From assembly GCA_023473545.1 (NCBI GenBank), contig JAMCXO010000002.1, positions 6,340-70,339 of the forward strand: a DNA stretch of 64,000 nt, in the 5' to 3' direction. The position numbers and the translations under genes were made by a program. Under the pieces are notes generated by a model. The model was given only the letters and a program-made list of their open reading frames with translations. It was not told where the DNA came from and searched no databases. Source of the DNA: Patescibacteria group bacterium. Its GTDB lineage: Bacteria; Patescibacteriota; Microgenomatia; Levybacterales; UBA12049. Numbering within the stretch: the first letter of the stretch is position 1; the number at the start of each line of letters is the position of its first letter. Shown one piece after another: positions 1 through 64,000 of the stretch.

Positions 1-1447
1 CCGTTGTCTTGCCGCCCCGTTTAACCGCAACCACCTTTCGATAGGGGGTCTCCAGAAAGCCATAATTATTTACCCTGGCATAAAGAGCAAGATAGGTAAC
101 AAGCCCTATGTTTGGCCCCTCCGGCGAGCGGATCGGACAGATTCTGCCATACTGAGAACTGTTAATATCCCTTATGGAAAATGCCGCTCTTTCCCTTGAT
201 ATCCCGCCTGTTCCCATTACCGTCACCCTTCTTAAATTATCTATTTCGGAAAGAGGATTTGTTTGATCTATAATCGTAGAGAGCTGGGAAGTCCTAAAGA
301 ACTCATTTATCGATGCCATTATGGGACGCGCGTTAACCAAGGAGGCAACCGAAATAGGAACGTCTTGCTGCATAAGACTCATTCTTTCTTTAATACTTCT
401 TTCAAGTCTTAAAACACCAACCCTGAACGCGGTGGTTGCCACCAGCTCCCCAACGCCTCTGATTCTTCTGTTTTCAAGACTATCTATATCGTCAATAGTG
501 CCCTTACCCTCGCTTAGAAGAATCAGATAATTAATGGTTGCTATTACGTCTTCAACGCTAAGAACACGATCCTCACAGGGTTTAAAAGATGTTACATCTC
601 TTAATCTTTTATTTATCTTATATCTGCCAACCACTCCTAAATCATAACGGCGCGGGTTAAAAAATAAGCCCCTAAAACTTTCCCTTACCTTATCTAAAAC
701 TATCGGTTCTCCCGGATGCATTTTCTTAAATATCTCAATCAGGGCTTCTGTTTCGCTCGCGGTAACGTCTTTTTCCAGAGTAGCGTTTATAAACGCCATA
801 CCATCCTTGTCTAAATCCTGAAATGCCTGGGTTATGGCTTCGTTTGACGAGATCCCTATTGCCCTAAGAAACGTCGTTACCGGAAACTTTTTTCTCCGAT
901 CTATTTTTACCAAAATTGTGCCATGGCGGGTTGTAACAAACTCAAGCCATGAACCGTGAGTCGGACGCACCTCTCCCATGTAAAGCTTTTTGCCTGTAAT
1001 AGAATCCTGAAATTCTGTAAAAAACACACCCGGGGCGCGCACAAGCTGATTAACCACTGCCCTCTCCACGCCATTTATAATAAATGTTCCTCTTTCCGTC
1101 ATTTGAGGAATATCGCCTAAAAAAACCTCCGCTTTATGAGGTTTTCCGGTTTTTTTATTGGTTAAAATTGCCTTTACGTAGAGAGGGGCGTCAAATGTAA
1201 GTCCTTTTTCTATTGCTTTTTCCCAGGTCACGGAAGGCTTACCCAAGCGATAATCTTCCAAAGATAAAACCCAATTCTTTTCTGTAAAATCTTCAATTGG
1301 GGATATCTCTTTAAGAATTTCTCCTATGCCTGTCTTTTCAAACCAGATATAAGACTCCCTTTGCATAGCCAAAAGATCCAGTTTTGGCAAAAAAGAGTAT
1401 TTCCTGCCCCAATAGTGTCTAATATTGCTATTATCGTTACTAAGCAT
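1..1447 (-). CDS. rpoB: DNA-directed RNA polymerase subunit beta, N-terminal about 482 aa. The start ATG is at 1447..1445 and the gene continues past the window start, which is why it is absent from the ORF track.
   Basis: Manual reverse-strand translation gives MLSNDNS...GDIPQMTERGTFIINGVERAVVNQLVRAPGVFF...SPEGPNIGLVTYLALYARVNNYGFLETPYRKV, which matches canonical RpoB N-terminal blocks. Confidence 0.9.
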   Translation of the reverse strand, partial: MLSNDNSNIRHYWGRKYSFLPKLDLLAMQRESYIWFEKTGIGEILKEISPIEDFTEKNWVLSLEDYRLGKPSVTWEKAIEKGLTFDAPLYVKAILTNKKTGKPHKAEVFLGDIPQMTERGTFIINGVERAVVNQLVRAPGVFFTEFQDSITGKKLYMGEVRPTHGSWLEFVTTRHGTILVKIDRRKKFPVTTFLRAIGISSNEAITQAFQDLDKDGMAFINATLEKDVTASETEALIEIFKKMHPGEPIVLDKVRESFRGLFFNPRRYDLGVVGRYKINKRLRDVTSFKPCEDRVLSVEDVIATINYLILLSEGKGTIDDIDSLENRRIRGVGELVATTAFRVGVLRLERSIKERMSLMQQDVPISVASLVNARPIMASINEFFRTSQLSTIIDQTNPLSEIDNLRRVTVMGTGGISRERAAFSIRDINSSQYGRICPIRSPEGPNIGLVTYLALYARVNNYGFLETPYRKVVAVKRGGKTT

Positions 1448-1674
1448 TTGGAATAAGTTCAAAAGGACATTCGGATTATGAAGAAAATAATCCTTTTAAC
1501 AACAAAAAGATACAAGCAAAGCCCCCTTTTGTATCTTATTAAGGTTAGTTACGTATATAACATACGTTTTATACTCCTGTCAATAACCTATAGTATTGTA
1601 TGGGGTTTGAGTACTATACGAAGCTTTACTTTTAGAGAATTCGGTATTTTTCGGTTCGTGGTATAATTTGTAGT

Positions 1675-3468
1675 ATGACCTCCTTGGAAATTTTAGAAAA
1701 ATATCTCGCATTTTTTACCAAACGGGGGCATATAAAAATCCCCAATTCCGCCCTCGTTCCGGAAAACGACCCCAGCACCCTTTTTACTTCATCGGGCATG
1801 CAGCCCTTATTGCCTTATCTTTTAGGAGAAAAGCACGGCCTGGGCAAAAGACTTATGAACGTACAAAATTGTTTTCGTGCGGTTGACATAGATTCGGTTG
1901 GAGACAATAAGCATATAACTTTTTTCCGAATGCTTGGTAACTGGAGCCTTGGTGATTACTTTAAAAAAGAGCAGATCGCTTGGATTTGGGAGTTTATCAC
2001 CAAAGAGCTAAAAATACCCAAAGACAGACTTTATATAAGCCTTTTCAAGGGCTTCGGAGACATCAAAAAAGACGAGGATTCAAAAGAGATCTGGAGCAAA
2101 ATCCTCATCGGTGAAGGCCTAGACCCAAAAGAACGAATCTTTTTTTACTCCGAGGAAAACTGGTGGTCAAGAACCAACGATCCCAATACTATGCCCGAGG
2201 GAGAACCGGGGGGGCCGGATAGCGAAGTGTTTTATCGCTTTGATGCTAAACATAATCCAAAGTTTGGCAAGACCTGCCATCCCAACTGTCCCTGCGGCCG
2301 CTTTCTGGAGATTGGCAATAGCGTTTTTATGGAGTTTAAAAAAGGCAAAAACGGATTTGAGCACCTGCCTCAGAAAAATGTTGATTTCGGCGGCGGACTG
2401 GAGCGTCTTCTTGCCGCGGTGGAAAATGAGCCGGATATTTTTCAAACAAGCCTGTTTGCGCCAATTATTCAAGTAATCGAAGAAACTACCGAAAAAAGTT
2501 ATCTTAAGCATAAAGAAAAAATGAGGATTATAACCGATCACTTAATCGCCTCAGGTTTTATCATCATAAACAACATAAAACCGTCCAATAAGGAACAGGG
2601 ATATATCTTAAGAAGGCTTATCCGCCGATCCCTCGATAACTTTTACCTCCTGAACGGGAAAAACATAGCGCCAATTCTTAAATCAATTGCAAAGGAATAC
2701 GGCAAAAGCGATCAGCCCTTAATAGAAAGGTTCGAGGAGATTAAAGATACCATCTTGGAAGAAGAACAAAAATACAATATAGCTCTCACCGGTGCTAAAA
2801 AATTCATTATCAAAAAATATAAAAAAACAGGCGATGAGTTAATGGGAGCTGTTCGGATTTTGGCAGAAGATGCCTTTCTGCTCTACTCAACCCACGGTTT
2901 ATCCCCCAGCCAAATCAAAAGCCTGGGATACACGTTTGACGAAAAAGCCTTTGCCGAAAAAATGAAAGGCCATCAAAAGTTATCAAAAAAAAATGTCCAT
3001 GAGAGGTTCCGCGGCGGATTAAAAGACCACCAGGAAAAAACAATCATGGGACATACCGCAACCCATCTCCTGCATCAGGCATTAAGAGAGGTTCTGGGCA
3101 ATCATGTCTATCAAACAGGAAGTAACATAACAACGGATCGCGTAAGGTTTGACTTTAACTACGAAAATAAATTAAGCGATAGCCAACTCACGCAGGCGGA
3201 AACTATAGTCAATAAAAAAATTAGCGAAAACCTGCCGGTGCACTTTGAAATGCTGCCTATTGATAAAGCCAGAAAGAAAGGCGCAATAGGACTTTTTGAC
3301 GCAAAATACAAAGATAAAGTTAAGGTTTATTTTATAGGAACCTATTCGATCGAATTCTGCGGAGGGCCGCATGTAGATTTTACAGGAAGATTAAAAAGCT
3401 TTAAGATAATAAAACAGGAAAGTATTGGGAATAAACAAAGAAGGATATATGCCAAAGTAAACAATTAA
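1675..3468 (+). CDS. alaS: Alanine--tRNA ligase, short form (catalytic and editing domains; the C-terminal C-Ala domain is absent).
   Basis: N-terminal class II AlaRS motifs (FTSSGMQPL, RMLGNWSLGDYFK) and the editing-domain HTATHLL and CGGPHV motifs. At 597 aa it is shorter than the usual 870-880 aa. Confidence 0.9.
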   Translation: MTSLEILEKYLAFFTKRGHIKIPNSALVPENDPSTLFTSSGMQPLLPYLLGEKHGLGKRLMNVQNCFRAVDIDSVGDNKHITFFRMLGNWSLGDYFKKEQIAWIWEFITKELKIPKDRLYISLFKGFGDIKKDEDSKEIWSKILIGEGLDPKERIFFYSEENWWSRTNDPNTMPEGEPGGPDSEVFYRFDAKHNPKFGKTCHPNCPCGRFLEIGNSVFMEFKKGKNGFEHLPQKNVDFGGGLERLLAAVENEPDIFQTSLFAPIIQVIEETTEKSYLKHKEKMRIITDHLIASGFIIINNIKPSNKEQGYILRRLIRRSLDNFYLLNGKNIAPILKSIAKEYGKSDQPLIERFEEIKDTILEEEQKYNIALTGAKKFIIKKYKKTGDELMGAVRILAEDAFLLYSTHGLSPSQIKSLGYTFDEKAFAEKMKGHQKLSKKNVHERFRGGLKDHQEKTIMGHTATHLLHQALREVLGNHVYQTGSNITTDRVRFDFNYENKLSDSQLTQAETIVNKKISENLPVHFEMLPIDKARKKGAIGLFDAKYKDKVKVYFIGTYSIEFCGGPHVDFTGRLKSFKIIKQESIGNKQRRIYAKVNN

Positions 3469-3471
3469 TTT

Positions 3472-5706
3472 ATGAAACTGCCTTTTTCTTTTTCCCTGCA
3501 AAAAAAGGAAAACCCTGAATACTTCTTGGCCTTGCTCCTAAGAGAGGAAAAGGCCGAAGCGGTAATTTTTGAACAGTTTCACGGAAAGGTTAAGGTAATC
3601 GGCGAAAACGAAGAATACTTTAACGAATCTATAGAGAAAGCCTCTGATGAAATGTGGCTTGATACCCTGGATAAAATAATCTCTAAAGCCGAAGAAGCGC
3701 TTCCTGCCAATATCCAAACCCAAAAAACAATCTTTGGATTAAAAGAAAGCTGGGTTCTTAAAACACATATAAAAAGAGAGTATCTGGAGAGGATAAAAAA
3801 AATAAGCAAGGAGCTTAATTTAATTCCGATAGGATTTATCGTCATTGCCGAAGCGGTAGCGCATCTTTTGGAAAAAAAGGAAGGTGTTCCTATCTCTGCC
3901 ATATTGGCAGAGCTTGATAAAAAAAATATTACCCTATCCTTAATCCGCGCGGGAAAAATTGTTCATACCCAAAGCTCGGTAATAGAAGAATCTATCGTAA
4001 AAACTACGGATAAATTGCTTCATTTTTTTACCGACTACGGAATTCTTCCGTCCCGAATAATTCTTTTAGACGCGGAAGAAGATAATCTAAACCAAGAATT
4101 TATCTCCCACCCATGGAGCAAAAGCCTTCCTTTTCTGCATTTCCCTCAAATCGAAACACTGCCCGGAGGTTTTGATGCCCAGGCTGTTTTGTCGGGCGCG
4201 GTAAGTCAGATGGGATTTGAGTTACTGGGTGAAACCCCGGACAGAAAACCGCTCAGACAAACCCAGACACAGGAAGAGGCGGCGGGAGAGGGAGTGCCTC
4301 AGGCAGACAAAGGGAACGGAGAAAGCCTTTTGGAAAAAGACAGTGAAGATCTAGGATTTATCAAAGAGGGAGACATTGCCCAAATAAATCTGGACAGAAG
4401 TAATATATCGAATATATCGGAAGAGGCGGAAGAAAAAGCTATCGGAAAAGAGCTTCCCGAAACTAAGGCAGTAATAAATAGATTATCCGTCAAAAGACTT
4501 CTAACATTCTCAAATGCAATCTTTATCTCTTTAAAAGGTATTCTTGCCAAAATGCATCTGCCTTCTCTGCCCGCGTTTAGAAAGAACAAGCTGTTCATTC
4601 TACCCCTTGTCTTTGCTTTAATGATAGCTATTTTTGTTTTGTATCTTCTAAAAGCCTCCGCCAAGGTAATTTTATTTGTAAATCCAAACTCTTTGGAGAA
4701 AACGCAAAATATTACCTTTTCTCCCAATGCCGGTACGGATTTTTCTAAAGATATTATACACGCCAGCCCCATATCCGTATCCGAAACAGGCAGCGTCTCA
4801 ACCAACTCAACCGGCACAAAAGAGATTGGCAATAAGGCAAAGGGGAGTATAACAATTGTTAGTCTCTTGCCAAATCAACAAACATTTGAACAAGGCACAA
4901 GTGTAAAATCATCAAACGGACTGGAATTTACGACAGATTCAAGCATAACAGTGGCATCCAGTTCGGGTGCAACGGATCCTCAAACTCAGAAAGTAAACGT
5001 TACCGCAAAGGATATAGGAAAAAAATATAATTTGCCCTCTGGAACAAAATTCACCATCGGTTCATTCGATAGCTCATCTGCTCAGGGAGAAAATGATACG
5101 CCCTTTTCCGGAGGATCAAAAAAAGAGATAACCGTTGTGTCCAAGAATGATTATGACAAACTACTTGCTGAATTGCCTAAAAGCCTAGAGGACAAGGCAA
5201 AAAAAGACATCGCCCAAAAAGTCTCCCCGGATATGGGAATCATTCCCCTTCTAACCGGCGAAACCGTAACCGCCAAATACTTTGATAAAAATATAGGGGA
5301 TCAGACAGCCCAGGTAACCCTTAAAGCAACGGTTTCCTATCAAAGTCTCTCCTATAAAAAAAGTGACTTAAACACTTTCTCCTTACACCTTTTCCAAAAC
5401 CGTGCCCAAAGCGAAACAGTTACGGCAAGCGGTGTAAGCCTGTCTTTAAAAGATATTAAAGAGAATAGCGATAAAACAGTAAGCGCCAATCTTAAAGCAA
5501 CGGCTTCTCTTTTACCAAAGATAAATAACCGGCAATTAATAGAACAAATAAAAGGCAAACCAATCCAGGACGCGACAAGAATATTATCAAAACTGCCTCA
5601 GGTAAGGGATGTTTCCGTAAAGCTTTCTCCTGCCTTACCCTTGCTGCCCGGTCTTCTCCCAAGAATGGGGAGAAACATAATCATAATCATAAAAAACAAT
5701 GAGTAA
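3472..5706 (+). CDS. Hypothetical single-pass membrane/surface protein. It has an N-terminal cytoplasmic region, a TM segment near residue 380 and an S/T/G-rich repetitive extracellular region. It lies immediately upstream of the sortase and overlaps it.
   Basis: Long ORF with a hydrophobic segment (LFILPLVFALMIAIFVLYLL) and a repetitive S/T-rich C-terminal half. No family recognised. Confidence 0.5.
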   Translation: MKLPFSFSLQKKENPEYFLALLLREEKAEAVIFEQFHGKVKVIGENEEYFNESIEKASDEMWLDTLDKIISKAEEALPANIQTQKTIFGLKESWVLKTHIKREYLERIKKISKELNLIPIGFIVIAEAVAHLLEKKEGVPISAILAELDKKNITLSLIRAGKIVHTQSSVIEESIVKTTDKLLHFFTDYGILPSRIILLDAEEDNLNQEFISHPWSKSLPFLHFPQIETLPGGFDAQAVLSGAVSQMGFELLGETPDRKPLRQTQTQEEAAGEGVPQADKGNGESLLEKDSEDLGFIKEGDIAQINLDRSNISNISEEAEEKAIGKELPETKAVINRLSVKRLLTFSNAIFISLKGILAKMHLPSLPAFRKNKLFILPLVFALMIAIFVLYLLKASAKVILFVNPNSLEKTQNITFSPNAGTDFSKDIIHASPISVSETGSVSTNSTGTKEIGNKAKGSITIVSLLPNQQTFEQGTSVKSSNGLEFTTDSSITVASSSGATDPQTQKVNVTAKDIGKKYNLPSGTKFTIGSFDSSSAQGENDTPFSGGSKKEITVVSKNDYDKLLAELPKSLEDKAKKDIAQKVSPDMGIIPLLTGETVTAKYFDKNIGDQTAQVTLKATVSYQSLSYKKSDLNTFSLHLFQNRAQSETVTASGVSLSLKDIKENSDKTVSANLKATASLLPKINNRQLIEQIKGKPIQDATRILSKLPQVRDVSVKLSPALPLLPGLLPRMGRNIIIIIKNNE

Positions 5707-6427
5707 GTATTACTACAAAAAAACAAAACACGCTAACCAATTAGCAAAAATCACCAGCCTGCTTATTTTTATAACCGGGATCGTTATCGTTTTCTATGTC
5801 TTTTTTCCCATAATATCCTGGCAGATATATTTTGCTCCTGTTTTCGCCTCGAATGACATTATCGTCCCTATTCCAAAGACGAGTATTGTAACACCTAATA
5901 ATATCGGCAGTCTTATTATGTCGCAAGTATCAAATATTGCGGGCACCAATTACAGCAACGCCCAGAACTGGTTTCCGAATTTAAAAATCGAGAACCAAAA
6001 AGCGGTAGAAAACATACCTTCATTTACCCTTTCAGTTCCGAAACTAAATATTAAAGACGCGGTTGTTTCAACCAGGGATTACGACCTTGATAAGCACTTG
6101 GTTGACTACGGCGGAACCGCTATTCCGCCAAATGCAGGCAACGCTGTTATCTTTGGACATTCCACTTTGCCTCAGCTATTTAATCCCAAAAATTACAGGG
6201 CCATATTCGCTACTGCCTATAAACTAAATATTGGAGATAAGATATTTGTAAAAGCGGCAGGCATTACCTACAAATACGTAATAGACAATATAACAGTTGT
6301 AAATCCAACAGACACCTCTATCTTTAATCAAAACGTTAACGGGAGTTTCATAACCCTTGTAACCTGCACGCCTCCAGGCACAACCTGGAAGCGGCTGGTA
6401 ATTAAGGCTCAACTTAAAAAAATATGA
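5699..6427 (+). CDS. Sortase family transpeptidase.
   Basis: N-terminal TM anchor and the catalytic triad context: His in VIFGHSTLP, Cys in the TLVTC motif, and a downstream Arg (WKRLVIKA). Confidence 0.75.
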   Translation: MSKYYYKKTKHANQLAKITSLLIFITGIVIVFYVFFPIISWQIYFAPVFASNDIIVPIPKTSIVTPNNIGSLIMSQVSNIAGTNYSNAQNWFPNLKIENQKAVENIPSFTLSVPKLNIKDAVVSTRDYDLDKHLVDYGGTAIPPNAGNAVIFGHSTLPQLFNPKNYRAIFATAYKLNIGDKIFVKAAGITYKYVIDNITVVNPTDTSIFNQNVNGSFITLVTCTPPGTTWKRLVIKAQLKKI

Positions 6428-6525
6428 ATATCAAAAGAACTATCTCCTCTATTTTCTTTTTGTTTCTATCTATAGTAAAATATATTGTGACCCAGGCCAT
6501 TAGACAAATAAAAAATGATATTTAA

Positions 6526-7485
6526 ATGAAAAAGTTAATCACGGCTTTAGTATTTTGTCTCGTTATCTTCTCCGCTGTTTTCTTATGGTGGACGAATGGA
6601 AATTCTGCGGTAAATACCAACGATAAAACAACCTCTATTTTCGTAATTAAAAAAGGGGAAGGAACACGGGAAATCGCCAACTCGCTTAGCAACAAAGGTA
6701 TTATTAAGGATCCTGTGATATTTTTTCTGCTTATCAAAAAATTAGGACTTGGCAGCAAAATAGAAGCTGGGGACTTTAGATTATCTCCCTCTATGACGCC
6801 TGTTGAGATAGCCGGAACACTAACCCATGGCACTCTTGATATATGGGTTACCATACCGGAAGGAAAGAGGGCAGAGGAGATAGCTGACATTTTAAAACAA
6901 AATATACCAACCTATAAAAAAAGCTGGAACGCTATCCTGGAACAGAACGAAGGATACCTTTTTCCAGATACCTATCTTATCCCCAAAAGCGCCGATATTA
7001 ACCTTATAGTCTCTATGATGAGGAATAATTTTGATAAAAAATACAACAGTATAAAATACCTTAAGACCACTAACCTTTCGGAAAGACAAACGGTAATTTT
7101 AGCATCAATCATAGAAAGGGAGGCCAAGTTTGCCAAAGACAAACCCCTTGTCGCCTCTGTTCTAATGAATAGACTAAAAAATTCAATGGCGCTTGATGTT
7201 GACGCTACAATCCAATACGCCCTAGGCTATCAGGAAAACGGAAAAACATGGTGGAAACAAAATCTTACCAAAGAAGATCTTGCTATTAATTCTTTATATA
7301 ACTCCTACACCAATATCGGTCTTCCGCCGACACCAATATCAAATCCCGGCATTTACTCGCTTAAGGCAGCCCTCGATCCTGCCAAAACGGATTATCTCTA
7401 CTATATCTCGGACAAAAAAGGAAATCTCCATTTTGAAAAAACGCTTAAAAAGCACAACGAAGATATTGTAAAATATGGAATTTAA
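6526..7485 (+). CDS. mltG: Endolytic murein transglycosylase MltG (YceG family).
   Basis: N-terminal TM and the YceG-like domain architecture; length and conserved blocks (EGxRxxEIA, PYNTY-like region) are typical. Confidence 0.8.
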   Translation: MKKLITALVFCLVIFSAVFLWWTNGNSAVNTNDKTTSIFVIKKGEGTREIANSLSNKGIIKDPVIFFLLIKKLGLGSKIEAGDFRLSPSMTPVEIAGTLTHGTLDIWVTIPEGKRAEEIADILKQNIPTYKKSWNAILEQNEGYLFPDTYLIPKSADINLIVSMMRNNFDKKYNSIKYLKTTNLSERQTVILASIIEREAKFAKDKPLVASVLMNRLKNSMALDVDATIQYALGYQENGKTWWKQNLTKEDLAINSLYNSYTNIGLPPTPISNPGIYSLKAALDPAKTDYLYYISDKKGNLHFEKTLKKHNEDIVKYGI

Positions 7486-7760
7486 TTCCCCAATGCCCGT
7501 TTTTTCCAATCAGAGATAAACATGAAGTTTCTTCTGAAGCTCCATGAACTCGTAGAGTCTGCCTGATAGAAAAATATATTTCCTCTCCTGGTATAATTCT
7601 GGTTTTACCATCCTTCGGCTTAAAATATTTTTCTTTATTTTTTTAAGGCAAGCTGTCATAAAAATAGAATTAATTGCGTATTAGTTTAAACTAATTATCC
7701 TCTTTTGTCAGTAATAATAATTGCCGAAAAAGTGCAATAAAAATTACAAAATATAGTTTA

Positions 7761-7790
7761 TTGATTAACCCTGCTTTTTTCCTGTATAAT
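7761..7790 (+). promoter_or_regulatory. Sigma-70-like promoter for the crp-family gene. It has a TTGATT -35 element, an 18-nt spacer and a TGTATAAT extended -10 element, and the leader is very short.
   Basis: Read directly from the sequence. The -10 element ends about 10 nt before the ATG at 7801. Confidence 0.35.
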
Positions 7791-7800
7791 CCTTTAGAGA

Positions 7801-8448
7801 ATGGGTTTTGACCCCTTGTTCGCCAAAAGTCGCTCAATTATCTACCAAAGACACGAGGTAATCCTTCGTCCCGAGGATATCCCCGGCGGGGTTTATTATT
7901 TAAAAAAGGGTTTTATAGAACTTTACGCCCTTTCCGAAGCCGGAGAAAAGCTAACCTTGATCATTTTTAAACCCGGTGATGTTTTTCCGCTTGCCTGGGC
8001 AGTAGGAGATATCCCAAATAGATATTATCTTTCCGCTATGACAGGCATTGAGCTTAAGAGATGTTCCAAAAATGATTTTTTGGCATTTATCAAAAATGAG
8101 CCGGCCGTGCTTTACGAGCTACTAAACCACGTTTCAGTCAGACTGCATGGACTTTTAGAAAGAACAGAGTACTTGGTTTTTGGTTCATCATACGATAAGG
8201 TTGCCTCTATTCTTCTTATCTGCGCCATGCGTTTTGGCAAAAAAGAAAACGGCAATATCATTATCCAGGTTCCTCTTACCCACAAAGACGTGGCAGAGCT
8301 GGTGGGATTAACGCGGGAAACAACCAGCCTCAAGATAAAAAAGTTGGAAAAGGAGGGTTTGATCGCCCGCCGGGGGAAATTTATCATCGTTAAGAATATG
8401 AAAAAACTTAAAAAGGCTACCTCTCTTGAGGATGTCAATATTTTCTGA
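7801..8448 (+). CDS. Crp/Fnr family transcriptional regulator (cNMP-binding domain plus C-terminal HTH).
   Basis: Beta-roll cNMP-binding region (YYLKKGFIELY...GDVFP) and a C-terminal HTH (VPLTHKDVAELVGLTRETTSLKIKKLEKEGLI). Confidence 0.8.
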   Translation: MGFDPLFAKSRSIIYQRHEVILRPEDIPGGVYYLKKGFIELYALSEAGEKLTLIIFKPGDVFPLAWAVGDIPNRYYLSAMTGIELKRCSKNDFLAFIKNEPAVLYELLNHVSVRLHGLLERTEYLVFGSSYDKVASILLICAMRFGKKENGNIIIQVPLTHKDVAELVGLTRETTSLKIKKLEKEGLIARRGKFIIVKNMKKLKKATSLEDVNIF

Positions 8449-8473
8449 GGCTAAACCTTAAAACTACAAACGA

Positions 8474-8767
8474 TCAAGGGGCCTTCCTTCTAAAAAAACG
8501 TCTCGTATTGTTTTTAAGGGCATGGCTTTCTGTTTGAGGTTCTTCAGTTTTTGCTTCGGGCTCTTCTTCTTTTTGGTAATTCTCTTCCTCGCTTAGATTA
8601 TCTATCATATCTCCCAATTGCGAAACCCCTTCAAGTCCTTCTTGGGTAAGAACCTCAAGAAGTTTTTTGCCCTTTTTTGTTCCCACCAAAAAAACAACCC
8701 CCGCTCCAAGTAAGGCACCCCATAGGAAACCGTTAAAGAATGTATTGCCCTTTTGATTATTGTCCAT
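8474..8767 (-). CDS. YtxH-domain small membrane protein.
   Basis: FLWGALLGAGVVFLVGTKKGKKL motif followed by an acidic tail. It is paired with a DUF948-like gene, as in the Firmicute ytxG-ytxH arrangement. Confidence 0.5.
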   Translation of the reverse strand: MDNNQKGNTFFNGFLWGALLGAGVVFLVGTKKGKKLLEVLTQEGLEGVSQLGDMIDNLSEEENYQKEEEPEAKTEEPQTESHALKNNTRRFFRRKAP

Positions 8768-9029
8768 CTTCGTCTCTCTTATTCTTTTTGCTTAAGATCT
8801 TTGCCAGGGCGGATCCCACTTTAACCCCTGTTACAAGGTTGGAAAGGTTTGAGATCGGACCCGAAACGCTTTGGGTAATAGTACCCGTATCGTCCAAAAC
8901 CTTATTTGCTTTAGAAACTGTCCGGCGAAGCTCTCGAAGAATAAAAAATACCTGTACGCCTAACACCAGCAAAAGAAGGGTGAGAAGAAGTACCACAAAA
9001 AGAAGCGCTATTTGGGCAGTATTAATCAT
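8757..9029 (-). CDS. DUF948-family (YtxG-like) membrane protein.
   Basis: N-terminal TM followed by a coiled-coil region; the adjacency to YtxH supports the call. Confidence 0.45.
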   Translation of the reverse strand: MINTAQIALLFVVLLLTLLLLVLGVQVFFILRELRRTVSKANKVLDDTGTITQSVSGPISNLSNLVTGVKVGSALAKILSKKNKRDEDGQ

Positions 9030-9076
9030 AACTCTAGCGTACCATCAAGAAATTTTCCTGTCAACACCCCAAGCAG

Positions 9077-9706
9077 TCAACCCTTAACCCGCAGATGATA
9101 ATAGTTCTCCGTTTTTTTGCCAAAATGATTTTCCGAAACAATGTCTATTGTCTCATTGCCGGGAAAGGCTCTTATTTCCTTTTGAAATGTACCGTCTTGC
9201 CCAACCGGAACCGGTCTGCCGTTAATAAAAAGGCTGGCATTGGGATCTGTTTTGCCTTTAACAATAATTGATTTACCGATAACCTGGCCTTCTTTAGGAG
9301 AATAAACATCAAGGTAGGGCCCGATAACAAATGCCCTATATTGAAAAAGGACATAGCCTATTACAGCCAATACAAAAACAAAGACCACGGAGGATGAACT
9401 GATTCTAAAACTATTGGTTGTTATTTCATTTTTTCCGGAAACCCCCTCCGGCATAACCTCAAGAGATTCTTTTTCGTTAAACTCCCTCTTAAAAATTGCC
9501 AGAATATCTTTATATGGCAGGCCGAGAAACTGGGCGTAATTCTTTAGAAAGCCTTTTATATATGCGCTCGAAGGCAATTTTTTATAATTTCCCTCCTCAA
9601 TCGCTAAAAGAAACGAAGGTTTAATCTTTGTGGCCTGGGAAATTTCATCAAGATTAAGCCCTCTTTTTATACGTTCATTGCGCAGTCTTTGCCCTACCTT
9701 TATCAT
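9077..9706 (-). CDS. rodZ: RodZ-like cytoskeleton-associated protein (XRE HTH, TM segment, C-terminal domain).
   Basis: The N-terminal HTH (GQRLRNERIKRGLNLDEISQATKIKPSFLLAIEEGNY) is typical of RodZ, and a single TM follows. Confidence 0.6.
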   Translation of the reverse strand: MIKVGQRLRNERIKRGLNLDEISQATKIKPSFLLAIEEGNYKKLPSSAYIKGFLKNYAQFLGLPYKDILAIFKREFNEKESLEVMPEGVSGKNEITTNSFRISSSSVVFVFVLAVIGYVLFQYRAFVIGPYLDVYSPKEGQVIGKSIIVKGKTDPNASLFINGRPVPVGQDGTFQKEIRAFPGNETIDIVSENHFGKKTENYYHLRVKG

Positions 9707-9715
9707 AAATCTATT

Positions 9716-11839
9716 TTAATTTATCTCCTGAGGATTTTGCAGAAACTGCTCGGGGTTTTTTATCATTACATCCCTAGGCTTTGCGCCTTCTCCCGGCCCG
9801 ACTATACCAGCATCCTCAAGCTGGTCTAGAATCCGGGCAGCCCTTGCGTACCCAATCGAAAGCCTTCTTTGCAAAAGAGACGACGATGCCCTGTCGTGCT
9901 GGCAAACTATCCTGACCGCTTCTTCAAAAAGCGGATCCTTTCCGTCCGAGCCAGTTATCATATTACCCTTTTTAAGAGATACCTGCTGTCTCACAACCTC
10001 TTCCGTGTACTCAACATGAGGCGCCTTTGTTCTTAGGTAATCTGCGATTCTTTTTACCTCTTTATCGGAAACAAATGTTCCCTGTATTCTGGTCGGTTTA
10101 GCCTGGTCAGGCGGAATATAGAGCATGTCTCCCCGCCCTAAAAGCTTTTCCGCTCCCGGCATATCAATGATAACCCTGGAGTCAATCATGGAGGAAACGT
10201 TAAAAGCAATCCTGCAGGGAATGTTTGCCTTAATAAGGCCGGTAATAACGTTTACCGATGGCCTTTGTGTAGATAGCACCAGATGGATTCCTGTGGCTCT
10301 TGCCATCTGGGCAAGCCTCGCGATCGCATCCTCAACCTCAACAGGCGCAAAGGCCATCAAATCCGCCAGTTCATCTATAACAATTACGATATAGGGAAGT
10401 GCCTGAAAACCGGAAAGCTCGTTATAGGAATCTATATTTCTAACCCCGGCCTCCGCAAAGATCTTGTAGCGCTCATCCATCTGTTTCATTGCCCATTTTA
10501 AAGAAGAAAGAATTTGATCCGTCTCAACTATCACCGGAGTCAAAAGATGGGGAATACCATTGTAGGTCGTTAACTCAACCCGTTTCGGATCAATTAAAAT
10601 CAACTTCACCTCGGAGGGGGATGCCCTGAAAAGGATGGAAGAAATAACAGAATTGATCATAACGGATTTTCCCGATCCAGTTGTACCGGCAATAAGAACA
10701 TGGGGCATTTTGGCAATATCCGCCACAAAAGGATTGCCGGACACATCAAGCCCCAGGGCAAAGGTGAGTTTTGATTTATTCTTTCGCATGGCAGTTGAAG
10801 AAAGCATGGTTTTAAGGGATACCACCTCAAGGGAGCGATTGGGAATTTCTATGCCAACCAGGTTTCGTCCCGGGATAGGGGCTTCTATGCGTATTTGTCC
10901 TGTGGGCGCTTCTGTTGCCAAAGCCAAATCATTGGCTAGAGAAGTAATCTTTGAAACCTTTGTTCCCAAAGCTATCTCTAAAGCGTATTGCGTAACAGCA
11001 GGACCAAGATTAACCTCAACCACCCTAGCCTCTATACCAAAACTCTGAAGTGTTCTTTCTATGATGGTTGCTATACGTTTCACATCGCCCCTGTCGGCTT
11101 TTTTGCCCGGGTTATCATCCAAAAGATTTAAAGATGGGTATTCCCACATGAGCGAACCTGTCAGGGCGTTACTCACCAATTTTTCCGAGAGATTAGGAGT
11201 TTCTTGATGCGGCTCTTTCCGAGAAGGCAAGGCTACGGTCTGGGCGCTTGACATATTGGCAATATCCCTGCTCCCTCCCTTTATAGCTATGGACTTGCTA
11301 TTAACAATCAATGGCTTTTTAGTTTTAAATACGGAAAAAATTCTTTTTGGGAAGAATCTATAGACATTATCCTTAGCAAGGATAATCATTCCCAATAATT
11401 CGTCAAAAGAGGTGTCAAAAAAAACAATGACACCAACCACTATACCGCCTGCAAAAACAAATTTCGAACCAATATCGGTTAAGAAACTCGACAGAAAAAA
11501 GAATAACTGGCTTCCCATAGAACCGCTTCTGGATATGCCTATCAGGGATATAAAAAATAAAAGAAAACCTAAGGCAACATTTGGCTGGGAGAGAAAAATT
11601 TTTAGCCTAAGAAATAAGAAAGCGAAAAACAAAAGAACAAAAGGCAAAAGAATAGAAAGAAAACCAAACTTTTTATCCAGGAAAGAGTTTAGAAATAAAA
11701 AATTACTGCCGGAGGGCAAAAATGATAAAAACGCCAAAACGCTTGACAGTATCAATCCTATAGCAAAGATTGTGTATATTGTTTCGTTTTTGAGCCGTAA
11801 TTTAAATGACTTTCGCCTATAGCTTCTTTTGCGCGCCAT
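9716..11839 (-). CDS. ftsK: DNA translocase FtsK/SpoIIIE.
   Basis: N-terminal TM helices; Walker A GTTGSGKS; FtsK motor blocks; C-terminal gamma-domain-like winged helix. Confidence 0.9.
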   Translation of the reverse strand: MARKRSYRRKSFKLRLKNETIYTIFAIGLILSSVLAFLSFLPSGSNFLFLNSFLDKKFGFLSILLPFVLLFFAFLFLRLKIFLSQPNVALGFLLFFISLIGISRSGSMGSQLFFFLSSFLTDIGSKFVFAGGIVVGVIVFFDTSFDELLGMIILAKDNVYRFFPKRIFSVFKTKKPLIVNSKSIAIKGGSRDIANMSSAQTVALPSRKEPHQETPNLSEKLVSNALTGSLMWEYPSLNLLDDNPGKKADRGDVKRIATIIERTLQSFGIEARVVEVNLGPAVTQYALEIALGTKVSKITSLANDLALATEAPTGQIRIEAPIPGRNLVGIEIPNRSLEVVSLKTMLSSTAMRKNKSKLTFALGLDVSGNPFVADIAKMPHVLIAGTTGSGKSVMINSVISSILFRASPSEVKLILIDPKRVELTTYNGIPHLLTPVIVETDQILSSLKWAMKQMDERYKIFAEAGVRNIDSYNELSGFQALPYIVIVIDELADLMAFAPVEVEDAIARLAQMARATGIHLVLSTQRPSVNVITGLIKANIPCRIAFNVSSMIDSRVIIDMPGAEKLLGRGDMLYIPPDQAKPTRIQGTFVSDKEVKRIADYLRTKAPHVEYTEEVVRQQVSLKKGNMITGSDGKDPLFEEAVRIVCQHDRASSSLLQRRLSIGYARAARILDQLEDAGIVGPGEGAKPRDVMIKNPEQFLQNPQEIN

Positions 11840-11862
11840 AAAATTATTATATCACTGATGCT

Positions 11863-13524
11863 CTATACCTCAATCACAATGGGAAGAACAAGCGGCCTGC
11901 GGTAAAAATCTTTAAACAAGCGTTTCGCTACCACATCGCCTAAAAGCCTTCTAATGTATATCCAGTTGATAACCTTCTCATTCTTTACGCCTACTGCCTT
12001 CCTGAAATCCGCCCTCACCCTTTTTTCTAATCCCCCAAGGCTTCGAAGAGTAAAACCTTTAATAATAATGTCTATTCTGCCGACTATCTTTGCCGAAACC
12101 GAATCAACCTGCGCCAGAACAATGACCATTCCGCCCTCTGAAAGCCGCTGCCTGTCCCTAAGGACAAAGCTCTCAATTTCTTCTCCTGAAATCTCATCAA
12201 CGTAGACCTTTTTTACAGGCACTTTTTTGCCCGGCATTGCAGAGGAGCCGGTAAAAATTACCTCCTGTCCGTCCTCTACCAGAAAAATGTCGTTTTTTCT
12301 ATAACCAAGCTTTTGGGCCAGGTTTCTGTACAAAAGCATGTGCCTAAAAGAACCCCCAATCGGCAGAAGCTTTTTGGGCCTTACCAGGGATATAAGTTTT
12401 TCCATCTCGCCTAAAGAGGCATGGCCTGAAACATGAAAATCCCTAGTCATAGGGGAATAAAGCACGCGCGTTCCTTTCTTGGCAATCTCATCTACCAGTT
12501 CGTAAATAGATAATTCGTTTCCGGGAATCGGATCCGAGGAAAAAATAACCGTATCCGAATCAGACAATACAACGTTTCTCTGCGTGCCGTTAACAATCCT
12601 TGAGATTGCCGAATCCTCCTGTCCCTGAGTACCGGCAACTATCAAGGTAAGCGATGAGTCTAAATGATTTTTAAGATTATCTACCTCCACCTCCTCTTCA
12701 TCCTTCAGGTCGAGGTAGCCTAATTTTTTACCCGCCTCTTTAATCTTCGCAAGAGAACGGCCTATAAAACATATTTTTCTGCCGGCTTTTCTGGAAACTT
12801 CTATTACCTGATTAAGACGCGCGATATTTGAGGAATAGGTCGTTACAATAAATTTACCTCTGCATTTTTCTATTTCTCTCAAAAAATTTTCTGTTATATT
12901 TATCTCGGAGGGGGTTTTCTCTAATCTCTCGGCTCCTAGACAATCAGACATTAAAGCCGCCACTCCCGACCTAGCTAGTCTTTCTATTTTTTCATAATCC
13001 GTTTTTCTGCCGTCATACGGCGCGTCATCCAACTTAAAATCACTGCCGTGATAAAAATTACCAACCGGCGTCTCGATAAAGATATGGGCCGTGTCCGGAA
13101 TGGAATGGGTAACCCGTATAAAGCTTATTTTAAAATGCCCAACAGAAACAATCTGACTGTCAAAATCCACCGTTTTCGCTTCGGCTTTAACGCCAAACTC
13201 CTTTAGTTTCTCATTTGCCAAATAAGAAGTAAGGGTTGAACCGTAGATTGGAAAAGCGGGCAGCTGGGGCAGAACAAAAGGCAGGGCTCCGATATGATCT
13301 TCGTGTCCGTGGGTTAACACCATGCCCACAATTTTTTTCGATTTTAAAAGGGTTAATAAATATGAAACATCGGGAAACAAAAGATCTGCCCCAAGCATAG
13401 TTTCATCGGCAAAGCCTATGCCGCAATCAATAATCAGTATTTCATCTTTATAGATATAAAGATACATGTTTTTTGTCACGTCGCCGACGCCTCCCAGAGG
13501 AATAAAAGAAATCTGGTTATCCAT
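11863..13524 (-). CDS. rnj: Ribonuclease J (metallo-beta-lactamase / beta-CASP RNase).
   Basis: HGHEDHIG metallo-beta-lactamase motif; architecture and length (553 aa) fit RNase J. Confidence 0.9.
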   Translation of the reverse strand: MDNQISFIPLGGVGDVTKNMYLYIYKDEILIIDCGIGFADETMLGADLLFPDVSYLLTLLKSKKIVGMVLTHGHEDHIGALPFVLPQLPAFPIYGSTLTSYLANEKLKEFGVKAEAKTVDFDSQIVSVGHFKISFIRVTHSIPDTAHIFIETPVGNFYHGSDFKLDDAPYDGRKTDYEKIERLARSGVAALMSDCLGAERLEKTPSEINITENFLREIEKCRGKFIVTTYSSNIARLNQVIEVSRKAGRKICFIGRSLAKIKEAGKKLGYLDLKDEEEVEVDNLKNHLDSSLTLIVAGTQGQEDSAISRIVNGTQRNVVLSDSDTVIFSSDPIPGNELSIYELVDEIAKKGTRVLYSPMTRDFHVSGHASLGEMEKLISLVRPKKLLPIGGSFRHMLLYRNLAQKLGYRKNDIFLVEDGQEVIFTGSSAMPGKKVPVKKVYVDEISGEEIESFVLRDRQRLSEGGMVIVLAQVDSVSAKIVGRIDIIIKGFTLRSLGGLEKRVRADFRKAVGVKNEKVINWIYIRRLLGDVVAKRLFKDFYRRPLVLPIVIEV

Positions 13525-13527
13525 AGA

Positions 13528-14634
13528 TTAGATCTGGGGCAAAAACTCCTTTATATTTGTGCTGTTTATAGTAATGGATTGGATCTTGCCTTCGACAATA
13601 AGCCTGGCGGTTTTTCGGCAGATACCATCTATTGTTCTTCCCAAACTTCTAATGCCCGAATCAAATCCCAAAGGACGAATAATAAATGGCCAAAGATTGG
13701 GATCAATGGTTAACTGATTCGCCAAAAGCCCTGTTTCTTCTCTCGTCTTTGGAAAAAGATAATCCCTGCCTATGATGATCTTTTCCTCATCCGTGTAAGA
13801 GGGCATCTGTATTATTTCGAGTCTGTCCAGAACAGCGTTTGAAATATTTGTGGTGTTATTAGCAGTAGCAATAAACAATACTTCCGATAAATCAAAAGGG
13901 AAATCTATGTAGTGATCTGTAAAGTTCATATTCTGCTCCGAATCCAAAAGCTCAACCAAAACCCCCATTACATCGGACCTGGCATCGGAAGAAATCCTGT
14001 CCAGCTCATCCAAAAGGATGACACAGTTTTTTGTTTGGGCATGGGATAACCTTTTAACAATGTAGCCGGGCTCGGCATCGGGAAAAGCGCGGGATTGACC
14101 CCGAAGCGCCCTGGCATCGCCCATTCCTCCAAAAGGAATCCTTTCAAACCTTCTGCCCAGAACCTGAGCTACCGACGCGGCGAATGTTGTTTTTCCTGTT
14201 CCGGGCAAACCGACAAAACATAAAATAGGCGCCTTAGTAATATAAAACCCCTGTTTAAGATTAAGCATAATAAGAGCCAAATACTCCAAGATCCTATCCT
14301 TTATATTCTGCATGCCGTAATGATTCTTGTCTAGAATTTTTTTGGCCATGTTTAAATCAAGAACATCCTGGCTTTTGTTATTCCAGGGGAGTCCGACCGC
14401 CCAATTTACGTAAGAGGCGGTTGACTCATATTCCAAGATATAGTTAGCGCTTAAAAACCCAGCGCTGGCCCTCAAAAGAGCCAGTCTCTGAATCCTTGAA
14501 ATCAAATTATCTTTTAAATCCTTGGGAAGGATTGCCTTTTCTATCTTTTCTCCCAAGCGGCGGATTTGATCGTTAGTATCCTGTTTCAATTTAATCTGCG
14601 CGTCTGACGGGGTTGGTGTAGCGTTACTGTCCAT
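13528..14634 (-). CDS. Lon-type AAA+ ATPase lacking the S16 protease domain.
   Basis: Lon AAA+ blocks (ILCFVGLPGTGKTT, GGMGDARALRGQSRAFPDAEPGYIV, FIATANN...LDRLEII, C-terminal alpha subdomain). The ORF stops directly after the AAA+ module, 4 nt before rnj. Confidence 0.75.
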   Translation of the reverse strand: MDSNATPTPSDAQIKLKQDTNDQIRRLGEKIEKAILPKDLKDNLISRIQRLALLRASAGFLSANYILEYESTASYVNWAVGLPWNNKSQDVLDLNMAKKILDKNHYGMQNIKDRILEYLALIMLNLKQGFYITKAPILCFVGLPGTGKTTFAASVAQVLGRRFERIPFGGMGDARALRGQSRAFPDAEPGYIVKRLSHAQTKNCVILLDELDRISSDARSDVMGVLVELLDSEQNMNFTDHYIDFPFDLSEVLFIATANNTTNISNAVLDRLEIIQMPSYTDEEKIIIGRDYLFPKTREETGLLANQLTIDPNLWPFIIRPLGFDSGIRSLGRTIDGICRKTARLIVEGKIQSITINSTNIKEFLPQI

Positions 14635-14734
14635 AATTAATAATTAATATCTTACTACAAGTAAAATGTAAATGCTATTCCGACTTAATAGTAACAGGAT
14701 TTGTTAAAGAAAGCGAGCGAATGGCCTTCAGATT

Positions 14735-16996
14735 CTAATAATGAGGTTTTTTAAATGGCCTTTCCCTTCTTGAGGAAGACTGGGATTCCCGCTGCCAGTT
14801 TCTCCCCCCTTGACTTTGATATCTTTCTCTTCTGAACTGCATCGACAGAGGATGTTCGCGTCTTTGGGAATCAGGCCTCTCTTTTTTCTGTCCAAAATCT
14901 TTGCGCATAGACAGGTTTATTCTGCCTTGTTCATCTATTTCCCTAACCGTTACCTTTACCCTGTCGCCAATCTTAACCAACTGATGAGGGTCATTGACAA
15001 AGCCGTCTGACATTTCGGATACGTGAACCATTCCTTCCTTCCCCGGTGTTAACTCTACAAAAGCGCCAAAAGGAAGAATCCTTTTTACTTCTCCTTCAAA
15101 GACCTCCCCCACGCCAATTTCCCGGGTTATACTTTCAATCCAGGCTACCGCCTGATCGAGCGAGTCCTTATCCGTTCCCGTAACCGTTACGGATCCGTCA
15201 TCTTCAACGTCAACCGTTACGCCTGTTTTGGCCATGATGTTTTTTATGACCCTTCCGCCCGGACCAATCAGCTCCCCTATTTTATCTACAGGAATATGGA
15301 TAAGCTTTATCTTAGGGGCGTAATCGGAAAGCTTTGATCTGGTGTCCGGCATTACCTGAAGCATTTTTTCAAGAATAAAAAGCCTGCCTTTCCTTGCCCT
15401 TTCCAGAATCTCTCCTATCTGTGTTATTGTTAGTCCTGGAATTTTTACATCAAGCTGAATTGCCGTAATGCCATCTCTTGTTCCCGCCACCTTAAAATCC
15501 ATATCCCCTGAAAAATCCTCCAAACCAATAATGTCGGTTAGGATGACATACTGATCTTCGTTTGACACAAGCCCCATGGCAACCCCGGCAACAGGCTTTA
15601 AGATAGGAACACCCGCGTCCATCAAAGAAAGGGTTGATCCGCAAACAGAGGCCATCGAGGTTGATCCGTTGGAAGAAAGAATTTCCGATACCACTCTTAT
15701 CGTGTAGGGAAACCTATCCTGATTTGGGACAACGGCGACAAGCGCCCTCTCGGCCAATGCGCCATGACCTATCTCGCGTCTTGAAGGAACACCAATCCGG
15801 CCTGTTTCCCCGACAGAATAAGGAGGCATAGAATAATGGTGTATATAACGCTTTGATTCTTCTCCTTCGGGAGACTCTATTAACTGCTCCATTCGCGGGG
15901 AGCCTAGTGTTACAACGGTTAAAGCCTGCGTATCTCCGCGCTGAAAAATCGCAGAGCCGTGAGTTCTGGGCAAAACCGAAACCTCGGAGGCTATTGGACG
16001 AATTTCATCTATGCCGCGGCCATCCGGCCTTTTGCCTTTAGCTATTATATTTTCCCTTACTGCGGCAAAAAATACCTTTTCAAAGGCCTTGGCAACCATT
16101 TTTTTATCTATTCCGCTTTCCGGATTAGAGATCTTTTCCGATTCAAAAATTGAATCTATGATCTGTTCTTCCTCTGGGCTATTTGCTTCTTTCGAGGCGC
16201 TTTTAGGTATAAGGGCGGCGATTTCCGCCCCGTAGCTTTTCTTTATTTCGGAAACTAAATCCAAGAACAGCGGGTCTTTTTGCGCTATCTGTTTTTTCTT
16301 GCCTATCTTCTTGGCAATATCCTCTATAAAATTTATTACCTTGGCTGTCTCATCATGCGCCTTTTTTATAGCCGACAAAACGACTGTCTCGGACACATCC
16401 GAGGCGCCTGCTTCAATCATGACTGTTTTGTCTTTATTCTGCGACAAAACCATATCGAGTTCCGAAAGATCAATTTCTCCCTTGCCCGGATTAATAATGT
16501 ACTCCTCGTTGCCGTTATCCTTTTCCTTAACATATCCAATCCTTACCGCCGCAACAGGCCCTGCCCAGGGAATAGAGGAAATACTAAGGGCAAAAGAGGT
16601 AGCAACTATAGACAAAATATCTGGCTCATTTTCTCCATCAACAGACAGCACGGTAACAATAATCTGAACCTCTTTTGTGTATTCTTTTGGGAATAGGGGC
16701 CGTATAGATCTGTCTATCAGCCTTGCGGTTAAGATTGAATCATCGCTTGGCCTTCCTTCTCTTTTAACCCATCTGCTGCCCTTTATTCTTCCGCCCGCGT
16801 ATAATCTTTCCACGTATTCTATAGTCAGAGGAAAATAGCCCAAATCCGGTCTTTCCTTGCCCTCCACCACTGTTACAAGAACCATGGTGTCTCCTAAACG
16901 CGCCAAAACAGAGGCGGTCGCCTGTTTGGCAACCTTGCCAATGGTAAGGGTTAAATTTTTCCCTCCAAATTCCAGATTAAATGATTGCTGTTCCAT
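14735..16996 (-). CDS. pnp: Polyribonucleotide nucleotidyltransferase (PNPase) with an unusual C-terminal basic (R/Q/S-rich) tail of about 50 aa.
   Basis: Two RNase PH domains, KH and S1 domains, and a C-terminal RREHPLSMQFRRERYQSQGGRNWQRESQSSSRRERPFKK tail. Confidence 0.95.
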   Translation of the reverse strand: MEQQSFNLEFGGKNLTLTIGKVAKQATASVLARLGDTMVLVTVVEGKERPDLGYFPLTIEYVERLYAGGRIKGSRWVKREGRPSDDSILTARLIDRSIRPLFPKEYTKEVQIIVTVLSVDGENEPDILSIVATSFALSISSIPWAGPVAAVRIGYVKEKDNGNEEYIINPGKGEIDLSELDMVLSQNKDKTVMIEAGASDVSETVVLSAIKKAHDETAKVINFIEDIAKKIGKKKQIAQKDPLFLDLVSEIKKSYGAEIAALIPKSASKEANSPEEEQIIDSIFESEKISNPESGIDKKMVAKAFEKVFFAAVRENIIAKGKRPDGRGIDEIRPIASEVSVLPRTHGSAIFQRGDTQALTVVTLGSPRMEQLIESPEGEESKRYIHHYSMPPYSVGETGRIGVPSRREIGHGALAERALVAVVPNQDRFPYTIRVVSEILSSNGSTSMASVCGSTLSLMDAGVPILKPVAGVAMGLVSNEDQYVILTDIIGLEDFSGDMDFKVAGTRDGITAIQLDVKIPGLTITQIGEILERARKGRLFILEKMLQVMPDTRSKLSDYAPKIKLIHIPVDKIGELIGPGGRVIKNIMAKTGVTVDVEDDGSVTVTGTDKDSLDQAVAWIESITREIGVGEVFEGEVKRILPFGAFVELTPGKEGMVHVSEMSDGFVNDPHQLVKIGDRVKVTVREIDEQGRINLSMRKDFGQKKERPDSQRREHPLSMQFRRERYQSQGGRNWQRESQSSSRRERPFKKPHY

Positions 16997-17004
16997 AAAA
17001 TAAA

Positions 17005-17274
17005 TTAATCCGCGGTCTTAATAACAGAAAGCATTTTTGATGATCTTTTTTTATCCACCTTAGCTAAAAAATTCATAAGCCTCCGTCTTTTCGAGATCAT
17101 AGACAAAAGACCGCGCCTGCTTCTCATGTCGTGCCCATGCATTTTTAAATGCGATGTTACCTTGGTAATTCTCTCTGTTAAAAGGGCAATCTGCACTTCA
17201 GGACTGCCTGTGTCTCCTTTAACCGTTTGAAACTTTTCGATTATCTTCTTTTTGTCTACCGAACTAAGTGGCAT
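17005..17274 (-). CDS. rpsO: 30S ribosomal protein S15.
   Basis: GDTGSPEVQIALLTERI...HDMRSRRGLL are canonical S15 blocks; forms the rpsO-pnp operon. Confidence 0.95.
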   Translation of the reverse strand: MPLSSVDKKKIIEKFQTVKGDTGSPEVQIALLTERITKVTSHLKMHGHDMRSRRGLLSMISKRRRLMNFLAKVDKKRSSKMLSVIKTAD

Positions 17275-17466
17275 AATACTCTAGCTTCCTTTTTATTAAT
17301 CTTTAATAAGACAATTTCTATTATATCACCTTTTTCTCCAACTCTCAATGCATATTTCTCTAATCGTTCGAGGGCTCCCAAAACAGACATGGGGTTTTGG
17401 CAATTTTGATTAACCCTTTGCCTAAAATTTTATTTCTTTGGGAAATCCTAACCTATTGCCTGACTT

Positions 17467-17491
17467 ATTGCCCTCAAGAATTGCCCTCAAG
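17467..17491 (+). promoter_or_regulatory. Perfect tandem 12-bp direct repeat ATTGCCCTCAAG x2 (with a third degenerate copy upstream) immediately upstream of a TTGACA -35 element (17496..17501). Candidate regulator-binding site for the DsbA-like gene.
   Basis: Seen directly in the sequence; its position relative to the -35 element is typical of an activator or repressor site. Confidence 0.4.
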
Positions 17492-17522
17492 GTTATTGAC
17501 AACTAATAAATAATTCCTTAAA

Positions 17523-18479
17523 ATGTATCTCATGCCGGCTAAAATAAAAAAGACAACTGCTAAAAAGGCTTCTTTGCCTAAACGGATTCAAGGCGCATCA
17601 AGACCTCAATTTTCTTCCGAAAAGATCATTGAGCCCGAATATTTAAGCGTAAATCAAAAACAAACAAAACCCTACACCGCTATTCTTATAGTTCTGCTTA
17701 TTGTTGCCGGATTTTTTATCGGCATGCTTTACACAAAAGTACAATACCTGGAAAAGAACCAGCAGGACAACCAAAAAACCACAACTGTGGGCACTGCCGC
17801 AGCCCCTGCCGGTATTGGACCTTTACATGTTGCCAAGGTAATTGGTATGGATCCTGCCAAATTTAAATCTTGTTTAGAATCTAATAAATACGAGGCTCTT
17901 GTTAAGAGTGATCTTGCGGCCGGTCAAAAAGCCGGGGTGAACGGAACACCAACTACTTTTATTGATGGTTATCCTATGGTAGGCGCTCAACCCTATTCTG
18001 CGTTTAAAACCTTCATTGACCAAGAGCTTGCTAAATCTCAAGGCGGAACCCTGCCGATCGCGATTGTAGGCAAGGCTTACGCAGATTCTAAGATTCTGGC
18101 GCAGGCAAATAATCCCGCTGGACAAGTCTCGGCAATTCCCACACCGGCCAGGGTATCGGTTGGGCTGGGACGGTTTCCGATCATGGGCAATAAAAACGCG
18201 CCGGTAACCGTGGTTGAATTCGCAGATTTCCAATGCCCCTTTTGCGAAAGATGGTTCAAGGATGTAGAGCCGCAACTTATAAAAGACTATGTTAATACAG
18301 GCAAGATAAAGTTTGCCTATAGAAATTACGCGTTTTTGGGACAGGATTCTATCACCGCGGCAGAAGGCGCATATTGCGCTAACGAGCAGGGAAAATTCTG
18401 GGCTTACCACGATTTTATGTTTAACCACCAACAGCAGGAAAACTCCGGCTGGGCAAGTAAAGCAAATTTAGAAGAATAG
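17523..18479 (+). CDS. Membrane-anchored DsbA/BdbD-family thiol:disulfide oxidoreductase with circularly permuted domain order.
   Basis: The CPFC active site and thioredoxin N-half (PVTVVEFADFQCPFCERWF...KFAYRNY...GKFWAYHDFMF) lie in the C-terminal part. The canonical DsbA C-half (GVNGTPTTFIDGY...) lies in the N-terminal part, after the TM anchor. Confidence 0.7.
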   Translation: MYLMPAKIKKTTAKKASLPKRIQGASRPQFSSEKIIEPEYLSVNQKQTKPYTAILIVLLIVAGFFIGMLYTKVQYLEKNQQDNQKTTTVGTAAAPAGIGPLHVAKVIGMDPAKFKSCLESNKYEALVKSDLAAGQKAGVNGTPTTFIDGYPMVGAQPYSAFKTFIDQELAKSQGGTLPIAIVGKAYADSKILAQANNPAGQVSAIPTPARVSVGLGRFPIMGNKNAPVTVVEFADFQCPFCERWFKDVEPQLIKDYVNTGKIKFAYRNYAFLGQDSITAAEGAYCANEQGKFWAYHDFMFNHQQQENSGWASKANLEE

Positions 18480-18491
18480 GTCTATAAAATC

Positions 18492-18764
18492 CTAGGTTAT
18501 TATCCGAAAATCCCGAAAGTCTTCTTTAATATCCTCCCGAATGACTTCAAGATTTTTTATCTCAGCCAAAAACGGTCCTTTCCCAGAAACCATAATCACT
18601 GTCTTGATATTTTTTTCCGAACCCTGAAAAAGCGCCTCTACCTTGTTATCCCGGGTATTTCTAACCCAACCGACAATTCCCAAATTTTCCGCGTTTTTCT
18701 TGATAAAACGTCTAAACCCAACCCCCTGCACGAAACCCGAAATAAAGATATGCGCCTGTTGCAT
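18492..18764 (-). CDS. acyP: Acylphosphatase.
   Basis: VQGVGFR...GWVRN acylphosphatase signature; 90 aa. Confidence 0.8.
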   Translation of the reverse strand: MQQAHIFISGFVQGVGFRRFIKKNAENLGIVGWVRNTRDNKVEALFQGSEKNIKTVIMVSGKGPFLAEIKNLEVIREDIKEDFRDFRIIT

Positions 18765-18772
18765 GCTAAGAT

Positions 18773-19024
18773 TTATGATTTAAGTTCTTTCAACTTCCAC
18801 ATAAAAAGCGCGCCTTTATTCTTTGCTTTTGAATCCGAAACATAAGAAAGCGCTTTTTCCAAGACCGAACGGTGTACTGTTTTTGCCAATTTTATGTAAA
18901 GGCTTTTATGCTTTAAGTCATCCAGTTCCTCCGCCAAATAAATTCCAAATAACTGAAATTCTCGGGAAACATATTTATCTTTTGTTGGATTAAAGTCTTT
19001 AAGGATTTGTCTTATGGACTGCAT
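18773..19024 (-). CDS. Hypothetical small protein.
   Basis: ORF tightly packed between acyP and pth; no family recognised. Confidence 0.35.
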   Translation of the reverse strand: MQSIRQILKDFNPTKDKYVSREFQLFGIYLAEELDDLKHKSLYIKLAKTVHRSVLEKALSYVSDSKAKNKGALFMWKLKELKS

Positions 19025-19040
19025 ATTAAAAATATTAATA

Positions 19041-19658
19041 TTATTTAGTATTAAATCTGTTCATGGCGTAGTTAGGACCGTTTTCCAAGGCTTCCTGAAT
19101 CGCCTTTGACCCTCTTTTTATAAGTTCCCTTACCTTTCCCCATTCCTGGGCGGTAAATTTAGACAGAACAAAATCCTCAACGTTTTTAACTCTTTGATTC
19201 TTGATTGTTGATTTTTGATTCTTCCGTCCTATCCCCATTCTAAATCGCCAGAATTTATCTGTCCCCAAGCTTTTTATTATTGAATCAATTCCATGATGCC
19301 CGGCCGATGCGCCGGCAAACCGAATGCGAATACTGCCCAAAGGCAAATCTATATCATCATGCACAACCCAGATATCGCTACTCTGCATCTTGTAATAGGC
19401 GGCAAGCAACTCAACTGACATGCCGGAATTATTCATATAGGTTTTGGGCTTGGCCAAAATTACCTTTTCTGTTTGCCCGTGTTTTCTCTGCCATTCCATC
19501 TGAAAAACACTGCTCTTCATTTTTTTTTGGTCATTCCAGACAGTCTTCTCAACAGATTCAAAATCCTTTAAAAATCTTTCAACAATCATAAATCCCAGGT
19601 TATGTCTGGTTTTTTCGTATCTATCGCCCGGATTGCCAAGGCCGACAATCAGTTTCAT
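19041..19658 (-). CDS. pth: Peptidyl-tRNA hydrolase.
   Basis: N-terminal LIVGLGNPG...RHNLGF signature. Confidence 0.9.
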   Translation of the reverse strand: MKLIVGLGNPGDRYEKTRHNLGFMIVERFLKDFESVEKTVWNDQKKMKSSVFQMEWQRKHGQTEKVILAKPKTYMNNSGMSVELLAAYYKMQSSDIWVVHDDIDLPLGSIRIRFAGASAGHHGIDSIIKSLGTDKFWRFRMGIGRKNQKSTIKNQRVKNVEDFVLSKFTAQEWGKVRELIKRGSKAIQEALENGPNYAMNRFNTK

Positions 19659-19705
19659 AAATAATTTAAGATTTAATATTCATTTTCCTAAATTCCTAAC
19701 GCGTG

Positions 19706-21097
19706 TTAGAAAAGCCCTAGTTGCCTTTCGTCGGATACCATCTCTCTAACCGGCTGTCCCTGGATCTTTTCTTCGGCTCGTTCAATCTTAACCTTACCAT
19801 ACTCTCCGTCATAACCCGGATCTATAATAATGTTTCCTTCCCGAACCTTACTAATCGCCTGCGCAATTCTAGAATCCGAATATTTCTCGATATCCGTTAC
19901 GCTAGACAGCAAAAGCACGTTAAATTCGGACCCAAGAGATGAACAAAGCATGTCGTAGATACCTGTTACCTTACGGCTAGAGACCGTAGAATGCATAGCC
20001 TCGGCTATTATCTCAAGCAAAGGAACAAGTTTAACAAAAGGGGGATGATTTTTTGTTTGATCTATATACCATTTTATGCCCTTATCGCTCATTTTTACAG
20101 AAAATACCTTTCCGTAAAGTCTAGTTGATAACTGCATTACCCTATTAAGCACTCCTTCTGTTAGCCTTCGATGACAGACAGGACATATCTCTCCCTTCGC
20201 TTTTAAATCTTCCGGTCCATAAACTACCCCGCAGTTTCGATGTCCTGAAAAATGATACTTTCCTTCTTCCGGATAGAACTCGATAGTGTAGCCTATCTTT
20301 AGTTTTCCATTTCTTCGCATAATAGCAAGTCTTATATCCTCGTATGTTATTTCCTCGTTTGATATTTGTAACTTGTCATTTGAAATTCCGTTTTTGCTGG
20401 AAACAAAAACAGTTGCTTCTCTTCCCATCTTGGCCGGGCTGTGCGCGTCGGAAAAAGAAAGAATCGAACGATTATCCAACTCCTCTACCTGCCAATTCAT
20501 TAAGGGATCGCTTGATAAACCTGTTTCAATCCCATAAACAAAACGCGCCGAATCGCCAAATGCTTCATCCAATGAACCAAAGCCCGAAGCCGAACCGTAA
20601 ATCCCAAAATGAGGCGTCCAGATGTGGCAGGGGATCAATATTGCCCTGGGGTCAATGGAAGAAACTATCTCCAAAAGATTTTTCGAAGAAAGACCAATAA
20701 TTGGCCTGCCGTCCGAGTGTAGATTGCAGCCTCTTCTCGTCAACTCCTTATTAATCTTTTCGCAAATCTCAATGCTGGGGGAAAAAATAAGATTATGTAT
20801 ACGCCTTAGTTTCTCTCCCTGTGTGTAGATACTGGCAATCTCTGTTGACAAAAGAAATAAGACATCGTTCTCGTCTTTGATTTTTGATCCCTGATCCTTA
20901 AATCTATACAGTCCTTCCCCGCTTTCCTTGAGTTGGCTTTGTATTTCCCGAATCCATAATGGATGCGTAAAGTCTCCGGTTGAAATAATGTCTATGCCCT
21001 TTTTTCTGGCAAAATCAGCCATGACAGGCAGGATCATATTTTGGGAAACCGCCCGGGAATATTTGGAATGAAGATGAAGATCCGCAACAAACTGCAT
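19706..21097 (-). CDS. PHP-domain protein, endonuclease Q-like (TIGR00375-type), with a C-terminal Cys-rich zinc-finger.
   Basis: N-terminal PHP motif (ADLHLHSKYS) and C-terminal CG...CPVCHRR zinc-binding motif. Confidence 0.5.
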   Translation of the reverse strand: MQFVADLHLHSKYSRAVSQNMILPVMADFARKKGIDIISTGDFTHPLWIREIQSQLKESGEGLYRFKDQGSKIKDENDVLFLLSTEIASIYTQGEKLRRIHNLIFSPSIEICEKINKELTRRGCNLHSDGRPIIGLSSKNLLEIVSSIDPRAILIPCHIWTPHFGIYGSASGFGSLDEAFGDSARFVYGIETGLSSDPLMNWQVEELDNRSILSFSDAHSPAKMGREATVFVSSKNGISNDKLQISNEEITYEDIRLAIMRRNGKLKIGYTIEFYPEEGKYHFSGHRNCGVVYGPEDLKAKGEICPVCHRRLTEGVLNRVMQLSTRLYGKVFSVKMSDKGIKWYIDQTKNHPPFVKLVPLLEIIAEAMHSTVSSRKVTGIYDMLCSSLGSEFNVLLLSSVTDIEKYSDSRIAQAISKVREGNIIIDPGYDGEYGKVKIERAEEKIQGQPVREMVSDERQLGLF

Positions 21098-21146
21098 GTC
21101 ATACCTATTTTATCATAAAAAATCCTTGATAATTCGAAAGCGCGGC

Positions 21147-21674
21147 CTAAATAATTTTGTAAATATAGATCTTATTTTTTGTGTCGGATTTAACGGGAGG
21201 CAAATCCATTTTGTAGCGATAGCTGACAATTCTTGTTCCCGGAGTTAGTTCTTTCTTAAACTTAGGCAGCAAAAGACTCAAGACCTTAGGAACAAGATAG
21301 ACAAAAACAACGGTTGCGGGCGATAAATCCTCATCAAAAAAATTCTTTCTTTTTATAACCACTCTTTTCTTTTCTCTAATGATTAGAATTATTAGAATAG
21401 CGATGATTGTCCTTAGGGGATCAATTTCAATACCAACCCCCTTTGCGCCGAATTCTCCGGCGGCTACCCTAAGGGCTGTGGCGTCTCCGCATCCCAGATC
21501 ATAAACGGTATCTTTTCGTGAAACACCGGCCAGCTCACACATGATTCTGGCTGTTTTTTTATCTGTTTTCCACCAGGGAGCCCAGGGGCTATCCGGAGGC
21601 CAGATCCAGGACAAAACAATCAACAAAAAAACTACCAGCGATATTAGCAGTATATTAAAAATAATAAAACCCAT
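21147..21674 (-). CDS. Small membrane-anchored class I SAM-dependent methyltransferase-like protein.
   Basis: N-terminal TM; SAM motif I VYDLGCGDA and post-I GIEID. Confidence 0.4.
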   Translation of the reverse strand: MGFIIFNILLISLVVFLLIVLSWIWPPDSPWAPWWKTDKKTARIMCELAGVSRKDTVYDLGCGDATALRVAAGEFGAKGVGIEIDPLRTIIAILIILIIREKKRVVIKRKNFFDEDLSPATVVFVYLVPKVLSLLLPKFKKELTPGTRIVSYRYKMDLPPVKSDTKNKIYIYKII

Positions 21675-21721
21675 ATATTGCCTATTTTCAAATCATCCAA
21701 ATTTTCCTAAGCTTTAATCTT

Positions 21722-22015
21722 TTAAAACTTCGAGATTACTTTTCCCATAATCTCCTTTTTCTCAATCCAGCCAAATTTTCCGCTGTCCAAACTATCTTTT
21801 CTATTGTCTCCTTCAACAAAATACCTATTCTCTTTTATTTTCTTAATTCTCTTAACAAAAACCCTTTCTGTGTTTCTATCTTTAAAAACTATGATATCGC
21901 CAATCTTGGGTTGGGAAATTAGATACGGAATATAACCAGCCAAAACCCTATCGCCTGTTTTAAACTGCGGTTCCATGCTGTGGCCAATAATCCTAAAAAA
22001 GGATAACAGAAGCAT
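21722..22015 (-). CDS. sodX: S26 signal-peptidase-like NiSOD maturation protease (SodX-like).
   Basis: Ser/Lys dyad context (GHSMEP, VKRIK) and SPase box E (GDNRKDSLDS). The start overlaps the sodN stop (TAATG). Confidence 0.65.
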   Translation of the reverse strand: MLLLSFFRIIGHSMEPQFKTGDRVLAGYIPYLISQPKIGDIIVFKDRNTERVFVKRIKKIKENRYFVEGDNRKDSLDSGKFGWIEKKEIMGKVISKF

Positions 22016-22512
22016 TATTTTGGCAGAACAATCTCTCCTCCTGTCGGATAAGAAGAGGAGACCTTAACTGTTTCCCGATTTTTGGTTTTCCAAAATATTT
22101 GAGCAAACTCCTGAACAGAGGAAAGCAGGTCGCTCGCGCTTTGTTTATCCACTTCCTGCCGGGTTTTGGAAGCAAGCTTCATAATTTTAAAAACCAGATT
22201 ATGCAAATCCGGATAGTCTTTTAGGTGTTCTTCTTTAAAATAATCCCCCCAAATGATTCTCACTTCGTGTTTAACCATTTCCGCGTGTTCTTCCTTTACC
22301 TTTGTGTATCTCGCGATCTTATGCATAAATTCTTTATCTCCTGTTTCAGTTTCTTCTTTTTTTAAATCAAGAATAAGATCGGTCATTCTAATAACAGTGT
22401 GGGCGGATACCTGGGCTAAATGAGGATCGTAAATGCCGCAGGGAATGTCGCAGTGGGCATAGGCAATTTGCCTGGGCACTATTCCTAAAAGAAAGTCAAA
22501 GGCAGTTTTCAT
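22015..22512 (-). CDS. sodN: Nickel-containing superoxide dismutase precursor. The pro-peptide MKTAFDFLLGIVPRQIAYA is followed by the Ni-hook HCDIPCGIYDP.
   Basis: The His-Cys-x-x-Pro-Cys-Gly-x-Tyr nickel-hook immediately after a short leader is diagnostic of NiSOD, and the adjacent S26 peptidase gene supports it. Confidence 0.85.
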   Translation of the reverse strand: MKTAFDFLLGIVPRQIAYAHCDIPCGIYDPHLAQVSAHTVIRMTDLILDLKKEETETGDKEFMHKIARYTKVKEEHAEMVKHEVRIIWGDYFKEEHLKDYPDLHNLVFKIMKLASKTRQEVDKQSASDLLSSVQEFAQIFWKTKNRETVKVSSSYPTGGEIVLPK

Positions 22513-22575
22513 AATAACTTTATCATAACATAGTGTTTTTAAATGTCAATAATTATGCTAAAATTAACACCATAA

Positions 22576-22650
22576 TCCGGTGTGGCTCAATGGTAGAGCG
22601 GCTCCCTGTTAAGGAGATGGTTGTAGGTTCGAGTCCTACCGCCGGAGCCA
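22576..22650 (+). tRNA. tRNA-Asn (anticodon GTT) with encoded CCA.
   Basis: Hand-folded cloverleaf: acceptor TCCGGTG/CGCCGGA (one G-U pair), D-arm GCTC/GAGC, anticodon loop CTGTTAA, T-arm GTAGG-TTCGAGT-CCTAC, discriminator G + CCA. Confidence 0.85.
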
Positions 22651-24111
22651 AAGTTGACGAGAGGCGTAAAAAGCTATCTTGTCAAACGGATTTATCCAGT
22701 CATATCGGGCTTTTTTACCCTTCAGTTCTAAGTTCTGAAGTGCCATCTTCAAAAGTAGCCGTTTTTCGTGGGCTTCAGAACTCTCAAAGACTTTTCCAGC
22801 GTTTTCAGCCAGCTTTAGCAGGTAAGATGAGGTGATATAGTATTCCTCATCGGCAAATTGTAGCTTCTCAATTTTCTTGTTGATAGCCTTTTGTTTTGCC
22901 CGATACTCTTTTCGTTTTTTCTCATAGTAGCTCTCAGTAATACTGCCGTCTATTTTGTCTTCCCAAGCCCGCTCAATGCGGTTCTCGTATTTTTTGTATT
23001 CCGATTGGTAGCGATTAAGCAGGCTTTGATGAAACTCTGATTTGTCCTTATGTGAGCTTTTCAGGGAAGTGGCTATATCCTCAACTACATCAGGGGGCAT
23101 TTGGAGCTTGTCAAACAGGCTTACAAACTGTTTGGTTAAGTCGTCTTCTGTTAGCCACTCAGCCCCGTGTTTACCGTTATATTGAGTGCAGTGGTAGTAG
23201 TGATAGACATTTCCGCTTTTCTTTATCTTACGCTCAGGCGTAATCATACAACCGCAGTCGGCACACCTGATTAAGCCTCTATAAGGAAAAGCCAAGCCCG
23301 CATACTTAAAGCGTTTTTTGTTAAACCCTGCTTTTATATCCTGCACTTTGTCAAAAAGTTCTTGGTCAATTACTCGGTCGTAGTTGTGCGTGTATTCTTG
23401 CCCATCATAAAGCATTGTCCCGCAGTAAAAGGGGTTTTTGAGGATAAAATCAATCTTGCCTTTGGAAAAGTCAAAGCCAAACACTTCTTTAATTTTGTTT
23501 CTTACTTCAAGCATTGAGTAACTGCCTGTGGAATACCACTGATACATTTTCTCAACTATCTCTGCCTCTGGTTCGTCAATGCCTATCCATTTTGAGCCGT
23601 CCTCTCTGGTTATATTTTTGTAGCCGTAAGGGGCTTTACCAGGATACTCGTTTTTGCTTATCTTGAACTTGGCGGTATTGATAGCGTCTTCTTTGAGGCG
23701 GTTAAGGTATTGCTTAGCAAGAAAGACCTTCAAGTCCCAATCCTGAATATCCCTGCCAACGCTATCTTTGTTGATAACAAGGTGGTCGTAAACAAAGTGA
23801 ATTTCCTTGCCATAGTCCAGCCGTAGTTCATCAATCTTAACGGCATCTCGGTAGTTTCTGGTTATGCGGTCAACTCGGTAGGAAATGATAACTTTTATGT
23901 CGTCGCTTGCCTTAACAAACTCAATCATTTCGTTAAAGCGTTTGCGTATCTTGTAGTCGGCACTTTCGCTAAAAACAAACTCTTTGACCACCTCAAAATC
24001 TCTTTTGACCGCATAATCTCTAAGTTCAGGGAGTTGAATGTCCTTGAGCGATAAGCCTTCTTTTTCTTGTTTGAGTGTTGATACTCTGGCTAAAATTACG
24101 GCTTTGGTCAT
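22636..24111 (-). CDS. Large serine recombinase (integrase): resolvase catalytic domain, recombinase domain and zinc ribbon. Its 3' end overlaps the tRNA-Asn 3' end.
   Basis: N-terminal resolvase motif (AVILARVSTLKQ...SLKDIQ; YRVDRITR), C-terminal zinc ribbon (RCADCGCMITPE) and coiled-coil. Confidence 0.85.
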   Translation of the reverse strand: MTKAVILARVSTLKQEKEGLSLKDIQLPELRDYAVKRDFEVVKEFVFSESADYKIRKRFNEMIEFVKASDDIKVIISYRVDRITRNYRDAVKIDELRLDYGKEIHFVYDHLVINKDSVGRDIQDWDLKVFLAKQYLNRLKEDAINTAKFKISKNEYPGKAPYGYKNITREDGSKWIGIDEPEAEIVEKMYQWYSTGSYSMLEVRNKIKEVFGFDFSKGKIDFILKNPFYCGTMLYDGQEYTHNYDRVIDQELFDKVQDIKAGFNKKRFKYAGLAFPYRGLIRCADCGCMITPERKIKKSGNVYHYYHCTQYNGKHGAEWLTEDDLTKQFVSLFDKLQMPPDVVEDIATSLKSSHKDKSEFHQSLLNRYQSEYKKYENRIERAWEDKIDGSITESYYEKKRKEYRAKQKAINKKIEKLQFADEEYYITSSYLLKLAENAGKVFESSEAHEKRLLLKMALQNLELKGKKARYDWINPFDKIAFYASRQLWLRR

Positions 24112-24112
24112 A

Positions 24113-25483
24113 TCAGTTCAAAATCATAGCCTCAACTTGTTTTTTTGCTTCATTTAATAACTTAGAGGCTTCGGTTTTTAGTTTTTCTACTTCTTGATAT
24201 TTTTCCATAACTTTATTTGAAATATCTTTCTGCTTTTCTAGTGGGGGTAAAGGTAATAAGAAGCTCTGTATTGTAGGAATTGTAATGTTGCCTTGAATTG
24301 CCCCGATACGCTCTCTTTGGACTAGTAATTTTGAAATATCGCTATTCAGCCAGACTGATGCATAATTGTTATTAAGTTGCTCATTAAGCCTAAACTTAAT
24401 CATAAAAGAGCCATAAGCAAAGCCGTCAGCTTTTTTAGGAACTACCGCTACTATACCTATGCTTCCACTTCTTGAGATGAGCAGGTCATTTTCGTAAACA
24501 AAACAGTTGCCTATTTCTTTTTCCTTACTTTTTGGTAGATGAACAACATCAGTTAAATCTATATGATTAGGTTTTAGATTTAATATCCTAAGCAATGGTA
24601 TACCGTCAGCCATATAATCGTTTTTAACAGAAGCCCCGTAACGGATTTCGGTTATATAGTTACCAAGCTCTTTAATCGGGTATTTGCTACTCTTGAGTTG
24701 GTTTATGGTCGTCGCAAACTTTGGATTGTGATAATAGGGGTCTTGGCGGTTGCCATCTAGGTCTTGTGAGTTGACGGTATAGATTTTTTCTTCCTCTGGC
24801 TCTTGGTAGTCTATGCCTAGCTGTTGCCTTACAAAGCCATCAATAGAGCTTAGTAGCTCGTCGGCTTGTTTTAGTTTTTGTTCTCTTGTTTCATAGGCTT
24901 TTTTTAATAAGTTGGTTATCTGTTTTTGTTTCTCTTCTGGCAATATGGGTATTAGCAGGTCTTCAACATCTTTAGTTTGTAATCTGGGCAATGTATTGCC
25001 CGTCATCAAGTAAGATGTTTGATTGACAACTAGATGAGAGCTAAGAAAAGCAAAGAGATAGTAGTTACTGCACTTGTGGGCTTCCAAAATATGGAACTCA
25101 GTTGAACATATCCCCTCGGTTGTAGCTAAGTGAACTTTGTTTAGGTATGGTCGTAATTTTGGAAAAAGAATGTTGCCAGCATTAAAGCTAAACGCACTAC
25201 CAAACTCTTTGCCTTGATCAACATCAGAAGCTATACCCGTATCACCTTCTATATTTTCAAGACCAAAATAGGGCGTGTCTTCGCTTGCTTCGCTAACAAT
25301 ATCTCTTTTGAATGTTGCTACTTGGCTAAGAGGCAAAACATCACAACTGAGTGATTTAATTCTTTTGACGGCATTTAGCCTAGTTGGGTGGTATGCACTA
25401 GGGTCAAGTCTTCCCTCAAGGTCATTGTAATTAACAAAATAAGTGTTCATATTAACCCTTGTAACCAGGTGTATTTTTAACAA
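24113..25483 (-). CDS. Restriction-modification specificity subunit (HsdS-like, two target-recognition domains). The true start is probably the internal Met at about 25450.
   Basis: Two TRD halves, each followed by a conserved coiled-coil spacer (EEKQKQITNLLKK...; LEKQKDISNKVMEKYQE). Confidence 0.8.
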   Translation of the reverse strand: MLKIHLVTRVNMNTYFVNYNDLEGRLDPSAYHPTRLNAVKRIKSLSCDVLPLSQVATFKRDIVSEASEDTPYFGLENIEGDTGIASDVDQGKEFGSAFSFNAGNILFPKLRPYLNKVHLATTEGICSTEFHILEAHKCSNYYLFAFLSSHLVVNQTSYLMTGNTLPRLQTKDVEDLLIPILPEEKQKQITNLLKKAYETREQKLKQADELLSSIDGFVRQQLGIDYQEPEEEKIYTVNSQDLDGNRQDPYYHNPKFATTINQLKSSKYPIKELGNYITEIRYGASVKNDYMADGIPLLRILNLKPNHIDLTDVVHLPKSKEKEIGNCFVYENDLLISRSGSIGIVAVVPKKADGFAYGSFMIKFRLNEQLNNNYASVWLNSDISKLLVQRERIGAIQGNITIPTIQSFLLPLPPLEKQKDISNKVMEKYQEVEKLKTEASKLLNEAKKQVEAMILN

Positions 25484-27278
25484 ACCGCTTATACTCCTCT
25501 CGGATTTCCGTTAGGTCGTTCTTTGGGTCTTTTCTGCCCGTTGCGTCGTAGCCTATATGGTCGGCAATAGCCATAAAGATAGGATAATTACCTAGTTTTT
25601 CGTTATCGCTTTTGCGTCTGAGGAAAACCAGAGAGGACTTAACCCCAGCTCCAAAGTGAGCAAAGGCAAATTGTGGTAGGGACACAATCGCTTCTATCTG
25701 GCATTTGTCCATTATGTAATCCCTTACATACTGCAAAGAGGAGTTAGATAAAATACCGTCGGGCAAGACTATGGCAATCCTGCCCGTTTTGGGTTTGACA
25801 AAGTTCACACAACGCTCAATAAACAGAATTTCTGTTTTTTGGTTTTTCTTGCCTTTGCCAAGCTCGTAATGGTCAAGGTAGTTTTTCTCGGTTGATTTAA
25901 CCGTTGCCCCAAAAGGGGGATTGGTGAGAATTAGGTCAAAACGGTCTTTGCCAAACTTAGTGTGCAGGTCGTTTATCTCGCTAAAATCTCTCAAGCTGTC
26001 GGTGCTGATGATATTGGTGTGTCCGTCGTCGTGGATAATCATATTCATCTTGCAGACCCTTGCTATCTGGTCGTTTATCTCAATACCATAAAGGTTATTC
26101 ATCGCAAAACTATGCCAGTATTCTTTGGCTTCCCAGTCGTCGTAGTTTGCCTCTGCGAAGTTTCTCACTTCATCAAGCGAGTTGAGCAAAAAGCCCCCGC
26201 TACCGCAAGCGGGGTCTAGGACTAAATCGCCTCGTTGCGGGTTCATCATTTCAACGCAAAACCTGATGATTTCTCTTGGGGTAAAGAACTGTCCCATCTT
26301 GCCCTTAAAGAAGTCTTCCATAAACCGCTCAAAAGCAATTCCTTTGGTGTCTAGGTCAATTTTGTTAATAGCTAGCCCCTGTAAATGTTCTACAACGCTG
26401 TAAACAACTTTCGGGTCAAGCCTGATGTCTTCCTTAAAGACTTCGCTGTCTTCCTGTTTGGCTTTGAGGTAAATAGAGTTGACCCGCTTAAATACTTCGT
26501 CGGCTGTTTCGTGTGTGCCAATTTGGAATTTGTAAGGCTCGCCTCGTTTGGTTAGCTTTTCGTCTCTTAACTTGCAGAACAAAAGTTTAGACACTTCATC
26601 AAAGGCGGTTGTTGGAGCTAATTTGCCACCTTGCCAGACAGTATCGTGGCTCTTGCCAAGAGCGGTTATCAACTCATCTTTGGAAACGGTTTTAAGCTCT
26701 TTGTCTTCTTCTCCTTTAATAAACCTGTATTTGGGCGTTCTGCCGTATTTAACGGGAATATCGGCAATGACATTTTTCTCTCGCTCGCTTGGCTTAAAAC
26801 CCGCAATATCAAAAGCAGTTTTGGTCGTGCCAGCTACCACTATGGCAAACTTGGCTCTTAGGCTGTTGGCGTTACCAAAGGCTTGCTCTATGGCTTGCTT
26901 AAACTCGGCGTCGGTTACCCCGTCTTTTTTGCACTCAACGATAAGGTAGGGGGTCTTGAGGTCATCGTCTTCGTAAATAACAATATCTGCTCGGTCTTCT
27001 GGGGTTCTTCTTGGGACAGTTACCTCAATGTCAATCTGGTTTTGGGGATATTGGTAGTCAAGGACAAGCTCAACAAAATAGGAAGCTCTAATCGTTTCTT
27101 CTGGGTTTTTGAACGAGGTTGAGTAATCCCTTGAGCAATGGTAGATAATGCGGGCGTTATCGTCAGTAAAAGAGATTAAGCCCTCTTGCTTGCCTCTTTC
27201 AATGTTTCTTAAAAAGATTGAGCCTCTGTCGTTGTTATTTGTCATTTTTCCTTTCATAACTGGTAATAAAGCGGTCAA
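25452..27278 (-). CDS. Fused restriction endonuclease-methyltransferase subunit (BcgI A-like): N-terminal PD-(D/E)xK nuclease (HSDR_N-like) plus gamma-class N6-adenine methyltransferase.
   Basis: Nuclease motif D(IVIYEDD)...LIVECKK in the first 120 aa; MTase motif I LDPACGSGGFL; motif IV LTNPPFG. Confidence 0.8.
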   Translation of the reverse strand: MTALLPVMKGKMTNNNDRGSIFLRNIERGKQEGLISFTDDNARIIYHCSRDYSTSFKNPEETIRASYFVELVLDYQYPQNQIDIEVTVPRRTPEDRADIVIYEDDDLKTPYLIVECKKDGVTDAEFKQAIEQAFGNANSLRAKFAIVVAGTTKTAFDIAGFKPSEREKNVIADIPVKYGRTPKYRFIKGEEDKELKTVSKDELITALGKSHDTVWQGGKLAPTTAFDEVSKLLFCKLRDEKLTKRGEPYKFQIGTHETADEVFKRVNSIYLKAKQEDSEVFKEDIRLDPKVVYSVVEHLQGLAINKIDLDTKGIAFERFMEDFFKGKMGQFFTPREIIRFCVEMMNPQRGDLVLDPACGSGGFLLNSLDEVRNFAEANYDDWEAKEYWHSFAMNNLYGIEINDQIARVCKMNMIIHDDGHTNIISTDSLRDFSEINDLHTKFGKDRFDLILTNPPFGATVKSTEKNYLDHYELGKGKKNQKTEILFIERCVNFVKPKTGRIAIVLPDGILSNSSLQYVRDYIMDKCQIEAIVSLPQFAFAHFGAGVKSSLVFLRRKSDNEKLGNYPIFMAIADHIGYDATGRKDPKNDLTEIREEYKRFVKNTPGYKG

Positions 27279-27438
27279 GGTCGGGTTTGTTTATGCGGTA
27301 TTGTTTACCCGCTTTATACGCCTTGAGCTTGCCGTCCTGTATCCAGCGATAGACCGTCAGATAAACCACCTTGAGCATTTTTGCCACTTCTTCTATGGTG
27401 TAGTATTTTTCTTCTGTCATATTAGCTGTATTTAACAT
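27235..27438 (-). CDS. Excisionase/MerR-like HTH DNA-binding protein.
   Basis: YTIEEVAKMLKVVYLTVYRWIQDGKLKAYK matches excisionase-family HTH proteins; the location in a mobile element supports it. Confidence 0.55.
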   Translation of the reverse strand: MLNTANMTEEKYYTIEEVAKMLKVVYLTVYRWIQDGKLKAYKAGKQYRINKPDLDRFITSYERKNDK

Positions 27439-28594
27439 TATTTAACATTTCTTCTTGATTTGCAAGTAGTTTTAATGGCTCAAAATCAGTTATCTGCTTT
27501 CGGAGTAGAGAGAATACGCTAACCTCATCAGCATAGTTAAGTTTTTGGATTTTCTTGTTTAGACTATACCAGTAGTAATTGCCGTGTCTTTTAGTCATCT
27601 GCCTGTAATCCCTTACACCAATTTCCTCAAGCAACATTCTGAAGCCAGTAAGCTCAAGAGCTTGAGTGGGTTTCAGTTTTGGGTTTGCTACCAATAGTCT
27701 CTCAAAGAACTTTTTAGGGCTGTCGTATTGATATGTCAGTAAAGTCGGATAGGCTTCTTCAATCTCGTTGATGTAATAAAGCAATACCCTTTTAGCCGTA
27801 TCTTGGTTAAAGATGTTTGTAAAAGTTGGTTCTACTTTTTTACCAATTTTGTTGAGGATTTGGTTGATTTTCTGCCGTTTGTTTAGCCGTATCTCAACTC
27901 GCAATACCTCAAATGGTTTTCGTTGGGTCAGAACATCAAATAAGCCAAGCTGCAGGGCATTATCCTTTTCTTCAGCTCGTTTTTCGCTAATTTTAGCTTG
28001 CTCTAAGTCCTTGATTTTGTCGTAAAAAACAATCTCAAACGAGTTAGCCCGATACTTGAAGCTATGCCCCTCGTTCCTAAAATCAGTTCTGTTTGTATCC
28101 AGCCGTTTATTGATATTGAGCTTGGTTAGTTGTTCAAGGTAAGTATAGGGCGTCGTATAGTCAGTTAAGGCTATATTTTTAGAGTAATGGACTGATGAAA
28201 CGGGAGCGTTTATCAGGTTTTTCTCAAAGAGGTAAACACCCATTTCTTTTAGGACGGCTTTAAGTTTTTGGATGATAGTAGGAAAATCAGTGTCCGTTAG
28301 CTCGTCAAAGTTATTGCCGTAAAGCAGTTTTGGAATAGAAAATTCAATTTTAAGCGGCATCTCAAAATTACCCTCTCGGTTTATCCGCTTGGTAACAGTT
28401 AGTCTGGGCTTATAAAGACCTCTCTTAAGTTCATTTGCAGTTGGGTTTTGCTTGCAAGTGATATTAGACCTACCACCCAAACGATAATAGCCAGTAGTTG
28501 GGTCAGTAAGCCCTCTGGTTGACGGACTAAAAAAGTCAGGTTCAAATATCGTATACATACCTGTATTAAGGGTTAAAACGATTGTGTCTATCAT
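27422..28594 (-). CDS. Hypothetical element protein, possibly a replication/initiator-type protein; no confident family.
   Basis: 390-aa ORF overlapping its neighbours on both sides in the element cargo. Confidence 0.3.
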   Translation of the reverse strand: MIDTIVLTLNTGMYTIFEPDFFSPSTRGLTDPTTGYYRLGGRSNITCKQNPTANELKRGLYKPRLTVTKRINREGNFEMPLKIEFSIPKLLYGNNFDELTDTDFPTIIQKLKAVLKEMGVYLFEKNLINAPVSSVHYSKNIALTDYTTPYTYLEQLTKLNINKRLDTNRTDFRNEGHSFKYRANSFEIVFYDKIKDLEQAKISEKRAEEKDNALQLGLFDVLTQRKPFEVLRVEIRLNKRQKINQILNKIGKKVEPTFTNIFNQDTAKRVLLYYINEIEEAYPTLLTYQYDSPKKFFERLLVANPKLKPTQALELTGFRMLLEEIGVRDYRQMTKRHGNYYWYSLNKKIQKLNYADEVSVFSLLRKQITDFEPLKLLANQEEMLNNVKYS

Positions 28595-28859
28595 AGTTGT
28601 TCATTACTTCTTCAAACCGCCTTACAATTTCGTTTTCTATTAACTGGGCAAACTCTCGGTTAATCGGATAAAAAATGTTGAGGCTTCTATCGGCTACCTT
28701 TTTAGTGGGGTAAACGAGCCTGTAGCTCCCATTAGGACGGGTCATAATGCCGATTGAGCCCAGATAGAGGTTTTGGTCTAAGACAAAGCTCGCAAATGCC
28801 ACTAAGCCGTTTTGCGGTTTTATAGGTATGATTTGAATTTCACTTAATCGGTTTGTCAT
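28566..28859 (-). CDS. SpoVG-family protein.
   Basis: LVAFASFVLDQNLYLGSIGIMTRPNGSYRLVYPTKK aligns with the SpoVG core (KAFASITLD..FVVHDIRVI.G.NGLFVAMPS.K). Confidence 0.55.
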   Translation of the reverse strand: MTNRLSEIQIIPIKPQNGLVAFASFVLDQNLYLGSIGIMTRPNGSYRLVYPTKKVADRSLNIFYPINREFAQLIENEIVRRFEEVMNNYDRHNRFNP

Positions 28860-28946
28860 AAGTCCTCGTTACATTTTCCCTGCGGTCAATTTCTATAAGC
28901 ACAGCAAAGAAATCAGCTAATCGCTTCTTTTCTTCAGGCGTCAAAA

Positions 28947-28967
28947 CAAACCCCTTTTTCAGGGGTT
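28947..28967 (-). terminator. Candidate intrinsic terminator on the - strand: stem AAACCCC/GGGGTTT with a 7-nt loop, followed by GTTTTG. It lies about 110 nt downstream of the 482-aa gene.
   Basis: Perfect 7-bp inverted repeat seen in the sequence, with a U-rich tract on the transcribed strand. Confidence 0.35.
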
Positions 28968-29075
28968 TAATCTTCTCAAGCTGAATGACTTTGCCGTTTT
29001 CCATTAAGCAAAGTCTAAGAAAAGAGGTGTGAGCTGAAGTTGTATTGCAGTTAGCTAACTGTTAGCTAATGCTGA

Positions 29076-30524
29076 CTAGAGGTATTTGGGATTTAGTTGA
29101 ACGGTTGATTTGTTGAAAATCAAAAGGTCATTAACGCCTGTCTTTGAGGCTATATGCTTAGACAGCCCATCGCAAGCGGGATAAAACTTATTTTTATTTT
29201 CTTTGGTTAGTTCCTCGTCTTTAGTATCCTCTATGGTTTCTATAACTTCGTCCCAAGACCACTCTTTTTTACGGCTCTTATCGTCTTTTAGCAGTAATTC
29301 AAGCAGTTTTGCCCTGAAGCTGTTTTTGTTTAGTTTGACCTTTTTGCCTTCAACATCCAGCTCGCCTTTCTGGGCATTGTAAGTAACCCTCAATTTTACT
29401 TTGCTTTGGTCTATTTTTAATTCGTCAGTTTTAGGCTTACTCTTGTTTTCCTCATTGGATTTTTGGCGTTTTTCAAATTCAGCCTTAAGAGCTTTATAGA
29501 AATCGTCAAACTTTATAAGGTCAATTCTTATATCTATGTTGCCGTATCCCACAACATCATCATTGTCATAATTGGCTTCCAGTGCGATACCTTCTCTAAG
29601 TAAGTATTGAGCACCTTCCCAGCGGTGCTGTTGGTAGCTTTTCCTTGTGCCTATGCTATCGTAGGGAAACAGCTCTAAAAATCTACCGATATACGGATAG
29701 GGAAATGATGGAATTACTACAGTGGTGCTTCTAGTCATCTGAAGTTGCTGGTCAATATCCGAGCAAACATCAAGGATTTTGAGAAGGTTGAGCCAGTCAA
29801 GATTATTGGGCTTTGATTTTTGTTTCAGCAAGTATTGTCCATACCAGTCATCAAAACCATCGTGGCATTTAACGAGAATAAAATTGGGATTTTTTGGTTG
29901 TTGATTAAGTGGGAGTAAACGATTGGTTTCTCGCCAAACAGTCAGGATTTTTTCTTCTTCTTGGAGTTTGTTCAAAATGCCGTATATTTCCTCTCTCTGA
30001 AACCCATCAAGACCGTTATTAGCACTTTTATAAAACAATTCTGTGGTTTGCCCTTTGACCGTAGCCTTTTTAGCTTCAACCAATGCCTTGAGAATAAGGT
30101 CTAGCTTTTCTTCATAGGTAATCAAAGTATCATTAGCGAGCTTTGTCGGGCTATCTGTTGGCTTCTTCCCCGTAAACTCTTGATATTCAGGTTCTTGTTG
30201 GATTTTCCAGAAATAGTCGTCAAAAGCGGGTAAAAGTTCAATATGCCAGCAGCCGTCGTCTTGCTGATAAGGTGGGTCGTAGGGGTCAAGGTCTTCAACG
30301 ATTTCTACTCTACTTATCCCGCTTGGCACTTGTAAAACCTTCAAAATCTGCTCATCCTTTTCCAGCTTGGTAAATAACTGTTTCAGTTCAATATCTCTAT
30401 ATTTGCGGTTAAGGTCGTTTGTCGGGTCTATTATCAACGGTTGACCCGATGGGGCTAATACCCGTGCATCGTTAATCGCTTCCAGTAGAAAATAAAGTTT
30501 TTCCTTGCCGTCCATCATAATCAT
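29076..30524 (-). CDS. Hypothetical 482-aa protein; no recognisable domain.
   Basis: Long uninterrupted ORF; it is the first gene of the co-directional cargo block. Confidence 0.5.
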   Translation of the reverse strand: MIMMDGKEKLYFLLEAINDARVLAPSGQPLIIDPTNDLNRKYRDIELKQLFTKLEKDEQILKVLQVPSGISRVEIVEDLDPYDPPYQQDDGCWHIELLPAFDDYFWKIQQEPEYQEFTGKKPTDSPTKLANDTLITYEEKLDLILKALVEAKKATVKGQTTELFYKSANNGLDGFQREEIYGILNKLQEEEKILTVWRETNRLLPLNQQPKNPNFILVKCHDGFDDWYGQYLLKQKSKPNNLDWLNLLKILDVCSDIDQQLQMTRSTTVVIPSFPYPYIGRFLELFPYDSIGTRKSYQQHRWEGAQYLLREGIALEANYDNDDVVGYGNIDIRIDLIKFDDFYKALKAEFEKRQKSNEENKSKPKTDELKIDQSKVKLRVTYNAQKGELDVEGKKVKLNKNSFRAKLLELLLKDDKSRKKEWSWDEVIETIEDTKDEELTKENKNKFYPACDGLSKHIASKTGVNDLLIFNKSTVQLNPKYL

Positions 30525-30775
30525 TACTTTTTCAAGAAATTATACTGTCTCTATTTTATCATTGTTTAACACTCTAAGGAAGGATTTTTAGAGGTTAGGC
30601 AGTAGCAAGGGCGGGTTGTTTCAATCCCAAGTTTTCAAAGAGGATTTTGAGGTCGCTAAGGGTTATACTAAACTCTAGTTGTTGGTTGCAGAACAAGTCT
30701 TTTAGGGGGAGCACTAACGTACAGAAATAACCAACAAATTACACAAACGAACACAGCCTCAATCCTAACATCCAC

Positions 30776-30815
30776 TTGACAGATGTAAGGAATAATTGGT
30801 ATAATCCTTACATCT
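30776..30815 (+). promoter_or_regulatory. Strong sigma-70 promoter (TTGACA, 18-nt spacer, TATAAT) overlapped by a perfect 11-bp inverted repeat AGATGTAAGGA-N13-TCCTTACATCT. Putative operator controlling the Fic gene.
   Basis: Consensus -35 at 30776..30781 and -10 at 30800..30805. The IR arms at 30781..30791 and 30805..30815 straddle the -10 element and the predicted TSS. Confidence 0.55.
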
Positions 30816-30835
30816 AATATTAAAATGTTAGGCTT

Positions 30836-31993
30836 ATGAAAATCGGTAAGCTCATCCAACAACCCAGTGGGTATCAGGCATTTATCCCAGACAAATTCCC
30901 TCCAAAAGAGCAAATTGTTCTGAACTCCAAAACCCAGCAGCTTCACGCCAAGGCTGTGCTTATGCTGGGTAAATTAGATGGCATTACTCAATTACTTCCT
31001 GACCTGGATTTTTTCATTTTTATGTATATCCGCAAGGAAGCGGCTAAGTCAAGCGAGATTGAGGGGACTCAAGCCACCATTATTGATGTCATTAAAAGCG
31101 AGGCACAAATTGAAAGCCGTTTTCCACAAGATGTTGAAAGAATCATTCACTATATCAATGCTATGGAATATGGCTTGAATCGATTGGAAACCTTACCGTT
31201 ATCACTTCGGTTTATTAGGGAAATCCATAAGGTACTGATTGGTGGTACGATTGACGCTCCCGGTAAAACACCAGGAGAATTTAGGACCTCCCAAAATTGG
31301 ATCGGCGGAGGTTCTCCCAATACTGCTAAATTTGTACCACCAACACACGCAGAAATGAACCGATGCCTAGATGACTTTGAAAAATTTTTGCATGCTACCA
31401 ACGAGTACCCGCCACTTATTAAAGCAGCTTTAGCGCATGCCCAATTTGAAACCATCCACCCGTTCCTTGATGGTAATGGCAGAACTGGCCGGCTTTTAAC
31501 TACTTTTTATCTTTGTAAACTGGGTATCCTTGAAAGGCCAGTACTTTACCTATCTGAATACTTTTTGAATAACCAAAAGGCATATTACGGGTCGTTAAAT
31601 TCTTATCACCAAGAAGATGCTGATGTTTTCGGTTGGCTTGATTTCTTTTTAGATGGGGTGGCTATCATTGCGACAGAGGCAATTGAGGCGTCAAAAAAAA
31701 TCAATATTTTACGCCAGAAAGATACTATTAAGATTCAATCTTTGGGGCGGAGAACAAAAACAGGCATGATAGTTTTGGAAAATCTTTTTAAGCTTCCAAT
31801 TATCAGTGTCAGAAAAGTCGAAGAATGGACGGGGCTTTCTCGTCCCCAAGCCAACGATCTAGTTAAAAAGCTTATAGAGCTAGGAATTCTTGAGCAAAGA
31901 AATAAAAATATCAAGTATGACAGGGAATTTTGGTATAAAAAGTATCTTGATGTTTTCGTGAGTAAAGAAGAAATTAAAAAATCAAATGAATAA
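30836..31993 (+). CDS. Fic/DOC family protein (AMPylation-type motif) with N-terminal inhibitory motif.
   Basis: Canonical HPFLDGNGRTGR (HxFx(D/E)GNGRxxR), an upstream SxxxEG (SSEIEG), and a C-terminal winged-helix-like region. Confidence 0.85.
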   Translation: MKIGKLIQQPSGYQAFIPDKFPPKEQIVLNSKTQQLHAKAVLMLGKLDGITQLLPDLDFFIFMYIRKEAAKSSEIEGTQATIIDVIKSEAQIESRFPQDVERIIHYINAMEYGLNRLETLPLSLRFIREIHKVLIGGTIDAPGKTPGEFRTSQNWIGGGSPNTAKFVPPTHAEMNRCLDDFEKFLHATNEYPPLIKAALAHAQFETIHPFLDGNGRTGRLLTTFYLCKLGILERPVLYLSEYFLNNQKAYYGSLNSYHQEDADVFGWLDFFLDGVAIIATEAIEASKKINILRQKDTIKIQSLGRRTKTGMIVLENLFKLPIISVRKVEEWTGLSRPQANDLVKKLIELGILEQRNKNIKYDREFWYKKYLDVFVSKEEIKKSNE

Positions 31994-32157
31994 ACCTGAC
32001 TTTACCCTCGATAAAATCAAATTTGCCATTGATCAACCGACATTCAAGAAAGCAATGGCGCTATACGAAAGTGGCAAGGTTACCCAAGTCGAAGAAAGTA
32101 TTCGATTGTGTATAGGAGTTGTAAATGGCACAATGTCAGCGCATTCGATAAATTGAT
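31987..32157 (+). pseudogene. Short ORF (56 aa) that looks like an N-terminal fragment of a larger protein; probable gene remnant at the decayed end of the element.
   Basis: MNKPDFTLDKIKFAIDQPTFKKAMALYESGKVTQVEE, then a stop. Over 1 kb of AT-rich non-coding DNA with further out-of-frame fragments follows. Confidence 0.25.
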
Positions 32158-32553
32158 AATTTTATCAGTAGACCTAATGGATTAACTTTTGAAAAGATTT
32201 TTACAAAATCTTACACAAATTTTGGCTGCCACACTTCTATAAACTTCGTTAATGAAAAATTATGGGATATTTTCCTTTTTATATAGTGAGGTCTTTCAAT
32301 TAACTCCATCTTCCATTGAGTAAAATCGCCATATTTTCTCAATATACCGACTTTTTACCTGGATCAAACAAGCTGCCCAACGAAAGCAATACAATATTTC
32401 CTTTTACCAACAACAGTGGAATATCATTAAAGATGCCATTGCCCAGCAAATGAAACTTGAATTAACTGCTACCTAAGTGCGAAACTCGTGTAATTCTCCA
32501 ATTATTCCTGCCATTTTTTATTCCTTTCTATTATAGTGTGATATAATCCAGCT

Positions 32554-32805
32554 GTGTTTAAAAAAACAAAAGGATTTATCTCTAGTTTAATAACAATTAT
32601 TTTATTAGTAGCCATATTTCCTACATTATTTATTATTACTTTTATTGATTTTCCTCTTTATTTTTCTTCGTTTCCCTTAATAGTTCCTATATTAGGTTTT
32701 TTATTAGCTGCAGAAACAGGACTTTTTCTTATCGCGATTTTTCATTTAGTTAAAAATCTTAGTCTATCCTTTAAATCTCTTTCTCGGAAAACTAAAGTTG
32801 CTTGA
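32554..32805 (+). CDS. Small hydrophobic protein (83 aa, about 3 TM segments) in very AT-rich DNA.
   Basis: Preceded by a TGATATAAT extended -10 at about 32536; entirely hydrophobic. Confidence 0.3.
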   Translation: MFKKTKGFISSLITIILLVAIFPTLFIITFIDFPLYFSSFPLIVPILGFLLAAETGLFLIAIFHLVKNLSLSFKSLSRKTKVA

Positions 32806-33205
32806 GAAAAATATTTAATGTGCGATATTATTTTATTTTTTAATTATCTCTTTCTTCTATTTCTTTCTTATTTAGGGATTGAGATAATTAAGTCTTCATG
32901 GCCTACTAATAAAAGTACGGCTATGATCGCTCTCATTCCGTTATTATTGGGATTTTTCTTCTTTGTTTTCCCCACAACGCATAGTGGGATTTATAGTTCT
33001 ATGCTTTGCATTCTTCCTTAATTTTTAAAGAGCCACTAACTACTTCTTTTTTGTTATATACAGTAATACAATATCTTTTTGGGTCTGGGAAATCAAGGTA
33101 GAACTAAAAAATGTGGGTGAATCTTGTAGAGTTTTTTCATTTCCTCTTTGCTTATAATAATTATGACTGATTAATCGCAACGGAACTTTCTGTTATAATT
33201 TCATC

Positions 33206-33739
33206 GTGAATCTTATTTTTCTTTACGGAGCACCTGCGGTTGGTAAATTAACCATAGCAAAAAGTCTTGAACAAAAAACAGGATACAAACTTCTGCATAA
33301 TCACTTGCTTCAAAATCCTATCTCGGAGATTTTTTCATTTGATAATCCTTCTAACAGGCTTCTTGTAAGAGAGTTCCGTATGCGGATATTGGAAGAGGCT
33401 ATCAGGAGCAATATAAATCTTATTTTTACTTTTGGTATTGCAGGCAACAAGCCTTTTGACCATATAGATGGTATTGTTAATACTGCTAAATTACACGGAG
33501 CAAAAATATATATTGTGCAGCTTATAGCCGATAAAGAAACTCTTTTAGAAAGAGTAGAAAATCAATCAAGGAAAGACCATGGCAAAAATTTATCAAAGGA
33601 TTACTTGAAGAAATTATTTAGTGAAAATTCTGACATGTTAGATAAATATCCGAAGTTAGACCATTTAACTATTGATACTAAAAGTTTCACACCAGAACAG
33701 TCTGCAATTAAAATAATTGAATTCTATAAAATTGCCTAA
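33206..33739 (+). CDS. P-loop NTPase/kinase-like protein (AAA_33 / small-molecule-kinase-like).
   Basis: N-terminal LIFLYGAPAVGKLT glycine-rich loop; about 177 aa. Confidence 0.45.
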   Translation: MNLIFLYGAPAVGKLTIAKSLEQKTGYKLLHNHLLQNPISEIFSFDNPSNRLLVREFRMRILEEAIRSNINLIFTFGIAGNKPFDHIDGIVNTAKLHGAKIYIVQLIADKETLLERVENQSRKDHGKNLSKDYLKKLFSENSDMLDKYPKLDHLTIDTKSFTPEQSAIKIIEFYKIA

Positions 33740-33833
33740 CTGAGGAAATGTTCACAAATCGGTTTAAGGATAATATATTATCGCCTTAAATTGTTCCTGA
33801 CCGATTTATTAAAAGCTCTGATATAATCAACTT

Positions 33834-34253
33834 ATGAAGTTACCGCCTTATGTAAAATCAAAAAAATACATTGATTTTTTGCCAGTGCTAGGAAAATCAA
33901 CCGCCAATGCAATATATCCTTTTATTTTTTTGCCTGAGAAAATATTCAAAGATTTAAAAGGAGCAAATCCAAATCCGCGTAACAAAGCCCTTTTAAGACA
34001 CGAAGAAACCCATAGAAAAAGGCAAGTTCGGCAAGGAATATTCAAGTTTTGGATAAAATATTTATTGAATCCTAAGTTCCGTTTTAATGAGGAATTAATG
34101 GCTGATATAGAATATATGAAAGTTATTAAAAATAATAATCTTAAGTTTAATATAGAAAAAAGAGCGAAGCAATTATCGGGGCATTTATACCTCTGGCCAG
34201 CAAACTATAAAAAGGCTAAAAATAAACTAGAAGAAGCTTGGAATAGGAAGTAG
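33834..34253 (+). CDS. Hypothetical basic protein with an HExxH motif (HEETH).
   Basis: ORF with LRHEETHRKRQ; no family recognised. Confidence 0.35.
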   Translation: MKLPPYVKSKKYIDFLPVLGKSTANAIYPFIFLPEKIFKDLKGANPNPRNKALLRHEETHRKRQVRQGIFKFWIKYLLNPKFRFNEELMADIEYMKVIKNNNLKFNIEKRAKQLSGHLYLWPANYKKAKNKLEEAWNRK

Positions 34254-34259
34254 TTTCTT

Positions 34260-34287
34260 GTCAAAATAACCCTGTCAAAATAACCCT
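34260..34287 (+). repeat. Perfect tandem 14-bp direct repeat GTCAAAATAACCCT x2, followed by a TTGACAAA half-copy. Candidate regulatory site upstream of the GH15-like gene.
   Basis: Seen directly in the sequence. Confidence 0.6.
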
Positions 34288-34413
34288 TGACAAATGCCCT
34301 TTGCCCTTTTTAAACTTGATACTATTAACCAAAAAATAAATCATGCGCGCGGATAGACTTTTTAAAATAGCGCCGGCTCCTGTCGGCGAGATTTATTTTA
34401 AAAACCTTACCTG

Positions 34414-35715
34414 TTGGTTATGGCAATTATAGAAAGACAAGGATATCTTTATCTGCCCACAGCCGCTTTACCGGAGATAGGATTTCCCAACGAACCTCTT
34501 AGCGCGCAAAGAGAAACCGACCTTCTCGAAAGCAGCGAGAAAGAATTACTTATCATTTTAGATGAACAGGATCCGGGCGGCTTGTTTCCTGCATCAACAA
34601 GATTATCCCGAGATATATTTAACCATTACGATTGCCATTGGCCAAGAGATGGATTCATAACTGCCAAAGCATTGGTAGATTCCCGCGTTCTTAACCGCTA
34701 TCCTCAAAATAGTAAAATGGGGAGAAGAATCCGTTCAAGCTCAAATCTTTATTTCGGAAAAACCCTGGAAATGCTTAATGAAGAAGCCGACAATGGCAAA
34801 TTTATGCCAGGAATAGAAAAAGGGAAAGAAATTAATACGGCAGACCCTCAAAAACTGCCTAGGATCCACACCAAAATTGACGGCTCTTTTTGCGAATGGT
34901 ATGCCAATAATCAGCCTGATTCATTTGGCCACTGCTTAACAGCCATTGGGCAGGCAATTCAGAACCGGGTCTTTATTCCAAACGAAAGGGGAATACAAAT
35001 CATCGAAAAAATAGCAGGATACCTTGTGCATATAGAACCTTGGAAATTCAAAGCCAGCAGTATGTGGGAGGATCAACAGGTGTTTCCTCCGCCTCTATCA
35101 ACTGTTGCCTTCGTAAGACAAGGTCTTTTAACCATAATGCCATTTATGCCAAAACGGGAACTTCAGGAAAGAATTGAGGAAACTGCCTTCCATTGCAGAG
35201 AATATCTGATAAAAAATTACCCTCGCGAAAAAACAACGCCAAATCATCCGGGAGAATTTGATCTGGCAACCGGCATCGCGCTGGGAGAAGGGGCTTTTAG
35301 CGATATTAAGGATATTGATCCCCGAGAATGGCTCGAGGCGGCAAAAAGCCTAGGCAGAGAAGACTGCCCCGGCAAGATACGATTTTGGGGAGACCCATAT
35401 CATAATCCTTATAGCCATTCGACAGAGGGTGTTCTCACAGAAGCACCGTGGCCGATGGGTCTTCTTTACGAAGCAAAGATATATTTAGATCTATATAAAC
35501 AAACATACGTAGAGAAATATAGGAACCTCGCTTTTGACAAACTGCAGAAGGCAATGGATATAGGAACACAATACGGTTTTAGACCTGAACTCCTCGAACA
35601 GTTTAGGCCTCATGAATTTAAACTTCCGGAAAAACCAAATCAACTCTTGTGGGATATGGCTGTCTACATAAGGGTGTGTCATGAAGCCGCCGAAGTTTTG
35701 CAACCGGCGGCCTAA
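34414..35715 (+). CDS. Glycoside hydrolase family 15-like (glucoamylase / phosphorylase-kinase-regulatory-like) protein.
   Basis: Weak resemblance to the (alpha/alpha)6 GH15 core (HWPRDG, SFGHCLTAIGQA); low-confidence family assignment. Confidence 0.35.
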   Translation: MVMAIIERQGYLYLPTAALPEIGFPNEPLSAQRETDLLESSEKELLIILDEQDPGGLFPASTRLSRDIFNHYDCHWPRDGFITAKALVDSRVLNRYPQNSKMGRRIRSSSNLYFGKTLEMLNEEADNGKFMPGIEKGKEINTADPQKLPRIHTKIDGSFCEWYANNQPDSFGHCLTAIGQAIQNRVFIPNERGIQIIEKIAGYLVHIEPWKFKASSMWEDQQVFPPPLSTVAFVRQGLLTIMPFMPKRELQERIEETAFHCREYLIKNYPREKTTPNHPGEFDLATGIALGEGAFSDIKDIDPREWLEAAKSLGREDCPGKIRFWGDPYHNPYSHSTEGVLTEAPWPMGLLYEAKIYLDLYKQTYVEKYRNLAFDKLQKAMDIGTQYGFRPELLEQFRPHEFKLPEKPNQLLWDMAVYIRVCHEAAEVLQPAA

Positions 35716-35785
35716 GCTCTTTATCCCTATTGGAATCTGGCAGATCTCAATGACAAAGGTTTTTGGAAATTCGCGGAGAATCTAC

Positions 35786-36802
35786 TTATTGATTACCAAT
35801 GTCTGCGGAACTACCCCTATAAACCTTAGGCGTAAACCAGTCGGGCGGAGGGTTTGTTGTATTTTTTCTGTCAAAAGAATCCTTAACGGCTCTTACGGCC
35901 TGCTTCTTGGGCTCTGTGCCGGGAAATTCTCCGGGGAGCTGATCCTGGCCGGATCTGTCTTGACTTTGGCCAAACTGAACCTGGTTTTGGCTAAGTCTAA
36001 CTTGATTTTGGACGGAAGGAGCAAGATTTTGTCTAAATTGAGGAAGCATGGCCTCCTCTTTTGCGTAAACTCTCTGCCTTACTGCTCCTTTGCGTATTAA
36101 AACCCCGGCCATCTCAAAGGCATCGCTACTTGTTGCCTGTTTCTGAAAATTATCTGTCGCGAAGGAGATACCCGAGAGTAAATTCTGGGCCGTATCTTGA
36201 TCCAGATCCAAATTTAAATCCAAAATAAGCCTTGCGACCTGTTCGGAAACGGATGAGAACTGGGGTGAAACAAAGGTTATTTCCCCAAAACCCTGATTAT
36301 CCGCTTTATTATCTATATTTATCAACGTTATATCCTTGAACTCTTCCGGATTAAAAAGGCTGCCAAGATCCGAAAGTCTGGAAGTGCCAACAACAAATAT
36401 GAGCCTTGGATAGCTTCCCGATCGGGTATATTTTATACCATCCCTATTAAAAGAAAACCCCAGCTCTCCTCCTTTAACTACAATATTTAAATAACCATTA
36501 TCTATGGTGTAGGAAACCTTGTCTATCTCGCCTTCTTTATACGGGAAAGAAACAATAAGATCTCCTCCGTCTTTGCCTTCCAGGCTGGTCTTTAACTTAT
36601 CTATTCCAACCAAAGAGGAAACCTGAACAATTGCCTCTTTCGGCGAAGCAATACTAACCTTTTTGCCGTAAGATCGAAGCGCGAGATACAAAGACAAGCC
36701 GGCGCCGAGAGAATCCAGATCGTAACCCGCGCCAACTAAAATACCAATCTCTTCGTTTTTTTCTATTTCTTCCCTTATTCTCTGAAAAATCATTCCGTCC
36801 AT
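35786..36802 (-). CDS. DHH-family phosphoesterase-like protein (NrnA-like position downstream of infB) with a low-complexity Q/N-rich C-terminal tail.
   Basis: NrnA-like N-terminal architecture with degenerate motifs; the tail (VQNQVRLSQNQVQFGQSQDRSGQDQ) is encoded by degenerate tandem DNA repeats at about 35930..36040. Confidence 0.45.
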   Translation of the reverse strand: MDGMIFQRIREEIEKNEEIGILVGAGYDLDSLGAGLSLYLALRSYGKKVSIASPKEAIVQVSSLVGIDKLKTSLEGKDGGDLIVSFPYKEGEIDKVSYTIDNGYLNIVVKGGELGFSFNRDGIKYTRSGSYPRLIFVVGTSRLSDLGSLFNPEEFKDITLINIDNKADNQGFGEITFVSPQFSSVSEQVARLILDLNLDLDQDTAQNLLSGISFATDNFQKQATSSDAFEMAGVLIRKGAVRQRVYAKEEAMLPQFRQNLAPSVQNQVRLSQNQVQFGQSQDRSGQDQLPGEFPGTEPKKQAVRAVKDSFDRKNTTNPPPDWFTPKVYRGSSADIGNQ

Positions 36803-36808
36803 AAATTT

Positions 36809-38257
36809 CTATGCATGGGATATTAGCACATCACCTAGACTAAAGTCAAGAAAGGGCGACAGAAGTACCCCGCATTCTCCTCCTTTTTCCACCTTGGATA
36901 CGATTTCTTTACCTTTTCTCACAGAAACCACATTGCTCTCTCCAATAATCTCTTCGCCTCTTACAAGTCTTACCTTATCTCCTTTTGCAATCCGTCCATC
37001 TCCAACCGAAATACCAAGCACGAAACTCTTGTCAAACGGAAATTTTGCCAGAACCTTAGAGACCCCCAAGATCCTTTCCTCCTCCTGCAGCTTCTTTCCC
37101 TCAACAACGTCTTTTAACTCGTCTACTAATTCATAGATAACCGTATAATTTCTAATAAGCACCTTTTCCTCAAGGGCAAATTTTCCAACTGCTTTTCTTA
37201 ATCCGGCATTAAACCCGATAATAATCGCCCCCTGCCCTTTTGCCATCATTACGTCTTTCTCCGATATTTCACCTGTTTTCTCCTTAAGAATAAAAATCGA
37301 GGAAGGCAGTAGGGCGGTAATCGTCTCCAGGGAACCGATCGTATCTGCCGAGAGAATAATTTTTACCACTGCCTCCTCGGTTGATGCCGTAACCCTGGAT
37401 TGATTTGTCTGCGGCTTATCCCCTAAAGATTCCGGGGTCTGCCCTTTTTTATAAACCAGGCTGCCGACTTTGATGACATCCTCAAACCCCAACACCTCGG
37501 CCGCCTCGCCTTGCCCAATTGTTTGTAAAAAAACGCCCCTTTCGTTTATTAATGCCTTAACCCTGCCTTTAACCCCTTCGGCAATAATCTCATCTCTTAA
37601 AGATAATGTGCCTTTCTTTACGATAACCGTAGCCGCGGGGCCTTTTTTGGAATCAAGATAAGACTCTATGGCAACGCCTTGAAAATTTTCATCCGAAGCC
37701 AAGGAGTATTCTTTATGCATGTCAAAAACAAGAAGTATCAGATCCAAAAGCTCCTTTATATGAAAATCTGTTTTGGCCGAAACCTCTATTGTCGGAATAT
37801 TCCCTCCTAGTCCCTCAAGCACCACCCCGCTTTTGCTAAGCTGTTCTCTAACCATTCGAATATTTTTATTAGGCAGATCTATCTTTGTCAGAACAACAAT
37901 AAACGGTATTTTATAATCAAGCAAAAGCTTGATGCTTTCTTTGGTTTGAGGCATTACTCCATCTGCCGCGGAAACAACCAGTAAGGCTAGGTCGCAGACG
38001 TTCGCGCCTCTTGAACGCATAGCGGAGAATGCTTCATGCCCGGGTGTGTCTATAAAGGTAATTTTTCTTTTAACGCCTTCGGAAACTATCTCGATGCCCG
38101 AGGCGCCTATTTTCTGGGTTATACCGGATACCTCCTTCTTAGCTATATCGGTGTTCCTTATCGCATCAAGAAGGGTTGTTTTGCCGTGATCCACATGCCC
38201 CAAAACCGTAACTACAGGGGGAAAAAACGCAAGGTGTTTTTTATCCGAATTAATCAT
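36809..38257 (-). CDS. infB: Translation initiation factor IF-2, short form (G domain to C-terminus; no long N-terminal region).
   Basis: G1 motif [20 protein letters not shown], and IF2 C-terminal beta-barrels. Confidence 0.9.
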
Positions 38258-38300
38258 AATAGACCTTAGGGGAAGGGGAAACTTTTAAAAAATATTTTAT

Positions 38301-39347
38301 TTACCTACCGTCTTCCTCTTTTATATCTCCCTCTTGTGATTTCGCAGTTTCCGCCTGTTGTTCTTCTTTTTCTTTAATTTTCTCGGGCTTCTCTTCTGTT
38401 TCTTCCTCTTCCATTTCTATTCTGTAACCTGTAAGCCTTGACGCCAAACGCACATTTTGCCCGTCTTTGCCAATCGCCAGGGACAGTTCATCTTTTGGAA
38501 CGGCTACGATAGCAATTTTGTTTTCCTCATCTATTTTTATGCTTGTATTCTTGGCCGGTGAAAGGGCTTGGGCAATATAGCCTTTAATGTCTTCCTGCCA
38601 TTGAATAATATCTACCTTTTCCAATCCTCCAAGCTCAGCGATAATAGACTGAACCCTTACCCCTTTTTGACCAACGCAGCTTCCCACCGGATCTATGCCC
38701 GGCTGATTCGAATATACCGCCACCTTTGTCCTGTTGCCGGGCTCCCTGGCTATTGTTTTTATTAACACGTTTCCTTGGGCAATTTCCGGAACCTCCCGCT
38801 TAAATAATCCCTCAAGCAAACCGTTATGTGATCTTGAAACGATAATTTCTTCGCCTTTTAGACCTTTTCTAATTTCCGAAACATAGACCGATAACCTCTG
38901 ATTCAGATGATATCTCTCGTTTGGGATTTGCTCGGACGCAGGCATTATCCCCTCGGCCTTACCGATGTCAAAGATTACGTTGGGCCCGGCAAATCTAAGA
39001 ACCATTCCGCTCACAACAGTTCCAACCTTAGTTTTGTAATCGCTTAATATTGCCTCTTTTTCTCTTTCTCTTATTTTTTGAAGAATAACCTGCTTGGCTG
39101 TTTGGGCGGCGATTCTGCCAAATCCCGGAGGCGTTACATCCTTATCCCCGCAAAATATACGGGCTTCTCCTGTATTTTTATTTAAAGTTGCCCTATAATC
39201 TTCTATTTCTATTCCCGGATGGTCCTTCCTGTAAGCCGCAAGAATGGCATTCTCGACTGCTTCAATAACAACGGAGGCGTCTATCCCTCTTTCTGTTACC
39301 ACCTGGTTCAAGGCTAGGACGAATTCACTTCTTTGTATTGCCGGCAT
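38301..39347 (-). CDS. nusA: Transcription termination/antitermination factor NusA with an acidic C-terminal tail in place of the AR domains.
   Basis: N-terminal domain, S1 and two KH domains; tail EMEEEETEEKPEKIKEKEEQQAE. Confidence 0.9.
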   Translation of the reverse strand: MPAIQRSEFVLALNQVVTERGIDASVVIEAVENAILAAYRKDHPGIEIEDYRATLNKNTGEARIFCGDKDVTPPGFGRIAAQTAKQVILQKIREREKEAILSDYKTKVGTVVSGMVLRFAGPNVIFDIGKAEGIMPASEQIPNERYHLNQRLSVYVSEIRKGLKGEEIIVSRSHNGLLEGLFKREVPEIAQGNVLIKTIAREPGNRTKVAVYSNQPGIDPVGSCVGQKGVRVQSIIAELGGLEKVDIIQWQEDIKGYIAQALSPAKNTSIKIDEENKIAIVAVPKDELSLAIGKDGQNVRLASRLTGYRIEMEEEETEEKPEKIKEKEEQQAETAKSQEGDIKEEDGR

Positions 39348-39399
39348 AGTTTTGTAAGTATATCAAATCAGGCCATGGCCTTCAAGCGGCGGATAGAAA

Positions 39400-40527
39400 T
39401 TAGCGGATCAGCTTAGCCGAGGAGGTGGCAGTAATGCCTTCTGGCGTAACCAAGCAGTGGCTGTATTTTATCTCACAGCCAACATATTTTTGAATCTCCG
39501 AAAAATTCCCATTTCCCTTCCTTGGAATAAGCACCCATTCCCAGTCATATTTTTCCCCTGTCGGCGGATTTATCAAAAGTCCGAGCCGTCCGGTTGCGCT
39601 ATCTCCATAGTCCAATACACTGGTTTTAATTTGAGCATTCTTCATCTTTTCGGCAAGTCTTATAAAATCATCAAATTCGCTTTCTTTGATGTCCGTATCT
39701 ATACTGTTTTTAAGCGTATTATATAGTCCGATTATCTTGGCCGGGTTTAGAAGTGTCTGGGCAGAAAAGATTTTGTCTCTAAAGGCCTTAATTACCTTTT
39801 CCTGTCTTTTCGATCGGGCAAAATCCGTTCCTTCGGGTCCCAGGGCGTGCCGGGAACGCACAAACTCCAAAGCCTGTTCCCCGTTCATGTGCTGGAGGCC
39901 TTTGTTAAAATGAATATGCATATAGCGGCAGGGAAACATTTGCAGGTTCGAAAGCGTAGCAGATAGGCTGGCCATTGCCTTAATTTCTTCCGGCGTACGG
40001 CCGCAAGAATCGTTCTTCTTGCCCTTTATTGGATACGCATAGTCATCAAAAGATCTGTCAACAGAAATATCAAGTCCTCCTACCAAATCCACCGCCTTTA
40101 CAAATCCGTTAAAATCTACGCGAAGACCATAATCTATGGGCTGATTTAAAATCCTGCTAACGGTTGCCTCCGCCAATAAAAGTCCTTTATGTTTGTTATT
40201 ATTTTGCCCCAGGGCGTATGCCGTATTAATTTTACCCTTTAAATCCGGCACCCAAAGATCCCTGGGTATGGATATAATGTTAACCTTATTTGTTTTTTGA
40301 TCTATACTCATAAAGATAATGGTGTCTGTGAGGTTTGGCCCGTCGTGACTGCCGCCGCCCGTACCAAGCAAAAGCAAATTTATATGATCGTCGTTTTTTT
40401 TAAGTGCTATGTTATTAGTAAACATAAACTGCCATAAGAAAGGCAGATTTTTATTGATAAAAAAAGCCGCCAGCCCAAGCAAGGCAATAAATACCAACGC
40501 AATATAAAATAATATTTTCTTATTCAT
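39400..40527 (-). CDS. LytR-CpsA-Psr (LCP) family cell-envelope phosphotransferase.
   Basis: N-terminal TM and the LCP core (LLLLGTGGG...DTIIFMSID...NIISIPRDLWV). Confidence 0.8.
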   Translation of the reverse strand: MNKKILFYIALVFIALLGLAAFFINKNLPFLWQFMFTNNIALKKNDDHINLLLLGTGGGSHDGPNLTDTIIFMSIDQKTNKVNIISIPRDLWVPDLKGKINTAYALGQNNNKHKGLLLAEATVSRILNQPIDYGLRVDFNGFVKAVDLVGGLDISVDRSFDDYAYPIKGKKNDSCGRTPEEIKAMASLSATLSNLQMFPCRYMHIHFNKGLQHMNGEQALEFVRSRHALGPEGTDFARSKRQEKVIKAFRDKIFSAQTLLNPAKIIGLYNTLKNSIDTDIKESEFDDFIRLAEKMKNAQIKTSVLDYGDSATGRLGLLINPPTGEKYDWEWVLIPRKGNGNFSEIQKYVGCEIKYSHCLVTPEGITATSSAKLIR

Positions 40528-40531
40528 TTTT

Positions 40532-41206
40532 CTATGAAGATTTTACGATTGCGGCAAATTCTAAAGGATCAAGACTTCCGCCCCCCACCAAAACCCCATC
40601 AATGTGTTCTTGGCTTGTAAAGCCGTGAATGTTCCCCGCGCTCACGCTCCCGCCGTATAAAACGGGCACGCCGCCGAGTTTGCTTTTGATTTCTCCCGCC
40701 ATTTTTTCCGCGTTTTCAGGAGTATCAGCAACACCGGAACCGATAGCAAATAAGGGCTCATAGGCAATGATGTAATTTTTAATTTTTAATTTTAAATTTT
40801 TGACTTGCTCTAAATTAGATATACAAATTATGGGAATTAAATCATGCCTTATGGACTGCTCAATTTTTTTTAAAATCATGTTCTCTTCTTCTCCAAAATA
40901 TCTTCTTCTTTCCGAATGCCCGATGATGACATAATCAGCAAACTCCTTAATCTGTCTTCCACTTACCTCTCCCGTATAAGCCCCTTCCTCAAAAGGCGAA
41001 ATATCCTGAGCGCCTAATTTGATTAATGATTTATAATTAATGATTAATGATTTAAGAATAGGCAGCAGGATAAAAGGCGGACAAACAATGATTTTCCTCT
41101 TGTCTCTTGTCTCTTGCCTGATGCCTGATACTTTCCGAAGCCACTCTTTGGCCTCCGGTTCGGTCTTATTCGCTTTCCAGTTGGCCACAATAAATAAAGG
41201 TTTCAT
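40532..41206 (-). CDS. tpiA: Triosephosphate isomerase.
   Basis: ANWKAN, IIGHSERR, and the AYEPLFAIGSG and YGGSV blocks. Confidence 0.85.
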   Translation of the reverse strand: MKPLFIVANWKANKTEPEAKEWLRKVSGIRQETRDKRKIIVCPPFILLPILKSLIINYKSLIKLGAQDISPFEEGAYTGEVSGRQIKEFADYVIIGHSERRRYFGEEENMILKKIEQSIRHDLIPIICISNLEQVKNLKLKIKNYIIAYEPLFAIGSGVADTPENAEKMAGEIKSKLGGVPVLYGGSVSAGNIHGFTSQEHIDGVLVGGGSLDPLEFAAIVKSS

Positions 41207-41242
41207 ATGGTAAAATTATAAACAGTCTATTCATTATACGCT

Positions 41243-43132
41243 ATGGACAATAATTTTCTCAATGAGCTGAATAAGGAACAAAAGAAAGCGGTTGAGCAAA
41301 CCGATGGGCCAATGATAATTTTGGCCGGTGCAGGATCCGGCAAAACCAGGGTTATTACCTATAAGGTGATTTTTCTTATTAAACAAGGGGTTGCGGCGCA
41401 AAATATCCTCTGTGTTACTTTCACCAATAAAGCCGCCAATGAAATGAAAGAGCGAATCCAAAAACTTCTCACTACGAACGAGAAACGACCAACGGCTAAA
41501 GACCAGCCGCTCATTACCACCTTCCACTCCCTCTCTGCCAAAATCTTAAGAATTGAAGGAGAGGCAATCGGCATTCCCCAAGGCTTTATCATTTATGATG
41601 AGAATGACCAGCTCGATGCGGTAAAAGAAGCAATGAAAAACCTTAATCTTTCCGCTAAGAATTACAAGCCTTCTTCCGTTCTGTTTTCAATCTCAAGCGC
41701 CAAAAACGAGCTTTTAACGCCTCCTGACTACAAAAATTTGGCCCGGGGCCATTTTCAGGAAGTTGTCGCAAGTATCTATTTTGTCTATCAAAAAATCTTA
41801 AAAGAAAACGGTGCTTTGGATTTTGACGATTTACTGATGAAAACCATTGAACTTTTTGAAAAAGAGCCGCCGGTGTTGGCAAAATATCAAAACCGCTTTC
41901 GCTATATCTTGGTTGATGAATATCAGGATACCAACCGAGCCCAGTATATTCTGACAAAAATGCTCTGCCTCAAATGGCAAAATATCTGTGTGGTAGGCGA
42001 TTTTTCCCAAAGCATCTACTCATGGCGCGGGGCGGATTTTACCAATTTAACTAAATTTAGACGGGATTTCAAAGAAGTGAAAATTTTTGAACTCCCCCAA
42101 AACTACCGCTCCACCCAAAAAATTCTGGACGCGGCCACCTCGGTTATTTCTCATAATACCACCCATCCGATCCTGACGCTTTGGACAGAAAATCCCCACG
42201 GAGAAAATATTACTGTTTATGAGGCAAGGAATGAGCAAAACGAAGGAGAATTTATTGTCAATCAAATTTTAAACTTTAAGTTTCAGTCCGCCAACCGGCA
42301 AACAGACTTCAAATATTGCGACACTGCTGTTCTTTACAGAACTAACGCCCAGTCACGGGTCATCGAGGAGATTTTTTTACATAGCGGCATCCCCTATGTC
42401 TTAATCGGGGGCACCAGATTCTATGAGAGGCGCGAGATAAAAGATGTCCTAGCCTACCTGCGCCTTTTAGCCAACCCCAAAGACATGATTTCCTACAAAA
42501 GAATTGAAAAACTGGGCAAGGGAAGAATGGGAAAATTTCTCAGCTACCAAGAGCACTTAAATAATACATATCATTTAGACAAAACAGCTAATCTGCCTCC
42601 TACCATCACGTTATTAGATGGCGTTCTAAAGACAACCGACTATCTTTCTCTTTACGACGCAAGGGACGAAGAAGACAAACAACGCCTCGAAAATATTAAG
42701 GAACTGCGCTCGGTGGCGGTAGAATTTCCCGGCCTAATCGCTTTTTTGGAGAATGTCTCTCTGGTCGAACAGGAATACCTGCCTGATCATCCGCTTCGAA
42801 ACGGAGAGAAAAAAGACGCGGTAGTACTTATGACCCTCCACGCGGCAAAGGGACTTGAGTTCAAAATAGTTTTCATGGTTGGCATGGAAGAGGGGCTTTT
42901 TCCCCATTCCAGAAGTCTAATGGATAAGAATGAATTGGAAGAAGAGAGAAGGCTTTGCTATGTTGGCATAACAAGGGCCAGGGAAAGGCTTTTCTTAAGT
43001 TATGCCCGAAGGCGCTTATTTTTTGGACAGAAAACCGCGAATGTGGTTTCAAGATTTATCTTTGAGCTGCCGGAGGATGTTCTCAAGAAAAATCTTAAAT
43101 CTCAAAATCAGAATGATCTTAAGTATCTATGA
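41243..43132 (+). CDS. ATP-dependent DNA helicase, UvrD/PcrA family.
   Basis: Walker A AGAGSGKT and UvrD helicase motifs throughout (TFHS, VDEYQDTN, YRS, VGITRAR). Confidence 0.9.
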   Translation: MDNNFLNELNKEQKKAVEQTDGPMIILAGAGSGKTRVITYKVIFLIKQGVAAQNILCVTFTNKAANEMKERIQKLLTTNEKRPTAKDQPLITTFHSLSAKILRIEGEAIGIPQGFIIYDENDQLDAVKEAMKNLNLSAKNYKPSSVLFSISSAKNELLTPPDYKNLARGHFQEVVASIYFVYQKILKENGALDFDDLLMKTIELFEKEPPVLAKYQNRFRYILVDEYQDTNRAQYILTKMLCLKWQNICVVGDFSQSIYSWRGADFTNLTKFRRDFKEVKIFELPQNYRSTQKILDAATSVISHNTTHPILTLWTENPHGENITVYEARNEQNEGEFIVNQILNFKFQSANRQTDFKYCDTAVLYRTNAQSRVIEEIFLHSGIPYVLIGGTRFYERREIKDVLAYLRLLANPKDMISYKRIEKLGKGRMGKFLSYQEHLNNTYHLDKTANLPPTITLLDGVLKTTDYLSLYDARDEEDKQRLENIKELRSVAVEFPGLIAFLENVSLVEQEYLPDHPLRNGEKKDAVVLMTLHAAKGLEFKIVFMVGMEEGLFPHSRSLMDKNELEEERRLCYVGITRARERLFLSYARRRLFFGQKTANVVSRFIFELPEDVLKKNLKSQNQNDLKYL

Positions 43133-44115
43133 ATAACGGCAATAATGAATACGCAGGGCATCCTTTGCAGAGTCTTGAGTGGGGAAAATTCAGACAAAAA
43201 ACAAAGGTAAAGGTTATTCGCCAAAACGGCTGGCAGATTACGATTCACAAAATCCCTCACACTCCTTGGGCAATAGGCTATTTTCCTAAGGGTCCCCCCC
43301 CGGATAAAGAAATGCTCAAACATCTTATACGAATTGGCAAAGATAATCATTGTATTTTTATTCAGCTGGAACCAAACGCGCAAAAAATTTCAAATTTCAA
43401 ATTTCAAATTTCAAATTTAGGATTACGTCCTTCCTTCCACCCTTTATTTACCAAATATACTTTTATTCTTGATTTAACAAAATCCGAAGAGGAATTATTG
43501 AAAAACATGCATCCTAAAACCCGGTACAACATTAAGATTGCCCAAAAGCACGCTGTGACAATCGTTGAGGATAATTCGGATAAGGCCTTTGAAGAATATC
43601 TAAAACTGACTAAGGAAACAACAAAACGGCAAGGTTTTTTTGCCCATGATGAAAAATATCACCGGCTGATGTGGGAAACCTTAAAAAGCCAAAAGCCAGA
43701 CGAAAATAAGCTAACCGCACATTTACTGTTAGCAAAATTCCGCCCTCCGAAATCTGGAATACGAGATCTGACCCTTGCCGCCTGGATTCTCTTTGTTTAC
43801 GGCGGCACCCTTTACTATCCTTACGGGGCGTCTTCCGATCAATATCGAAACGTGATGGCTTCAAGTCTAATGATGTGGGAGGCAATCAGATTCGGCAAGA
43901 AACTGGGTCTTAAAAAATTTGATATGTGGGGATCTCTTGGCCCAAATCCTAATAAGGAAGATCCATGGTATGGATTCCATCGGTTTAAGCAAGGTTATAA
44001 AGCAGAATTGGTCGAATTCGTCGGCAGCTTCGATTTGGTTATCAACCCTTTGCTCTATGTAATTCTTAGGATAACAGATCGTTTGCGTTGGTTTTTGCTC
44101 CGATTTATAAGATGA
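43129..44115 (+). CDS. FemAB-family peptidyl-transferase (peptidoglycan interpeptide bridge formation type).
   Basis: FemAB-like blocks (NMHPKTRYNIKIAQK...; LLLAKF...AAWILFVYGGTLYYPYGASS). It overlaps the uvrD stop and contains a heptamer repeat. Confidence 0.65.
   Translation: MNNGNNEYAGHPLQSLEWGKFRQKTKVKVIRQNGWQITIHKIPHTPWAIGYFPKGPPPDKEMLKHLIRIGKDNHCIFIQLEPNAQKISNFKFQISNLGLRPSFHPLFTKYTFILDLTKSEEELLKNMHPKTRYNIKIAQKHAVTIVEDNSDKAFEEYLKLTKETTKRQGFFAHDEKYHRLMWETLKSQKPDENKLTAHLLLAKFRPPKSGIRDLTLAAWILFVYGGTLYYPYGASSDQYRNVMASSLMMWEAIRFGKKLGLKKFDMWGSLGPNPNKEDPWYGFHRFKQGYKAELVEFVGSFDLVINPLLYVILRITDRLRWFLLRFIR
43391..43418 (+). repeat. Perfect tandem heptanucleotide repeat (CAAATTT)x4 inside the FemAB-family CDS, encoding ISNFKFQISN.
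   Basis: Seen directly in the sequence. The unit length is not a multiple of 3, so a gain or loss of one unit would shift the frame. Confidence 0.8.
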
Positions 44116-45842
44116 TGCTCGCCAGAAGGATACTAAATAGGTTAGAAAAGACAAATCTTCTTTATCTTTTTACCGTCATTTTTATTTTCGCCTTTATTGT
44201 TTACGGCCTATCGCTTTTTAACGGCTTTGTTTGGGACGACGAAGAGCAGGTTACGGCAAATTCCATCATACAGCATCTCTCCAATATCCCATACCTTTTT
44301 GCCACCAGCACCTTTAATAACGGAGGAGCCAGCGGCCTTTCCGGATTATACTATAAACCGCTAATGCCGGTATCGTTTGCCTTAAACTACGCAATCTGGC
44401 AAGGCCACCCGTTCGGTTTTCATCTGTTCAGTCTTGCCTTGCATATATTAAATACCTTTTTGGTGTTTATTCTTTTTAAGAAACTTTTTTCCTGGAAAGG
44501 ATTTAATTACGCAAACAGTATCTCCTTTCTGCTAGCGCTGTTATTCCTGGTTCATCCGGCAAATGTTGAAAGCGTTTCCTACATAGCAAGCACCCAGGAA
44601 CTTTTGTATACGTTTTTTACGCTAATTTGTGTTATTGTCTCTTTAACTTATTTTCTGGATAATAAAACCTCTTTTAAAATACTGCTTTTTATTAATGCCG
44701 CTATCTTGCTGTCTTTGCTGTCCAAGGAATCGGGTATTATCTCCATACCATTGGTAATAATGCTTAGTTTTCTTTTCAAGAAGAAAAAACTTTACGTTAT
44801 AGCCTCAAGCGCTGTTACTTTTTTAATTTATTTAACACTGCGCTTTGCTGTTGCCAAAACGCCTATTTTTAACAGCAAATCAATCGTGCCCATAGCCCAG
44901 GCAGATTTCCCAACCAGGCTAAAGACGGTTCCCTATGAATTGTTTTCCTATATTCGATTGCTATTTTTTCCAAAAGACCTGTTCGTTGCCCAATATAACG
45001 TAATTAAAAGCATCTCTGATCCAAGATTTTATTTATGCCTTGCTGCCTGTTTAATATTTTTCTCCATATTGATTATTTTCTATAGAAGAATCAAATCTAG
45101 GCTGTATCTGTTTTTTTTATTTTGGTTTATCTTCGCGATAGGGATTGTTTTAAATATTTATCCTTTGGATATGACCATTGCCGAACGATGGCTGTATGGC
45201 CCCATGATAGCGTTACTTGGCATGATCGGAACGGTTATCCTTTTCTGCGCTAAGAAAGACAATAGAATCATCGTCTGGTTTTCTATACTCTGTCTTTTTG
45301 TTATTCCTCTCTTTGCCGCAAGAAGCCTTATCCGCTCGATTGACTGGAAAAGCGACTTTAGCCTATTTTCGCATGATATTAAATATTCCGGTAATTCATT
45401 TGAGGCTCAAAACAATCTCGGCGTCGCGCTTTTTAGAAAGGGAAAATTCAAAGATGCCAAAATCCATTTTGAAAAATCAATAGCCTTATCTCCAAAATGG
45501 TGGACATCCTATAACAACTTAGGCGTTGTCTATGAACGGGAAGATAATCTGCCCAAGGCGTTAAGTCTTTACAAAAAATCCATCGTAAACGGCAACTATT
45601 ACTTAGGCTATGAAAATTTTGCCAAAATACTTTTCCGCGAGAAAAAATGGAGCCAGCTTATCAGATTTACGAAAAACGCCCTTGTTAAATTACCGCTTAA
45701 CGAAACGTTAAATAAATTGGCCGCGGTTTCCTATTACCGGACTAATAAAATGGCCAAAGCCAGGCTCTATGCCAAACAGGCTTTCCTGATTGATCCTTCT
45801 TCCGGAAACTACGCGTTTCTTCAGTTTCTTGAGAATAGATGA
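44088..45842 (+). CDS. Polytopic membrane protein with C-terminal TPR repeats (TMTC/PMT_2-like putative glycosyltransferase).
   Basis: About 10 N-terminal TM helices and C-terminal TPR-like repeats (NNLGVALFRKGKFKDAKIHFEKSIALSP, YNNLGVVYERE). Confidence 0.55.
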   Translation: MVFAPIYKMMLARRILNRLEKTNLLYLFTVIFIFAFIVYGLSLFNGFVWDDEEQVTANSIIQHLSNIPYLFATSTFNNGGASGLSGLYYKPLMPVSFALNYAIWQGHPFGFHLFSLALHILNTFLVFILFKKLFSWKGFNYANSISFLLALLFLVHPANVESVSYIASTQELLYTFFTLICVIVSLTYFLDNKTSFKILLFINAAILLSLLSKESGIISIPLVIMLSFLFKKKKLYVIASSAVTFLIYLTLRFAVAKTPIFNSKSIVPIAQADFPTRLKTVPYELFSYIRLLFFPKDLFVAQYNVIKSISDPRFYLCLAACLIFFSILIIFYRRIKSRLYLFFLFWFIFAIGIVLNIYPLDMTIAERWLYGPMIALLGMIGTVILFCAKKDNRIIVWFSILCLFVIPLFAARSLIRSIDWKSDFSLFSHDIKYSGNSFEAQNNLGVALFRKGKFKDAKIHFEKSIALSPKWWTSYNNLGVVYEREDNLPKALSLYKKSIVNGNYYLGYENFAKILFREKKWSQLIRFTKNALVKLPLNETLNKLAAVSYYRTNKMAKARLYAKQAFLIDPSSGNYAFLQFLENR

Positions 45843-45852
45843 ATCGCGGGAT

Positions 45853-47598
45853 TTATCTTTTTTGCTGATGGTACATGCTTATTAGCTCTTTTACGCTGGT
45901 GGCGTCTTCCGCCTTTTTATCAACGCCTCTAAATGAAACCAAGCGGGGAAATCTTAAGGCATACCCCGGCTCCTCCCCGGTCTTTCCGGCGGTATGGATT
46001 GGGGAGCGGGTAATTTCATCCGCCAAAACCTCAACAACAATCTTTGGTTCAACCCAAACGCTTGGCGTGATTAAAGAATTGACCCTTGCCGGCTTAGCCT
46101 GAACCTTAAATTTTGAACTTTGAACTTTTATTTCCCGCCACTCCTCATCCGTTAGTCCGGTGCCGATTTTGGAAACCGTTACAAACTCATCTTTTTTATC
46201 ATCATAAAGCCCTGCCAAAAGCGCTCCCGCGCCAAAGGCTGTCCTTTTCCCTTTGCCGGAAATATAACCTAAAACCACGCAGTCAATTGTATCGCGCAGC
46301 TCTCCGGCTGAATGCCGTTTGAGCTTGACCCAGTTAAAATTTCTTCCTCCTGCCTCGTATTTACTCTCAAGTTTTTTTACCACTATCCCTTCCAAACCTT
46401 TAGAGATTGCGTCATCAAGAATTAAACCAAGTTTTTTCGGATCCGAAACCCTTTGATCTTTGGTTGGAATAAGAATACCATTCTCTTTAATTGTCCCGTG
46501 AAGTATTTCAAGCCTTTTATAAAGCGGCTCGTCAATTAAAGATCTTCCGTTTTCATAAAGAATGTCAAAAACGAATGCCTTAAGAGGCAGTTTTTGGGCC
46601 ATTTCTTCAATACCGTATTTTCGGCGCCTTTTGGTGGTTTCCTGAAAAGGCAGAAATTCTTCGGACTCCAGATTGTATGCTAATGCCTCGGCATCAAGAA
46701 TTGCTGTTTTAGCCTTTACCTGCCTTATTGTTCCTTCGATAAGCTCTGGAAACATATTGGTCATGTTCTCAAGGTTTCTGGAAAACATAAAGACCTCTTT
46801 GCCATTCTTATGGATTTGGATCCTGAATCCATCGTATTTATACTGCGCGTCAACCTCTCTCATTTTCTCAATGACTTTATCCGTAGTCGTAAGACGCTCG
46901 CAGAGTTCCGACCTTATTGGCTTACCAACCTGGACTTTAAGTTTTTCAACCTCATTTAATCCTTTATCAAAAAGGGTTTTGGCAATAAGACCAAGATCTG
47001 ATGTTCGGTTATAAGCTCCTTCCAAAAGCTTTCTTTTAGAACGGTCTCCTAATTTTGCCTTTGCCAACGCGTCCAGAATGGTTGGGTCCCCAATGCCTAA
47101 GCGAAGATTTCCCAAAGGAATGCGAACCAGATGTTTTGCCGAGATCGGATCCAGTTTTTTAAGAAGATCTGATAGGAGGAACTGCTTTCTTTCAACCGTT
47201 CCGGTACCTTTTGTCTTGGCAATCTGAACCAGAATATTAAATACTTCTGTAACCGATAAATCTTGGAGTTTGGACTTTGGGTTTTGGGTTAGCTGTACCG
47301 CAACTATCCCCATGTCGCCTAGTTTGGTATACAATCCCAGAACTTCTTCTTTCTTGGAACCATACGCCAGTGCCATTGCCTGGGCAACCGTCTTCTCCGC
47401 CATGCCAATTTCTAAAGGCTCAAAAAAAGGGGCGATTCTCCCTTGCGTCAGATAGATAACCTTTTCTACCTCGCTTTTTGAACATTGTTTAAAAAGATCG
47501 GAAAGAATATCAATAAGGGCAAGGCGCGAGGGAGTTTTTTCAAGTTTTTCAAAATAATCCGCCAGAAGGGAAAACCGCATACAGAAGTATTTTAACAT
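45853..47598 (-). CDS. lig: ATP-dependent DNA ligase (archaeal/eukaryal-type).
   Basis: Motif I KYDGFR, motif V LEGIVVKK, and an OB-fold domain at the C-terminus. Confidence 0.85.
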   Translation of the reverse strand: MLKYFCMRFSLLADYFEKLEKTPSRLALIDILSDLFKQCSKSEVEKVIYLTQGRIAPFFEPLEIGMAEKTVAQAMALAYGSKKEEVLGLYTKLGDMGIVAVQLTQNPKSKLQDLSVTEVFNILVQIAKTKGTGTVERKQFLLSDLLKKLDPISAKHLVRIPLGNLRLGIGDPTILDALAKAKLGDRSKRKLLEGAYNRTSDLGLIAKTLFDKGLNEVEKLKVQVGKPIRSELCERLTTTDKVIEKMREVDAQYKYDGFRIQIHKNGKEVFMFSRNLENMTNMFPELIEGTIRQVKAKTAILDAEALAYNLESEEFLPFQETTKRRRKYGIEEMAQKLPLKAFVFDILYENGRSLIDEPLYKRLEILHGTIKENGILIPTKDQRVSDPKKLGLILDDAISKGLEGIVVKKLESKYEAGGRNFNWVKLKRHSAGELRDTIDCVVLGYISGKGKRTAFGAGALLAGLYDDKKDEFVTVSKIGTGLTDEEWREIKVQSSKFKVQAKPARVNSLITPSVWVEPKIVVEVLADEITRSPIHTAGKTGEEPGYALRFPRLVSFRGVDKKAEDATSVKELISMYHQQKR

Positions 47599-47624
47599 AA
47601 AAATATGCTATACTTTGCTTTTAT

Positions 47625-48215
47625 ATGGACAAAGAGAAAGAGGGGGAACCAAAAACAGAATTAACAATCCTGCCTCCTGCTGTTTCGCTGGCACTGGGCA
47701 CGTGGATAACAACCAATATCTTATCACAAGATAGAATCAACGCGCTACAGCAGCAGATTAAATCGGTTGGCGACCCGCTATTTAAAGGAGTGTTGGAAGA
47801 GGCTATGTCACAACTGCAGGAAAACCTAACGGGATTGGCAAGAGATCTCCGGGAAGGAAGGGTTGCTCTCGCGCAAAATCCTCAAAGCCCACACTTTGAT
47901 CAATCGCCACACTTTATATTTCAAAACGTAGAGCCGCCAGCACAAATGCCTACTGAACTGCCAGAGGGAGAACTATTTTTAGGCAATCCTCAAGCAACAA
48001 TGTTTATACTCACGTTTGCCGAACGTTTTGATAATTGGATTACTCCATTCGGACTCGACAGGAGAATCTATGCAAATTTATTACCGGTGAAAAAAGAAGT
48101 AGATGGACTAAAAAATGTTCCTAATGGTCTAATGATTAATATTGACAAAGATCGTAAAACGGCATCCTTAAATCCAGCGCCTGCCCAAAATCTTCCTGAA
48201 ACTTCGGACCTATAA
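47625..48215 (+). CDS. Hypothetical protein with higher-than-local GC.
   Basis: ORF only; no family recognised. Confidence 0.35.
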   Translation: MDKEKEGEPKTELTILPPAVSLALGTWITTNILSQDRINALQQQIKSVGDPLFKGVLEEAMSQLQENLTGLARDLREGRVALAQNPQSPHFDQSPHFIFQNVEPPAQMPTELPEGELFLGNPQATMFILTFAERFDNWITPFGLDRRIYANLLPVKKEVDGLKNVPNGLMINIDKDRKTASLNPAPAQNLPETSDL

Positions 48216-49259
48216 AACATACTTTGCTCCTTTTGTGCTTCCGTGCTTTTTGATAACCCCATGCTCTATCAATGCCTTAAGCTCATTTAAAATCGTATCC
48301 TCGGAAACCATTGGGAAAAGCATGTAGAATGCCTTATTCTGAAGATAGCCTGTTTCCTGAATATACTCGATGATTTTTAGCTGGCGCTCGGAAAGAAGAA
48401 CCGGTTTTCCGCCAAGTCTCTGCCTAAGCTTTCCGTCAACCGATATTCGCTCAACCTTTTCTTTTATTTTCGAAAGTTCGATCCCAAGACCCTTTGTGAA
48501 ATACTCAAGCCAGAGCGTTAAATCCCCGCCCTGGCTTTCAACGCTTTGTAATGCTCCATAATAACTATTGGCGTCTTTGTCAAAATACTCCTCGAGCGAG
48601 AAAAACTTTCTGATGTCATATCCTTCCATAAACAAAATAAGCGTTGATAACGCCCTCGCGACCCTGCCGTTACCATCTAAGAAGGGATGAATCCGCACGA
48701 GTTCATAATGAATAACTCCGGCTTTCAAAACAGGGTGTATAGTTTCCGCCGAAGACTCATCTACAAACGCAACTAAATCCGCGATTTGGGATTCTACCTG
48801 CTCGGATGGCGGAGGCCTAAAAGAAACCTCCAAGGTCTGATTATTTTTAATCACAACCTGCGTCTTTCTGTACTCTCCGCACTTTTCCCGCGGCAGAATT
48901 TTTTCCACAGTCATTCTATGCAATTTCCTAATCGTAGACTCCGTAATTCTTCCTTCCGTACTGCCGACTGCAAATTCCGAAATATAATCCATCACTTTTC
49001 TGTAATTTATAATCTCTTGAATATCACGCTCCCTGCCGATAACCTCCTGTCCCAAAATAACCCTTTCCGCCTGATCCAAGTTTAACCCATTGCCTTCTAT
49101 ATGGGTACCATAATGAACGGCTCGGACCAGGGCGCTGTCCCTAAACTGCTTTTCGTAAAAAGGTAAAAGAGGCGCGCCCTCAATAATTTCGCGGCATGCT
49201 TCAATAGCACCAATGTTTTTTAAAATTGCGTTGGTGATGGTAAATTTAGGCTGATACAT
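48210..49259 (-). CDS. Fic/DOC family protein (second copy in the window).
   Basis: HPFLDGNGRVARAL Fic motif and a C-terminal winged-helix-like region. Confidence 0.8.
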   Translation of the reverse strand: MYQPKFTITNAILKNIGAIEACREIIEGAPLLPFYEKQFRDSALVRAVHYGTHIEGNGLNLDQAERVILGQEVIGRERDIQEIINYRKVMDYISEFAVGSTEGRITESTIRKLHRMTVEKILPREKCGEYRKTQVVIKNNQTLEVSFRPPPSEQVESQIADLVAFVDESSAETIHPVLKAGVIHYELVRIHPFLDGNGRVARALSTLILFMEGYDIRKFFSLEEYFDKDANSYYGALQSVESQGGDLTLWLEYFTKGLGIELSKIKEKVERISVDGKLRQRLGGKPVLLSERQLKIIEYIQETGYLQNKAFYMLFPMVSEDTILNELKALIEHGVIKKHGSTKGAKYVL

Positions 49260-49273
49260 AAATCCTAAAATCT

Positions 49274-49573
49274 TTGATCTTTGATCCGATTTATTGTATT
49301 ATACCAACTATGAAAGCCAAGAAAAAACAGGAGAAAAAACTTCCCATAGAAGTGGTGCGCCAGATGCTCGTCCTTTCAACCAGCGGCTTTGGTTTGGTTG
49401 CCGCTTTGGCCTGGAATAATGTTATTCAGGAATTAGTCAATGACTACATTAAAAAATTGCTGCCTAAAGGCGGAAGCGCTATGTCGCTCTTAGTTTATGC
49501 CGTAGCTGTAACTGCCCTAGCTGTTTTTGTAACCTGGGAACTCTCTAAAATCATCGAGAGGCTGGAAAAATGA
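49274..49573 (+). CDS. Small membrane protein (one or two TM segments).
   Basis: Hydrophobic segments (LVLSTSGFGLVAALAWNNVI; LLVYAVAVTALAVFVTW). Confidence 0.4.
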   Translation: MIFDPIYCIIPTMKAKKKQEKKLPIEVVRQMLVLSTSGFGLVAALAWNNVIQELVNDYIKKLLPKGGSAMSLLVYAVAVTALAVFVTWELSKIIERLEK

Positions 49574-49577
49574 TCTT

Positions 49578-50462
49578 TTATAAAAAAGAGGCCATTATTT
49601 TAGGAATTTCATCTGCTAAATCCGAAGCGTTAAAGTAATATCCTACCCGTTTGAATAAACTATCTCCTGCCATTTTGTTAAAAAAACTACCGGCCAAGGC
49701 TGAAAGAAAGGCGCCGTTTTTACAGTAAAGCGCAGCCACCAGTCCGGATAGAACATCCCCTGTTCCGCCTTTTGTCATACCCGCGTTCCCGCCGTTGACC
49801 CCAGCGCATCCTTCGGTTGATGAACAAACAATATCATTCTGGCCTTTAAGCAAGATCACGCATTTGTACTTTCTCGCTATTTCTAAAACGACTGAATCAT
49901 GAATCAGGAATTTTGAATGATGGTTCTTATTCCTTATTCCTGATTCCTGATTTTTAATTCTTAATTCGTTCTCAAATAGAATCTCAAACTCCTTACGATG
50001 GGGCGTTAAAATGGCATTTCGAGGAATAATTCTAGGATCCATAACCTGAAGGCTCCCCCCGTCAATTATCCATTTTTTGCCGGGATATTTTTTTAAAAGA
50101 GTCTCCGTCAGCTTTTTTGTGTCGTCATCCCCCTCTTCCTGCCCTTCTAAACGCGGCAGGCCAGGACCGATCAAAACACAATCCGCCTCCTTGATATAAC
50201 TATCTATTTTGTCTCTGGGAACAATAATGCCGTCTCTAAATTCTTCTTTGCACCTCTGGACTATAGCGTTGTTTTCCGGGATAGAGGAGTAAAAAACCAT
50301 ATCAACAATTCTTGAAGCTATCTTTAAAGACCATAGAGACGCCGCGTGAAACAATCTTGATCCGCCAATAACAAGAAGCTTTCCGTTCTGTCCCTTGTGG
50401 GAATCTTTTCTCGGGAGATAGAGTTTCTTCAGTTCTTCCCTGCTAAATGGATACATAAACAA
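49578..50462 (-). CDS. nnr: ADP-dependent NAD(P)H-hydrate dehydratase (YjeF C-terminal domain family) with an internal low-complexity insertion.
   Basis: HKGQNGKLLVIGGS and GTGDVLSG motifs. The insertion (RIKNQESGIRNKNHHSKF) is encoded by the tandem micro-repeats at about 49900..49970. Confidence 0.7.
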   Translation of the reverse strand: MFMYPFSREELKKLYLPRKDSHKGQNGKLLVIGGSRLFHAASLWSLKIASRIVDMVFYSSIPENNAIVQRCKEEFRDGIIVPRDKIDSYIKEADCVLIGPGLPRLEGQEEGDDDTKKLTETLLKKYPGKKWIIDGGSLQVMDPRIIPRNAILTPHRKEFEILFENELRIKNQESGIRNKNHHSKFLIHDSVVLEIARKYKCVILLKGQNDIVCSSTEGCAGVNGGNAGMTKGGTGDVLSGLVAALYCKNGAFLSALAGSFFNKMAGDSLFKRVGYYFNASDLADEIPKIMASFL

Positions 50463-50501
50463 ATGCTCCTCCTGTCCAATATACTAGCATACCGGAAGCA
50501 C

Positions 50502-51509
50502 TTAATGCTGAAGGCTTAGAAAGCGTTCGACCTCCAAGGCGGCCATACAGCCAAAACCGGCCGCTGTTATCGCCTGTTTATATAAACTGTCATGAACGTC
50601 CCCTGCCACAAAAACGCCCTCTATGTTTGTCTTCGTATGATCATAAACCTTAATGAAACCCTTCTCATCCGCGTCTATACCCTGAAAAACTTTTGAATTC
50701 GGAATATGTCCGATTGCGACAAACACTCCGTCAGCCGGCATTTCCCAGGCTATTGTCTGGTCTTGAACTGCCAGTGCTTGACCCCCCATTTCCTCAGGCA
50801 AAATTTCTTTTTCTTGGTTTTGGGTTTTGATCTCTATCTTTGATCTTTGATCTTTGATCTTTGATCTTATTTGAACCTTCTCCACCTTCCTCTCCCCCAG
50901 TATTTCCGCAATCTCGCTGTTAAATATAACCTTGATTTTAGAGCTGTTAAACACCTTCTCCTGCATGACGGCGGACGCGCGAAAAGCATCTTTTCTATGA
51001 ATAAGGATCACCTCGCTGGCAAATTTTGTTAGAACCAGCGCCTCTTCCATTGCACTGTCTCCACCTCCTACAACTATAACCTTTTTGTTTCTGAAAAAAG
51101 GGGCATCGCATGGAGCACAGGTTGATACCCCTTTGCCAACTTTCTCCTTTTCGCCCGGAACCCCAAGCCATTTTGTATCGGCTCCTGTGGCGATAATAAC
51201 CGATCTTCCCTCGTAGGCTTTTCCCGCAACGGAAATCGCGAATGGAGATTTGGAAAAAGCAGTTTGAGAGAAATCTTCGTCCAGAAACCGCGCCCCAAGT
51301 CTTTCCGCTTGCTTTCGCATCGCTGTCATTAACTCAGGCCCCTGAATTCCTTCCGGGAAACCGGGAAAGTTTTCAACAAGAGTCGTCAGCATTAACTGCC
51401 CGCCCCATTTTGCTCCGGCTATAACTAGTGTCCTAAGATTGGCGCGGGTGGCATAGATAGCGGCAGTTAAACCCGCGGGGCCGGAACCGATGATAATAAC
51501 GTCATGCAT
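50502..51509 (-). CDS. trxB: Thioredoxin-disulfide reductase with an insertion of about 20 aa encoded by a heptamer repeat.
   Basis: FAD motif GSGPAGLTAA, redox-active CAPC, NADPH motif GGGDSAMEEA, and an extra KIKDQRSKIEIKTQNQEKE segment. Confidence 0.9.
   Translation of the reverse strand: MHDVIIIGSGPAGLTAAIYATRANLRTLVIAGAKWGGQLMLTTLVENFPGFPEGIQGPELMTAMRKQAERLGARFLDEDFSQTAFSKSPFAISVAGKAYEGRSVIIATGADTKWLGVPGEKEKVGKGVSTCAPCDAPFFRNKKVIVVGGGDSAMEEALVLTKFASEVILIHRKDAFRASAVMQEKVFNSSKIKVIFNSEIAEILGERKVEKVQIRSKIKDQRSKIEIKTQNQEKEILPEEMGGQALAVQDQTIAWEMPADGVFVAIGHIPNSKVFQGIDADEKGFIKVYDHTKTNIEGVFVAGDVHDSLYKQAITAAGFGCMAALEVERFLSLQH
50838..50865 (-). repeat. Tandem heptanucleotide repeat (CTTTGAT)x4 (+ strand) inside trxB, encoding SKIKDQR-type repeats in frame.
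   Basis: Seen directly in the sequence. Confidence 0.8.
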
Positions 51510-51552
51510 AAAAAACCAAAATCAAAACGCGAAGTGCTGAATCTTTGATTTG

Positions 51553-51879
51553 TTACGAAGCTAAAACCTCTTCTATTTCCTTCTTAAAGTTTTCTTTGCT
51601 TTGGGCCCCAACCATGGTCTTTATCGGCTTGCCATCTCTGAAGATAATAAGACTTGGAATACTCATTACCGCGTAACGAGAAGCTGTTTGCGAATTCTCA
51701 TCTACGTTGAGTTTTCCCACCTTTAATTTATCCTGATACTCCTTGGCCAGCTCTTCAACAATAGGAGAAACCATTCTGCAGGGGCCGCACCATGGAGCCC
51801 AAAAATCAACCAGAACAGGAAGCTTACTCTGCAAAACTTCCTGATCAAAACTAGAGTCGGTAATTACAAAATCCGCCAT
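51553..51879 (-). CDS. trxA: Thioredoxin.
   Basis: WAPWCGPCR active site; 108 aa. Confidence 0.9.
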
Positions 51880-51971
51880 TTATAAATTAACAATAGCAAA
51901 ATCTTTCTTTTCTGTCAACGGAAAAAATTAAACCGGAGGTATATTGGAGGAAAAAAGGGGTATATCCGGTA

Positions 51972-53558
51972 TTAAAAGGATGAAAGCTCTTCCCGTTTTG
52001 TGCGCAAAAACAAAAACCACTGCTCAAAGAATGAAAACAAACCCTTAAAAGGGGCTTCTATTAAGAAATCAAAGACAAAAAGAACAATACTTATCTGCGA
52101 TACTCCCTCTGTTAAATTTCGGCCAACCCGAACTATAGGCATAAAGAAAAAATCAATAAGGGGCGTTAAAAGACTTTGTTTCTCCAAAACATTATACATA
52201 TTCGCGGTTAAGATTATTCTGTAAGACAAAAAAGATACCACTGCTAAAAAAAGAAGGAATACTCCTTGGCTCACAATATTAAAATGAAGCTTGGTCAAGA
52301 TAAAAACTATTGCCCCAAAAGAAACAAAGAAGGCCAGAAACCATAAAAATGTAAAAACAATGTTTAATAAGGGCTGTTTTTGGTCTTTTCTTCCTTTAAT
52401 AACCAAAGGGTCGCCAAGAACTGGACTATCTTCATATAAAACTTCTTCTATAATCTTTAGTATTGCCCTAGAATTGTCATCTGCCGGAATACGGATAGAG
52501 ACCCCAACCAACACCATAAGAAAAGACGGCATGGCAATGTTCAAAAGCATAGACCCTAGAAAAACTTGTCCGTAGAAAATCCTTTCATAGGTTGACTCTA
52601 CTAAAATCGCGATTAGGGCCTTTGTTAAAAGAACAAAGGTAACGCTTCTCACAACCGCCCGTCTAACCTTGGAGGCAATCCCTTGATATCTTACCCTACA
52701 AAGGCCAAAGATTACCTGCTTCAATAAACTCGTATCTCCTACCAAAACCCTAATATTCCCTCTTTGGGTAGAAAGCGCATCCTCTAAAATCAGAAAGGGA
52801 GGGGTTCTTCTTTTGATATAAGAATAAATACTATCTTTAGCCGGATAGTAAATCTGCCTATTTATTTCTTTATATCCTGCCATAAAGTTGGCGGCAATCT
52901 TTTCAAGATTATCTTTTGTCCGTTCTCCAAAAAACTGTCTAAATAATTGATATCTTAAAAAAGCAATATCGTCTCTGTTGAATGCTTTTCTAATTGCCAA
53001 AAGAACCTGGGCGTCCCTTGTTTCGGTTGTTTCATCCAAAAGAGTAACATGATATCTCAAAATTTGAAACATAAAACTTGCCATAATTTCCCTTTCGGTA
53101 TTGGGGTTTACAATATGGGCAATGTCTGAGGAGACAAGCTGATAAATCCATTCGTTTATTGTTCTTTCCCGTAGTATTTCTTTTTTAATAAGAGACTGCC
53201 TAAGGGTCAAATAATAATTGATTGATTGATTAACCTCCTCTACGATTTTACCGCCTATCTGGCCATCGGGGATATAACGCGCCCATAGTAATTCGCGAAG
53301 CAAGGGTTCTGCTATGCTACTAGGATTTCCTCCGAGAAGAAGACGTCTTTTAAGGATTCTTTCAATAGCCGATCTTAGAATAACCTCCTCTTCTCTATAC
53401 TCCATGACATTGCGAAGTTTTTCGTATAAATAGGCTATTTGGGAAACAATGGGGTTTACTTTAAGCTTTGTTTCGTTATCGTGCGGCTCTTCTCTTTCAA
53501 AAGCAGAAATAAGTACATTTGCCAATCTCGCAAGGGGCTTGGTATCTTCTGTCGCCAT
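51972..53558 (-). CDS. Hypothetical protein with a soluble N-terminal half and a polytopic C-terminal membrane half.
   Basis: ORF plus hydrophobicity pattern; no family recognised. Confidence 0.45.
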   Translation of the reverse strand: MATEDTKPLARLANVLISAFEREEPHDNETKLKVNPIVSQIAYLYEKLRNVMEYREEEVILRSAIERILKRRLLLGGNPSSIAEPLLRELLWARYIPDGQIGGKIVEEVNQSINYYLTLRQSLIKKEILRERTINEWIYQLVSSDIAHIVNPNTEREIMASFMFQILRYHVTLLDETTETRDAQVLLAIRKAFNRDDIAFLRYQLFRQFFGERTKDNLEKIAANFMAGYKEINRQIYYPAKDSIYSYIKRRTPPFLILEDALSTQRGNIRVLVGDTSLLKQVIFGLCRVRYQGIASKVRRAVVRSVTFVLLTKALIAILVESTYERIFYGQVFLGSMLLNIAMPSFLMVLVGVSIRIPADDNSRAILKIIEEVLYEDSPVLGDPLVIKGRKDQKQPLLNIVFTFLWFLAFFVSFGAIVFILTKLHFNIVSQGVFLLFLAVVSFLSYRIILTANMYNVLEKQSLLTPLIDFFFMPIVRVGRNLTEGVSQISIVLFVFDFLIEAPFKGLFSFFEQWFLFLRTKREELSSF

Positions 53559-53582
53559 GGGGGTTATTATATACTAAGATCT

Positions 53583-54158
53583 TTAACCTTGCAGAGCCTC
53601 TGCTTCTTCTTTAGAGAATTCCTTCTTTTTGCCAATACCTGCTAACGGCAGGATAAATCTATCCAGCCCCCACCATCCGGCGGTTCTTGAGGCAAAAATT
53701 AAGAGAAGCTCCAAGACAAAGAGTATCGGGTTGGTGCTGACAGTACCTGCCAAAAGATAATTCATATTCATAAACGCACCAAAAAAAGCCGCAATGCCCG
53801 TAAAGATTCCCAAGATAAGGGCTATCCCAACTAAAACTTCTCCATAGGATACCAAATAGGAAAAAATTGTAAGATTATGCATCACCAGTCCTGTTAGAAA
53901 TTGCGCATACCAACCCTGTACCTGTGGATGCGCTCCCCCTGTCTTGGCTAGAGCACCAACAAGAAAACCATGCAAGGCAACTCCTGTCTTAGAGCCGACC
54001 CAGACAGGACTCTGAACTTTTTCTATCCCCGCCGAGAGCCATTCCCAGCCGACATAAAGCCTGACTATAGCCCAAAACCAGGCAAAGGACATATTAGCAA
54101 ATAAAAACCTGGACAATCCGGACTCGGGTATCTCTGTTGCGTTAGGTTTTTTATCCAT
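53583..54158 (-). CDS. DoxX-family membrane protein.
   Basis: Four TM segments with a DoxX-like N-terminal region (RLYVGWEWLSAGIEKV). Confidence 0.5.
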   Translation of the reverse strand: MDKKPNATEIPESGLSRFLFANMSFAWFWAIVRLYVGWEWLSAGIEKVQSPVWVGSKTGVALHGFLVGALAKTGGAHPQVQGWYAQFLTGLVMHNLTIFSYLVSYGEVLVGIALILGIFTGIAAFFGAFMNMNYLLAGTVSTNPILFVLELLLIFASRTAGWWGLDRFILPLAGIGKKKEFSKEEAEALQG

Positions 54159-54392
54159 CTTGAGAACTTCCTTGCTATTTTTCTTTCTCTATCTTTTTCC
54201 AAAGCCAGACACCAAGAAGTATTAAGTCAACCAGAATAATTATCTGAAAAATTAATCCTGTTAATAAACCTGCTCCGTTTCCCCATCCCCACATCATATT
54301 TATCACCCTTTTTACAGTATTTCCTATATAGAAGGGTTTGTCAATATACAGATCGTGTTTTGACGGGGGCGAAGACTACTTCCTGCCCGGAA

Positions 54393-54755
54393 TTATTGAG
54401 AGAAAGAAGAAGTATCCTGACTGTTCCGGGTAATCCCGGTTGATATTTGCGACATATCGGTTGAGTCAAGCGTTTGCATTGCCTCATTAAGATTCTGCTT
54501 GGTATTTATGGGTTGTGGGGTTACCTGTTGAATTTGATTTTGTAGAGCTTGCTGGGTTTGCCCTCGCGGTGTTTGCACTGGCTGATACTGTCTAATTTGC
54601 CCCCGAGGTTGCGCGGTTCCAGTCTGTTTGCCTACCATCACCATAACTATCACAAAAAGAATCGCTACTGTCCCAAGAGAAAAGGCAATTATTGTATATA
54701 AGCCCTTGTGGCTGTGCACTTCTGTTGGTATGGTTGATTGTATTTGTTCGTCCAT
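54393..54755 (-). CDS. Hypothetical membrane-anchored Q-rich protein (GC-rich insert).
   Basis: ORF with one TM segment; local GC is about 50% against a 35-38% background. Confidence 0.4.
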   Translation of the reverse strand: MDEQIQSTIPTEVHSHKGLYTIIAFSLGTVAILFVIVMVMVGKQTGTAQPRGQIRQYQPVQTPRGQTQQALQNQIQQVTPQPINTKQNLNEAMQTLDSTDMSQISTGITRNSQDTSSFSQ

Positions 54756-54757
54756 AG

Positions 54758-55546
54758 TTATGGTGTTAATGTCACGCTTGGCGTAACTCCCGATGTTTCA
54801 GCTGGACTACTTGACGATGTTGCGCTCGGCGCTCCATTTGAATTTATGCTCGGCAGCGTTCTGACTGCGACAATAAGGTTTTTAATGGAGGTTCTATAAT
54901 CTTCCAATCCTTTAAGCACTGCCTGCATGTCTGTTCTGTACTGGGTCATTAATGCCCCCGGATTATTGCCGGTACAGGAAAAGCCGGTTACATCAGATTG
55001 GGCCGCTACAACTAACGGCGTAAGAGTGTTTTCTCTGGTGGCAATATCCGCAACAAGAGAATCATAGGACGGAAGGGTTGTTCCTGAGGGAACAACCTTT
55101 GTCAGATAATACCGCTCAACTCCTTGAGCGATTGACGTAAAGGTTTTCTCCATTTGCGTTGCTAAACCAACCAGATGTGTTGAACGATGAACAAGCACCT
55201 TCTCAATACGCTGGCATGCTTGAAGTCTTCTTCCCTGTAAATGATTTTGCGCAAAGGCAGGCACATGAACTACGGCCTGCTGCTGCATGCTGTCTGACTG
55301 TTGAAGCGGTTGGCCATTTTGGCCTGCCGGCGCGGAGGCTGCTTGTCCTTCCTGTTGAGACCTATATCCGTCTCCCTGGCTATTTGGTCTATTAAAACCG
55401 GGATTAGCGTAACCTACGCCTTGGGGCCTACCAAAGGCTAAAACTTGATTTACAAATATAAAAACAGGGATAAGAAAAAGAAGGATTGGAATATATAAGA
55501 AGCGCTTATAAAAGAACTCTCTCATGTATTTAGCATACAATGCCAA
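54758..55546 (-). CDS. Hypothetical secreted/membrane-anchored protein (GC-rich insert).
   Basis: N-terminal TM/signal segment, then a Q/G/S-rich linker and a globular domain; elevated GC. Confidence 0.4.
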   Translation of the reverse strand: MALYAKYMREFFYKRFLYIPILLFLIPVFIFVNQVLAFGRPQGVGYANPGFNRPNSQGDGYRSQQEGQAASAPAGQNGQPLQQSDSMQQQAVVHVPAFAQNHLQGRRLQACQRIEKVLVHRSTHLVGLATQMEKTFTSIAQGVERYYLTKVVPSGTTLPSYDSLVADIATRENTLTPLVVAAQSDVTGFSCTGNNPGALMTQYRTDMQAVLKGLEDYRTSIKNLIVAVRTLPSINSNGAPSATSSSSPAETSGVTPSVTLTP

Positions 55547-55568
55547 TCATTCGGTGTCAAGCTTTTCG

Positions 55569-57848
55569 TCAAAAAATCTTGAATATCTTAGTTTGGCCTT
55601 TTTCAAAAACAATCTTTCCCAATTTATAAAATTTATTCTCGTTAAGATTGGGGTATTTCTGTCTCTCTAAATCTCCGATGAAAATATATTTTATATTATA
55701 TTTCTTAAGAAGGCTTTTGGTTAGTTTTAAATTATTCTCCTCATATAAATTCTTTACATCCGGTATTCTTGCAGCAGGAATATTGTAGGTTCCCCGCCAT
55801 AACCATTCGTGAACAGTCCAGCCCAAAACAGTGGGAATGCCCGTGTTTGCCGAAACCCTGGCGTAATCGGTATACGAATCCCCTTGGGCCTCCAAGATTA
55901 CCGGCTGTCCCTTAACATGCGCATTTAACCACTGTATAGCCTCATAATCACTGGGGTAAAGATCTTTAAGATAGGCTGTTCCATTTAAACCATGATAGGT
56001 CTTAAGATTATCATAATAAGAATTTATGGCAAAATAAGGATAGATTGATACCAAAAATAGACCGATGCCTCCTATAAGTATTGCCGCTAATTGCCAGTAA
56101 TTTACTCTTTTCTTTAGGCCTTCTTTAAAATCGGAAATTATTCTTGTTATGGCATAGGCAGAGGCTATCGAAAGCATAATAAAGGCCTGATAAACAAGTT
56201 TAAACATGGTATTTGCCCTAAAATAGGTTGTATAAATATCTTTCAGATAAAAAAATTCAGGCGCAATAATAAGAACGCTTGAAAAAAGAATTAAAATTAA
56301 AACAAAAAGATCAGAAGGGGGAAAATTTTTAATTCTAAACTTAAAATTTTCAATCAAATTCAAATGATTAAATTTTAATTCTTTAAAAACTTTTGAGTTT
56401 TGATTTTTGATTTTAACAATAATAAACAAAGCCGCCCAAAAATAGAAAAAGCCGTATAAAATAAATAATTGCCAGACAGGAGAAGTCTGGCAGTAATTTT
56501 TTTCGAAAAGAAAGGGCCCTATTTTGCCGATTTTTGTTAAAAAATGGGGGGCACAGTTAATGCCGATACCGGAAACAAAGGGTTTAAAATTGACATTGAA
56601 AGGCAAAGAAAAAATAAAAAAGCAAATAGCAATCAGCAGCAAATAAATAATAAATGTGTAAATCTTTGATTTTAAATTTCTAATTTTAAATGAGTCCATA
56701 ATTCTTAATTCATAATTCTTAATTCGTGGGGGTTCGGAAGAAGGATCTATTAAGATAAGATACCCCAAAACTAAAAAGGCAAGAAGAAAGTAGATCAACC
56801 CGTCCCAGGCATTTGTCATATACATCACCGCTAATAAAAAGCTTATTAGGGGAATTTGTAGTCTTAAATTTCTAATTTTTAATGGATGCTCAAGGTTTAA
56901 GTTTTTAAATAACGACAGTAAAACGGCAATTATCAAAAGCACAAATGGAACATCTAAAACATGTCCATGAAGATCCGAGACCACAAAAGAATAAATAGGA
57001 AATTCATGAATCGTGTGGTAAATAAACCGGGTCGCGTTAGGATACCAGTAATTATTCGGGAAGGTAAAAGGAGAAAACGGCATTTGCCAAAAAGGAAGAG
57101 GATTGTTCGAATTATAGCCCGAAAAGAAAGAGTATATTGTTTGGAGATTTCCTGCAAAAGAAACTAAAAACGCAGTTAGCAATCCCCCCATTACAACTTT
57201 TGAATTTTGAGTTGTGTTTTTAAGTTTACTAATCAAGTTGGCGCCAATCGAAAATGACTCCATAAACGTCAAGGCAAATAAAGTAGCAATCATTAAATTA
57301 AAAGTAATATTGGAAGGTATGTTTGAAATTTTGGTTAATACCGCTGTTACTAAATGTCCAAAATAATAATAATTTATGGGAAGAGGCGTAAACCACATAT
57401 CTTTTGGCGGGAAATAGGTGCTTCGTAAAATTGAATTAAGAAAACCAAAATCCATGAATTTTTCAAGTCCATGGATATCCGGCTGATGGGCTCTGATATA
57501 AACCCAAAATAAAAAAGAGGCTAAAAATAAAATTTCCTCCAGTAAATAAATCGGCCGGTTTTTTTTATAAATCACAAAGTAATCTTCTTTTTTCATAATT
57601 AAAAAATTGATAATCGCGAAAAAGGAAAGGAGCATAATAAGACTGGGTTTATTAAAGGCAAGAATATGCGCTACGCCCAAAACGAAAATGGCATAAGATA
57701 TAATAGCCGCGCCGATTATCTTTGAAAAAATATATCCGTTGTCAAAAAGATTCCTTAAGAAGAAAAAAGTAAAAGGCAGAAAGATACTGCCCACCAAGAA
57801 TAAAATAAACCACCAAGTAAGGGCGTTAATTAAATCGGCTATAGGCAT
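55569..57848 (-). CDS. DUF2298 / Chlor_Arch_YYY-family polytopic membrane protein (putative glycosyltransferase), with three in-frame low-complexity insertions.
   Basis: The PINYYYFGHL motif lies in the N-terminal third, alongside many TM helices and a C-terminal soluble domain (YTDYARVSANTGIPTVLGW). The insertions are encoded by tandem micro-repeats at about 56300..56420, 56640..56730 and 56850..56890. Confidence 0.6.
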   Translation of the reverse strand: MPIADLINALTWWFILFLVGSIFLPFTFFFLRNLFDNGYIFSKIIGAAIISYAIFVLGVAHILAFNKPSLIMLLSFFAIINFLIMKKEDYFVIYKKNRPIYLLEEILFLASFLFWVYIRAHQPDIHGLEKFMDFGFLNSILRSTYFPPKDMWFTPLPINYYYFGHLVTAVLTKISNIPSNITFNLMIATLFALTFMESFSIGANLISKLKNTTQNSKVVMGGLLTAFLVSFAGNLQTIYSFFSGYNSNNPLPFWQMPFSPFTFPNNYWYPNATRFIYHTIHEFPIYSFVVSDLHGHVLDVPFVLLIIAVLLSLFKNLNLEHPLKIRNLRLQIPLISFLLAVMYMTNAWDGLIYFLLAFLVLGYLILIDPSSEPPRIKNYELRIMDSFKIRNLKSKIYTFIIYLLLIAICFFIFSLPFNVNFKPFVSGIGINCAPHFLTKIGKIGPFLFEKNYCQTSPVWQLFILYGFFYFWAALFIIVKIKNQNSKVFKELKFNHLNLIENFKFRIKNFPPSDLFVLILILFSSVLIIAPEFFYLKDIYTTYFRANTMFKLVYQAFIMLSIASAYAITRIISDFKEGLKKRVNYWQLAAILIGGIGLFLVSIYPYFAINSYYDNLKTYHGLNGTAYLKDLYPSDYEAIQWLNAHVKGQPVILEAQGDSYTDYARVSANTGIPTVLGWTVHEWLWRGTYNIPAARIPDVKNLYEENNLKLTKSLLKKYNIKYIFIGDLERQKYPNLNENKFYKLGKIVFEKGQTKIFKIF

Positions 57849-57871
57849 AAATTTCTCCTGATGATTCTAGA

Positions 57872-58447
57872 TTAAGACAAACCCTGATTTAATCGAGGGA
57901 GAATATCTTTGATTGACGTAACGGCAAAAAGATTATTCTTTATTTTCCCATACTTTCTATTATTGAGCCAAAAAAGATTTAGCTGCGGATTCTTCTCCGA
58001 TAGATAGTCAACCAGATCAAAATCATCGTCAACGTAGGAAGAAAGGGAAAGCTTTTTAATAATTTTATCTTTAAATATATGGGGCTGCTCATTAGCAAAG
58101 TTAAAATACATCCCGCTAAAAATCTCGCCAAGTTTATCTCTTGCTATAATCTCATCGGTCTTTTCTCTTAAAAAGGCGAACCTTCCTGAGATAAGATACA
58201 ATTTATTTATATTATCCTTCCCTTTTAATTGCCTTACAAAGGCTATATTATCTTGCAAGGGCTGTCTAAAGATCGAGTAATGTATCAAAAGTCTTAAGTA
58301 GGCTTCCGGCTTTGATGGAATTCGATAAGCAAGTTTTCCGTTTTTATTTTTATAAAACCTGTCTATAACTGTCTCCGGTACAAAAGGCGGGTAATCAACT
58401 AAAACCCTGTCTAAATCAAAACCTATATTCATATCAATTTTGATCAT
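57872..58447 (-). CDS. HAD-superfamily hydrolase.
   Basis: Motif I FDLDRVL (DxD) and motif IV YVDDD. Confidence 0.5.
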   Translation of the reverse strand: MIKIDMNIGFDLDRVLVDYPPFVPETVIDRFYKNKNGKLAYRIPSKPEAYLRLLIHYSIFRQPLQDNIAFVRQLKGKDNINKLYLISGRFAFLREKTDEIIARDKLGEIFSGMYFNFANEQPHIFKDKIIKKLSLSSYVDDDFDLVDYLSEKNPQLNLFWLNNRKYGKIKNNLFAVTSIKDILPRLNQGLS

Positions 58448-59481
58448 GTAAATTTTGTCACCAATCCCAACAACTTAAAATTCCAACCCACCCGGTGGCC
58501 TTTGCCCGATTGATTGATAAATTCATTTCGGTGAGATTCGTACCACTTATAGTTTTCCAATAAAAGCTGCTGATTGGATTTAGTCGCCTTCCATCCTAAT
58601 ATCTTTTCTGCATTCTTTGTGTCAACATAAGAATTGACCGGCAGTGTTTTGTAATGCCAGGCTGATACAGGAGACAGATTTAATAATTCAAGAATTCTCA
58701 GCATCATCTGCGAAGGAAAAACAGGAAGCGAGATTATCTTTGTTCTGCTTTTGGCATACTTTATAACATATTCTAGATCTTTTCTCCAGGTTTTAAATTC
58801 CTGGGCCCCGATATTAAAAATTTGCCGGTCCGTTTTTGTCTTTAACGCCTTTACTATTGCCTCTATCACGTCCGACACCGCCAATAACTGATACTTATTA
58901 TTTCCTGATCCCAAAATAAATAATTTTTTGCCGTTATAAATCGCTTCAAACCAGATAGTAAAAACCCCCAGTCTCTCGGGTCCGAGAAAAGTTTTCGGCC
59001 TAATAATATTTACCGATAACCCTTTTTCTCCGTATCTAAGACATAGCTTCTCCCCTTCTGCCTTTGACTGACCGTAGTAACCGATGGGCGAAATACGATC
59101 TGTCTCTTTTTCGGGCAGATGATTAGGCACACCGTAAACCGCAGTCGAGGAGATAAAAACTAAGCGTTTTACTTTATTTTTAAGAGAGGCCTCAAGCACA
59201 TTTTTTGTTCCGTTTATATTTACGCCAAAGATAATTTTTTTACTTCTTTGGATTGGCAATGCGGCTGCCGCATGAACCACATAGTCTTGGTTCCGCAAGG
59301 CTTTACCAACCAGGCTTTTATTTCTTACGTCTCCTTTTATTACAGTTACCTTACCGATCAGATCTTTTGCTTCTAAAGAAGCAATATCAAGAAGGGTTAC
59401 ATTATATTTTTCCTGGAGAAGCCTTCTGGCAAGATGCACGCCTAAAAATCCGCACCCGCCGGTAATAAGAACCTTTTGCAT
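58444..59481 (-). CDS. NAD-dependent epimerase/dehydratase (SDR family; UDP-sugar 4-epimerase-like).
   Basis: N-terminal TGGCGFLG Rossmann motif and a YxxxK-type active site region. Confidence 0.85.
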   Translation of the reverse strand: MQKVLITGGCGFLGVHLARRLLQEKYNVTLLDIASLEAKDLIGKVTVIKGDVRNKSLVGKALRNQDYVVHAAAALPIQRSKKIIFGVNINGTKNVLEASLKNKVKRLVFISSTAVYGVPNHLPEKETDRISPIGYYGQSKAEGEKLCLRYGEKGLSVNIIRPKTFLGPERLGVFTIWFEAIYNGKKLFILGSGNNKYQLLAVSDVIEAIVKALKTKTDRQIFNIGAQEFKTWRKDLEYVIKYAKSRTKIISLPVFPSQMMLRILELLNLSPVSAWHYKTLPVNSYVDTKNAEKILGWKATKSNQQLLLENYKWYESHRNEFINQSGKGHRVGWNFKLLGLVTKFT

Positions 59482-59578
59482 AGAAACTATTGTACTATCC
59501 CTACTCTTACTAAAGCAAGACTGGCTAGAATCTCAATTAAGTTTTGAATCCCATGCGTTTCTTTATGGTTAGGGTTTT

Positions 59579-61294
59579 TCACGAGCTCTTTTTAAATATC
59601 ATAACCTTTGGATGGTCATAGACGGTAAACGATTCATCGGCTGATTGGTCGTTAATTCTAATATTAAGAAACGGAATCGTTGGATAAACAGAAAATTCAG
59701 CGACCTTCTTAAATCCGAGTTTTCCGCTAAACAGCCTTCTGTAGTAATTAGCTGTCTGAGGGTAGCACGAATGAGGATAAAGTTTAGCGCAATCGGACAA
59801 TTTCTGCAAAGGCACATAGAGTCTGTTAGAGGCAATAATAATATATTGCGTTTGAGATAGCTCTCTATCAATCTTTTCCCATTTAAATGGAGTATCAGGA
59901 TCATAAAGGGCTAAGGTTAAAATCCTATAATTTCCTCCGCCAAAAAGAGGCAACTCGTCGTCCCAGTGTTCAACTGCCAGGATTGATCCTTTAGGAATGT
60001 GTTTATTAATCCAGTTGGAGGCAAGAACGCGGGTGTTGGGACGGGTGTAAATATGAAAGAAAGATATTGGCCAAATCAATAAAAGAGCACAAAGCATTAA
60101 GCATAAGGTATTAACTATAAAGAGGCTTTTTGCTCTAAGTTTTATTAAATCGAATATTTTCGCTACGGATATGGCGGCGAAAAGGGCTAGCAAGGGATAA
60201 AGAGGAAGCATATAGCGCATAAATCCAATAGCAAATCTACCGACAACCAAAAAATATGACCAGAAGAAAACAGCTAAAATAAGCTCCCCTGCCCATTTTT
60301 CGCCTTTTTCCTTACGCAAGGCAAGGACGGTAAAATAAAAAGCGCCGATAAAAGAAAGCGTGGAAAAAATCGGTCCCAAGCCAAACAGAAATATATTTTT
60401 TATTTCGTAAAGATAGGGAATCTTCCCAACATACTGCAGGGTATAAGGAAAAGCGAAGGCATTATGAGTCATTCGGTATTGCTCTAAGGTCTGCTGAGAA
60501 AATGTTTTAAAATCAATAAGAGCGTAAGGCTCAAAGAGCATAAATGTTAAGCTGGCGCTAACTGCTATAAGAGCAGCCCGGACAATAAGTTTCTTTAAGA
60601 ATTTTGGCAGGTGGGGAAACCAGACGCGCACTCGGTGAGGGCTTTTAAAAAAAATAAGCAGAAAATCAATAATAAGCGACATACCCAGGGCAGGCAATAA
60701 CGCCATGGCGCTGACCTTGGTGGCCAGGGACAGACCAAAGAAAAACCCGACAACCACTGCCCTAACTAAGCTTGGCTTTTCGTAAAAATTGATTAAGCTG
60801 TAAAGGGTTACTAAAATAAAAAAGCTAAGAATTGTATCAACGGCGTAAAAATGCGATACCTGTATGGGAAAAAGGGCGATGCTATAAAAGAAAGCGGCCA
60901 GAAGCCCTGTTCTCTTGTCAAACAGCTTTTTAGCTAATAAAAATATAATAAGAATAGTAGCTCCGTCAAAAACCGACGACAAAAATCTGCCGACAAGATT
61001 TATGCTTTGGTAGGTTCGGAAAGCAGGGCCCAAGAAGATACCGGCTATACCGCCTGAGACCTTTAAAAGATAGAGGGGAAAACTGCCGTAAGCAAAAAAA
61101 TGGGGATCCAGGGAACTCCGGGGAGAAAAAAAATTCTTAAAGGAATGCGGCAGATGTAAAGGAAGCGTAAACATTACGATTGCTCTCTCGTCGGGATGGA
61201 GATGAAAACCCTGGTCCCAGTTAATGTCGTATAGCCGCAGGCAAAGACCTAACAGTACGATCACAAAAAGTATATAAAGATAATATTTTTTCAT
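59579..61294 (-). CDS. PMT/ArnT-like (GT39/GT83) membrane glycosyltransferase.
   Basis: First loop HPDERAIVM after TM1 (ArnT/PMT signature region); more than 10 TM helices; C-terminal soluble domain. Confidence 0.6.
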   Translation of the reverse strand: MKKYYLYILFVIVLLGLCLRLYDINWDQGFHLHPDERAIVMFTLPLHLPHSFKNFFSPRSSLDPHFFAYGSFPLYLLKVSGGIAGIFLGPAFRTYQSINLVGRFLSSVFDGATILIIFLLAKKLFDKRTGLLAAFFYSIALFPIQVSHFYAVDTILSFFILVTLYSLINFYEKPSLVRAVVVGFFFGLSLATKVSAMALLPALGMSLIIDFLLIFFKSPHRVRVWFPHLPKFLKKLIVRAALIAVSASLTFMLFEPYALIDFKTFSQQTLEQYRMTHNAFAFPYTLQYVGKIPYLYEIKNIFLFGLGPIFSTLSFIGAFYFTVLALRKEKGEKWAGELILAVFFWSYFLVVGRFAIGFMRYMLPLYPLLALFAAISVAKIFDLIKLRAKSLFIVNTLCLMLCALLLIWPISFFHIYTRPNTRVLASNWINKHIPKGSILAVEHWDDELPLFGGGNYRILTLALYDPDTPFKWEKIDRELSQTQYIIIASNRLYVPLQKLSDCAKLYPHSCYPQTANYYRRLFSGKLGFKKVAEFSVYPTIPFLNIRINDQSADESFTVYDHPKVMIFKKSS

Positions 61295-62937
61295 AGACTT
61301 TTCTTAAATATAAAAACTGTAGGCCGGTCAAATACGTCTGACGTTGTCTCGTAACGGAAAACAGGATCGCCTAAATAGGCGATTTTACAGAATATATCAC
61401 AGGGCGTCTGGTAAATAAGCTTATAGCCAAGTTTTCCGGAAAAAAGGGCCGAGTAAAATTTATAGCCATTAGGAAAACGGGTCCGATTAATAAATCTTGA
61501 CTTCATAATCCTTTGGCTGGGCAAGATAATATACTCATCATCTTTAAGTCTAAGCTTAAGATTTTGCCTTAGATAAGAATTGGAATCCAGACTATAAAAG
61601 TCGAAAAGACTAATATTTATAAAATACCGGTTAAAAGGAAGTATGCCCAAATCGTAGACCTCGCTTAAGATTCGCGCGTTTGAAGGTATATTATTTTTAG
61701 CCCATAAAGCCGCGGCCATACTGGTGTAACTTGAAGCATAAGTGGCAAGAACAAAGCTAACTGAAAATATTAAACCAATAATTGTCAACAAAATTAAAGT
61801 CGCGCGGTAGTAAAAAAATCTAAACTTATTAAGAATATCGCCTAATGCAACCCCCGAAATAATATAAACAAACGGCAGGGTTGGCACAATATATCTTGTC
61901 CATTTAACGAACAAAAAGGCATTGGGCAGGAATAAGACCAGAAAAAACAAAATCAGCAGTAAAAAATTCCTGCTTTTTGTCTTTAAACAAAGATAGCCAA
62001 GATAAAAAATCGAAAAAACAAAAATTAGGGTTATGATCGGATTTAACAAAAACGGATAGATTCTAAAAAATTGGTACAGTATTGGCACAGTGCCAAAAAA
62101 ATCACCGGTATAAAAAACAGGAATAGTTCCCAAGGCAACAGCTGATTCATAGCGCATGCTGGACAAAAAAGAATTAAAGTCTAAAAACGTATAAGGATTG
62201 GAAATTAGATAAACAACAAAAACAACAAATAAAAATAAAATGATGCGCTGTATAAATTCGGTAATGCCCGCGAATTTAATTTTTTTATTGCCTGCGATAT
62301 TTTTAAAATCAATTAGGAAAAAAATGCTAACTAAAAGAGGAATAAAGACAAGGGACGAAACCTTAATACCTACCAGTATGCCTGTTAAAACAGATATAAA
62401 AACGAGGCTAAGAAGGTTTGGTTTTTTAATGTAATTAATGCAAGATAGGAAAAGGACAAGCCCGAAAAAGGAAAGCCACATTTCAAACGTACCAAAATGG
62501 GCAAACTGAATATAGCCAACGCTAAAAAGAGAAAGCACTAAAGCAATTACTCCGCTTTTTTTACCGCCAATTTTACTGGCGGCAAAATAAGTCAAAGGTA
62601 TTAAAAATATACTCAAAAGCGCGGAAAATAGCCTGGAAACAATAATTGCCCGCAGAAGGGAAACGCTTAAAATAGGATAGCTTGCTGAAATCAAATTGAA
62701 GAAAACGGAGAGAAAATAGATTAAATATATCGGAAAACCGCCATAGGCAAAGAAACGCGGATTCATTTGACCCAAGAAATGCAGTTGGCTAACGGAGGAG
62801 GCAATATTTCGCTCGTCCGGATGAAAATAAAACGGAGAGCCCCAATTTAAATTAACAAATCTTAAAAATCCACCGATGGATACTAAAAACAAAATAATAA
62901 TTTTTGTTGAAAATTTAAGGCTTAAAAGTTTAGACAT
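61291..62937 (-). CDS. PMT/ArnT-like membrane glycosyltransferase (paralog of the preceding gene).
   Basis: The same architecture and an equivalent first-loop motif (HPDERNIASS); overlaps the neighbour's start by 4 nt. Confidence 0.6.
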   Translation of the reverse strand: MSKLLSLKFSTKIIILFLVSIGGFLRFVNLNWGSPFYFHPDERNIASSVSQLHFLGQMNPRFFAYGGFPIYLIYFLSVFFNLISASYPILSVSLLRAIIVSRLFSALLSIFLIPLTYFAASKIGGKKSGVIALVLSLFSVGYIQFAHFGTFEMWLSFFGLVLFLSCINYIKKPNLLSLVFISVLTGILVGIKVSSLVFIPLLVSIFFLIDFKNIAGNKKIKFAGITEFIQRIILFLFVVFVVYLISNPYTFLDFNSFLSSMRYESAVALGTIPVFYTGDFFGTVPILYQFFRIYPFLLNPIITLIFVFSIFYLGYLCLKTKSRNFLLLILFFLVLFLPNAFLFVKWTRYIVPTLPFVYIISGVALGDILNKFRFFYYRATLILLTIIGLIFSVSFVLATYASSYTSMAAALWAKNNIPSNARILSEVYDLGILPFNRYFINISLFDFYSLDSNSYLRQNLKLRLKDDEYIILPSQRIMKSRFINRTRFPNGYKFYSALFSGKLGYKLIYQTPCDIFCKIAYLGDPVFRYETTSDVFDRPTVFIFKKSL

Positions 62938-62970
62938 TAGGCAATTAGAAATTGATTAAAAATTAGAGAT

Positions 62971-64000
62971 TCATTTTTGGCGTAACAACAATGTTGCGAT
63001 TTTTTCTCCCAGTTCCACAGCATAATTAGTTCCCCTATCCCAAGGATAAACCTGCTGCATATTGGCTAAATAAACATTGTCTAAAGGCGTTTCAAAGGGA
63101 GGCATAACTTCGGAGTAATTGGTAAAAATGACAGGTTGGGCAAAAGGCGCCTTAAAAAGTTCAAAGTTCAAAATGCAAGATTCAAAATCAGGATTAATCC
63201 TTTTAAGATAAGGAGTGTAAATTTTGAGAAGTTCTTCTTTAGTCAGTTTCATATAGTGATGGCCGATCGGCAGATAATTTCCCAAATAAACAATGTGTTC
63301 ATTGTTATAATATTTTTTATCCATAAAGTTGGTATGTTCAACAATTGCCATAATAGGAGACTTACTATCACAGATGTTTAGCCAATAGGTTCCATCTTTA
63401 AGAAACGGTTCTTTTAATCTTAGAACTAAATTTATTGCGCCTAGGCTTTTTAGGCTTTTTAATTTTTTCTGGTAATCCAGGGGCAAATCTCGGACAATCT
63501 TTAGAAATAAAAACGAAGGCAAAGTTACGACAACCTTGTCGAATTCGCGGTCTTCGGTTTTTGAGTTCTGGGTTGTAATTCTGACTTTTGCATTTTGATT
63601 TTTGATTTCTTTAACTTCCGTATTGTAATAAAGTCTTCCGCCCCTTTTTTCAATTTCTTTCTGGAGATGCTGCGCAAAACCTAAAAATCCTCGCTCTGGA
63701 TAACGCAGGGACGGTGTCCTTTTTTTAATTCTTGCCCAAAACCAGGTAAAAGAAATGTTTTCTGTAAAACTTCCAAATTTGTTTACCAAAAGAGGTTCCC
63801 AAATCATTTCATATGTTTTTTTACCCATTATTTTTCTGAGTGTCTTTGCGGCATTTAATCCCTCAAGCGGCCTCCAGAAAGGATTTAAACGCAGAATGCC
63901 CAAAATAAATCCCAGGCGGATTCTTTGCCATATTGATAAAAGAGGAAATCGCATGAGACTCGCGGGTGAGTCTAGCTGATAAATATTACCTTCTATAAAA
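62971..64000 (-). CDS. FAD-dependent oxidoreductase (amine-oxidase / protoporphyrinogen-oxidase-like fold), partial. The N-terminus lies beyond the window end.
   Basis: The reading frame stays open upstream of the listed ATG to the window edge (…FIEGNIYQLDSPASL-MRFPLL). The C-terminal substrate-domain blocks match the amine oxidase superfamily. Confidence 0.55.
   Translation of the reverse strand, partial: FIEGNIYQLDSPASLMRFPLLSIWQRIRLGFILGILRLNPFWRPLEGLNAAKTLRKIMGKKTYEMIWEPLLVNKFGSFTENISFTWFWARIKKRTPSLRYPERGFLGFAQHLQKEIEKRGGRLYYNTEVKEIKNQNAKVRITTQNSKTEDREFDKVVVTLPSFLFLKIVRDLPLDYQKKLKSLKSLGAINLVLRLKEPFLKDGTYWLNICDSKSPIMAIVEHTNFMDKKYYNNEHIVYLGNYLPIGHHYMKLTKEELLKIYTPYLKRINPDFESCILNFELFKAPFAQPVIFTNYSEVMPPFETPLDNVYLANMQQVYPWDRGTNYAVELGEKIATLLLRQK

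What the first reader, a model, noticed from the sequence alone, without database searches (positions are those of the whole stretch)
24113..27278. Two-subunit BcgI-like (Type IIB) restriction-modification system rather than a classical Type I system
The 608-aa protein fuses an N-terminal PD-(D/E)xK nuclease module (D...IVIYEDD...LIVECKK, HSDR_N-like) to a gamma-class N6-adenine MTase (LDPACGSGGFL; LTNPPFG). A separate two-TRD specificity subunit follows, and no SF2 motor (HsdR) gene is nearby. This is the BcgI A/B architecture, predicting cleavage on both sides of a bipartite site. An alternative reading is a Type I M+S pair that has lost HsdR but kept a nuclease-like N-domain.
Basis: partly seen in the sequence, partly recalled or inferred. 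Interest (0 to 1): 0.65.

Follow-up and report, generated by a model that had tools for sequence, protein, structure and literature searches.

The report
Motor-less two-subunit restriction-modification system
Two adjacent genes encode a self-contained restriction-modification enzyme of the known BcgI/BsaXI (Type IIB) kind: one protein combines nuclease and methylase, a second reads the DNA site, no motor subunit is present, and the pair rides on a small element inserted at a tRNA gene; databases label it "Type I M subunit".

Summary
Window 25452-27278 (-) encodes a protein of 601-608 aa. It has an N-terminal PD-(D/E)xK nuclease domain (Pfam HSDR_N_2), a helical connector, a gamma-class N6-adenine methyltransferase and one C-terminal helix. 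Window 24113-25483 (-) encodes a specificity subunit with two target-recognition domains.

- The closest solved relative by sequence, profile and fold is the RM subunit of the Type IIB enzyme BsaXI, well ahead of every Type I HsdM.
- The four BsaXI residues whose mutation abolishes cleavage match E85, D98, E115 and K117, which are conserved in 74-87 of 88 family representatives.
- No HsdR motor lies in the 64-kb window or within 10 kb in 81 related loci.
- Relatives at 57-61% identity are single-chain R-M-S fusions.
- A distant homolog, mycobacteriophage Panchino gp28, is a published single-subunit restriction system.

It lacks the BsaXI knob and paddle, so it belongs to the BcgI-like "RM plus C-terminal tail" group. 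Cutting on both sides of the site is inferred, not shown.

The genes sit in an operon of HTH protein, RM, S and serine integrase at tRNA-Asn. This is a new member of a known kind, of modest interest.

The parts
25452..27278 (-). RM subunit: nuclease, helical connector, N6-adenine methyltransferase and C-terminal helix. 608 aa from TTG; the likely real start is ATG at 27257, giving 601 aa.
   Evidence: Pfam HSDR_N_2 and N6_Mtase. AlphaFold2 model with pLDDT 93.2 and pTM 0.89. BsaXI RM is the top hit by sequence, profile and fold. A 601-aa gene call exists on an identical contig.
26754..27104 (-). PD-(D/E)xK nuclease domain (residues 59-175) with putative catalytic E85, D98, E115 and K117; E60/E61 lie on the first helix.
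   Evidence: HSDR_N_2 E 3.6e-16. These residues align with BsaXI E73, D90, E105 and K107, which are essential for BsaXI cleavage. Conservation is 74, 87, 86 and 80 of 88 representatives. The model has an alpha-beta-beta-beta-alpha-beta core.
25590..26351 (-). Gamma-class N6-adenine methyltransferase domain (residues 310-563), with SAM-binding motif DPACGSGGF and catalytic motif NPPF.
   Evidence: N6_Mtase E 3.9e-46. D355 and P455 are invariant; G359, N453 and P454 are present in 85-87 of 88 representatives (ORF numbering).
24113..25483 (-). Specificity (S) subunit with two target-recognition domains and two conserved helices. 456 aa from TTG; the likely real start is ATG at 25450, giving 445 aa.
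   Evidence: Methylase_S in two stretches. It matches S.BsaXI over residues 78-451 and the EcoKI S subunit. A 445-aa gene call exists. The TRD regions are not alignable with otherwise syntenic loci.
27235..27420 (-). Excisionase-like helix-turn-helix protein of 61 aa, directly upstream of RM and overlapping its start. Possibly a controller of the R-M genes or a recombination directionality factor.
   Evidence: Translation and sequence. PHROGs hits are 'DNA binding protein' and 'excisionase' (E 2e-12 to 8e-10). The same position upstream of RM is seen in L009, L011, L040, L035, L006 and L030.
22636..24111 (-). Large serine recombinase (integrase), 491 aa. It starts one base after the S stop codon, and its own stop codon lies inside tRNA-Asn.
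   Evidence: Resolvase, Recombinase and Zn_ribbon_recom domains. PHROGs integrase, E 3.5e-62. Junction sequence. Related recombinase genes lie directly after S in L009, L040, L035, L026 and L076.
22576..22650 (+). tRNA-Asn (GTT), the left border of the island. It overlaps the 3' end of the integrase gene by 15 nt.
   Evidence: ARAGORN. The same tRNA-integrase overlap occurs in 8 other loci.
27422..28859 (-). Element backbone genes, not part of the R-M system: a 390-aa protein with no family hit and a 97-aa SpoVG-like protein. They are tightly packed upstream in the same orientation.
   Evidence: Pfam, NCBIfam, PADLOC and PHROGs give nothing for the 390-aa protein; SpoVG E 7e-9 for the other. 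Homologs occur in only 5 of 81 non-redundant related loci: L009, L011, L040, L030, L020.

Best explanation
This is an HsdR-independent restriction-modification enzyme of the Type IIB 'RM + S' architecture, the BcgI/BaeI-like group with a C-terminal tail.

Shown here: one polypeptide carries an intact PD-(D/E)xK nuclease, a helical connector and an intact gamma-class m6A methyltransferase, and ends in a single helix. The next gene encodes a two-TRD specificity subunit. There is no translocase.

Inferred by analogy with BsaXI and BcgI:
- Two RM chains dock on one S subunit to form (RM)2S. The C-terminal helices pack against the S coiled coil.
- The two TRDs read a bipartite, probably asymmetric, site.
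- Each methyltransferase domain flips and methylates one adenine per half-site, using SAM.
- On unmethylated foreign DNA, the N-terminal nuclease domains, held a fixed distance outside the site, cut with Mg2+ on both flanks. This probably needs two bound sites.

The genes are the cargo of a small element integrated at tRNA-Asn. They appear to be co-transcribed with an HTH/excisionase-like gene and a large serine integrase. TRD exchange in the S gene varies the specificity.
For: - Architecture: HSDR_N_2 plus N6_Mtase, followed by a Methylase_S x2 gene.
- Closest solved relative: RM.BsaXI (Type IIB) by phmmer (1.8e-38), by family profile (1.2e-106 across BsaXI 13-901, nuclease domain included) and by Foldseek (E 1e-26 to 1e-28, about 638 columns). 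Type I HsdM proteins score far lower and only over the methyltransferase part.
- Catalytic residues: E85, D98, E115 and K117 align with BsaXI E73, D90, E105 and K107, whose alanine mutants are inactive (PMC11997821). They are conserved in 74, 87, 86 and 80 of 88 representatives at 31-67% identity. The methyltransferase motifs are intact.
- No motor: none in the window. Across 81 non-redundant related loci (1.18 Mb), 64 ORFs of 550 aa or more gave only two ResIII hits, and neither is an HsdR. EcoKI HsdR finds nothing. Pfam-annotated contexts show the same two-gene cassette in a Micrarchaeum genome, a Patescibacteria genome and a Leptospiraceae genome.
- Autonomy: relatives at 57-61% identity are single chains with HSDR_N_2, N6_Mtase and two Methylase_S stretches. 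Bacteroidota and cyanobacterial members are RM fused to one TRD.
- In vivo precedent: Panchino gp28 (827 aa) aligns with query 54-594 (E 5e-48, the D/E/K residues aligned). It is described as a single-subunit restriction system (PMC7542560; PMC12487901).
- Size and tail: 601 aa with a C-terminal helix fits the 'RM, Type I-like, CTT' group, which includes BaeI (626), SdeOSI (630) and BcgI (637) (model).
Against: - No biochemical or methylome data exist for this protein or any close relative, so the cleavage positions, the two-site requirement and the stoichiometry are by analogy only.
- Identity to BsaXI is only about 23%, and BsaXI also needs a C-terminal 'paddle' for cleavage that this protein lacks.
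- BcgI itself was not compared.
- NCBIfam's best hit is MAD2 of the eight-gene MADS system, so this type of M protein can also work inside larger systems.
- The rest of the host genome was not searchable for an unlinked hsdR.
- Only 32 of the 81 related loci have 5 kb or more on both sides.
Confidence: 0.72

Rival explanations
1. It is an active nuclease-methylase plus S enzyme, but it is not Type IIB in the strict sense. It cuts on one side only, or at variable positions, or only nicks, behaving like a Type IIG-style enzyme with a detached specificity subunit.
For: The protein lacks the BsaXI paddle, whose residues D816 and E823 are needed for BsaXI cleavage. No data on cut positions exist. 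The BsaXI authors themselves leave the mechanism for four strand cuts open (abstract, introduction).
Against: A two-TRD S subunit holding two RM chains places one nuclease on each flank. The characterised RM+CTT enzymes of this size (BcgI, BaeI, SdeOSI) all cut on both sides.
Confidence: 0.13
2. It is a Type I M+S pair, either a solitary methyltransferase or partnered by an hsdR elsewhere in the genome. The N-terminal nuclease-like domain would be vestigial or have a non-catalytic role.
For: Public annotation calls family members 'type I restriction enzyme M protein'. The best PADLOC model is labelled MTase_I (471 bits). The S subunit resembles the EcoKI S subunit. The remainder of this genome could not be searched.
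Against: The hsdM equivalog TIGR00497 scores 64.6 bits against a cutoff of 242.75. No HsdR lies near any of 81 loci. The catalytic residues are under strong conservation, which a vestigial domain would not show. Close relatives are single-chain R-M-S proteins.
Confidence: 0.07
3. It is the methylation and recognition core of a larger MADS-like multi-gene defence system whose effectors lie elsewhere.
For: The best NCBIfam hits are MAD2 (E 1.3e-92, covering 58-582) and MAD5 (E 5.6e-35). PADLOC mad2 and mad5 also hit.
Against: The scores are far below the curated cutoffs: 311 against 720, and 121 against 400. None of the four flanking proteins scanned (serine recombinase, 390-aa, SpoVG-like, 482-aa) matches any PADLOC model. 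MADS is an eight-gene operon that includes a kinase. The flanking genes here are an integrase, an HTH protein, a SpoVG-like protein and unknowns found in only 5 of 81 loci.
Confidence: 0.04

Closest known systems
BsaXI (Type IIB, RM + S; PDB 8w0p, 8w2p, 8w2q)
   Same: Both have an N-terminal PD-(D/E)xK nuclease, a multi-helical connector and an N6-adenine methyltransferase in one chain, plus a separate two-TRD S subunit. The catalytic E, D, E and K residues align. BsaXI is the best hit by sequence, profile and fold.
   Different: BsaXI RM is 916 aa. It has a 'knob' inserted in the methyltransferase (residues 626-742) and a C-terminal 'paddle' that is needed for cleavage. Both are absent here, and the protein ends in one helix. 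Identity is about 23%.
BcgI, BaeI and SdeOSI group (Type IIB, 'RM, Type I-like, C-terminal tail' + S)
   Same: They share the subunit plan, the size class (626-637 aa against 601 aa) and a lone C-terminal helix. BcgI works as A2B with one nuclease centre and one methyltransferase centre per A chain.
   Different: The BcgI catalytic Glu is at position 53, whereas here E115 follows an N-terminal extension of about 55 residues. BcgI B is 341 aa by my recollection (not tool-checked) and S here is 445 aa. No direct sequence comparison was possible.
Mycobacteriophage Panchino gp28 (single-subunit restriction system)
   Same: It is homologous over nuclease, connector and methyltransferase (E 5e-48, D/E/K aligned). 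It defends without HsdR.
   Different: Identity is 27%. It is an 827-aa chain with a C-terminal extension of about 255 aa, which the literature describes as a specificity domain, and has no separate S gene. It is carried by a prophage.
Type I R-M systems (EcoKI-like HsdR/M/S)
   Same: They share a gamma-class M subunit, a two-TRD S subunit and bipartite recognition. The nuclease domain belongs to the same Pfam family as the N-terminus of HsdR.
   Different: There is no SF2 translocase subunit. The nuclease is fused to M instead. The hsdM equivalog model is not met.
MADS MAD2/MAD5
   Same: MAD2 is the best NCBIfam match and covers the nuclease-like domain as well. MAD5 is S-like. MADS recognises a bipartite site.
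   Different: Scores are below the cutoffs. The other six mad genes are absent.

Membership tests
Type IIB R-M, 'RM + S' architecture (BcgI-like) | Nuclease and N6-adenine methyltransferase in one polypeptide | tested here: met
   HSDR_N_2 at 59-175 and N6_Mtase at 310-563. The model is confident over both domains.
Type IIB R-M, 'RM + S' architecture (BcgI-like) | Intact PD-(D/E)xK catalytic residues | tested here: met
   E85, D98, E115 and K117 align with the essential BsaXI residues E73, D90, E105 and K107. Conserved in 74-87 of 88 representatives.
Type IIB R-M, 'RM + S' architecture (BcgI-like) | Separate HsdS-like subunit with two TRDs, encoded next to RM | tested here: met
   Methylase_S x2. 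The gene starts one base after the RM stop codon. An S gene lies downstream in nearly all related loci.
Type IIB R-M, 'RM + S' architecture (BcgI-like) | No ATP-dependent translocase | tested here: met
   None in the window. None within 10 kb in 81 loci. The rest of the genome was not searched.
Type IIB R-M, 'RM + S' architecture (BcgI-like) | Homology to a biochemically characterised Type IIB enzyme | tested here: met
   BsaXI RM: phmmer 1.8e-38, family profile 1.2e-106, Foldseek 1e-26 to 1e-28. BcgI was not tested because no sequence was available.
Type IIB R-M, 'RM + S' architecture (BcgI-like) | [quoted passage not shown] | not testable with these tools
   This needs in vitro digestion and mapping of the cut sites.
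BsaXI subgroup of Type IIB | Knob insertion and C-terminal paddle | tested here: not met
   BsaXI residues 626-742 are an insertion relative to the query and the family profile. The model ends with a single helix at 587-600.
Type I R-M (HsdRMS) | HsdR subunit with SF2 motor and nuclease | tested here: not met
Type I R-M (HsdRMS) | HsdM equivalog (TIGR00497) | tested here: not met
   64.6 bits against a cutoff of 242.75.
MADS (methylation-associated defence system) | MAD2 and MAD5 equivalog scores | tested here: not met
   311 bits against a cutoff of 720; 121 bits against 400.
MADS (methylation-associated defence system) | Eight-gene operon with kinase and other mad genes | tested here: not met
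   The four flanking proteins scanned have no PADLOC hits. The system is described in bioRxiv 10.1101/2023.03.30.534895.

The most novel reading that the evidence does not exclude
The four overlapping genes (HTH/excisionase-like, RM, S, large serine integrase) form a compact self-mobilising restriction-modification cassette. It inserts into the 3' ends of tRNA genes, and the end of the integrase coding sequence rebuilds the tRNA. This vehicle would explain why the RM protein is 70-78% identical from Patescibacteria to DPANN, Methanoperedenaceae and Heimdallarchaeota genomes. The small HTH protein would act both as controller of restriction and as recombination directionality factor.
Probability: 0.3. 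Interest if true: 0.5.

Novelty: new member of a known kind. Interest (0 to 1): 0.3.

Why it matters
1. Annotation. Thousands of genes in this family (more than 7,900 homologs at E of 1e-10 or lower) are labelled 'Type I M subunit' or 'N-6 DNA methylase'. They most likely encode complete, motor-less restriction enzymes, which changes defence-system inventories for CPR bacteria and DPANN archaea.

2. Enzymology. The family offers many natural specificities on a nearly constant RM scaffold, with TRD swaps visible between close loci. This could be a source of new Type IIB-style enzymes. It is also a paddle-less comparison for the open question of how such enzymes make four cuts.

3. Mobility. The link to a tRNA-targeting serine integrase is an example of an R-M system carried as mobile cargo across domains.

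None of this alters current concepts.

Tried and rejected
- A search of the AlphaFold database (afdb50), intended to find BcgI by fold, was not available, so BcgI membership stayed untested.
- The N-terminal 178 residues searched alone against PDB sequences found nothing at E of 10 or lower. Only the family profile and the fold comparison link the nuclease domain to BsaXI.
- phmmer with EcoKI HsdR against all ORFs of 87 loci found nothing. Two ResIII-containing neighbours were checked and rejected as HsdR: L029 is a helicase 7 kb away with no nuclease or HsdR C-terminal domains, and L058 is a Schlafen-like helicase with GIY-YIG.
- No direct or inverted repeats marking the island ends were found. 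This is expected for a serine integrase, so the right border (about 30.6 to 35.7 kb) is set only by synteny and by the return of host genes.
- The 390-aa and 482-aa neighbours have no hit in Pfam, NCBIfam, PADLOC or PHROGs. They were rejected as R-M components because homologs accompany RM in only 5 and 1 of 81 non-redundant loci respectively.
- A phase-variation role for the recombinase was considered and set aside. There is no second S gene or silent TRD copy, and no inverted repeats in S.
- MADS membership was rejected on scores and gene content.
Full report
**1. Observation**

The two ORFs are where the finding says, both on the minus strand: 25452..27278 (608 aa, TTG start) and 24113..25483 (456 aa, TTG start). 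The quoted motifs are present: RADIVIY at 96-102, IVECKK at 113-118, DPACGSGGF at 355-363, NPPFG at 453-457.

Pfam assigns HSDR_N_2, a PD-(D/E)xK nuclease family, to residues 59-175 (E 3.6e-16) and N6_Mtase to residues 310-563 (E 3.9e-46). The second protein has two Methylase_S stretches.

The likely true starts are ATG at 27257 (601 aa) and ATG at 25450 (445 aa, one base after the RM stop codon). An identical contig in GCA_023379465.1 carries exactly these gene calls.

**2. What the RM protein resembles**

- By single-sequence search of the PDB, the best match is the RM subunit of BsaXI, a Type IIB enzyme (E 1.8e-38). The best Type I HsdM reaches 4.9e-27.
- A profile built from 88 family representatives at 31-67% identity raises this to 1.2e-106. 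It gives one continuous alignment over BsaXI residues 13-901, which includes the nuclease domain. The best HsdM scores 2e-40 and only over the methyltransferase part.
- An AlphaFold2 model (pLDDT 93.2, pTM 0.89) finds the three BsaXI entries first (E 1e-26 to 1e-28, about 638 aligned columns). Type I M subunits follow (E 1e-18 or weaker, about 420-490 columns).
- The model shows an alpha-beta-beta-beta-alpha-beta nuclease core, a helical connector, the methyltransferase fold and one terminal helix at 587-600.
- The BsaXI 'knob' (residues 626-742) is an insertion relative to this family, and the 'paddle' is absent.

The BsaXI paper sorts Type IIB enzymes into single-chain RMS proteins and 'RM + S' enzymes. 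Apart from BsaXI itself, the RM chains of the second group are 'Type I-like' with a C-terminal tail: BaeI 626 aa, SdeOSI 630 aa, BcgI 637 aa (PMC11997821). The window protein fits that second group.

**3. Is the nuclease likely to be active?**

Alanine substitution of BsaXI E73, D90, E105 or K107 abolishes cleavage. In BcgI, E53 of the PD...ExK motif is likewise essential (PMC3592470).

The alignments place these BsaXI residues on E85, D98, E115 and K117 of the window protein. Across 88 representative clusters, these positions hold E in 74, D in 87, E in 86 and K in 80. E60 and E61 on the first helix are also conserved, in 83 and 81 of 88. The methyltransferase motifs are intact and nearly invariant.

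One note on numbering. The first row of alignment A2 lacks residue 1, so the tool's own numbers are one lower than the ORF numbers used here.

**4. Is there a motor?**

No ORF of 700 aa or more in the 64-kb window is an SF2 helicase.

Eighty related loci were fetched from species-representative genomes, each with up to 10 kb of flank, and seven more came from exact-protein look-ups. After removing duplicates this leaves 81 loci and 1.18 Mb. Thirty-two of them have 5 kb or more on both sides.

- All 64 flanking ORFs of 550 aa or more were scanned against Pfam. Only two have ResIII.
- One is a helicase 7 kb away with no nuclease or HsdR C-terminal domains. The other is a Schlafen-like helicase with GIY-YIG.
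- EcoKI HsdR finds no relative in any locus.
- The Pfam-annotated contexts show the same two-gene cassette among unrelated housekeeping genes. They come from a Micrarchaeum archaeon, a Patescibacteria genome and a Leptospiraceae genome.
- A Klebsiella IncF plasmid relative also has M and S genes with no HsdR.

**5. Autonomy of the family**

An exhaustive search found 14,617 relatives at E of 0.001 or lower. Among the best 150 cluster representatives, many are 820-1186 aa long.

P0125, P0130 and P0171, at 45-61% identity to the query over the RM part (61%, 57% and 45%), carry HSDR_N_2, N6_Mtase and two Methylase_S stretches in one chain. This is the other classical Type IIB plan, as in AloI and TstI. 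In Bacteroidota and cyanobacteria, RM is fused to a single TRD.

Mycobacteriophage Panchino gp28 (827 aa) aligns over its residues 2-570 with query residues 54-594 (E 5e-48), and its D, E and K residues align. It is described as a single-subunit restriction system with restriction, modification and specificity domains (PMC7542560; PMC12487901).

**6. Rivals**

- Type I M+S. The hsdM equivalog model is missed (64.6 bits against 242.75) and no HsdR is linked. The 'Type I' labels in PADLOC and in public annotation are labels, not tests.
- MADS. MAD2 and MAD5 are the best NCBIfam hits, but far below their cutoffs (311 against 720; 121 against 400). The neighbours have no PADLOC hit, and MADS is an eight-gene operon.
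- An enzyme that is active but not strictly 'both sides'. This cannot be excluded. BsaXI also needs its paddle for cleavage, and this protein has none.

**7. Mechanism proposed**

Shown here are the domains, the conserved catalytic residues, the S partner and the absence of a motor.

Inferred from BsaXI and BcgI:
- The complex is an (RM)2S heterotrimer.
- Its two TRDs read a bipartite site.
- Each methyltransferase domain methylates one adenine per half-site.
- On unmodified DNA, the flexibly tethered nuclease domains cut outside the site on both flanks, probably after two sites are bridged.
- The reaction needs Mg2+ and SAM and no ATP.

**8. Context**

The genes lie in an island bounded on the left by tRNA-Asn (22576-22650).

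On the minus strand the following genes run with overlaps or one-base gaps:
- a SpoVG-like gene
- a 390-aa gene with no family hit
- a 61-aa excisionase-like HTH gene
- RM
- S
- a large serine integrase

A Fic/DOC gene follows at 30836-31993. Host genes resume at about 35786 (DHH, IF-2) and below 22512 (Ni-SOD).

Window 22575-30639 is syntenic at about 72-80% nucleotide identity in the aligned blocks with two unclassified bacterial MAGs (L009, L010). The exception is the TRD part of S. A Dehalococcoidales locus (L040) shares the integrase, RM and the 390-aa and SpoVG-like genes.

In nine loci, the window among them, the integrase stop codon lies inside a tRNA gene: Asn in five, then Lys, Asp, Ser and one odd tRNA. 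The HTH gene sits directly upstream of RM in six independent loci, four of which also have a serine-recombinase gene or fragment directly after S; a fifth (L030) has one upstream.

The RM protein is 70-78% identical in Patescibacteria, Omnitrophota, Nitrospirota, DPANN archaea, Methanoperedenaceae and Heimdallarchaeota genomes. This points to frequent horizontal transfer.

**9. Verdict**

This is a new, uncharacterised and widely misannotated member of a known kind, the Type IIB-like RM + S enzymes with a C-terminal tail. It is not a new mechanism. Interest is modest (0.3). The mobile-element packaging is the most noteworthy extra.

Noticed in passing
window 22576-24111; L005, L008, L009, L020, L026, L035, L040, L076: The stop codon of the large serine integrase gene lies 15-42 nt inside a tRNA gene on the opposite strand. 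The tRNA is Asn in five loci, then Lys, Asp, Ser and one odd tRNA. This suggests a family of tRNA-targeting serine-integrase elements in which the integrase 3' end supplies the tRNA 3' end.
   Followed up: partly
window 27235-27420 (-); L006, L009, L011, L030, L035, L040: A 61-aa excisionase-like HTH gene overlaps the start of the RM gene. It recurs in the same position in six independent loci, most of which also carry a linked serine recombinase. It could be a controller of restriction, a recombination directionality factor, or both.
   Followed up: partly
window 24148-25401, compared with L008 and L009: The S gene is the only part of the island that does not align with the syntenic loci. L008 shares the N-terminal TRD and central helix (window 24715-25483) but not the second TRD. 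This indicates exchange of target-recognition domains on a constant RM scaffold.
   Followed up: partly
L012, L014, L015, L017, L022, L024, L036, L042, L058, L064, L065, L070, L078, L087: In 14 related loci, one unrelated gene of 160-416 aa sits between RM and S. These include small membrane-like proteins and, judged by eye only, RhuM-like and Bro/DinD-like proteins. This resembles the accessory genes often found between hsdM and hsdS.
   Followed up: no
window 27422-28594 (-) and 29076-30524 (-): Two sizeable proteins (390 and 482 aa) have no hit in Pfam, NCBIfam, PADLOC or PHROGs. The 390-aa protein travels with a SpoVG-like gene in 5 related elements and may be a replication or regulatory protein of the element.
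   Followed up: partly
window 30836-31993 (+) and 32000-34000: A Fic/DOC-family protein (Fic_N plus Fic) lies next to a low-GC stretch (31-35% GC) that holds a small P-loop kinase-like ORF (33206-33739). This is probably further island cargo.
   Followed up: no
window 3472-5706 (+): A 744-aa ORF beside alanyl-tRNA synthetase has a weak Baseplate_J-like match (E 2.6e-5). This is unexpected among housekeeping genes.
   Followed up: no
L090 (Klebsiella pneumoniae IncF plasmid NZ_LR890357.1): A distant relative (29% identity, 674 aa) with its S gene is followed by a hypothetical gene and two DUF262 genes. tblastn found matches in 336 Klebsiella plasmid records, so a plasmid-borne motor-less M+S module may be common in clinical isolates.
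   Followed up: no

What the first reader, a model, noticed from the sequence alone, without database searches (positions are those of the whole stretch)
27422..30524. Uncharacterized element cargo (390-aa and 482-aa proteins flanking a SpoVG-like gene)
Two sizeable ORFs with no domains I can recognise lie between the excisionase and the Fic gene. They are tightly overlapping and translationally coupled to the SpoVG-like gene. Their position in a defense-bearing island makes them candidates for replication or partition functions, or for novel defense or anti-defense roles. A putative intrinsic terminator (28947..28967) separates the 482-aa gene from the downstream block.
Basis: inference. Interest (0 to 1): 0.55.

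Follow-up and report, generated by a model that had tools for sequence, protein, structure and literature searches.

The report
Replication module of a Patescibacteria integrative element
The two "unknown" genes are not cargo: they belong to the conserved core of a small mobile element found widely in ultra-small (Patescibacteria) bacteria. One is a distant relative of the filamentous-phage DNA-nicking replication protein, and the other is a new DNA-binding protein matched to short repeats beside its own gene.

Summary
The ORFs are real. On the minus strand they are 482 aa (29076-30524), an overlooked 54 aa (28840-29004), SpoVG-like (28566-28859), 390 aa (27422-28594) and HTH_17 (27235-27438).

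They are the conserved backbone of an ~8.06-kb element (about 22649-30712) integrated into the 3' end of tRNA-Asn. GGAGC cores flank it and a large serine recombinase lies at one end. Fic lies outside the element. The only cargo is the restriction-modification pair.

The same gene order recurs in more than 100 loci, nearly all Patescibacteria. Four circular contigs carry the attP junction.

The 390-aa protein is a divergent G2P (gpII, Pfam Phage_CRI) rolling-circle initiator:
- Its AF2 model matches inovirus G2P models.
- 11 of 64 diverse relatives hit PF05144, one above Pfam's cut-off.
- The invariant Tyr191 aligns with the catalytic Tyr-197 of M13 gpII.

The 482-aa protein belongs to a new, unannotated family that looks like tandem winged helices. 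Its swappable C-terminal domain covaries with the 11-bp-period repeats (TTAGCTAAC x2, 29050-29069) between its stop codon and the 54aa-SpoVG-rep operon. It does not covary with Rep. I infer that it is the element's iteron-binding specificity or regulatory factor.

The "terminator" is a conserved hairpin, but it lies inside the 54-aa ORF.

This is a new variant of a known kind, an integrative rolling-circle element.

The parts
22576..22650 (+). tRNA-Asn (GTT), the integration target. Its 3' end is overlapped by the recombinase stop codon.
   Evidence: ARAGORN. Junction alignments show a tRNA 3' end next to the recombinase in more than 10 loci.
22644..22648 (.). Crossover core GGAGC at the recombinase-proximal junction, inside the tRNA acceptor 3' end.
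   Evidence: Comparison of integrated, tandem and circular junctions.
22636..24111 (-). Large serine recombinase, 491 aa in the integrated state.
   Evidence: Pfam Resolvase + Recombinase + Zn_ribbon_recom. Found within 7 kb downstream of rep in 30 of 31 loci.
24113..27278 (-). Variable cargo: an HsdS-like specificity subunit (24113-25483) and a 608-aa fusion of a nuclease-like HSDR_N_2 domain with an N6-methylase (25452-27278).
   Evidence: Pfam. A similar protein is present in only 10 of 31 related loci; other loci carry other genes.
27235..27438 (-). HTH_17 small DNA-binding protein (excisionase or regulator type). It overlaps rep by 17 nt.
   Evidence: Pfam HTH_17, E = 3e-16. Found downstream of rep in 81 of 99 loci.
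27422..28594 (-). Rep: a 390-aa G2P/gpII-like rolling-circle initiator. The candidate catalytic residue is Tyr191 in the motif FYDK.
   Evidence: Foldseek against BFVD inovirus G2P models. 11 of 64 relatives hit PF05144, and P0378 scores 27.6 bits against a cut-off of 21.7. Y191 is invariant and aligns with M13 gpII Tyr-197 (PMC5405960).
27429..27448 (-). Tandem 10-nt repeat ATGTTAAATA x2 at the 3' end of rep and the start of HTH_17, inside a zone of suppressed synonymous variation. Role unknown: internal promoter or cis site.
   Evidence: Sequence. Synonymous diversity is 0.10-0.20 here against a mean of 0.40. Promoter-like TTGCAA-17-AATAAT.
28566..28859 (-). SpoVG-domain protein (97 aa). Its 3' end overlaps the rep start by 29 nt.
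   Evidence: Pfam SpoVG, E = 7e-9. It overlaps the rep start in 82 of 92 loci.
28840..29004 (-). p54: a conserved 54-aa protein and the first gene of the p54-SpoVG-rep operon.
   Evidence: Called as a gene in related contigs. 49 distinct homologues with a conserved LVLTPEEKKRLxDFFxxLIEIDRR motif.
28947..28967 (-). Conserved hairpin (AAACCCC...GGGGTTT) followed by GTTTTGA, inside p54. Candidate attenuator or origin hairpin.
   Evidence: 79% of cells paired against 73% in shuffles (0/500). 11 double-sided changes against 4.4 expected (0/500). Fold z-score -1.96.
29050..29069 (-). Iterons: TTAGCTAAC x2 with an 11-nt period, 6 nt after the stop codon of the 482-aa gene and upstream of a -10-like TAGACT and the p54 ATG.
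   Evidence: These are the only two exact copies in the 64-kb window. The repeat type covaries with the C-terminal domain of the 482-aa protein across loci.
29076..30524 (-). WH482: a 482-aa modular protein that looks like tandem winged helices. It has an optional N-terminal domain (residues 1-134), a conserved core (135-345), a K/E-rich linker and a swappable C-terminal DNA-binding domain (about 379-482).
   Evidence: AF2 model. The Foldseek PDB hits are all winged-helix proteins but weak. Family alignments. No annotated relatives.
30539..30568 (-). Promoter-like site upstream of the 482-aa gene, within the conserved block GTTAAACAATGATAAAAT.
   Evidence: Consensus scan, 10 of 12 positions. 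The block is conserved across loci.
30595..30711 (-). Latent C-terminal extension of the recombinase (LPLKDLFCNQQLEF...ATA*). It joins the recombinase ORF in frame only in the excised (attP) form. It also forms the element-side arm of the att site.
   Evidence: Conserved in-frame peptide in 31 loci. The recombinase is 528-540 aa in circular or tandem junctions and 491-500 aa when next to a tRNA.
30708..30712 (.). Crossover core GGAGC at the junction proximal to the 482-aa gene. This is the right-hand boundary of the element.
   Evidence: Similarity among loci breaks sharply at GCTCC|CCCTAAAGGACTT.

Best explanation
The finding covers the replication and control module of an ~8.06-kb integrative element (window about 22649-30712) inserted in the 3' end of tRNA-Asn of a Patescibacteria genome.

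Shown:
- The order 482aa - p54 - SpoVG-like - 390aa - HTH_17 - [variable cargo] - large serine recombinase is conserved in more than 100 loci.
- The junctions are defined.
- Circular contigs with the attP junction exist.
- The 390-aa protein is a remote member of the G2P/gpII (Phage_CRI) group, and its invariant Tyr191 sits at the position of the gpII catalytic Tyr-197.
- The short direct repeats just after the stop codon of the 482-aa gene change together with that protein's C-terminal domain. They do not change together with Rep.

Inferred mechanism:
1. The 482-aa protein binds its cognate 11-bp-period repeats through its C-terminal winged-helix domain. From that position it either controls the promoter that overlaps them (as activator or repressor) or marks the origin.
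2. That promoter drives the translationally coupled operon p54-SpoVG-rep-HTH_17. A conserved hairpin early in p54 may attenuate it.
3. The serine recombinase, perhaps helped by HTH_17, excises the element as a circle.
4. Rep nicks one strand at a still unidentified origin, attaches through Tyr191, and primes rolling-circle replication by host enzymes.
5. The SpoVG-like protein acts as a nucleic-acid-binding accessory, binding ssDNA or the mRNA leader.
For: Element and synteny:
- Contexts of identical and related proteins and HMM-based gene maps of 120 loci: SpoVG overlaps the rep start in 82 of 92 loci; HTH_17 follows in 81 of 99; the 482-aa family is upstream in 45 of 63; the recombinase is downstream in 30 of 31.
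- Boundaries and the GCTCC core come from aligned junctions.
- Circular contigs L011, L048, L049 and L057 have terminal overlaps of 75-127 nt and carry attP junctions.

Rep:
- AF2 model with pTM 0.80.
- Foldseek against BFVD gave E = 2e-9 to 7e-5 at probability 1.00. One hit is named 'Replication-associated protein G2P [Inoviridae]', with TM 0.45-0.49 over 387 columns.
- 11 of 64 diverse relatives hit PF05144, best E = 5e-7. P0378 passes Pfam's gathering score.
- Y191, K193, R232, E234 and R236 are invariant.
- The FYDK and LRVEIRL motifs align with M13 gpII LVAY(197)LK and VRFEARIK.
- Tyr-197 is the residue covalently linked to DNA (PMC5405960).

482-aa protein:
- The model is a string of helix-strand domains, and its best PDB matches are all winged-helix proteins: RPC3, STK19, RTP, MarR/PadR, RpaA.
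- Five repeat types follow the stop codon, and each goes with one C-terminal domain type.
- C-terminal identity is 81% within a repeat type and 17% between types. For Rep the figures are 75% and 68%, with up to 96% identity between types.
- The exact repeat occurs only at this site in the window.

SpoVG proteins bind RNA, ssDNA and dsDNA (PMC11086051 and PMC4959528).
Against: - The window's own 390-aa protein gives no Pfam hit, and no PDB hit by sequence or fold. The direct profile-to-M13 comparison is weak (hhalign E = 0.044, probability 1%). Homology therefore rests on a transitive argument plus predicted folds.
- No nick site or origin was identified. The repeats do not covary with Rep, so Rep's own target is unknown.
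- Circular contigs could come from collapsed tandem arrays, and tandem arrays do exist (L060, L002, L027).
- The winged-helix assignment of the 482-aa protein rests on non-significant Foldseek hits (best E = 1.2e-3, pTM 0.44). Pfam scans of its sub-domains found nothing.
- DNA binding, the direction of regulation and the promoter are all inferred, not shown. The simple promoter scan did not flag the p54 promoter.
Confidence: 0.62

Rival explanations
1. The 390-aa protein is mainly a transfer relaxase, in the way MOBT relaxases are Rep_trans-type proteins. It would nick an oriT so that the excised element can be exported or mobilised, for example through the Patescibacteria type IV secretion or pilus machinery. 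It would not support vegetative replication.
For: The nicking-joining chemistry would be the same, with invariant Tyr191. Patescibacteria T4SS clusters mostly lack recognisable relaxases, and the authors of that study note that very different relaxases may remain to be found (PMC12102498). The element is very widespread across Patescibacteria classes, which implies efficient horizontal spread.
Against: The 8-kb element contains no coupling protein and no T4SS gene. The closest identifiable relatives are phage replication initiators, not relaxases. The two roles are not mutually exclusive.
Confidence: 0.18
2. The 482-aa protein is the true replication initiator, of the iteron-binding theta type with tandem winged helices like RepA, pi or RepE. 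The repeats would then be the origin (oriV). The 390-aa protein would serve another nicking role, such as resolution or transfer.
For: Direct repeats lie next to the gene and match the protein's swappable DNA-binding domain. The fold looks like tandem winged helices, with weak matches to RTP and to a Rep WH1 domain.
Against: There are only 2-4 repeats with an 11-nt period, and they sit at the -35 region of a promoter-like site, which resembles an operator more than an oriV. No AT-rich unwinding region or DnaA box was seen. The 482-aa family was detected in only 45 of 63 loci, whereas SpoVG-rep is nearly universal. No sequence similarity to known initiators was found.
Confidence: 0.1
3. The element is a defective or satellite filamentous-phage-like (inovirus-type) prophage. 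Rep would correspond to gpII, the SpoVG-like protein to a gpV-like ssDNA-binding protein, and the small proteins to coat proteins.
For: The structural and profile neighbours of Rep are inovirus G2P proteins. A small nucleic-acid-binding protein is translationally coupled to rep. The element is small and integrates at a tRNA.
Against: There is no Zot/pI-type morphogenesis ATPase and no protein that looks like a membrane coat protein. p54 has no transmembrane segment. There are no relatives among 2.9 million IMG/VR viral contigs or 50,697 phage records.
Confidence: 0.05
4. One reading: the two proteins are novel defence or anti-defence cargo of a defence island.
For: They sit next to a restriction-modification pair and near a SoFic-type Fic gene.
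Against: They are the invariant backbone, while the restriction-modification genes are the variable part. There are no PADLOC hits. Fic is outside the element. Rep has a replication-initiator fold and motifs.
Confidence: 0.03

Closest known systems
Filamentous-phage replication initiator gpII / G2P (Pfam PF05144 Phage_CRI; M13, f1, fd)
   Same: The predicted fold matches inovirus G2P models. Family members hit PF05144. Both start with N-terminal MID, share the Y-x-K and R-x-E-x-R motifs, and the tyrosine aligns with catalytic Tyr-197. Both have a small nucleic-acid-binding protein encoded next to rep.
   Different: The window protein itself is below detection by Pfam. Identity to M13 gpII is about 15% over the aligned part. 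The host element is an integrative element with a serine recombinase and no virion genes. No origin resembling the Ff intergenic region was found.
Rep_trans initiators (pT181 RepC/RepD) and MOBT relaxases of streptococcal ICEs and IMEs
   Same: The same kind of chemistry is expected: a single catalytic tyrosine and no HUH motif. From my own recollection, not tested here, the motif pattern resembles RepC. IMEs with a serine recombinase and a Rep_trans-type protein are a known architecture (PMC7563843, PMC5704250; listed, not read).
   Different: No PF02486 hit for any of the 64 relatives. No PDB hit to RepDE-type structures by sequence profile or Foldseek.
Integrative elements that replicate by rolling circle after excision (pSAM2-type AICEs, ICEBs1); named from established knowledge
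   Same: The life-cycle logic is the same: site-specific integration in a tRNA gene, excision to a circle, a rolling-circle Rep or relaxase, and a small regulator controlling the switch.
   Different: The gene families differ: a G2P-like Rep, a large serine rather than tyrosine recombinase, a SpoVG-like partner and the 482-aa factor. There are no conjugation genes. The element is only 6.4-9.2 kb, and the host phylum is Patescibacteria.
pMV158-type double-strand origins (11-bp direct repeats as the 'bind' locus plus a hairpin as the 'nic' locus); named from established knowledge
   Same: There are 2-4 direct repeats with an 11-nt period and a conserved hairpin about 100 nt away, just upstream of and within the rep operon.
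   Different: Here the repeats covary with a separate protein, the C-terminus of the 482-aa protein, and not with Rep. The hairpin loop is not sequence-conserved, and no nick site was identified.
Integration-dependent switches in temperate mycobacteriophages, where attP lies inside a gene so that integration changes the protein's C-terminus; named from established knowledge
   Same: attP lies inside the recombinase ORF. The excised form encodes a protein 38-50 aa longer than the integrated form.
   Different: The gene affected here is the serine recombinase itself rather than a repressor. The functional consequence was not tested.

Membership tests
G2P / gpII rolling-circle initiators (Pfam PF05144 Phage_CRI) | Significant match to the PF05144 profile | tested here: inconclusive
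   The window protein gives no hit at E <= 1. However, 11 of 64 relatives (32-53% identical to it) do hit, best E = 5e-7. P0378 scores 27.6 bits against the gathering cut-off of 21.7, matching residues 80-203 to profile positions 65-184.
G2P / gpII rolling-circle initiators (Pfam PF05144 Phage_CRI) | Catalytic tyrosine equivalent to gpII Tyr-197 | tested here: met
   Y191 is invariant in 64 diverse relatives. It aligns with M13 Y197 in both hmmsearch and hhalign. Tyr-197 is the residue covalently linked to DNA (PMC5405960).
G2P / gpII rolling-circle initiators (Pfam PF05144 Phage_CRI) | Overall fold like G2P | tested here: met
   Foldseek against BFVD gave five full-length hits at probability 1.00 (E = 2.4e-9 to 7e-5), including inovirus proteins, one of them named G2P. 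These are comparisons between predicted models only; PDB gave nothing.
G2P / gpII rolling-circle initiators (Pfam PF05144 Phage_CRI) | Site-specific nicking of an origin with a covalent 5'-phosphotyrosine intermediate | not testable with these tools
   This needs biochemistry. No origin or nick site could be identified by comparison.
Rep_trans (PF02486: pT181 RepC/D, MOBT relaxases) | Match to the PF02486 profile or to RepDE-type solved structures | tested here: not met
   PF02486 is not among the families hit by the window protein or by the 64 relatives. PDB profile searches and Foldseek against PDB found nothing.
Integrative element with a large serine recombinase | Recombinase with Resolvase + Recombinase + Zn_ribbon_recom domains at one end | tested here: met
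   Pfam. Position conserved in 30 of 31 loci.
Integrative element with a large serine recombinase | Defined junctions with a short common core, and an attP form in excised or circular DNA | tested here: met
   The GCTCC core is present at both ends. Flanks diverge sharply at the core in more than 15 loci. Four circular contigs carry the fused junction.
SpoVG (PF04026) for the 97-aa gene | Domain match, and orthology to the septation regulator SpoVG | tested here: inconclusive
   The Pfam domain passes (36.1 bits against 29.6). The NCBIfam equivalog fails (26 bits against 108). It is therefore a SpoVG-fold protein but not the housekeeping SpoVG.
OmpR/PhoB-type winged helix (Trans_reg_C) for the C-terminus of the 482-aa protein | Profile or fold match to Trans_reg_C | tested here: inconclusive
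   Foldseek hit RpaA (9dvt_S) at probability 0.99 but E = 0.19. In Pfam only the type-C variant hits, at E = 0.09, and the window's type A does not hit.
Known anti-phage defence systems (PADLOC) | Match to any defence-protein model | tested here: not met
   No hits for the 390-aa, 482-aa, SpoVG-like or p54 proteins. Only Fic, which is outside the element, hits: SoFic, E = 2e-109.
Inovirus prophage | Morphogenesis ATPase (pI/Zot) and coat proteins; presence in virus collections | tested here: not met
   None of the eight proteins scanned, which include every long ORF of the element except the HsdS-like one (plus Fic outside it), has such domains. No relatives in IMG/VR or in phage records.

The most novel reading that the evidence does not exclude
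These 6-9-kb elements may be the main family of self-replicating integrative plasmids of Patescibacteria, with three features not described together before:
1. A very divergent gpII-type nickase coupled to a SpoVG-fold protein. It could also be the 'missing' relaxase of the relaxase-poor Patescibacteria T4SS.
2. A separate, domain-swapping specificity factor (the 482-aa protein) paired with matching 11-bp-period iterons. This pairing would define incompatibility or immunity groups and allow tandem co-residence at one tRNA.
3. A serine recombinase whose C-terminus is rewritten by integration, giving a built-in sensor of the integrated or excised state.

If this holds, the elements would supply a native replicon, an integrase with its att pair and a regulator-operator set for genetics in this phylum, where such tools are scarce.
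Probability: 0.2. Interest if true: 0.8.

Novelty: new variant of a known kind. Interest (0 to 1): 0.6.

Why it matters

This analysis defines a widespread element family: 1243 clusters of Rep relatives at 50% identity, spread across many Patescibacteria classes. For this family it gives the boundaries, the att sites, circular forms, a candidate replication initiator with a named catalytic residue, and a predicted protein-DNA specificity pair that can be tested directly.

It turns two "hypothetical proteins" into concrete hypotheses. It also offers parts that could be used to build genetic tools for these organisms: a serine integrase with a tRNA-Asn attB, a rep module, and regulator-operator pairs.

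Finally, it shows that the restriction-modification genes are the element's cargo, and that Fic is not part of the element.

Tried and rejected
Searches that found nothing:
- Direct scans of both proteins against Pfam, PHROGs, NCBIfam, PADLOC and PDB sequences.
- PDB profile searches with alignments A1, A2 and A3. The only hits were chance matches to crystallins, Hrs and ChlH.
- Foldseek against PDB for the 390-aa model.
- tblastn of the 390-aa protein against the phage and plasmid collections, and the IMG/VR scan.
- A profile search with the core of the 482-aa protein, the last large search available. It returned only unannotated relatives.
- Pfam scans of the sub-domains of the 482-aa protein and of p54.

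Ideas tested and dropped:
- A long direct repeat of the tRNA 3' end as an att site. None exists. The core is only 5 nt and was found by comparing junctions instead.
- The conserved ~80 nt at the element end as the replication origin. It is coding sequence, the recombinase C-terminal extension.
- Locating the origin through suppressed synonymous variation inside rep. Only the two gene-overlap ends stand out, which is not decisive.
- Fic as part of the element. It lies outside the boundary.

Full report
**1. What is in the sequence**

All relevant genes lie on the minus strand. Read in the direction of transcription they are:
- a 482-aa ORF (30524 to 29076);
- a 71-nt gap;
- a 97-aa SpoVG-domain ORF (28859 to 28566);
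- the 390-aa ORF (28594 to 27422);
- a 67-aa HTH_17 ORF (27438 to 27235);
- a 608-aa protein fusing a nuclease-like HSDR_N_2 domain to an N6-methylase;
- an HsdS-like protein;
- a 491-aa large serine recombinase (24111 to 22636), whose stop codon lies inside tRNA-Asn (22576-22650).

The overlaps are 20 nt (p54/SpoVG), 29 nt (SpoVG/390 aa) and 17 nt (390 aa/HTH_17). The 482-aa gene is not.

Pfam confirms the SpoVG, HTH_17, Fic, methylase and recombinase assignments. Neither large ORF matches anything in Pfam, PHROGs, NCBIfam, PADLOC or PDB sequences.

**2. The genes are backbone, not cargo**

The 390-aa protein has 1981 homologues. One is an identical protein labelled "Patescibacteria group bacterium". 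A full HMMER scan of 1.84 billion representatives found 1243 clusters. The 482-aa protein has at least 284 homologues. None of these carries a Pfam domain.

Contexts of one close relative, 32 loci from species-representative genomes and 80 metagenome loci were mapped with HMMs built here:
- The SpoVG gene overlaps the rep start in 82 of 92 loci with enough upstream sequence.
- HTH_17 follows rep in 81 of 99.
- The 482-aa family lies upstream in 45 of 63, and p54 in 35 of 63.
- A serine recombinase lies within 7 kb downstream in 30 of 31.

What varies is the stretch between rep or HTH_17 and the recombinase. It holds a restriction-modification pair in 10 of 31 loci, and SHOCT or unknown genes in others.

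By their record titles the hosts are Shapiro-, Collier-, Beckwith-, Woese-, Pace-, Peri-, Peregrini-, Berkel- and Saccharibacteria and WWE3. Gottesman- and Roizmanbacteria are named for 482-aa homologues.

**3. Boundaries**

Aligning the DNA upstream of the 482-aa homologues shows a sharp break. All elements share GCTCC|CCCTAAAGGACTTRTTCTGCAACC, and everything to the left of it differs. At the other end the recombinase gene runs ...CGTCAnnnTGGCTCC| into the reverse complement of a tRNA 3' end.

In the window the GGAGC cores are at 22644-22648 and 30708-30712. The element is therefore about 22649-30712, or 8.06 kb. Fic (30836-31993) is outside it.

Four contigs have exact terminal overlaps of 75-127 nt and contain the fused (attP) junction: L011, L048, L049 and L057, giving circles of about 9.2, 7.6, 7.6 and 6.4 kb. 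Fused junctions also occur inside long chromosomal contigs (L060, L002, L027). Tandem arrays therefore exist, and some "circles" could be collapsed tandems.

**4. The 390-aa protein**

An AF2 model built from 51 homologues is confident (pLDDT 78, pTM 0.80). Foldseek found nothing in PDB. Against predicted viral structures it found five full-length matches at probability 1.00. Two are from Inoviridae, and one of those is named "Replication-associated protein G2P" (E = 7e-5, TM 0.45-0.49).

I aligned 64 diverse representatives (32-53% identical to the window protein). Eleven of them hit Pfam PF05144 (Phage_CRI, the G2P N-terminal domain), best E = 5e-7. One of them, P0378, scores 27.6 bits, above Pfam's cut-off of 21.7.

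The invariant residues are D3, T4, P63, K89, N95, E98, K139, N140, G176, Y191, K193, R232, E234 and R236.

Aligning the family profile to M13 gpII puts FYDK (Y191) on LVAY(197)LK, and LRVEIRL on VRFEARI. Tyr-197 is the residue that becomes covalently linked to the nicked strand (PMC5405960, citing Asano et al. 1999). The direct profile-to-sequence score is weak (hhalign E = 0.044). The assignment therefore rests on the combination of fold, transitive profile hits and motif register.

No Rep_trans (PF02486) hit was seen. I conclude that this is a deep, undescribed branch of the gpII-type rolling-circle initiators.

**5. The 482-aa protein**

The AF2 model has good local confidence (pLDDT 79) but low pTM (0.44), as expected for domains joined by linkers. 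The best PDB matches are all winged-helix proteins: RNA polymerase III subunit RPC3, STK19, the replication terminator protein, MarR/PadR regulators, TFE-alpha and RpaA. None is significant. A profile search with the conserved core found only unannotated relatives.

The informative evidence is comparative. Directly after the stop codon every element has 2-4 short direct repeats with a period of about 11 nt. A -10-like TAGACT or TATAAA follows, 8-10 nt before the p54 start codon.

At least five repeat types occur: TAGCTAA, ACCTAAA, CCCTTTT, GGCTCC and AACTAACTG. Each goes with one type of C-terminal ~105-aa domain. In numbers:
- C-terminal identity is 81% (minimum 57%) within a repeat type and 17% between types.
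- Rep identity is 75% within a type and 68% between types, and nearly identical Reps (96%) occur with different repeat types.

In the window the exact TTAGCTAAC occurs only at 29050-29058 and 29061-29069.

I infer that the C-terminal domain recognises these repeats, and that the protein is the specificity factor for the promoter or origin of the p54-SpoVG-rep operon. I cannot tell whether it activates, represses or loads Rep.

About half of the homologues lack the N-terminal 134 aa. The middle domain also comes in variants.

**6. The "terminator"**

The hairpin AAACCCC-loop-GGGGTTT followed by GTTTTGA (28947-28967) is real, and it is conserved across repeat types. On 35 distinct sequences:
- 79% of cells pair, against 73% in shuffles (0 of 500 shuffles reach this value).
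- There are 11 double-sided changes against 4.4 expected (0 of 500).
- Pairing is best in register.
- The fold z-score is -1.96.

It lies in codons 13-19 of p54, downstream of the repeats and the promoter-like site. If it is functional, it is an attenuator of the rep operon or an origin hairpin. It is not the terminator of the 482-aa gene. Coding constraint (the Pro...Gly codons) may explain part of the conservation.

**7. Proposed mechanism**

The steps are given under the best explanation. The roles of p54, SpoVG and HTH_17 are inferred. SpoVG proteins bind RNA, ssDNA and dsDNA (PMC11086051 and PMC4959528). The origin was not found. The conserved ~80 nt at the element end turned out to be coding sequence. 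Inside rep, only the two gene-overlap ends show suppressed synonymous change.

**8. Comparison and novelty**

The life cycle resembles that of integrative elements that replicate by rolling circle after excision, and of IMEs with a serine recombinase and a Rep_trans-type protein. The differences are:
- a gpII-type Rep that is beyond direct Pfam detection;
- its constant pairing with a SpoVG-fold protein;
- a separate, domain-swapping, repeat-matched factor from a new family;
- the host phylum;
- a recombinase gene that spans attP.

I found no description of this element. Two literature searches on Patescibacteria mobile elements returned no paper that describes it, and two papers I searched by keyword contain no mention of it. 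There are no matches in the annotated phage, plasmid or viral collections.

I rate it a new variant of a known kind, with interest 0.6.

Noticed in passing
window 30595-30711 (-) together with 22636-24111 (-); loci L011, L048, L049, L057, L060: The serine recombinase ORF spans attP. In circular or tandem junctions it reads on into a conserved peptide (LPLKDLFCNxxLEF..L.DLKI.F..LGL.QP...) and is 528-540 aa long. Next to the tRNA it stops after 2-10 tRNA-encoded codons and is 491-500 aa long. Integration therefore rewrites the recombinase C-terminus, which could act as a switch sensing the integrated or excised state.
   Followed up: partly
window 30836-31993 (+) and 48210-49259 (-): The Fic gene (PADLOC SoFic, E = 2e-109) lies 124 nt outside the element boundary, so it is not part of this element. 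A second, weaker Fic-like ORF lies about 17 kb away.
   Followed up: partly
window 24113-27278 (-): The cargo restriction-modification pair has no HsdR. The 608-aa protein fuses an HSDR_N_2 nuclease-like N-terminus to an Eco57I/N6_Mtase domain and is paired with an HsdS-like protein. This looks more like a BcgI-type (type IIB) system than a classical type I system. Similar pairs recur as cargo in 10 of 31 related elements.
   Followed up: no
L002, L016/L017, L021, L023, L027, L060 (upstream of the 482-aa homologue): A second, often divergent, serine recombinase ends exactly at the GCTCC|CCCTAAAGG junction. Different elements of this family therefore sit in tandem at one tRNA site. This fits the idea that the repeat and C-terminal-domain types define compatibility groups.
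   Followed up: partly
window 27429-27448 (-) and rep codons 1-25 and 371-390: Synonymous variation in rep drops from about 0.40 to 0.10-0.20 at both ends. The drop extends beyond the gene overlaps. The 3' zone holds a tandem ATGTTAAATA x2 and a promoter-like TTGCAA-17-AATAAT. This could be an internal promoter for HTH_17 and the cargo, or a cis-acting site.
   Followed up: partly
482-aa family, residues about 230-345 (alignments A2/A6): The middle domain of the 482-aa protein, and not only its C-terminus, occurs in at least three non-alignable variants (SKPENLDWLNLLK..., TGLENIDYINMLR..., GKIENLSEANFKE...). About half of the homologues lack the N-terminal 134 aa.
   Followed up: no
L010, L013, L019, L020, L023, L025 and others; L024, L029: Many MAG records that carry this element are titled 'uncultured Gammaproteobacteria' or 'Pseudomonadota', and two are titled Dehalococcoidia. 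These are likely placeholder labels or mis-binning, but a wider host range was not excluded.
   Followed up: no
window 32000-34000: A low-GC stretch (0.31 against about 0.41) to the right of Fic, with only small hydrophobic ORFs and no long gene. It may be a remnant of another insertion.
   Followed up: no

Follow-up and report, generated by a model that had tools for sequence, protein, structure and literature searches.

The region that we analysed comprises a fic gene and the promoter in front of it, and lies in a 64,000-nt stretch of DNA (hereafter the window); its features are listed in Table 1. The promoter consists of TTGACA, an 18-nt spacer and TATAAT (30800-30805), with a TG at 30797-98 extending the -10 element, and was the sole 12/12 site in a 10-kb promoter scan. 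An exact TTGACA-N16-18-TATAAT occurs once in the 64 kb, i.e. at fic, against a mean of 0.04 in simulated windows. From the usual distance of 6-8 nt after the -10 element, transcription of fic is predicted to start at about 30811-30813.

Table 1. Features of the fic promoter, the fic gene and the adjoining open reading frame (window positions).
Feature	Position	Strand	Basis or remark
Half-site 1, CCTAACATCC	30764-30773		Directly 5' of the -35 hexamer; same place in most homologous loci
-35 hexamer, TTGACA	30776-30781	+	Promoter scan; invariant in phylogenetic footprint (16 loci)
Half-site 2, AGATGTAAGGA	30781-30791		Left inverted-repeat arm; first base is last base of -35; in all loci with the architecture
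Extended -10, TGgTATAAT	30797-30805	+	Between half-sites 2 and 3; TATAAT invariant in footprint (16 loci)
Half-site 3, TCCTTACATCT	30805-30815		Right inverted-repeat arm; over predicted start; directly after -10 in all loci with the architecture
Half-site 4, AAATGTTAGG	30823-30832		Overlaps weak Shine-Dalgarno-like AGG just 5' of ATG
fic, 385 aa, class II Fic AMP-transferase of SoFic type	ATG 30836, stop ends 31993	+	Pfam, PADLOC, solved relatives
Inhibitory-helix motif codons, S72-S-E-I-E76-G77, (S/T)xxxE(G/N)	31049-31066	+	SSEIEG, residues 72-77
Fic active-site motif codons, H208-PFLDGNGRTG-R219	31457-31492	+	HPFLDGNGRTGR, residues 208-219
Winged helix-turn-helix domain at the C terminus	31745-31936	+	AlphaFold model; aligns to SoFic C-terminal domain
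Recognition helix, residues 336-348, RPQANDLVKKLIE	31841-31879	+	Sequence co-varies with half-site
56-aa ORF, truncated 5' remnant of SWIM zinc-finger gene	31986-32156	+	Pfam SWIM match; overlaps fic stop codon

Interleaved with this promoter is the perfect inverted repeat AGATGTAAGGA-N13-TCCTTACATCT. An earlier sequence-only reading of this DNA had reported both the promoter and the repeat, and both are present exactly as it described them. It had also placed the repeat over the -10 element and the transcription start; the right arm does cover the predicted start, but only the last T of the -10 element falls in an arm, the rest being in the spacer. The repeat is moreover made up of just the two inner members of a set of four half-sites in alternating orientation, and the outer two had been missed. 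The 9-bp cores of the four (CCTAACATC, 30764-72; GATGTAAGG, 30782-90; CCTTACATC, 30806-14; AATGTTAGG, 30824-32) share the consensus CCTWACATC, and with centres spaced 18, 24 and 18 bp they make up a nested palindrome of 69 bp with its centre at 30798. By itself, a perfect inverted repeat of 11 bp is not rare, as the window contains four with spacers of 3-30 nt where 0.85 would be expected; what makes the one at fic significant is therefore that it overlaps the promoter, that two more half-sites accompany it and that it is conserved in other loci.

A Pfam search of the Fic protein returned Fic_N (residues 36-114) and Fic (E=2e-21), and gave no domain in the C-terminal region. The active-site motif follows the Fic/Fido pattern HxFx(D/E)GNGRxxR, with H208 and the D-G-N-G-R core invariant in the homologues, in agreement with the earlier description of the enzyme as catalytically competent. 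The intramolecular inhibitory motif SxxxEG, which had also been pointed out, lies inside the Fic_N match, on the N-terminal side of the Fic core within one chain, i.e. in the arrangement of a class II Fic protein, and 32 homologues all have S72, E76 and G77. The protein matched the PADLOC SoFic model PDLC03963 over its full length (E=2.3e-109; model positions 5-358 of 361) and, as in that stand-alone system, has no conserved partner gene. Its best solved relatives are SoFic (PDB 9tcl/3eqx; E ~1e-32, residues 43-369) and CccR (7xux; E=4e-17). Against the NCBIfam SoFic equivalog NF046030 it scored 157.9 bits, below the curated cut-off of 550, and it is therefore a relative in a different subfamily and no orthologue of SoFic.

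Because the full-length AlphaFold model was poor (mean pLDDT 53), we took neither a fold search nor a dimer geometry from it and used the C-terminal domain alone, which is modeled with a pLDDT of 83-92 at residues ~290-350. This domain contains helices at residues 304-317, 325-332 and 336-348 and strands at 322-324, 352-354 and 364-367; this H-E-H-H-E-E order, together with an alignment to SoFic that runs through residue 369, is that of a SoFic-like Fic protein with a winged helix-turn-helix. At the other end of the protein, a long helix predicted with low confidence (residues 31-53; pLDDT ~50) has the position of the SoFic dimerisation helix. The half-site centres that a dimer might bridge lie 18, 24, 42 or 60 bp apart.

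We compared the locus with 48 loci from many phyla encoding Fic homologues of 38-92% identity, and found the same layout of promoter and half-sites in about 40 of them. Within the 110 nt preceding the gene, the best 9-mer was present in four copies in 21 of the 48 loci, in three copies in 18 and in five copies in one, with four or more copies being reached in 2 of 480 shuffles. The half-sites typically lie at about -72, -54, -30 and -12 in alternating orientation, and their register with the promoter is kept from locus to locus: site 1 is 12 nt before the start of the -35 hexamer, sites 2 and 3 adjoin TTGAC and the -10 element, respectively, and site 4 is 23 nt after the start of the -10 element in most loci and missing in eight leaderless variants. 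In a phylogenetic footprint of 16 loci the two hexamers and the half-site cores were conserved while the spacers varied. As in CccR, an inverted repeat overlaps the -35 and -10 elements of fic's own promoter, and it is conserved across homologues.

The sequence of the half-site differs between subgroups of the family (CCTTACATCT, YGTWACATCT, CTTAACATCT, CTTGACATCT, GTTTACATCT, GTTGTTTC.. and ATCTTTTCTTA), and the copies at any one locus change in concert (mean distance 0.19 within loci vs 0.34 between loci). These changes go together with changes in the recognition helix, SRPQ being paired with CCTWACA, SRPR with YGTWACA, SRP(A/S) with CTTWACA and SRQ(S/G) with CTTGACA. A partial Mantel test of half-site against recognition helix, with the N-terminal and Fic domains controlled for, gave r=0.39 (p=0.0005), and the reverse test gave r=0.10 (p=0.16); as operator and gene are physically linked, part of this co-variation comes from shared descent and not from function. 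Several positions of the helix appear to set specificity, an example being residue 339 (Q, R, A or S) against base 2 of the half-site.

No gene neighbourhood was conserved with fic across the 48 loci, the most widespread neighbour being present in five of them. DNA homology between the loci runs from half-site 1 to the stop codon of fic. In the window, the fic cassette (about 30705-32133) is a separately inherited block with a truncated downstream partner gene; the earlier statement that fic stands at the edge of the surrounding element is not established. The downstream gene can be recognised from four other loci (L003, L004, L005 and L013), in which a full-length SWIM gene of 242-248 aa lies 3' of fic; homology of the 56-aa ORF region to these loci stops at about 32133. 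This ORF was considered as an antitoxin of the AS1 type and rejected, as it is the truncated SWIM gene. A search of viral contigs returned no close relative.

Across the 64-kb window, half-sites that were exact or had one mismatch numbered 24, compared with 27.6 in shuffles, and no paired half-sites were present beyond the four at the fic promoter; a regulon, which the sequence-only reading had proposed to look for, was thus not seen in the window, and nor was the palindrome a generic repeat there, as that reading had allowed it might be. The window contains a second Fic gene (48210-49259), and nothing comparable to the inverted repeat at fic lies upstream of it. We also scanned metagenomes for GATGTAAGG-N5-30-CCTTACATC, the 18 specified bases of which are too few for a database of that size. 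At least 50 of the matches listed had a 13-nt spacer and belong to an unrelated hairpin repeat; among the matches listed, only those with a 15-nt spacer that also have the promoter adjoin fic (3 of 7), and those listed with the promoter all lie 22 nt upstream of a fic gene.

Taken together, the recurrent layout, the co-variation with the recognition helix, the lack of a conserved neighbour and the start of homology at the outermost half-site indicate that the half-sites are most likely bound by Fic itself, which would act through its DNA-binding tail as its own repressor. We consider it probable that a self-contained fic cassette under negative autoregulation occupies 30764-31993. Autoregulation had been raised as a possibility in the earlier reading, and it is supported by the recurrence of the layout in unrelated contexts without a travelling gene, by the half-site/helix co-variation and by the precedents of CccR and SoFic. 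The analysis shows the sequence elements, the domains of the protein, a layout conserved across the family and half-sites that co-vary with the recognition helix; binding and repression by Fic are what we infer from it, together with any dimer stoichiometry, half-site pairing and enzyme target. A very strong promoter (12/12 consensus plus extended -10) is interleaved with four alternating half-sites; Fic, probably dimeric through its N-terminal helix by analogy with SoFic, would when bound cover the DNA from just 5' of the -35 hexamer as far as the ribosome-binding site, keeping RNA polymerase out, so that fic expression would be low and host-independent. The internal SxxxEG helix would be a second restraint, acting on the enzyme.

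The palindrome could instead be the operator of a regulator acting in trans, either a host factor or the excisionase-like HTH_17 protein (27235-27438) that had been suggested as a binder. Operators overlapping promoters are generic, and the HTH_17/excisionase-family gene, which belongs to the neighbouring integrative element, lies 3.4 kb away in the same island. However, the operator is found 5' of fic in about 40 loci that have no neighbouring gene in common, and the excisionase-like protein is unsupported as the binder because the operator occurs elsewhere without its gene. The half-sites also diverge in step with the recognition helix of Fic, and the window has no further paired sites, the surroundings of the excisionase and recombinase genes included. 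We regard this explanation as very improbable.

Very improbable, too, is that the repeats act as RNA, with sites 3 and 4 pairing into a hairpin in the 5'-UTR that hides the ribosome-binding site and serves as a translational control or stability element. Sites 3 and 4 are complementary to each other and site 4 overlaps the AGG just 5' of the ATG, but the predicted transcription start is inside site 3, so that most of that arm would be untranscribed, and sites 1 and 2 are upstream of it altogether. Furthermore, the fold of the predicted 5' end is not better than those of shuffled sequences (z=-1.39), an Rfam search gave no family match, and the eight leaderless relatives that lack site 4 keep sites 1-3.

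Attachment sites of serine recombinases are imperfect palindromes, and the nested palindrome could likewise be a site of recombination or mobility, i.e. the boundary of the cassette or an attachment site of the large serine recombinase (22636-24111). Homology between loci does start exactly at site 1, and the cassette is found in many different contexts. In the closest relatives, however, homology reaches a further 55-75 nt upstream, and site 1 is therefore not the junction. Nor does a matching site lie at the cassette's opposite end or near the tRNA-Asn/recombinase end (a repeat of the tRNA-Asn end was looked for near 32134-32420 and not found), and the constant register relative to the -35 and -10 elements is what an operator predicts. 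We find this explanation highly improbable. That the palindrome is a chance match or a functionless intergenic repeat is hardly credible, as despite the excess of perfect 11-bp inverted repeats in the window and the presence of the same 9-mers in an unrelated marine-metagenome hairpin repeat, it has no other copy in the window, coincides with the sole exact consensus promoter in 64 kb, is conserved with co-variation across about 40 loci and, wherever the promoter accompanied it among the metagenome matches listed, preceded fic.

Self-control by Fic, the most likely reading, would be of a known kind in a new and widely shared form. CccR of Yersinia pseudotuberculosis (YPK_0951; 7xux) is a class II Fic protein with an HTH that represses its own promoter (PMC9755527); footprinting, EMSA and reporter assays defined its operator, AGATAATCAT-N26-ATGATAATCT at -35/-10, and dimerisation was required (PMC9755527). 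The window fic resembles it in having an inverted repeat at its own -35/-10 and a C-terminal HTH, with self-binding being putative, and in half-sites that both have ATCT outermost in the repeat (AGAT...ATCT). It differs in having four half-sites with centres 18, 24 and 18 bp apart rather than two 10-bp boxes 26 bp apart, and CccR, at E=4e-17, is more distant from the window Fic than SoFic is and forms a back-to-back dimer unlike that of SoFic. CccR is also a T6SS-secreted effector that AMPylates FtsZ, whereas the window fic is without such a context, no T6SS genes having been noticed among the ORFs examined around it.

SoFic (Shewanella oneidensis SO_4266/mloA; PDB 3eqx, 9tcl) binds its own promoter (bioRxiv 10.64898/2026.07.09.737422). 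Its dimers, which form through the N-terminal helix L28-L50, bind the 100 bp upstream of the gene, and self-repression was suggested. In our own reading, five copies of ATCGACAT lie within 140 nt of the start in the published SoFic promoter fragment, ATCGACAT/ATGTCGAT being motifs of the published F1 fragment, and the ATCGACAT half-site is also upstream of the E. coli and Salmonella homologues. The window fic is like SoFic in its repeated half-sites upstream of its own gene and its full-length match to the PADLOC model, but the half-site is CCTWACATC and not ATCGACAT, and its spacing and polarity are unlike both the N26 of CccR and the SoFic/E. coli arrangement. SoFic AMPylates EF-Tu, and members of its family constitute a single-gene anti-phage system (EcSofic, PADLOC PDLC03963), with phage protection and catalytic-histidine-dependent toxicity reported for the E. 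coli and Shewanella homologues only; for the window fic, which is from a Patescibacteria MAG and matches the profile of that system, EF-Tu as target and anti-phage activity would be putative. In the Sofic-AS1 toxin-antitoxin pair a gene of about 47 aa for the antitoxin AS1 lies immediately downstream, whereas across the 48 loci no small ORF was conserved downstream of fic.

Two further comparisons are more distant. CbFic2 of Coxiella burnetii (CBU_0822) is a class II Fic protein with a C-terminal HTH, the DNA binding of which is linked with its oligomeric state and with how AMPylation and deAMPylation are balanced (PMC10628234); it is described as a secreted effector that acts on host histone H3, without its own promoter being reported as a target, whereas the sites in the window are sequence-specific and embedded in the promoter. 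By analogy, the fic cassette would also resemble type II toxin-antitoxin and restriction-modification C-protein modules, in which a mobile, potentially toxic gene with a strong promoter is controlled by a cassette-encoded repressor on palindromes at -35/-10. Unlike in those modules, toxin and repressor would be one polypeptide, apparently with no separate antitoxin gene and with intramolecular inhibition by SxxxEG.

SoFic-type Fic AMP-transferases are widespread toxic enzymes that are now counted as single-gene anti-phage systems, and how they are carried safely is understood only in part. Our analysis would extend a single published case, that of CccR, and a single qualitative result on binding, that for SoFic, to a testable family-wide rule, with predicted DNA words of CCTWACATC for the window Fic and, for SoFic and the homologues in E. 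coli and Salmonella, ATCGACAT. A consensus promoter combined with self-repression would make expression independent of the host, a possible explanation for how the cassette works in many phyla. More speculatively, and in our view rather unlikely as a whole, the SoFic family could form a large group of single-gene cassettes, with the toxin as its own repressor and with helix and operator diversified into many mutually orthogonal specificities; dimer occupancy of the four half-sites might then be coupled to an oligomer-dependent switch between AMPylation and deAMPylation, and release from the DNA, or titration by incoming infection DNA, might be part of the trigger of the toxin. At least seven types of half-site are visible among the loci.

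The fic promoter carries four copies of a short motif (sites 1 to 4, consensus CCTWACATC) which form a putative operator, i.e. an array of half-sites in alternating orientation with centre spacings of 18, 24 and 18 bp and a symmetry point at 30798. The sequence-only reading had described a consensus promoter overlapped by a perfect 11-bp inverted repeat ahead of a Fic ORF, and all of these sequence elements are present as described; the repeat is the inner pair of the four half-sites, the two outer half-sites having been missed. The repeat had also been said to cover both the -10 element and the transcription start, which holds for the predicted start (inside site 3) but not for the -10 element, which falls between sites 2 and 3 as part of their spacer. 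An exact TTGACA-N16-18-TATAAT occurs once in the 64 kb, at the fic promoter, compared with a mean of 0.04 in simulated windows, and the fic site was the sole 12/12 promoter in a 10-kb promoter scan. Four perfect 11-bp inverted repeats were observed in the window against 0.85 expected, which is unremarkable by itself, and the case for the fic repeat therefore rests on context and conservation. The three others lie at 34359-34404, where the repeat flanks a GC-rich terminator-like hairpin (34371-34388), 49901-49946 and 32840-32891.

Coordinates of the fic promoter elements, half-sites and upstream island (window positions)
Feature	Position	Strand	Remark
-35 hexamer TTGACA	30776-81	+	read from sequence
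Extended -10 TG	30797-98	+	ahead of -10 hexamer
-10 hexamer TATAAT	30800-05	+	18-nt spacer after TTGACA
Inverted repeat arms AGATGTAAGGA / TCCTTACATCT	30781-91 / 30805-15		perfect, 11-bp, 13-nt spacer
Site 1, 9-bp core CCTAACATC	30764-72		last base 2 nt ahead of -35 hexamer
Site 2, 9-bp core GATGTAAGG	30782-90		starts on final -35 base
Site 3, 9-bp core CCTTACATC	30806-14		starts on final -10 base; spans predicted transcription start
Site 4, 9-bp core AATGTTAGG	30824-32		overlaps weak Shine-Dalgarno-like AGG
Island adjoining tRNA-Asn	22576-30524		upstream of fic
tRNA-Asn	22576-22650		island end

We scanned one genome per species and obtained 50 homologous loci (23-92% identity), labelled Patescibacteria, Chloroflexi, Actinomycetota, Omnitrophota, TM6, Alphaproteobacteria and others. 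Within 100 nt upstream, almost every locus with about 40% identity or more showed the promoter and half-site layout. When half-sites were counted as the best 9-mer with at most one mismatch on both strands of the 110 nt upstream, 21 loci had four copies, 18 had three and one had five, whereas only 2 of 480 shuffled controls reached four. The usual positions were -72(+), -54(-), -30(+) and -12(-), in a register relative to the hexamers that was fixed across loci; a footprint of 16 loci showed conservation of the hexamers and of the half-site cores, with variable spacers between them. All relatives of at least 72% identity kept the 12/12 promoter except four. Site 1 was missing in two loci, and in eight cassettes (L006, L014, L028, L030-L033 and L047) the ATG lies 8-13 nt past the -10 element and site 4 is absent, which suggests leaderless mRNA variants. 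The core that is invariant across these variants is the inner half-site pair, i.e. the pair originally reported. Two archaeal-binned contigs, L015 (Bathyarchaeia MAG) and L039 (Micrarchaeota MAG), carry a bacterial-type consensus promoter and a Fic 46-77% identical, which points to mis-binning or recent transfer.

Conservation across loci speaks strongly against the palindrome being a chance or generic repeat and all but excludes that reading. It is unlikely that sites 3 and 4 form an RNA hairpin, as the predicted transcription start falls within site 3, the predicted fold is not significant, there is no Rfam match and the leaderless variants lack site 4. A recombination site within the nested palindrome is likewise improbable, since homology between close relatives extends past site 1 and no partner site was found at the far end of the cassette or near the tRNA-Asn/recombinase end. 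A hairpin repeat in marine metagenome contigs L052-L109 (GATGTAAGGCATCTTCAAGATGCCTTACATC; 14-bp stem, 3-nt loop) shares the operator's 9-mers coincidentally and is unrelated; it is frequent, often with two copies per contig (L056, 34-64 and 4971-5001; L092, 1240-1270 and 2862-2892).

The half-sites fall into several types across loci (CCTTACATCT, YGTWACATCT, CTTAACATCT, CTTGACATCT, GTTTACATCT, GTTGTTTC.. and ATCTTTTCTTA), and copies inside a locus vary in concert (mean distance 0.19 within versus 0.34 between loci). They also track the recognition helix of Fic: SRPQ occurs with CCTWACA, SRPR with YGTWACA, SRP[A/S] with CTTWACA and SRQ[S/G] with CTTGACA. Half-site and recognition-helix distances were correlated in a partial Mantel test that took N-terminal and Fic domain divergence into account (r=0.39, p=0.0005), and shared descent explains part of this correlation, as operator and fic are physically linked; the converse test gave r=0.10 (p=0.16). 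No neighbouring gene was conserved among 48 loci, the most widespread being a SWIM-domain ORF (5/48), and DNA homology between loci sets in at site 1 (homology start at 30760-30768) and runs to the fic stop codon, beginning 130-150 nt upstream of the ATG in the closest relatives; fic is therefore the sole constant companion of the operator. Binding by a regulator acting in trans, e.g. the excisionase-like HTH protein (27235-27438) proposed earlier, is contradicted by operators in loci without that gene and by the co-variation with the Fic helix. The conserved layout and this co-variation instead support the earlier suggestion of autoregulation by Fic.

The 385-aa Fic protein, encoded by the ORF at 30836-31993, contains Fic_N and Fic domains (Pfam), and both the catalytic motif (HPFLDGNGRTGR, residues 208-219) and the inhibitory SxxxEG motif (SSEIEG, 72-77) that had been noticed are present. 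Its sequence equals that of a 'Fic family protein [Patescibacteria group bacterium]' record, and homologues number in the thousands, many of them 77-93% identical. The PADLOC SoFic model matched over its full length (E=2.3e-109), and the closest solved structures were SoFic 3eqx and 9tcl (E about 1e-32, residues 43-369), CccR 7xux being more remote (E=4e-17). It scored 157.9 bits, below the NCBIfam SoFic equivalog cut-off of 550, which places it in a SoFic-like subfamily rather than among the orthologues. An AlphaFold model built from 32 close homologues was poor overall (pLDDT 53), but residues 290-350 (pLDDT 83-92) follow the H-E-H-H-E-E order of a winged helix-turn-helix, with the recognition helix at 336-348. 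A long helix at residues 31-53 matches the SoFic dimerisation helix by position, at low confidence (pLDDT about 50). A second Fic-domain gene (48210-49259, reverse strand, 349 aa, Pfam Fic only; best solved relatives FICD, 4rgl, 8uqu and CccR 7xux) has, unlike fic, no inverted repeat upstream, where one TGGTATAAT occurs.

CccR of Yersinia pseudotuberculosis, which belongs to the class II Fic proteins and has an HTH at its C-terminus, shuts down its own promoter via AGATAATCAT-N26-ATGATAATCT at the -35/-10 boxes, as demonstrated by lacZ fusions, EMSA, DNase footprinting and palindrome mutants, and this repression needs dimerisation (PMC9755527). According to a 2026 preprint, SoFic AMPylates EF-Tu in a manner that depends on dimerisation (Kd about 0.75 uM), and the 100 bp immediately ahead of its gene are bound by dimeric but not monomeric SoFic; the preprint does not mention a palindrome (bioRxiv 10.64898/2026.07.09.737422). 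The promoter fragment in its Table S2 contains five exact copies of ATCGACAT/ATGTCGAT, all no more than 140 nt from the start codon, and the best-binding fragment includes three of the five. The same half-site lies upstream of E. coli S10 fic (L174, 1060-1231) and of a homologue on a Salmonella Infantis plasmid (L172, about 290-345), and a Picosynechococcus plasmid homologue has a different triple repeat upstream. SoFic promoter fragment F3 (Table S2) has a further long palindrome, CACGTGTATAGATAGTCGTATTATCTATACACGTG, at 200-270 nt upstream of mloA; it bears no relation to the ATCGACAT half-sites and may serve a different regulator. The stretch ahead of the E. coli SoFic orthologue consists of ~70-bp tandem units, each with ATGTCGAT/ATCGACAT half-sites and a AAACATGTTTA palindrome. 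The annotation marks E. coli S10 fic as frameshifted, and a second gene of the Fic family comes after it. EcSofic is toxic. In CbFic2, oligomeric state and AMPylation/deAMPylation balance are tied to DNA binding (PMC10628234).

These sequence comparisons confirm and extend the original observation and support the interpretation of fic as a self-repressing class II Fic-wHTH, apparently like CccR and SoFic; they add a putative family-wide operator of four half-sites with a predictable recognition code. The promoter is maximally strong and would be readable in almost any bacterium. On entry of the cassette into a cell, Fic would build up until dimers form, which would then sit on the half-sites bracketing the -35 and -10 elements, transcription start and ribosome-binding site and stop transcription. 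Self-repression would thus clamp the Fic level (in SoFic the toxic activity is itself dimerisation-dependent), and the internal SxxxEG helix would be a second restraint. The sequences show the elements, how they are conserved and how they co-vary with the recognition helix; from these we infer binding, repression, stoichiometry and the bridging by dimers of the 24-bp inner pair versus the 18-bp outer pairs; by homology, EF-Tu may be the target and the function anti-phage.

The tRNA-Asn island upstream of fic contains a large serine recombinase gene that shares 15 nt with the 3' end of the tRNA, S and M subunits of type I/MADS-like kind but no R subunit, an excisionase-family HTH protein, a SpoVG-like protein and several proteins of unknown function, including two (390 and 482 aa) without a family match; the island showed no attachment-site repeat. 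Inheritance of the fic block (about 30705-32133) is separate from that of the island genes. The ORF at 31986-32156 (56 aa), which overlaps the stop codon of fic, is what remains of the 5' part of a SWIM zinc-finger gene; this gene is found at full length (242-248 aa) directly 3' of fic in loci L003, L004, L005 and L013. The SWIM homology ends at about 32133, a rearrangement breakpoint, and the fic block closes with the truncated SWIM gene.
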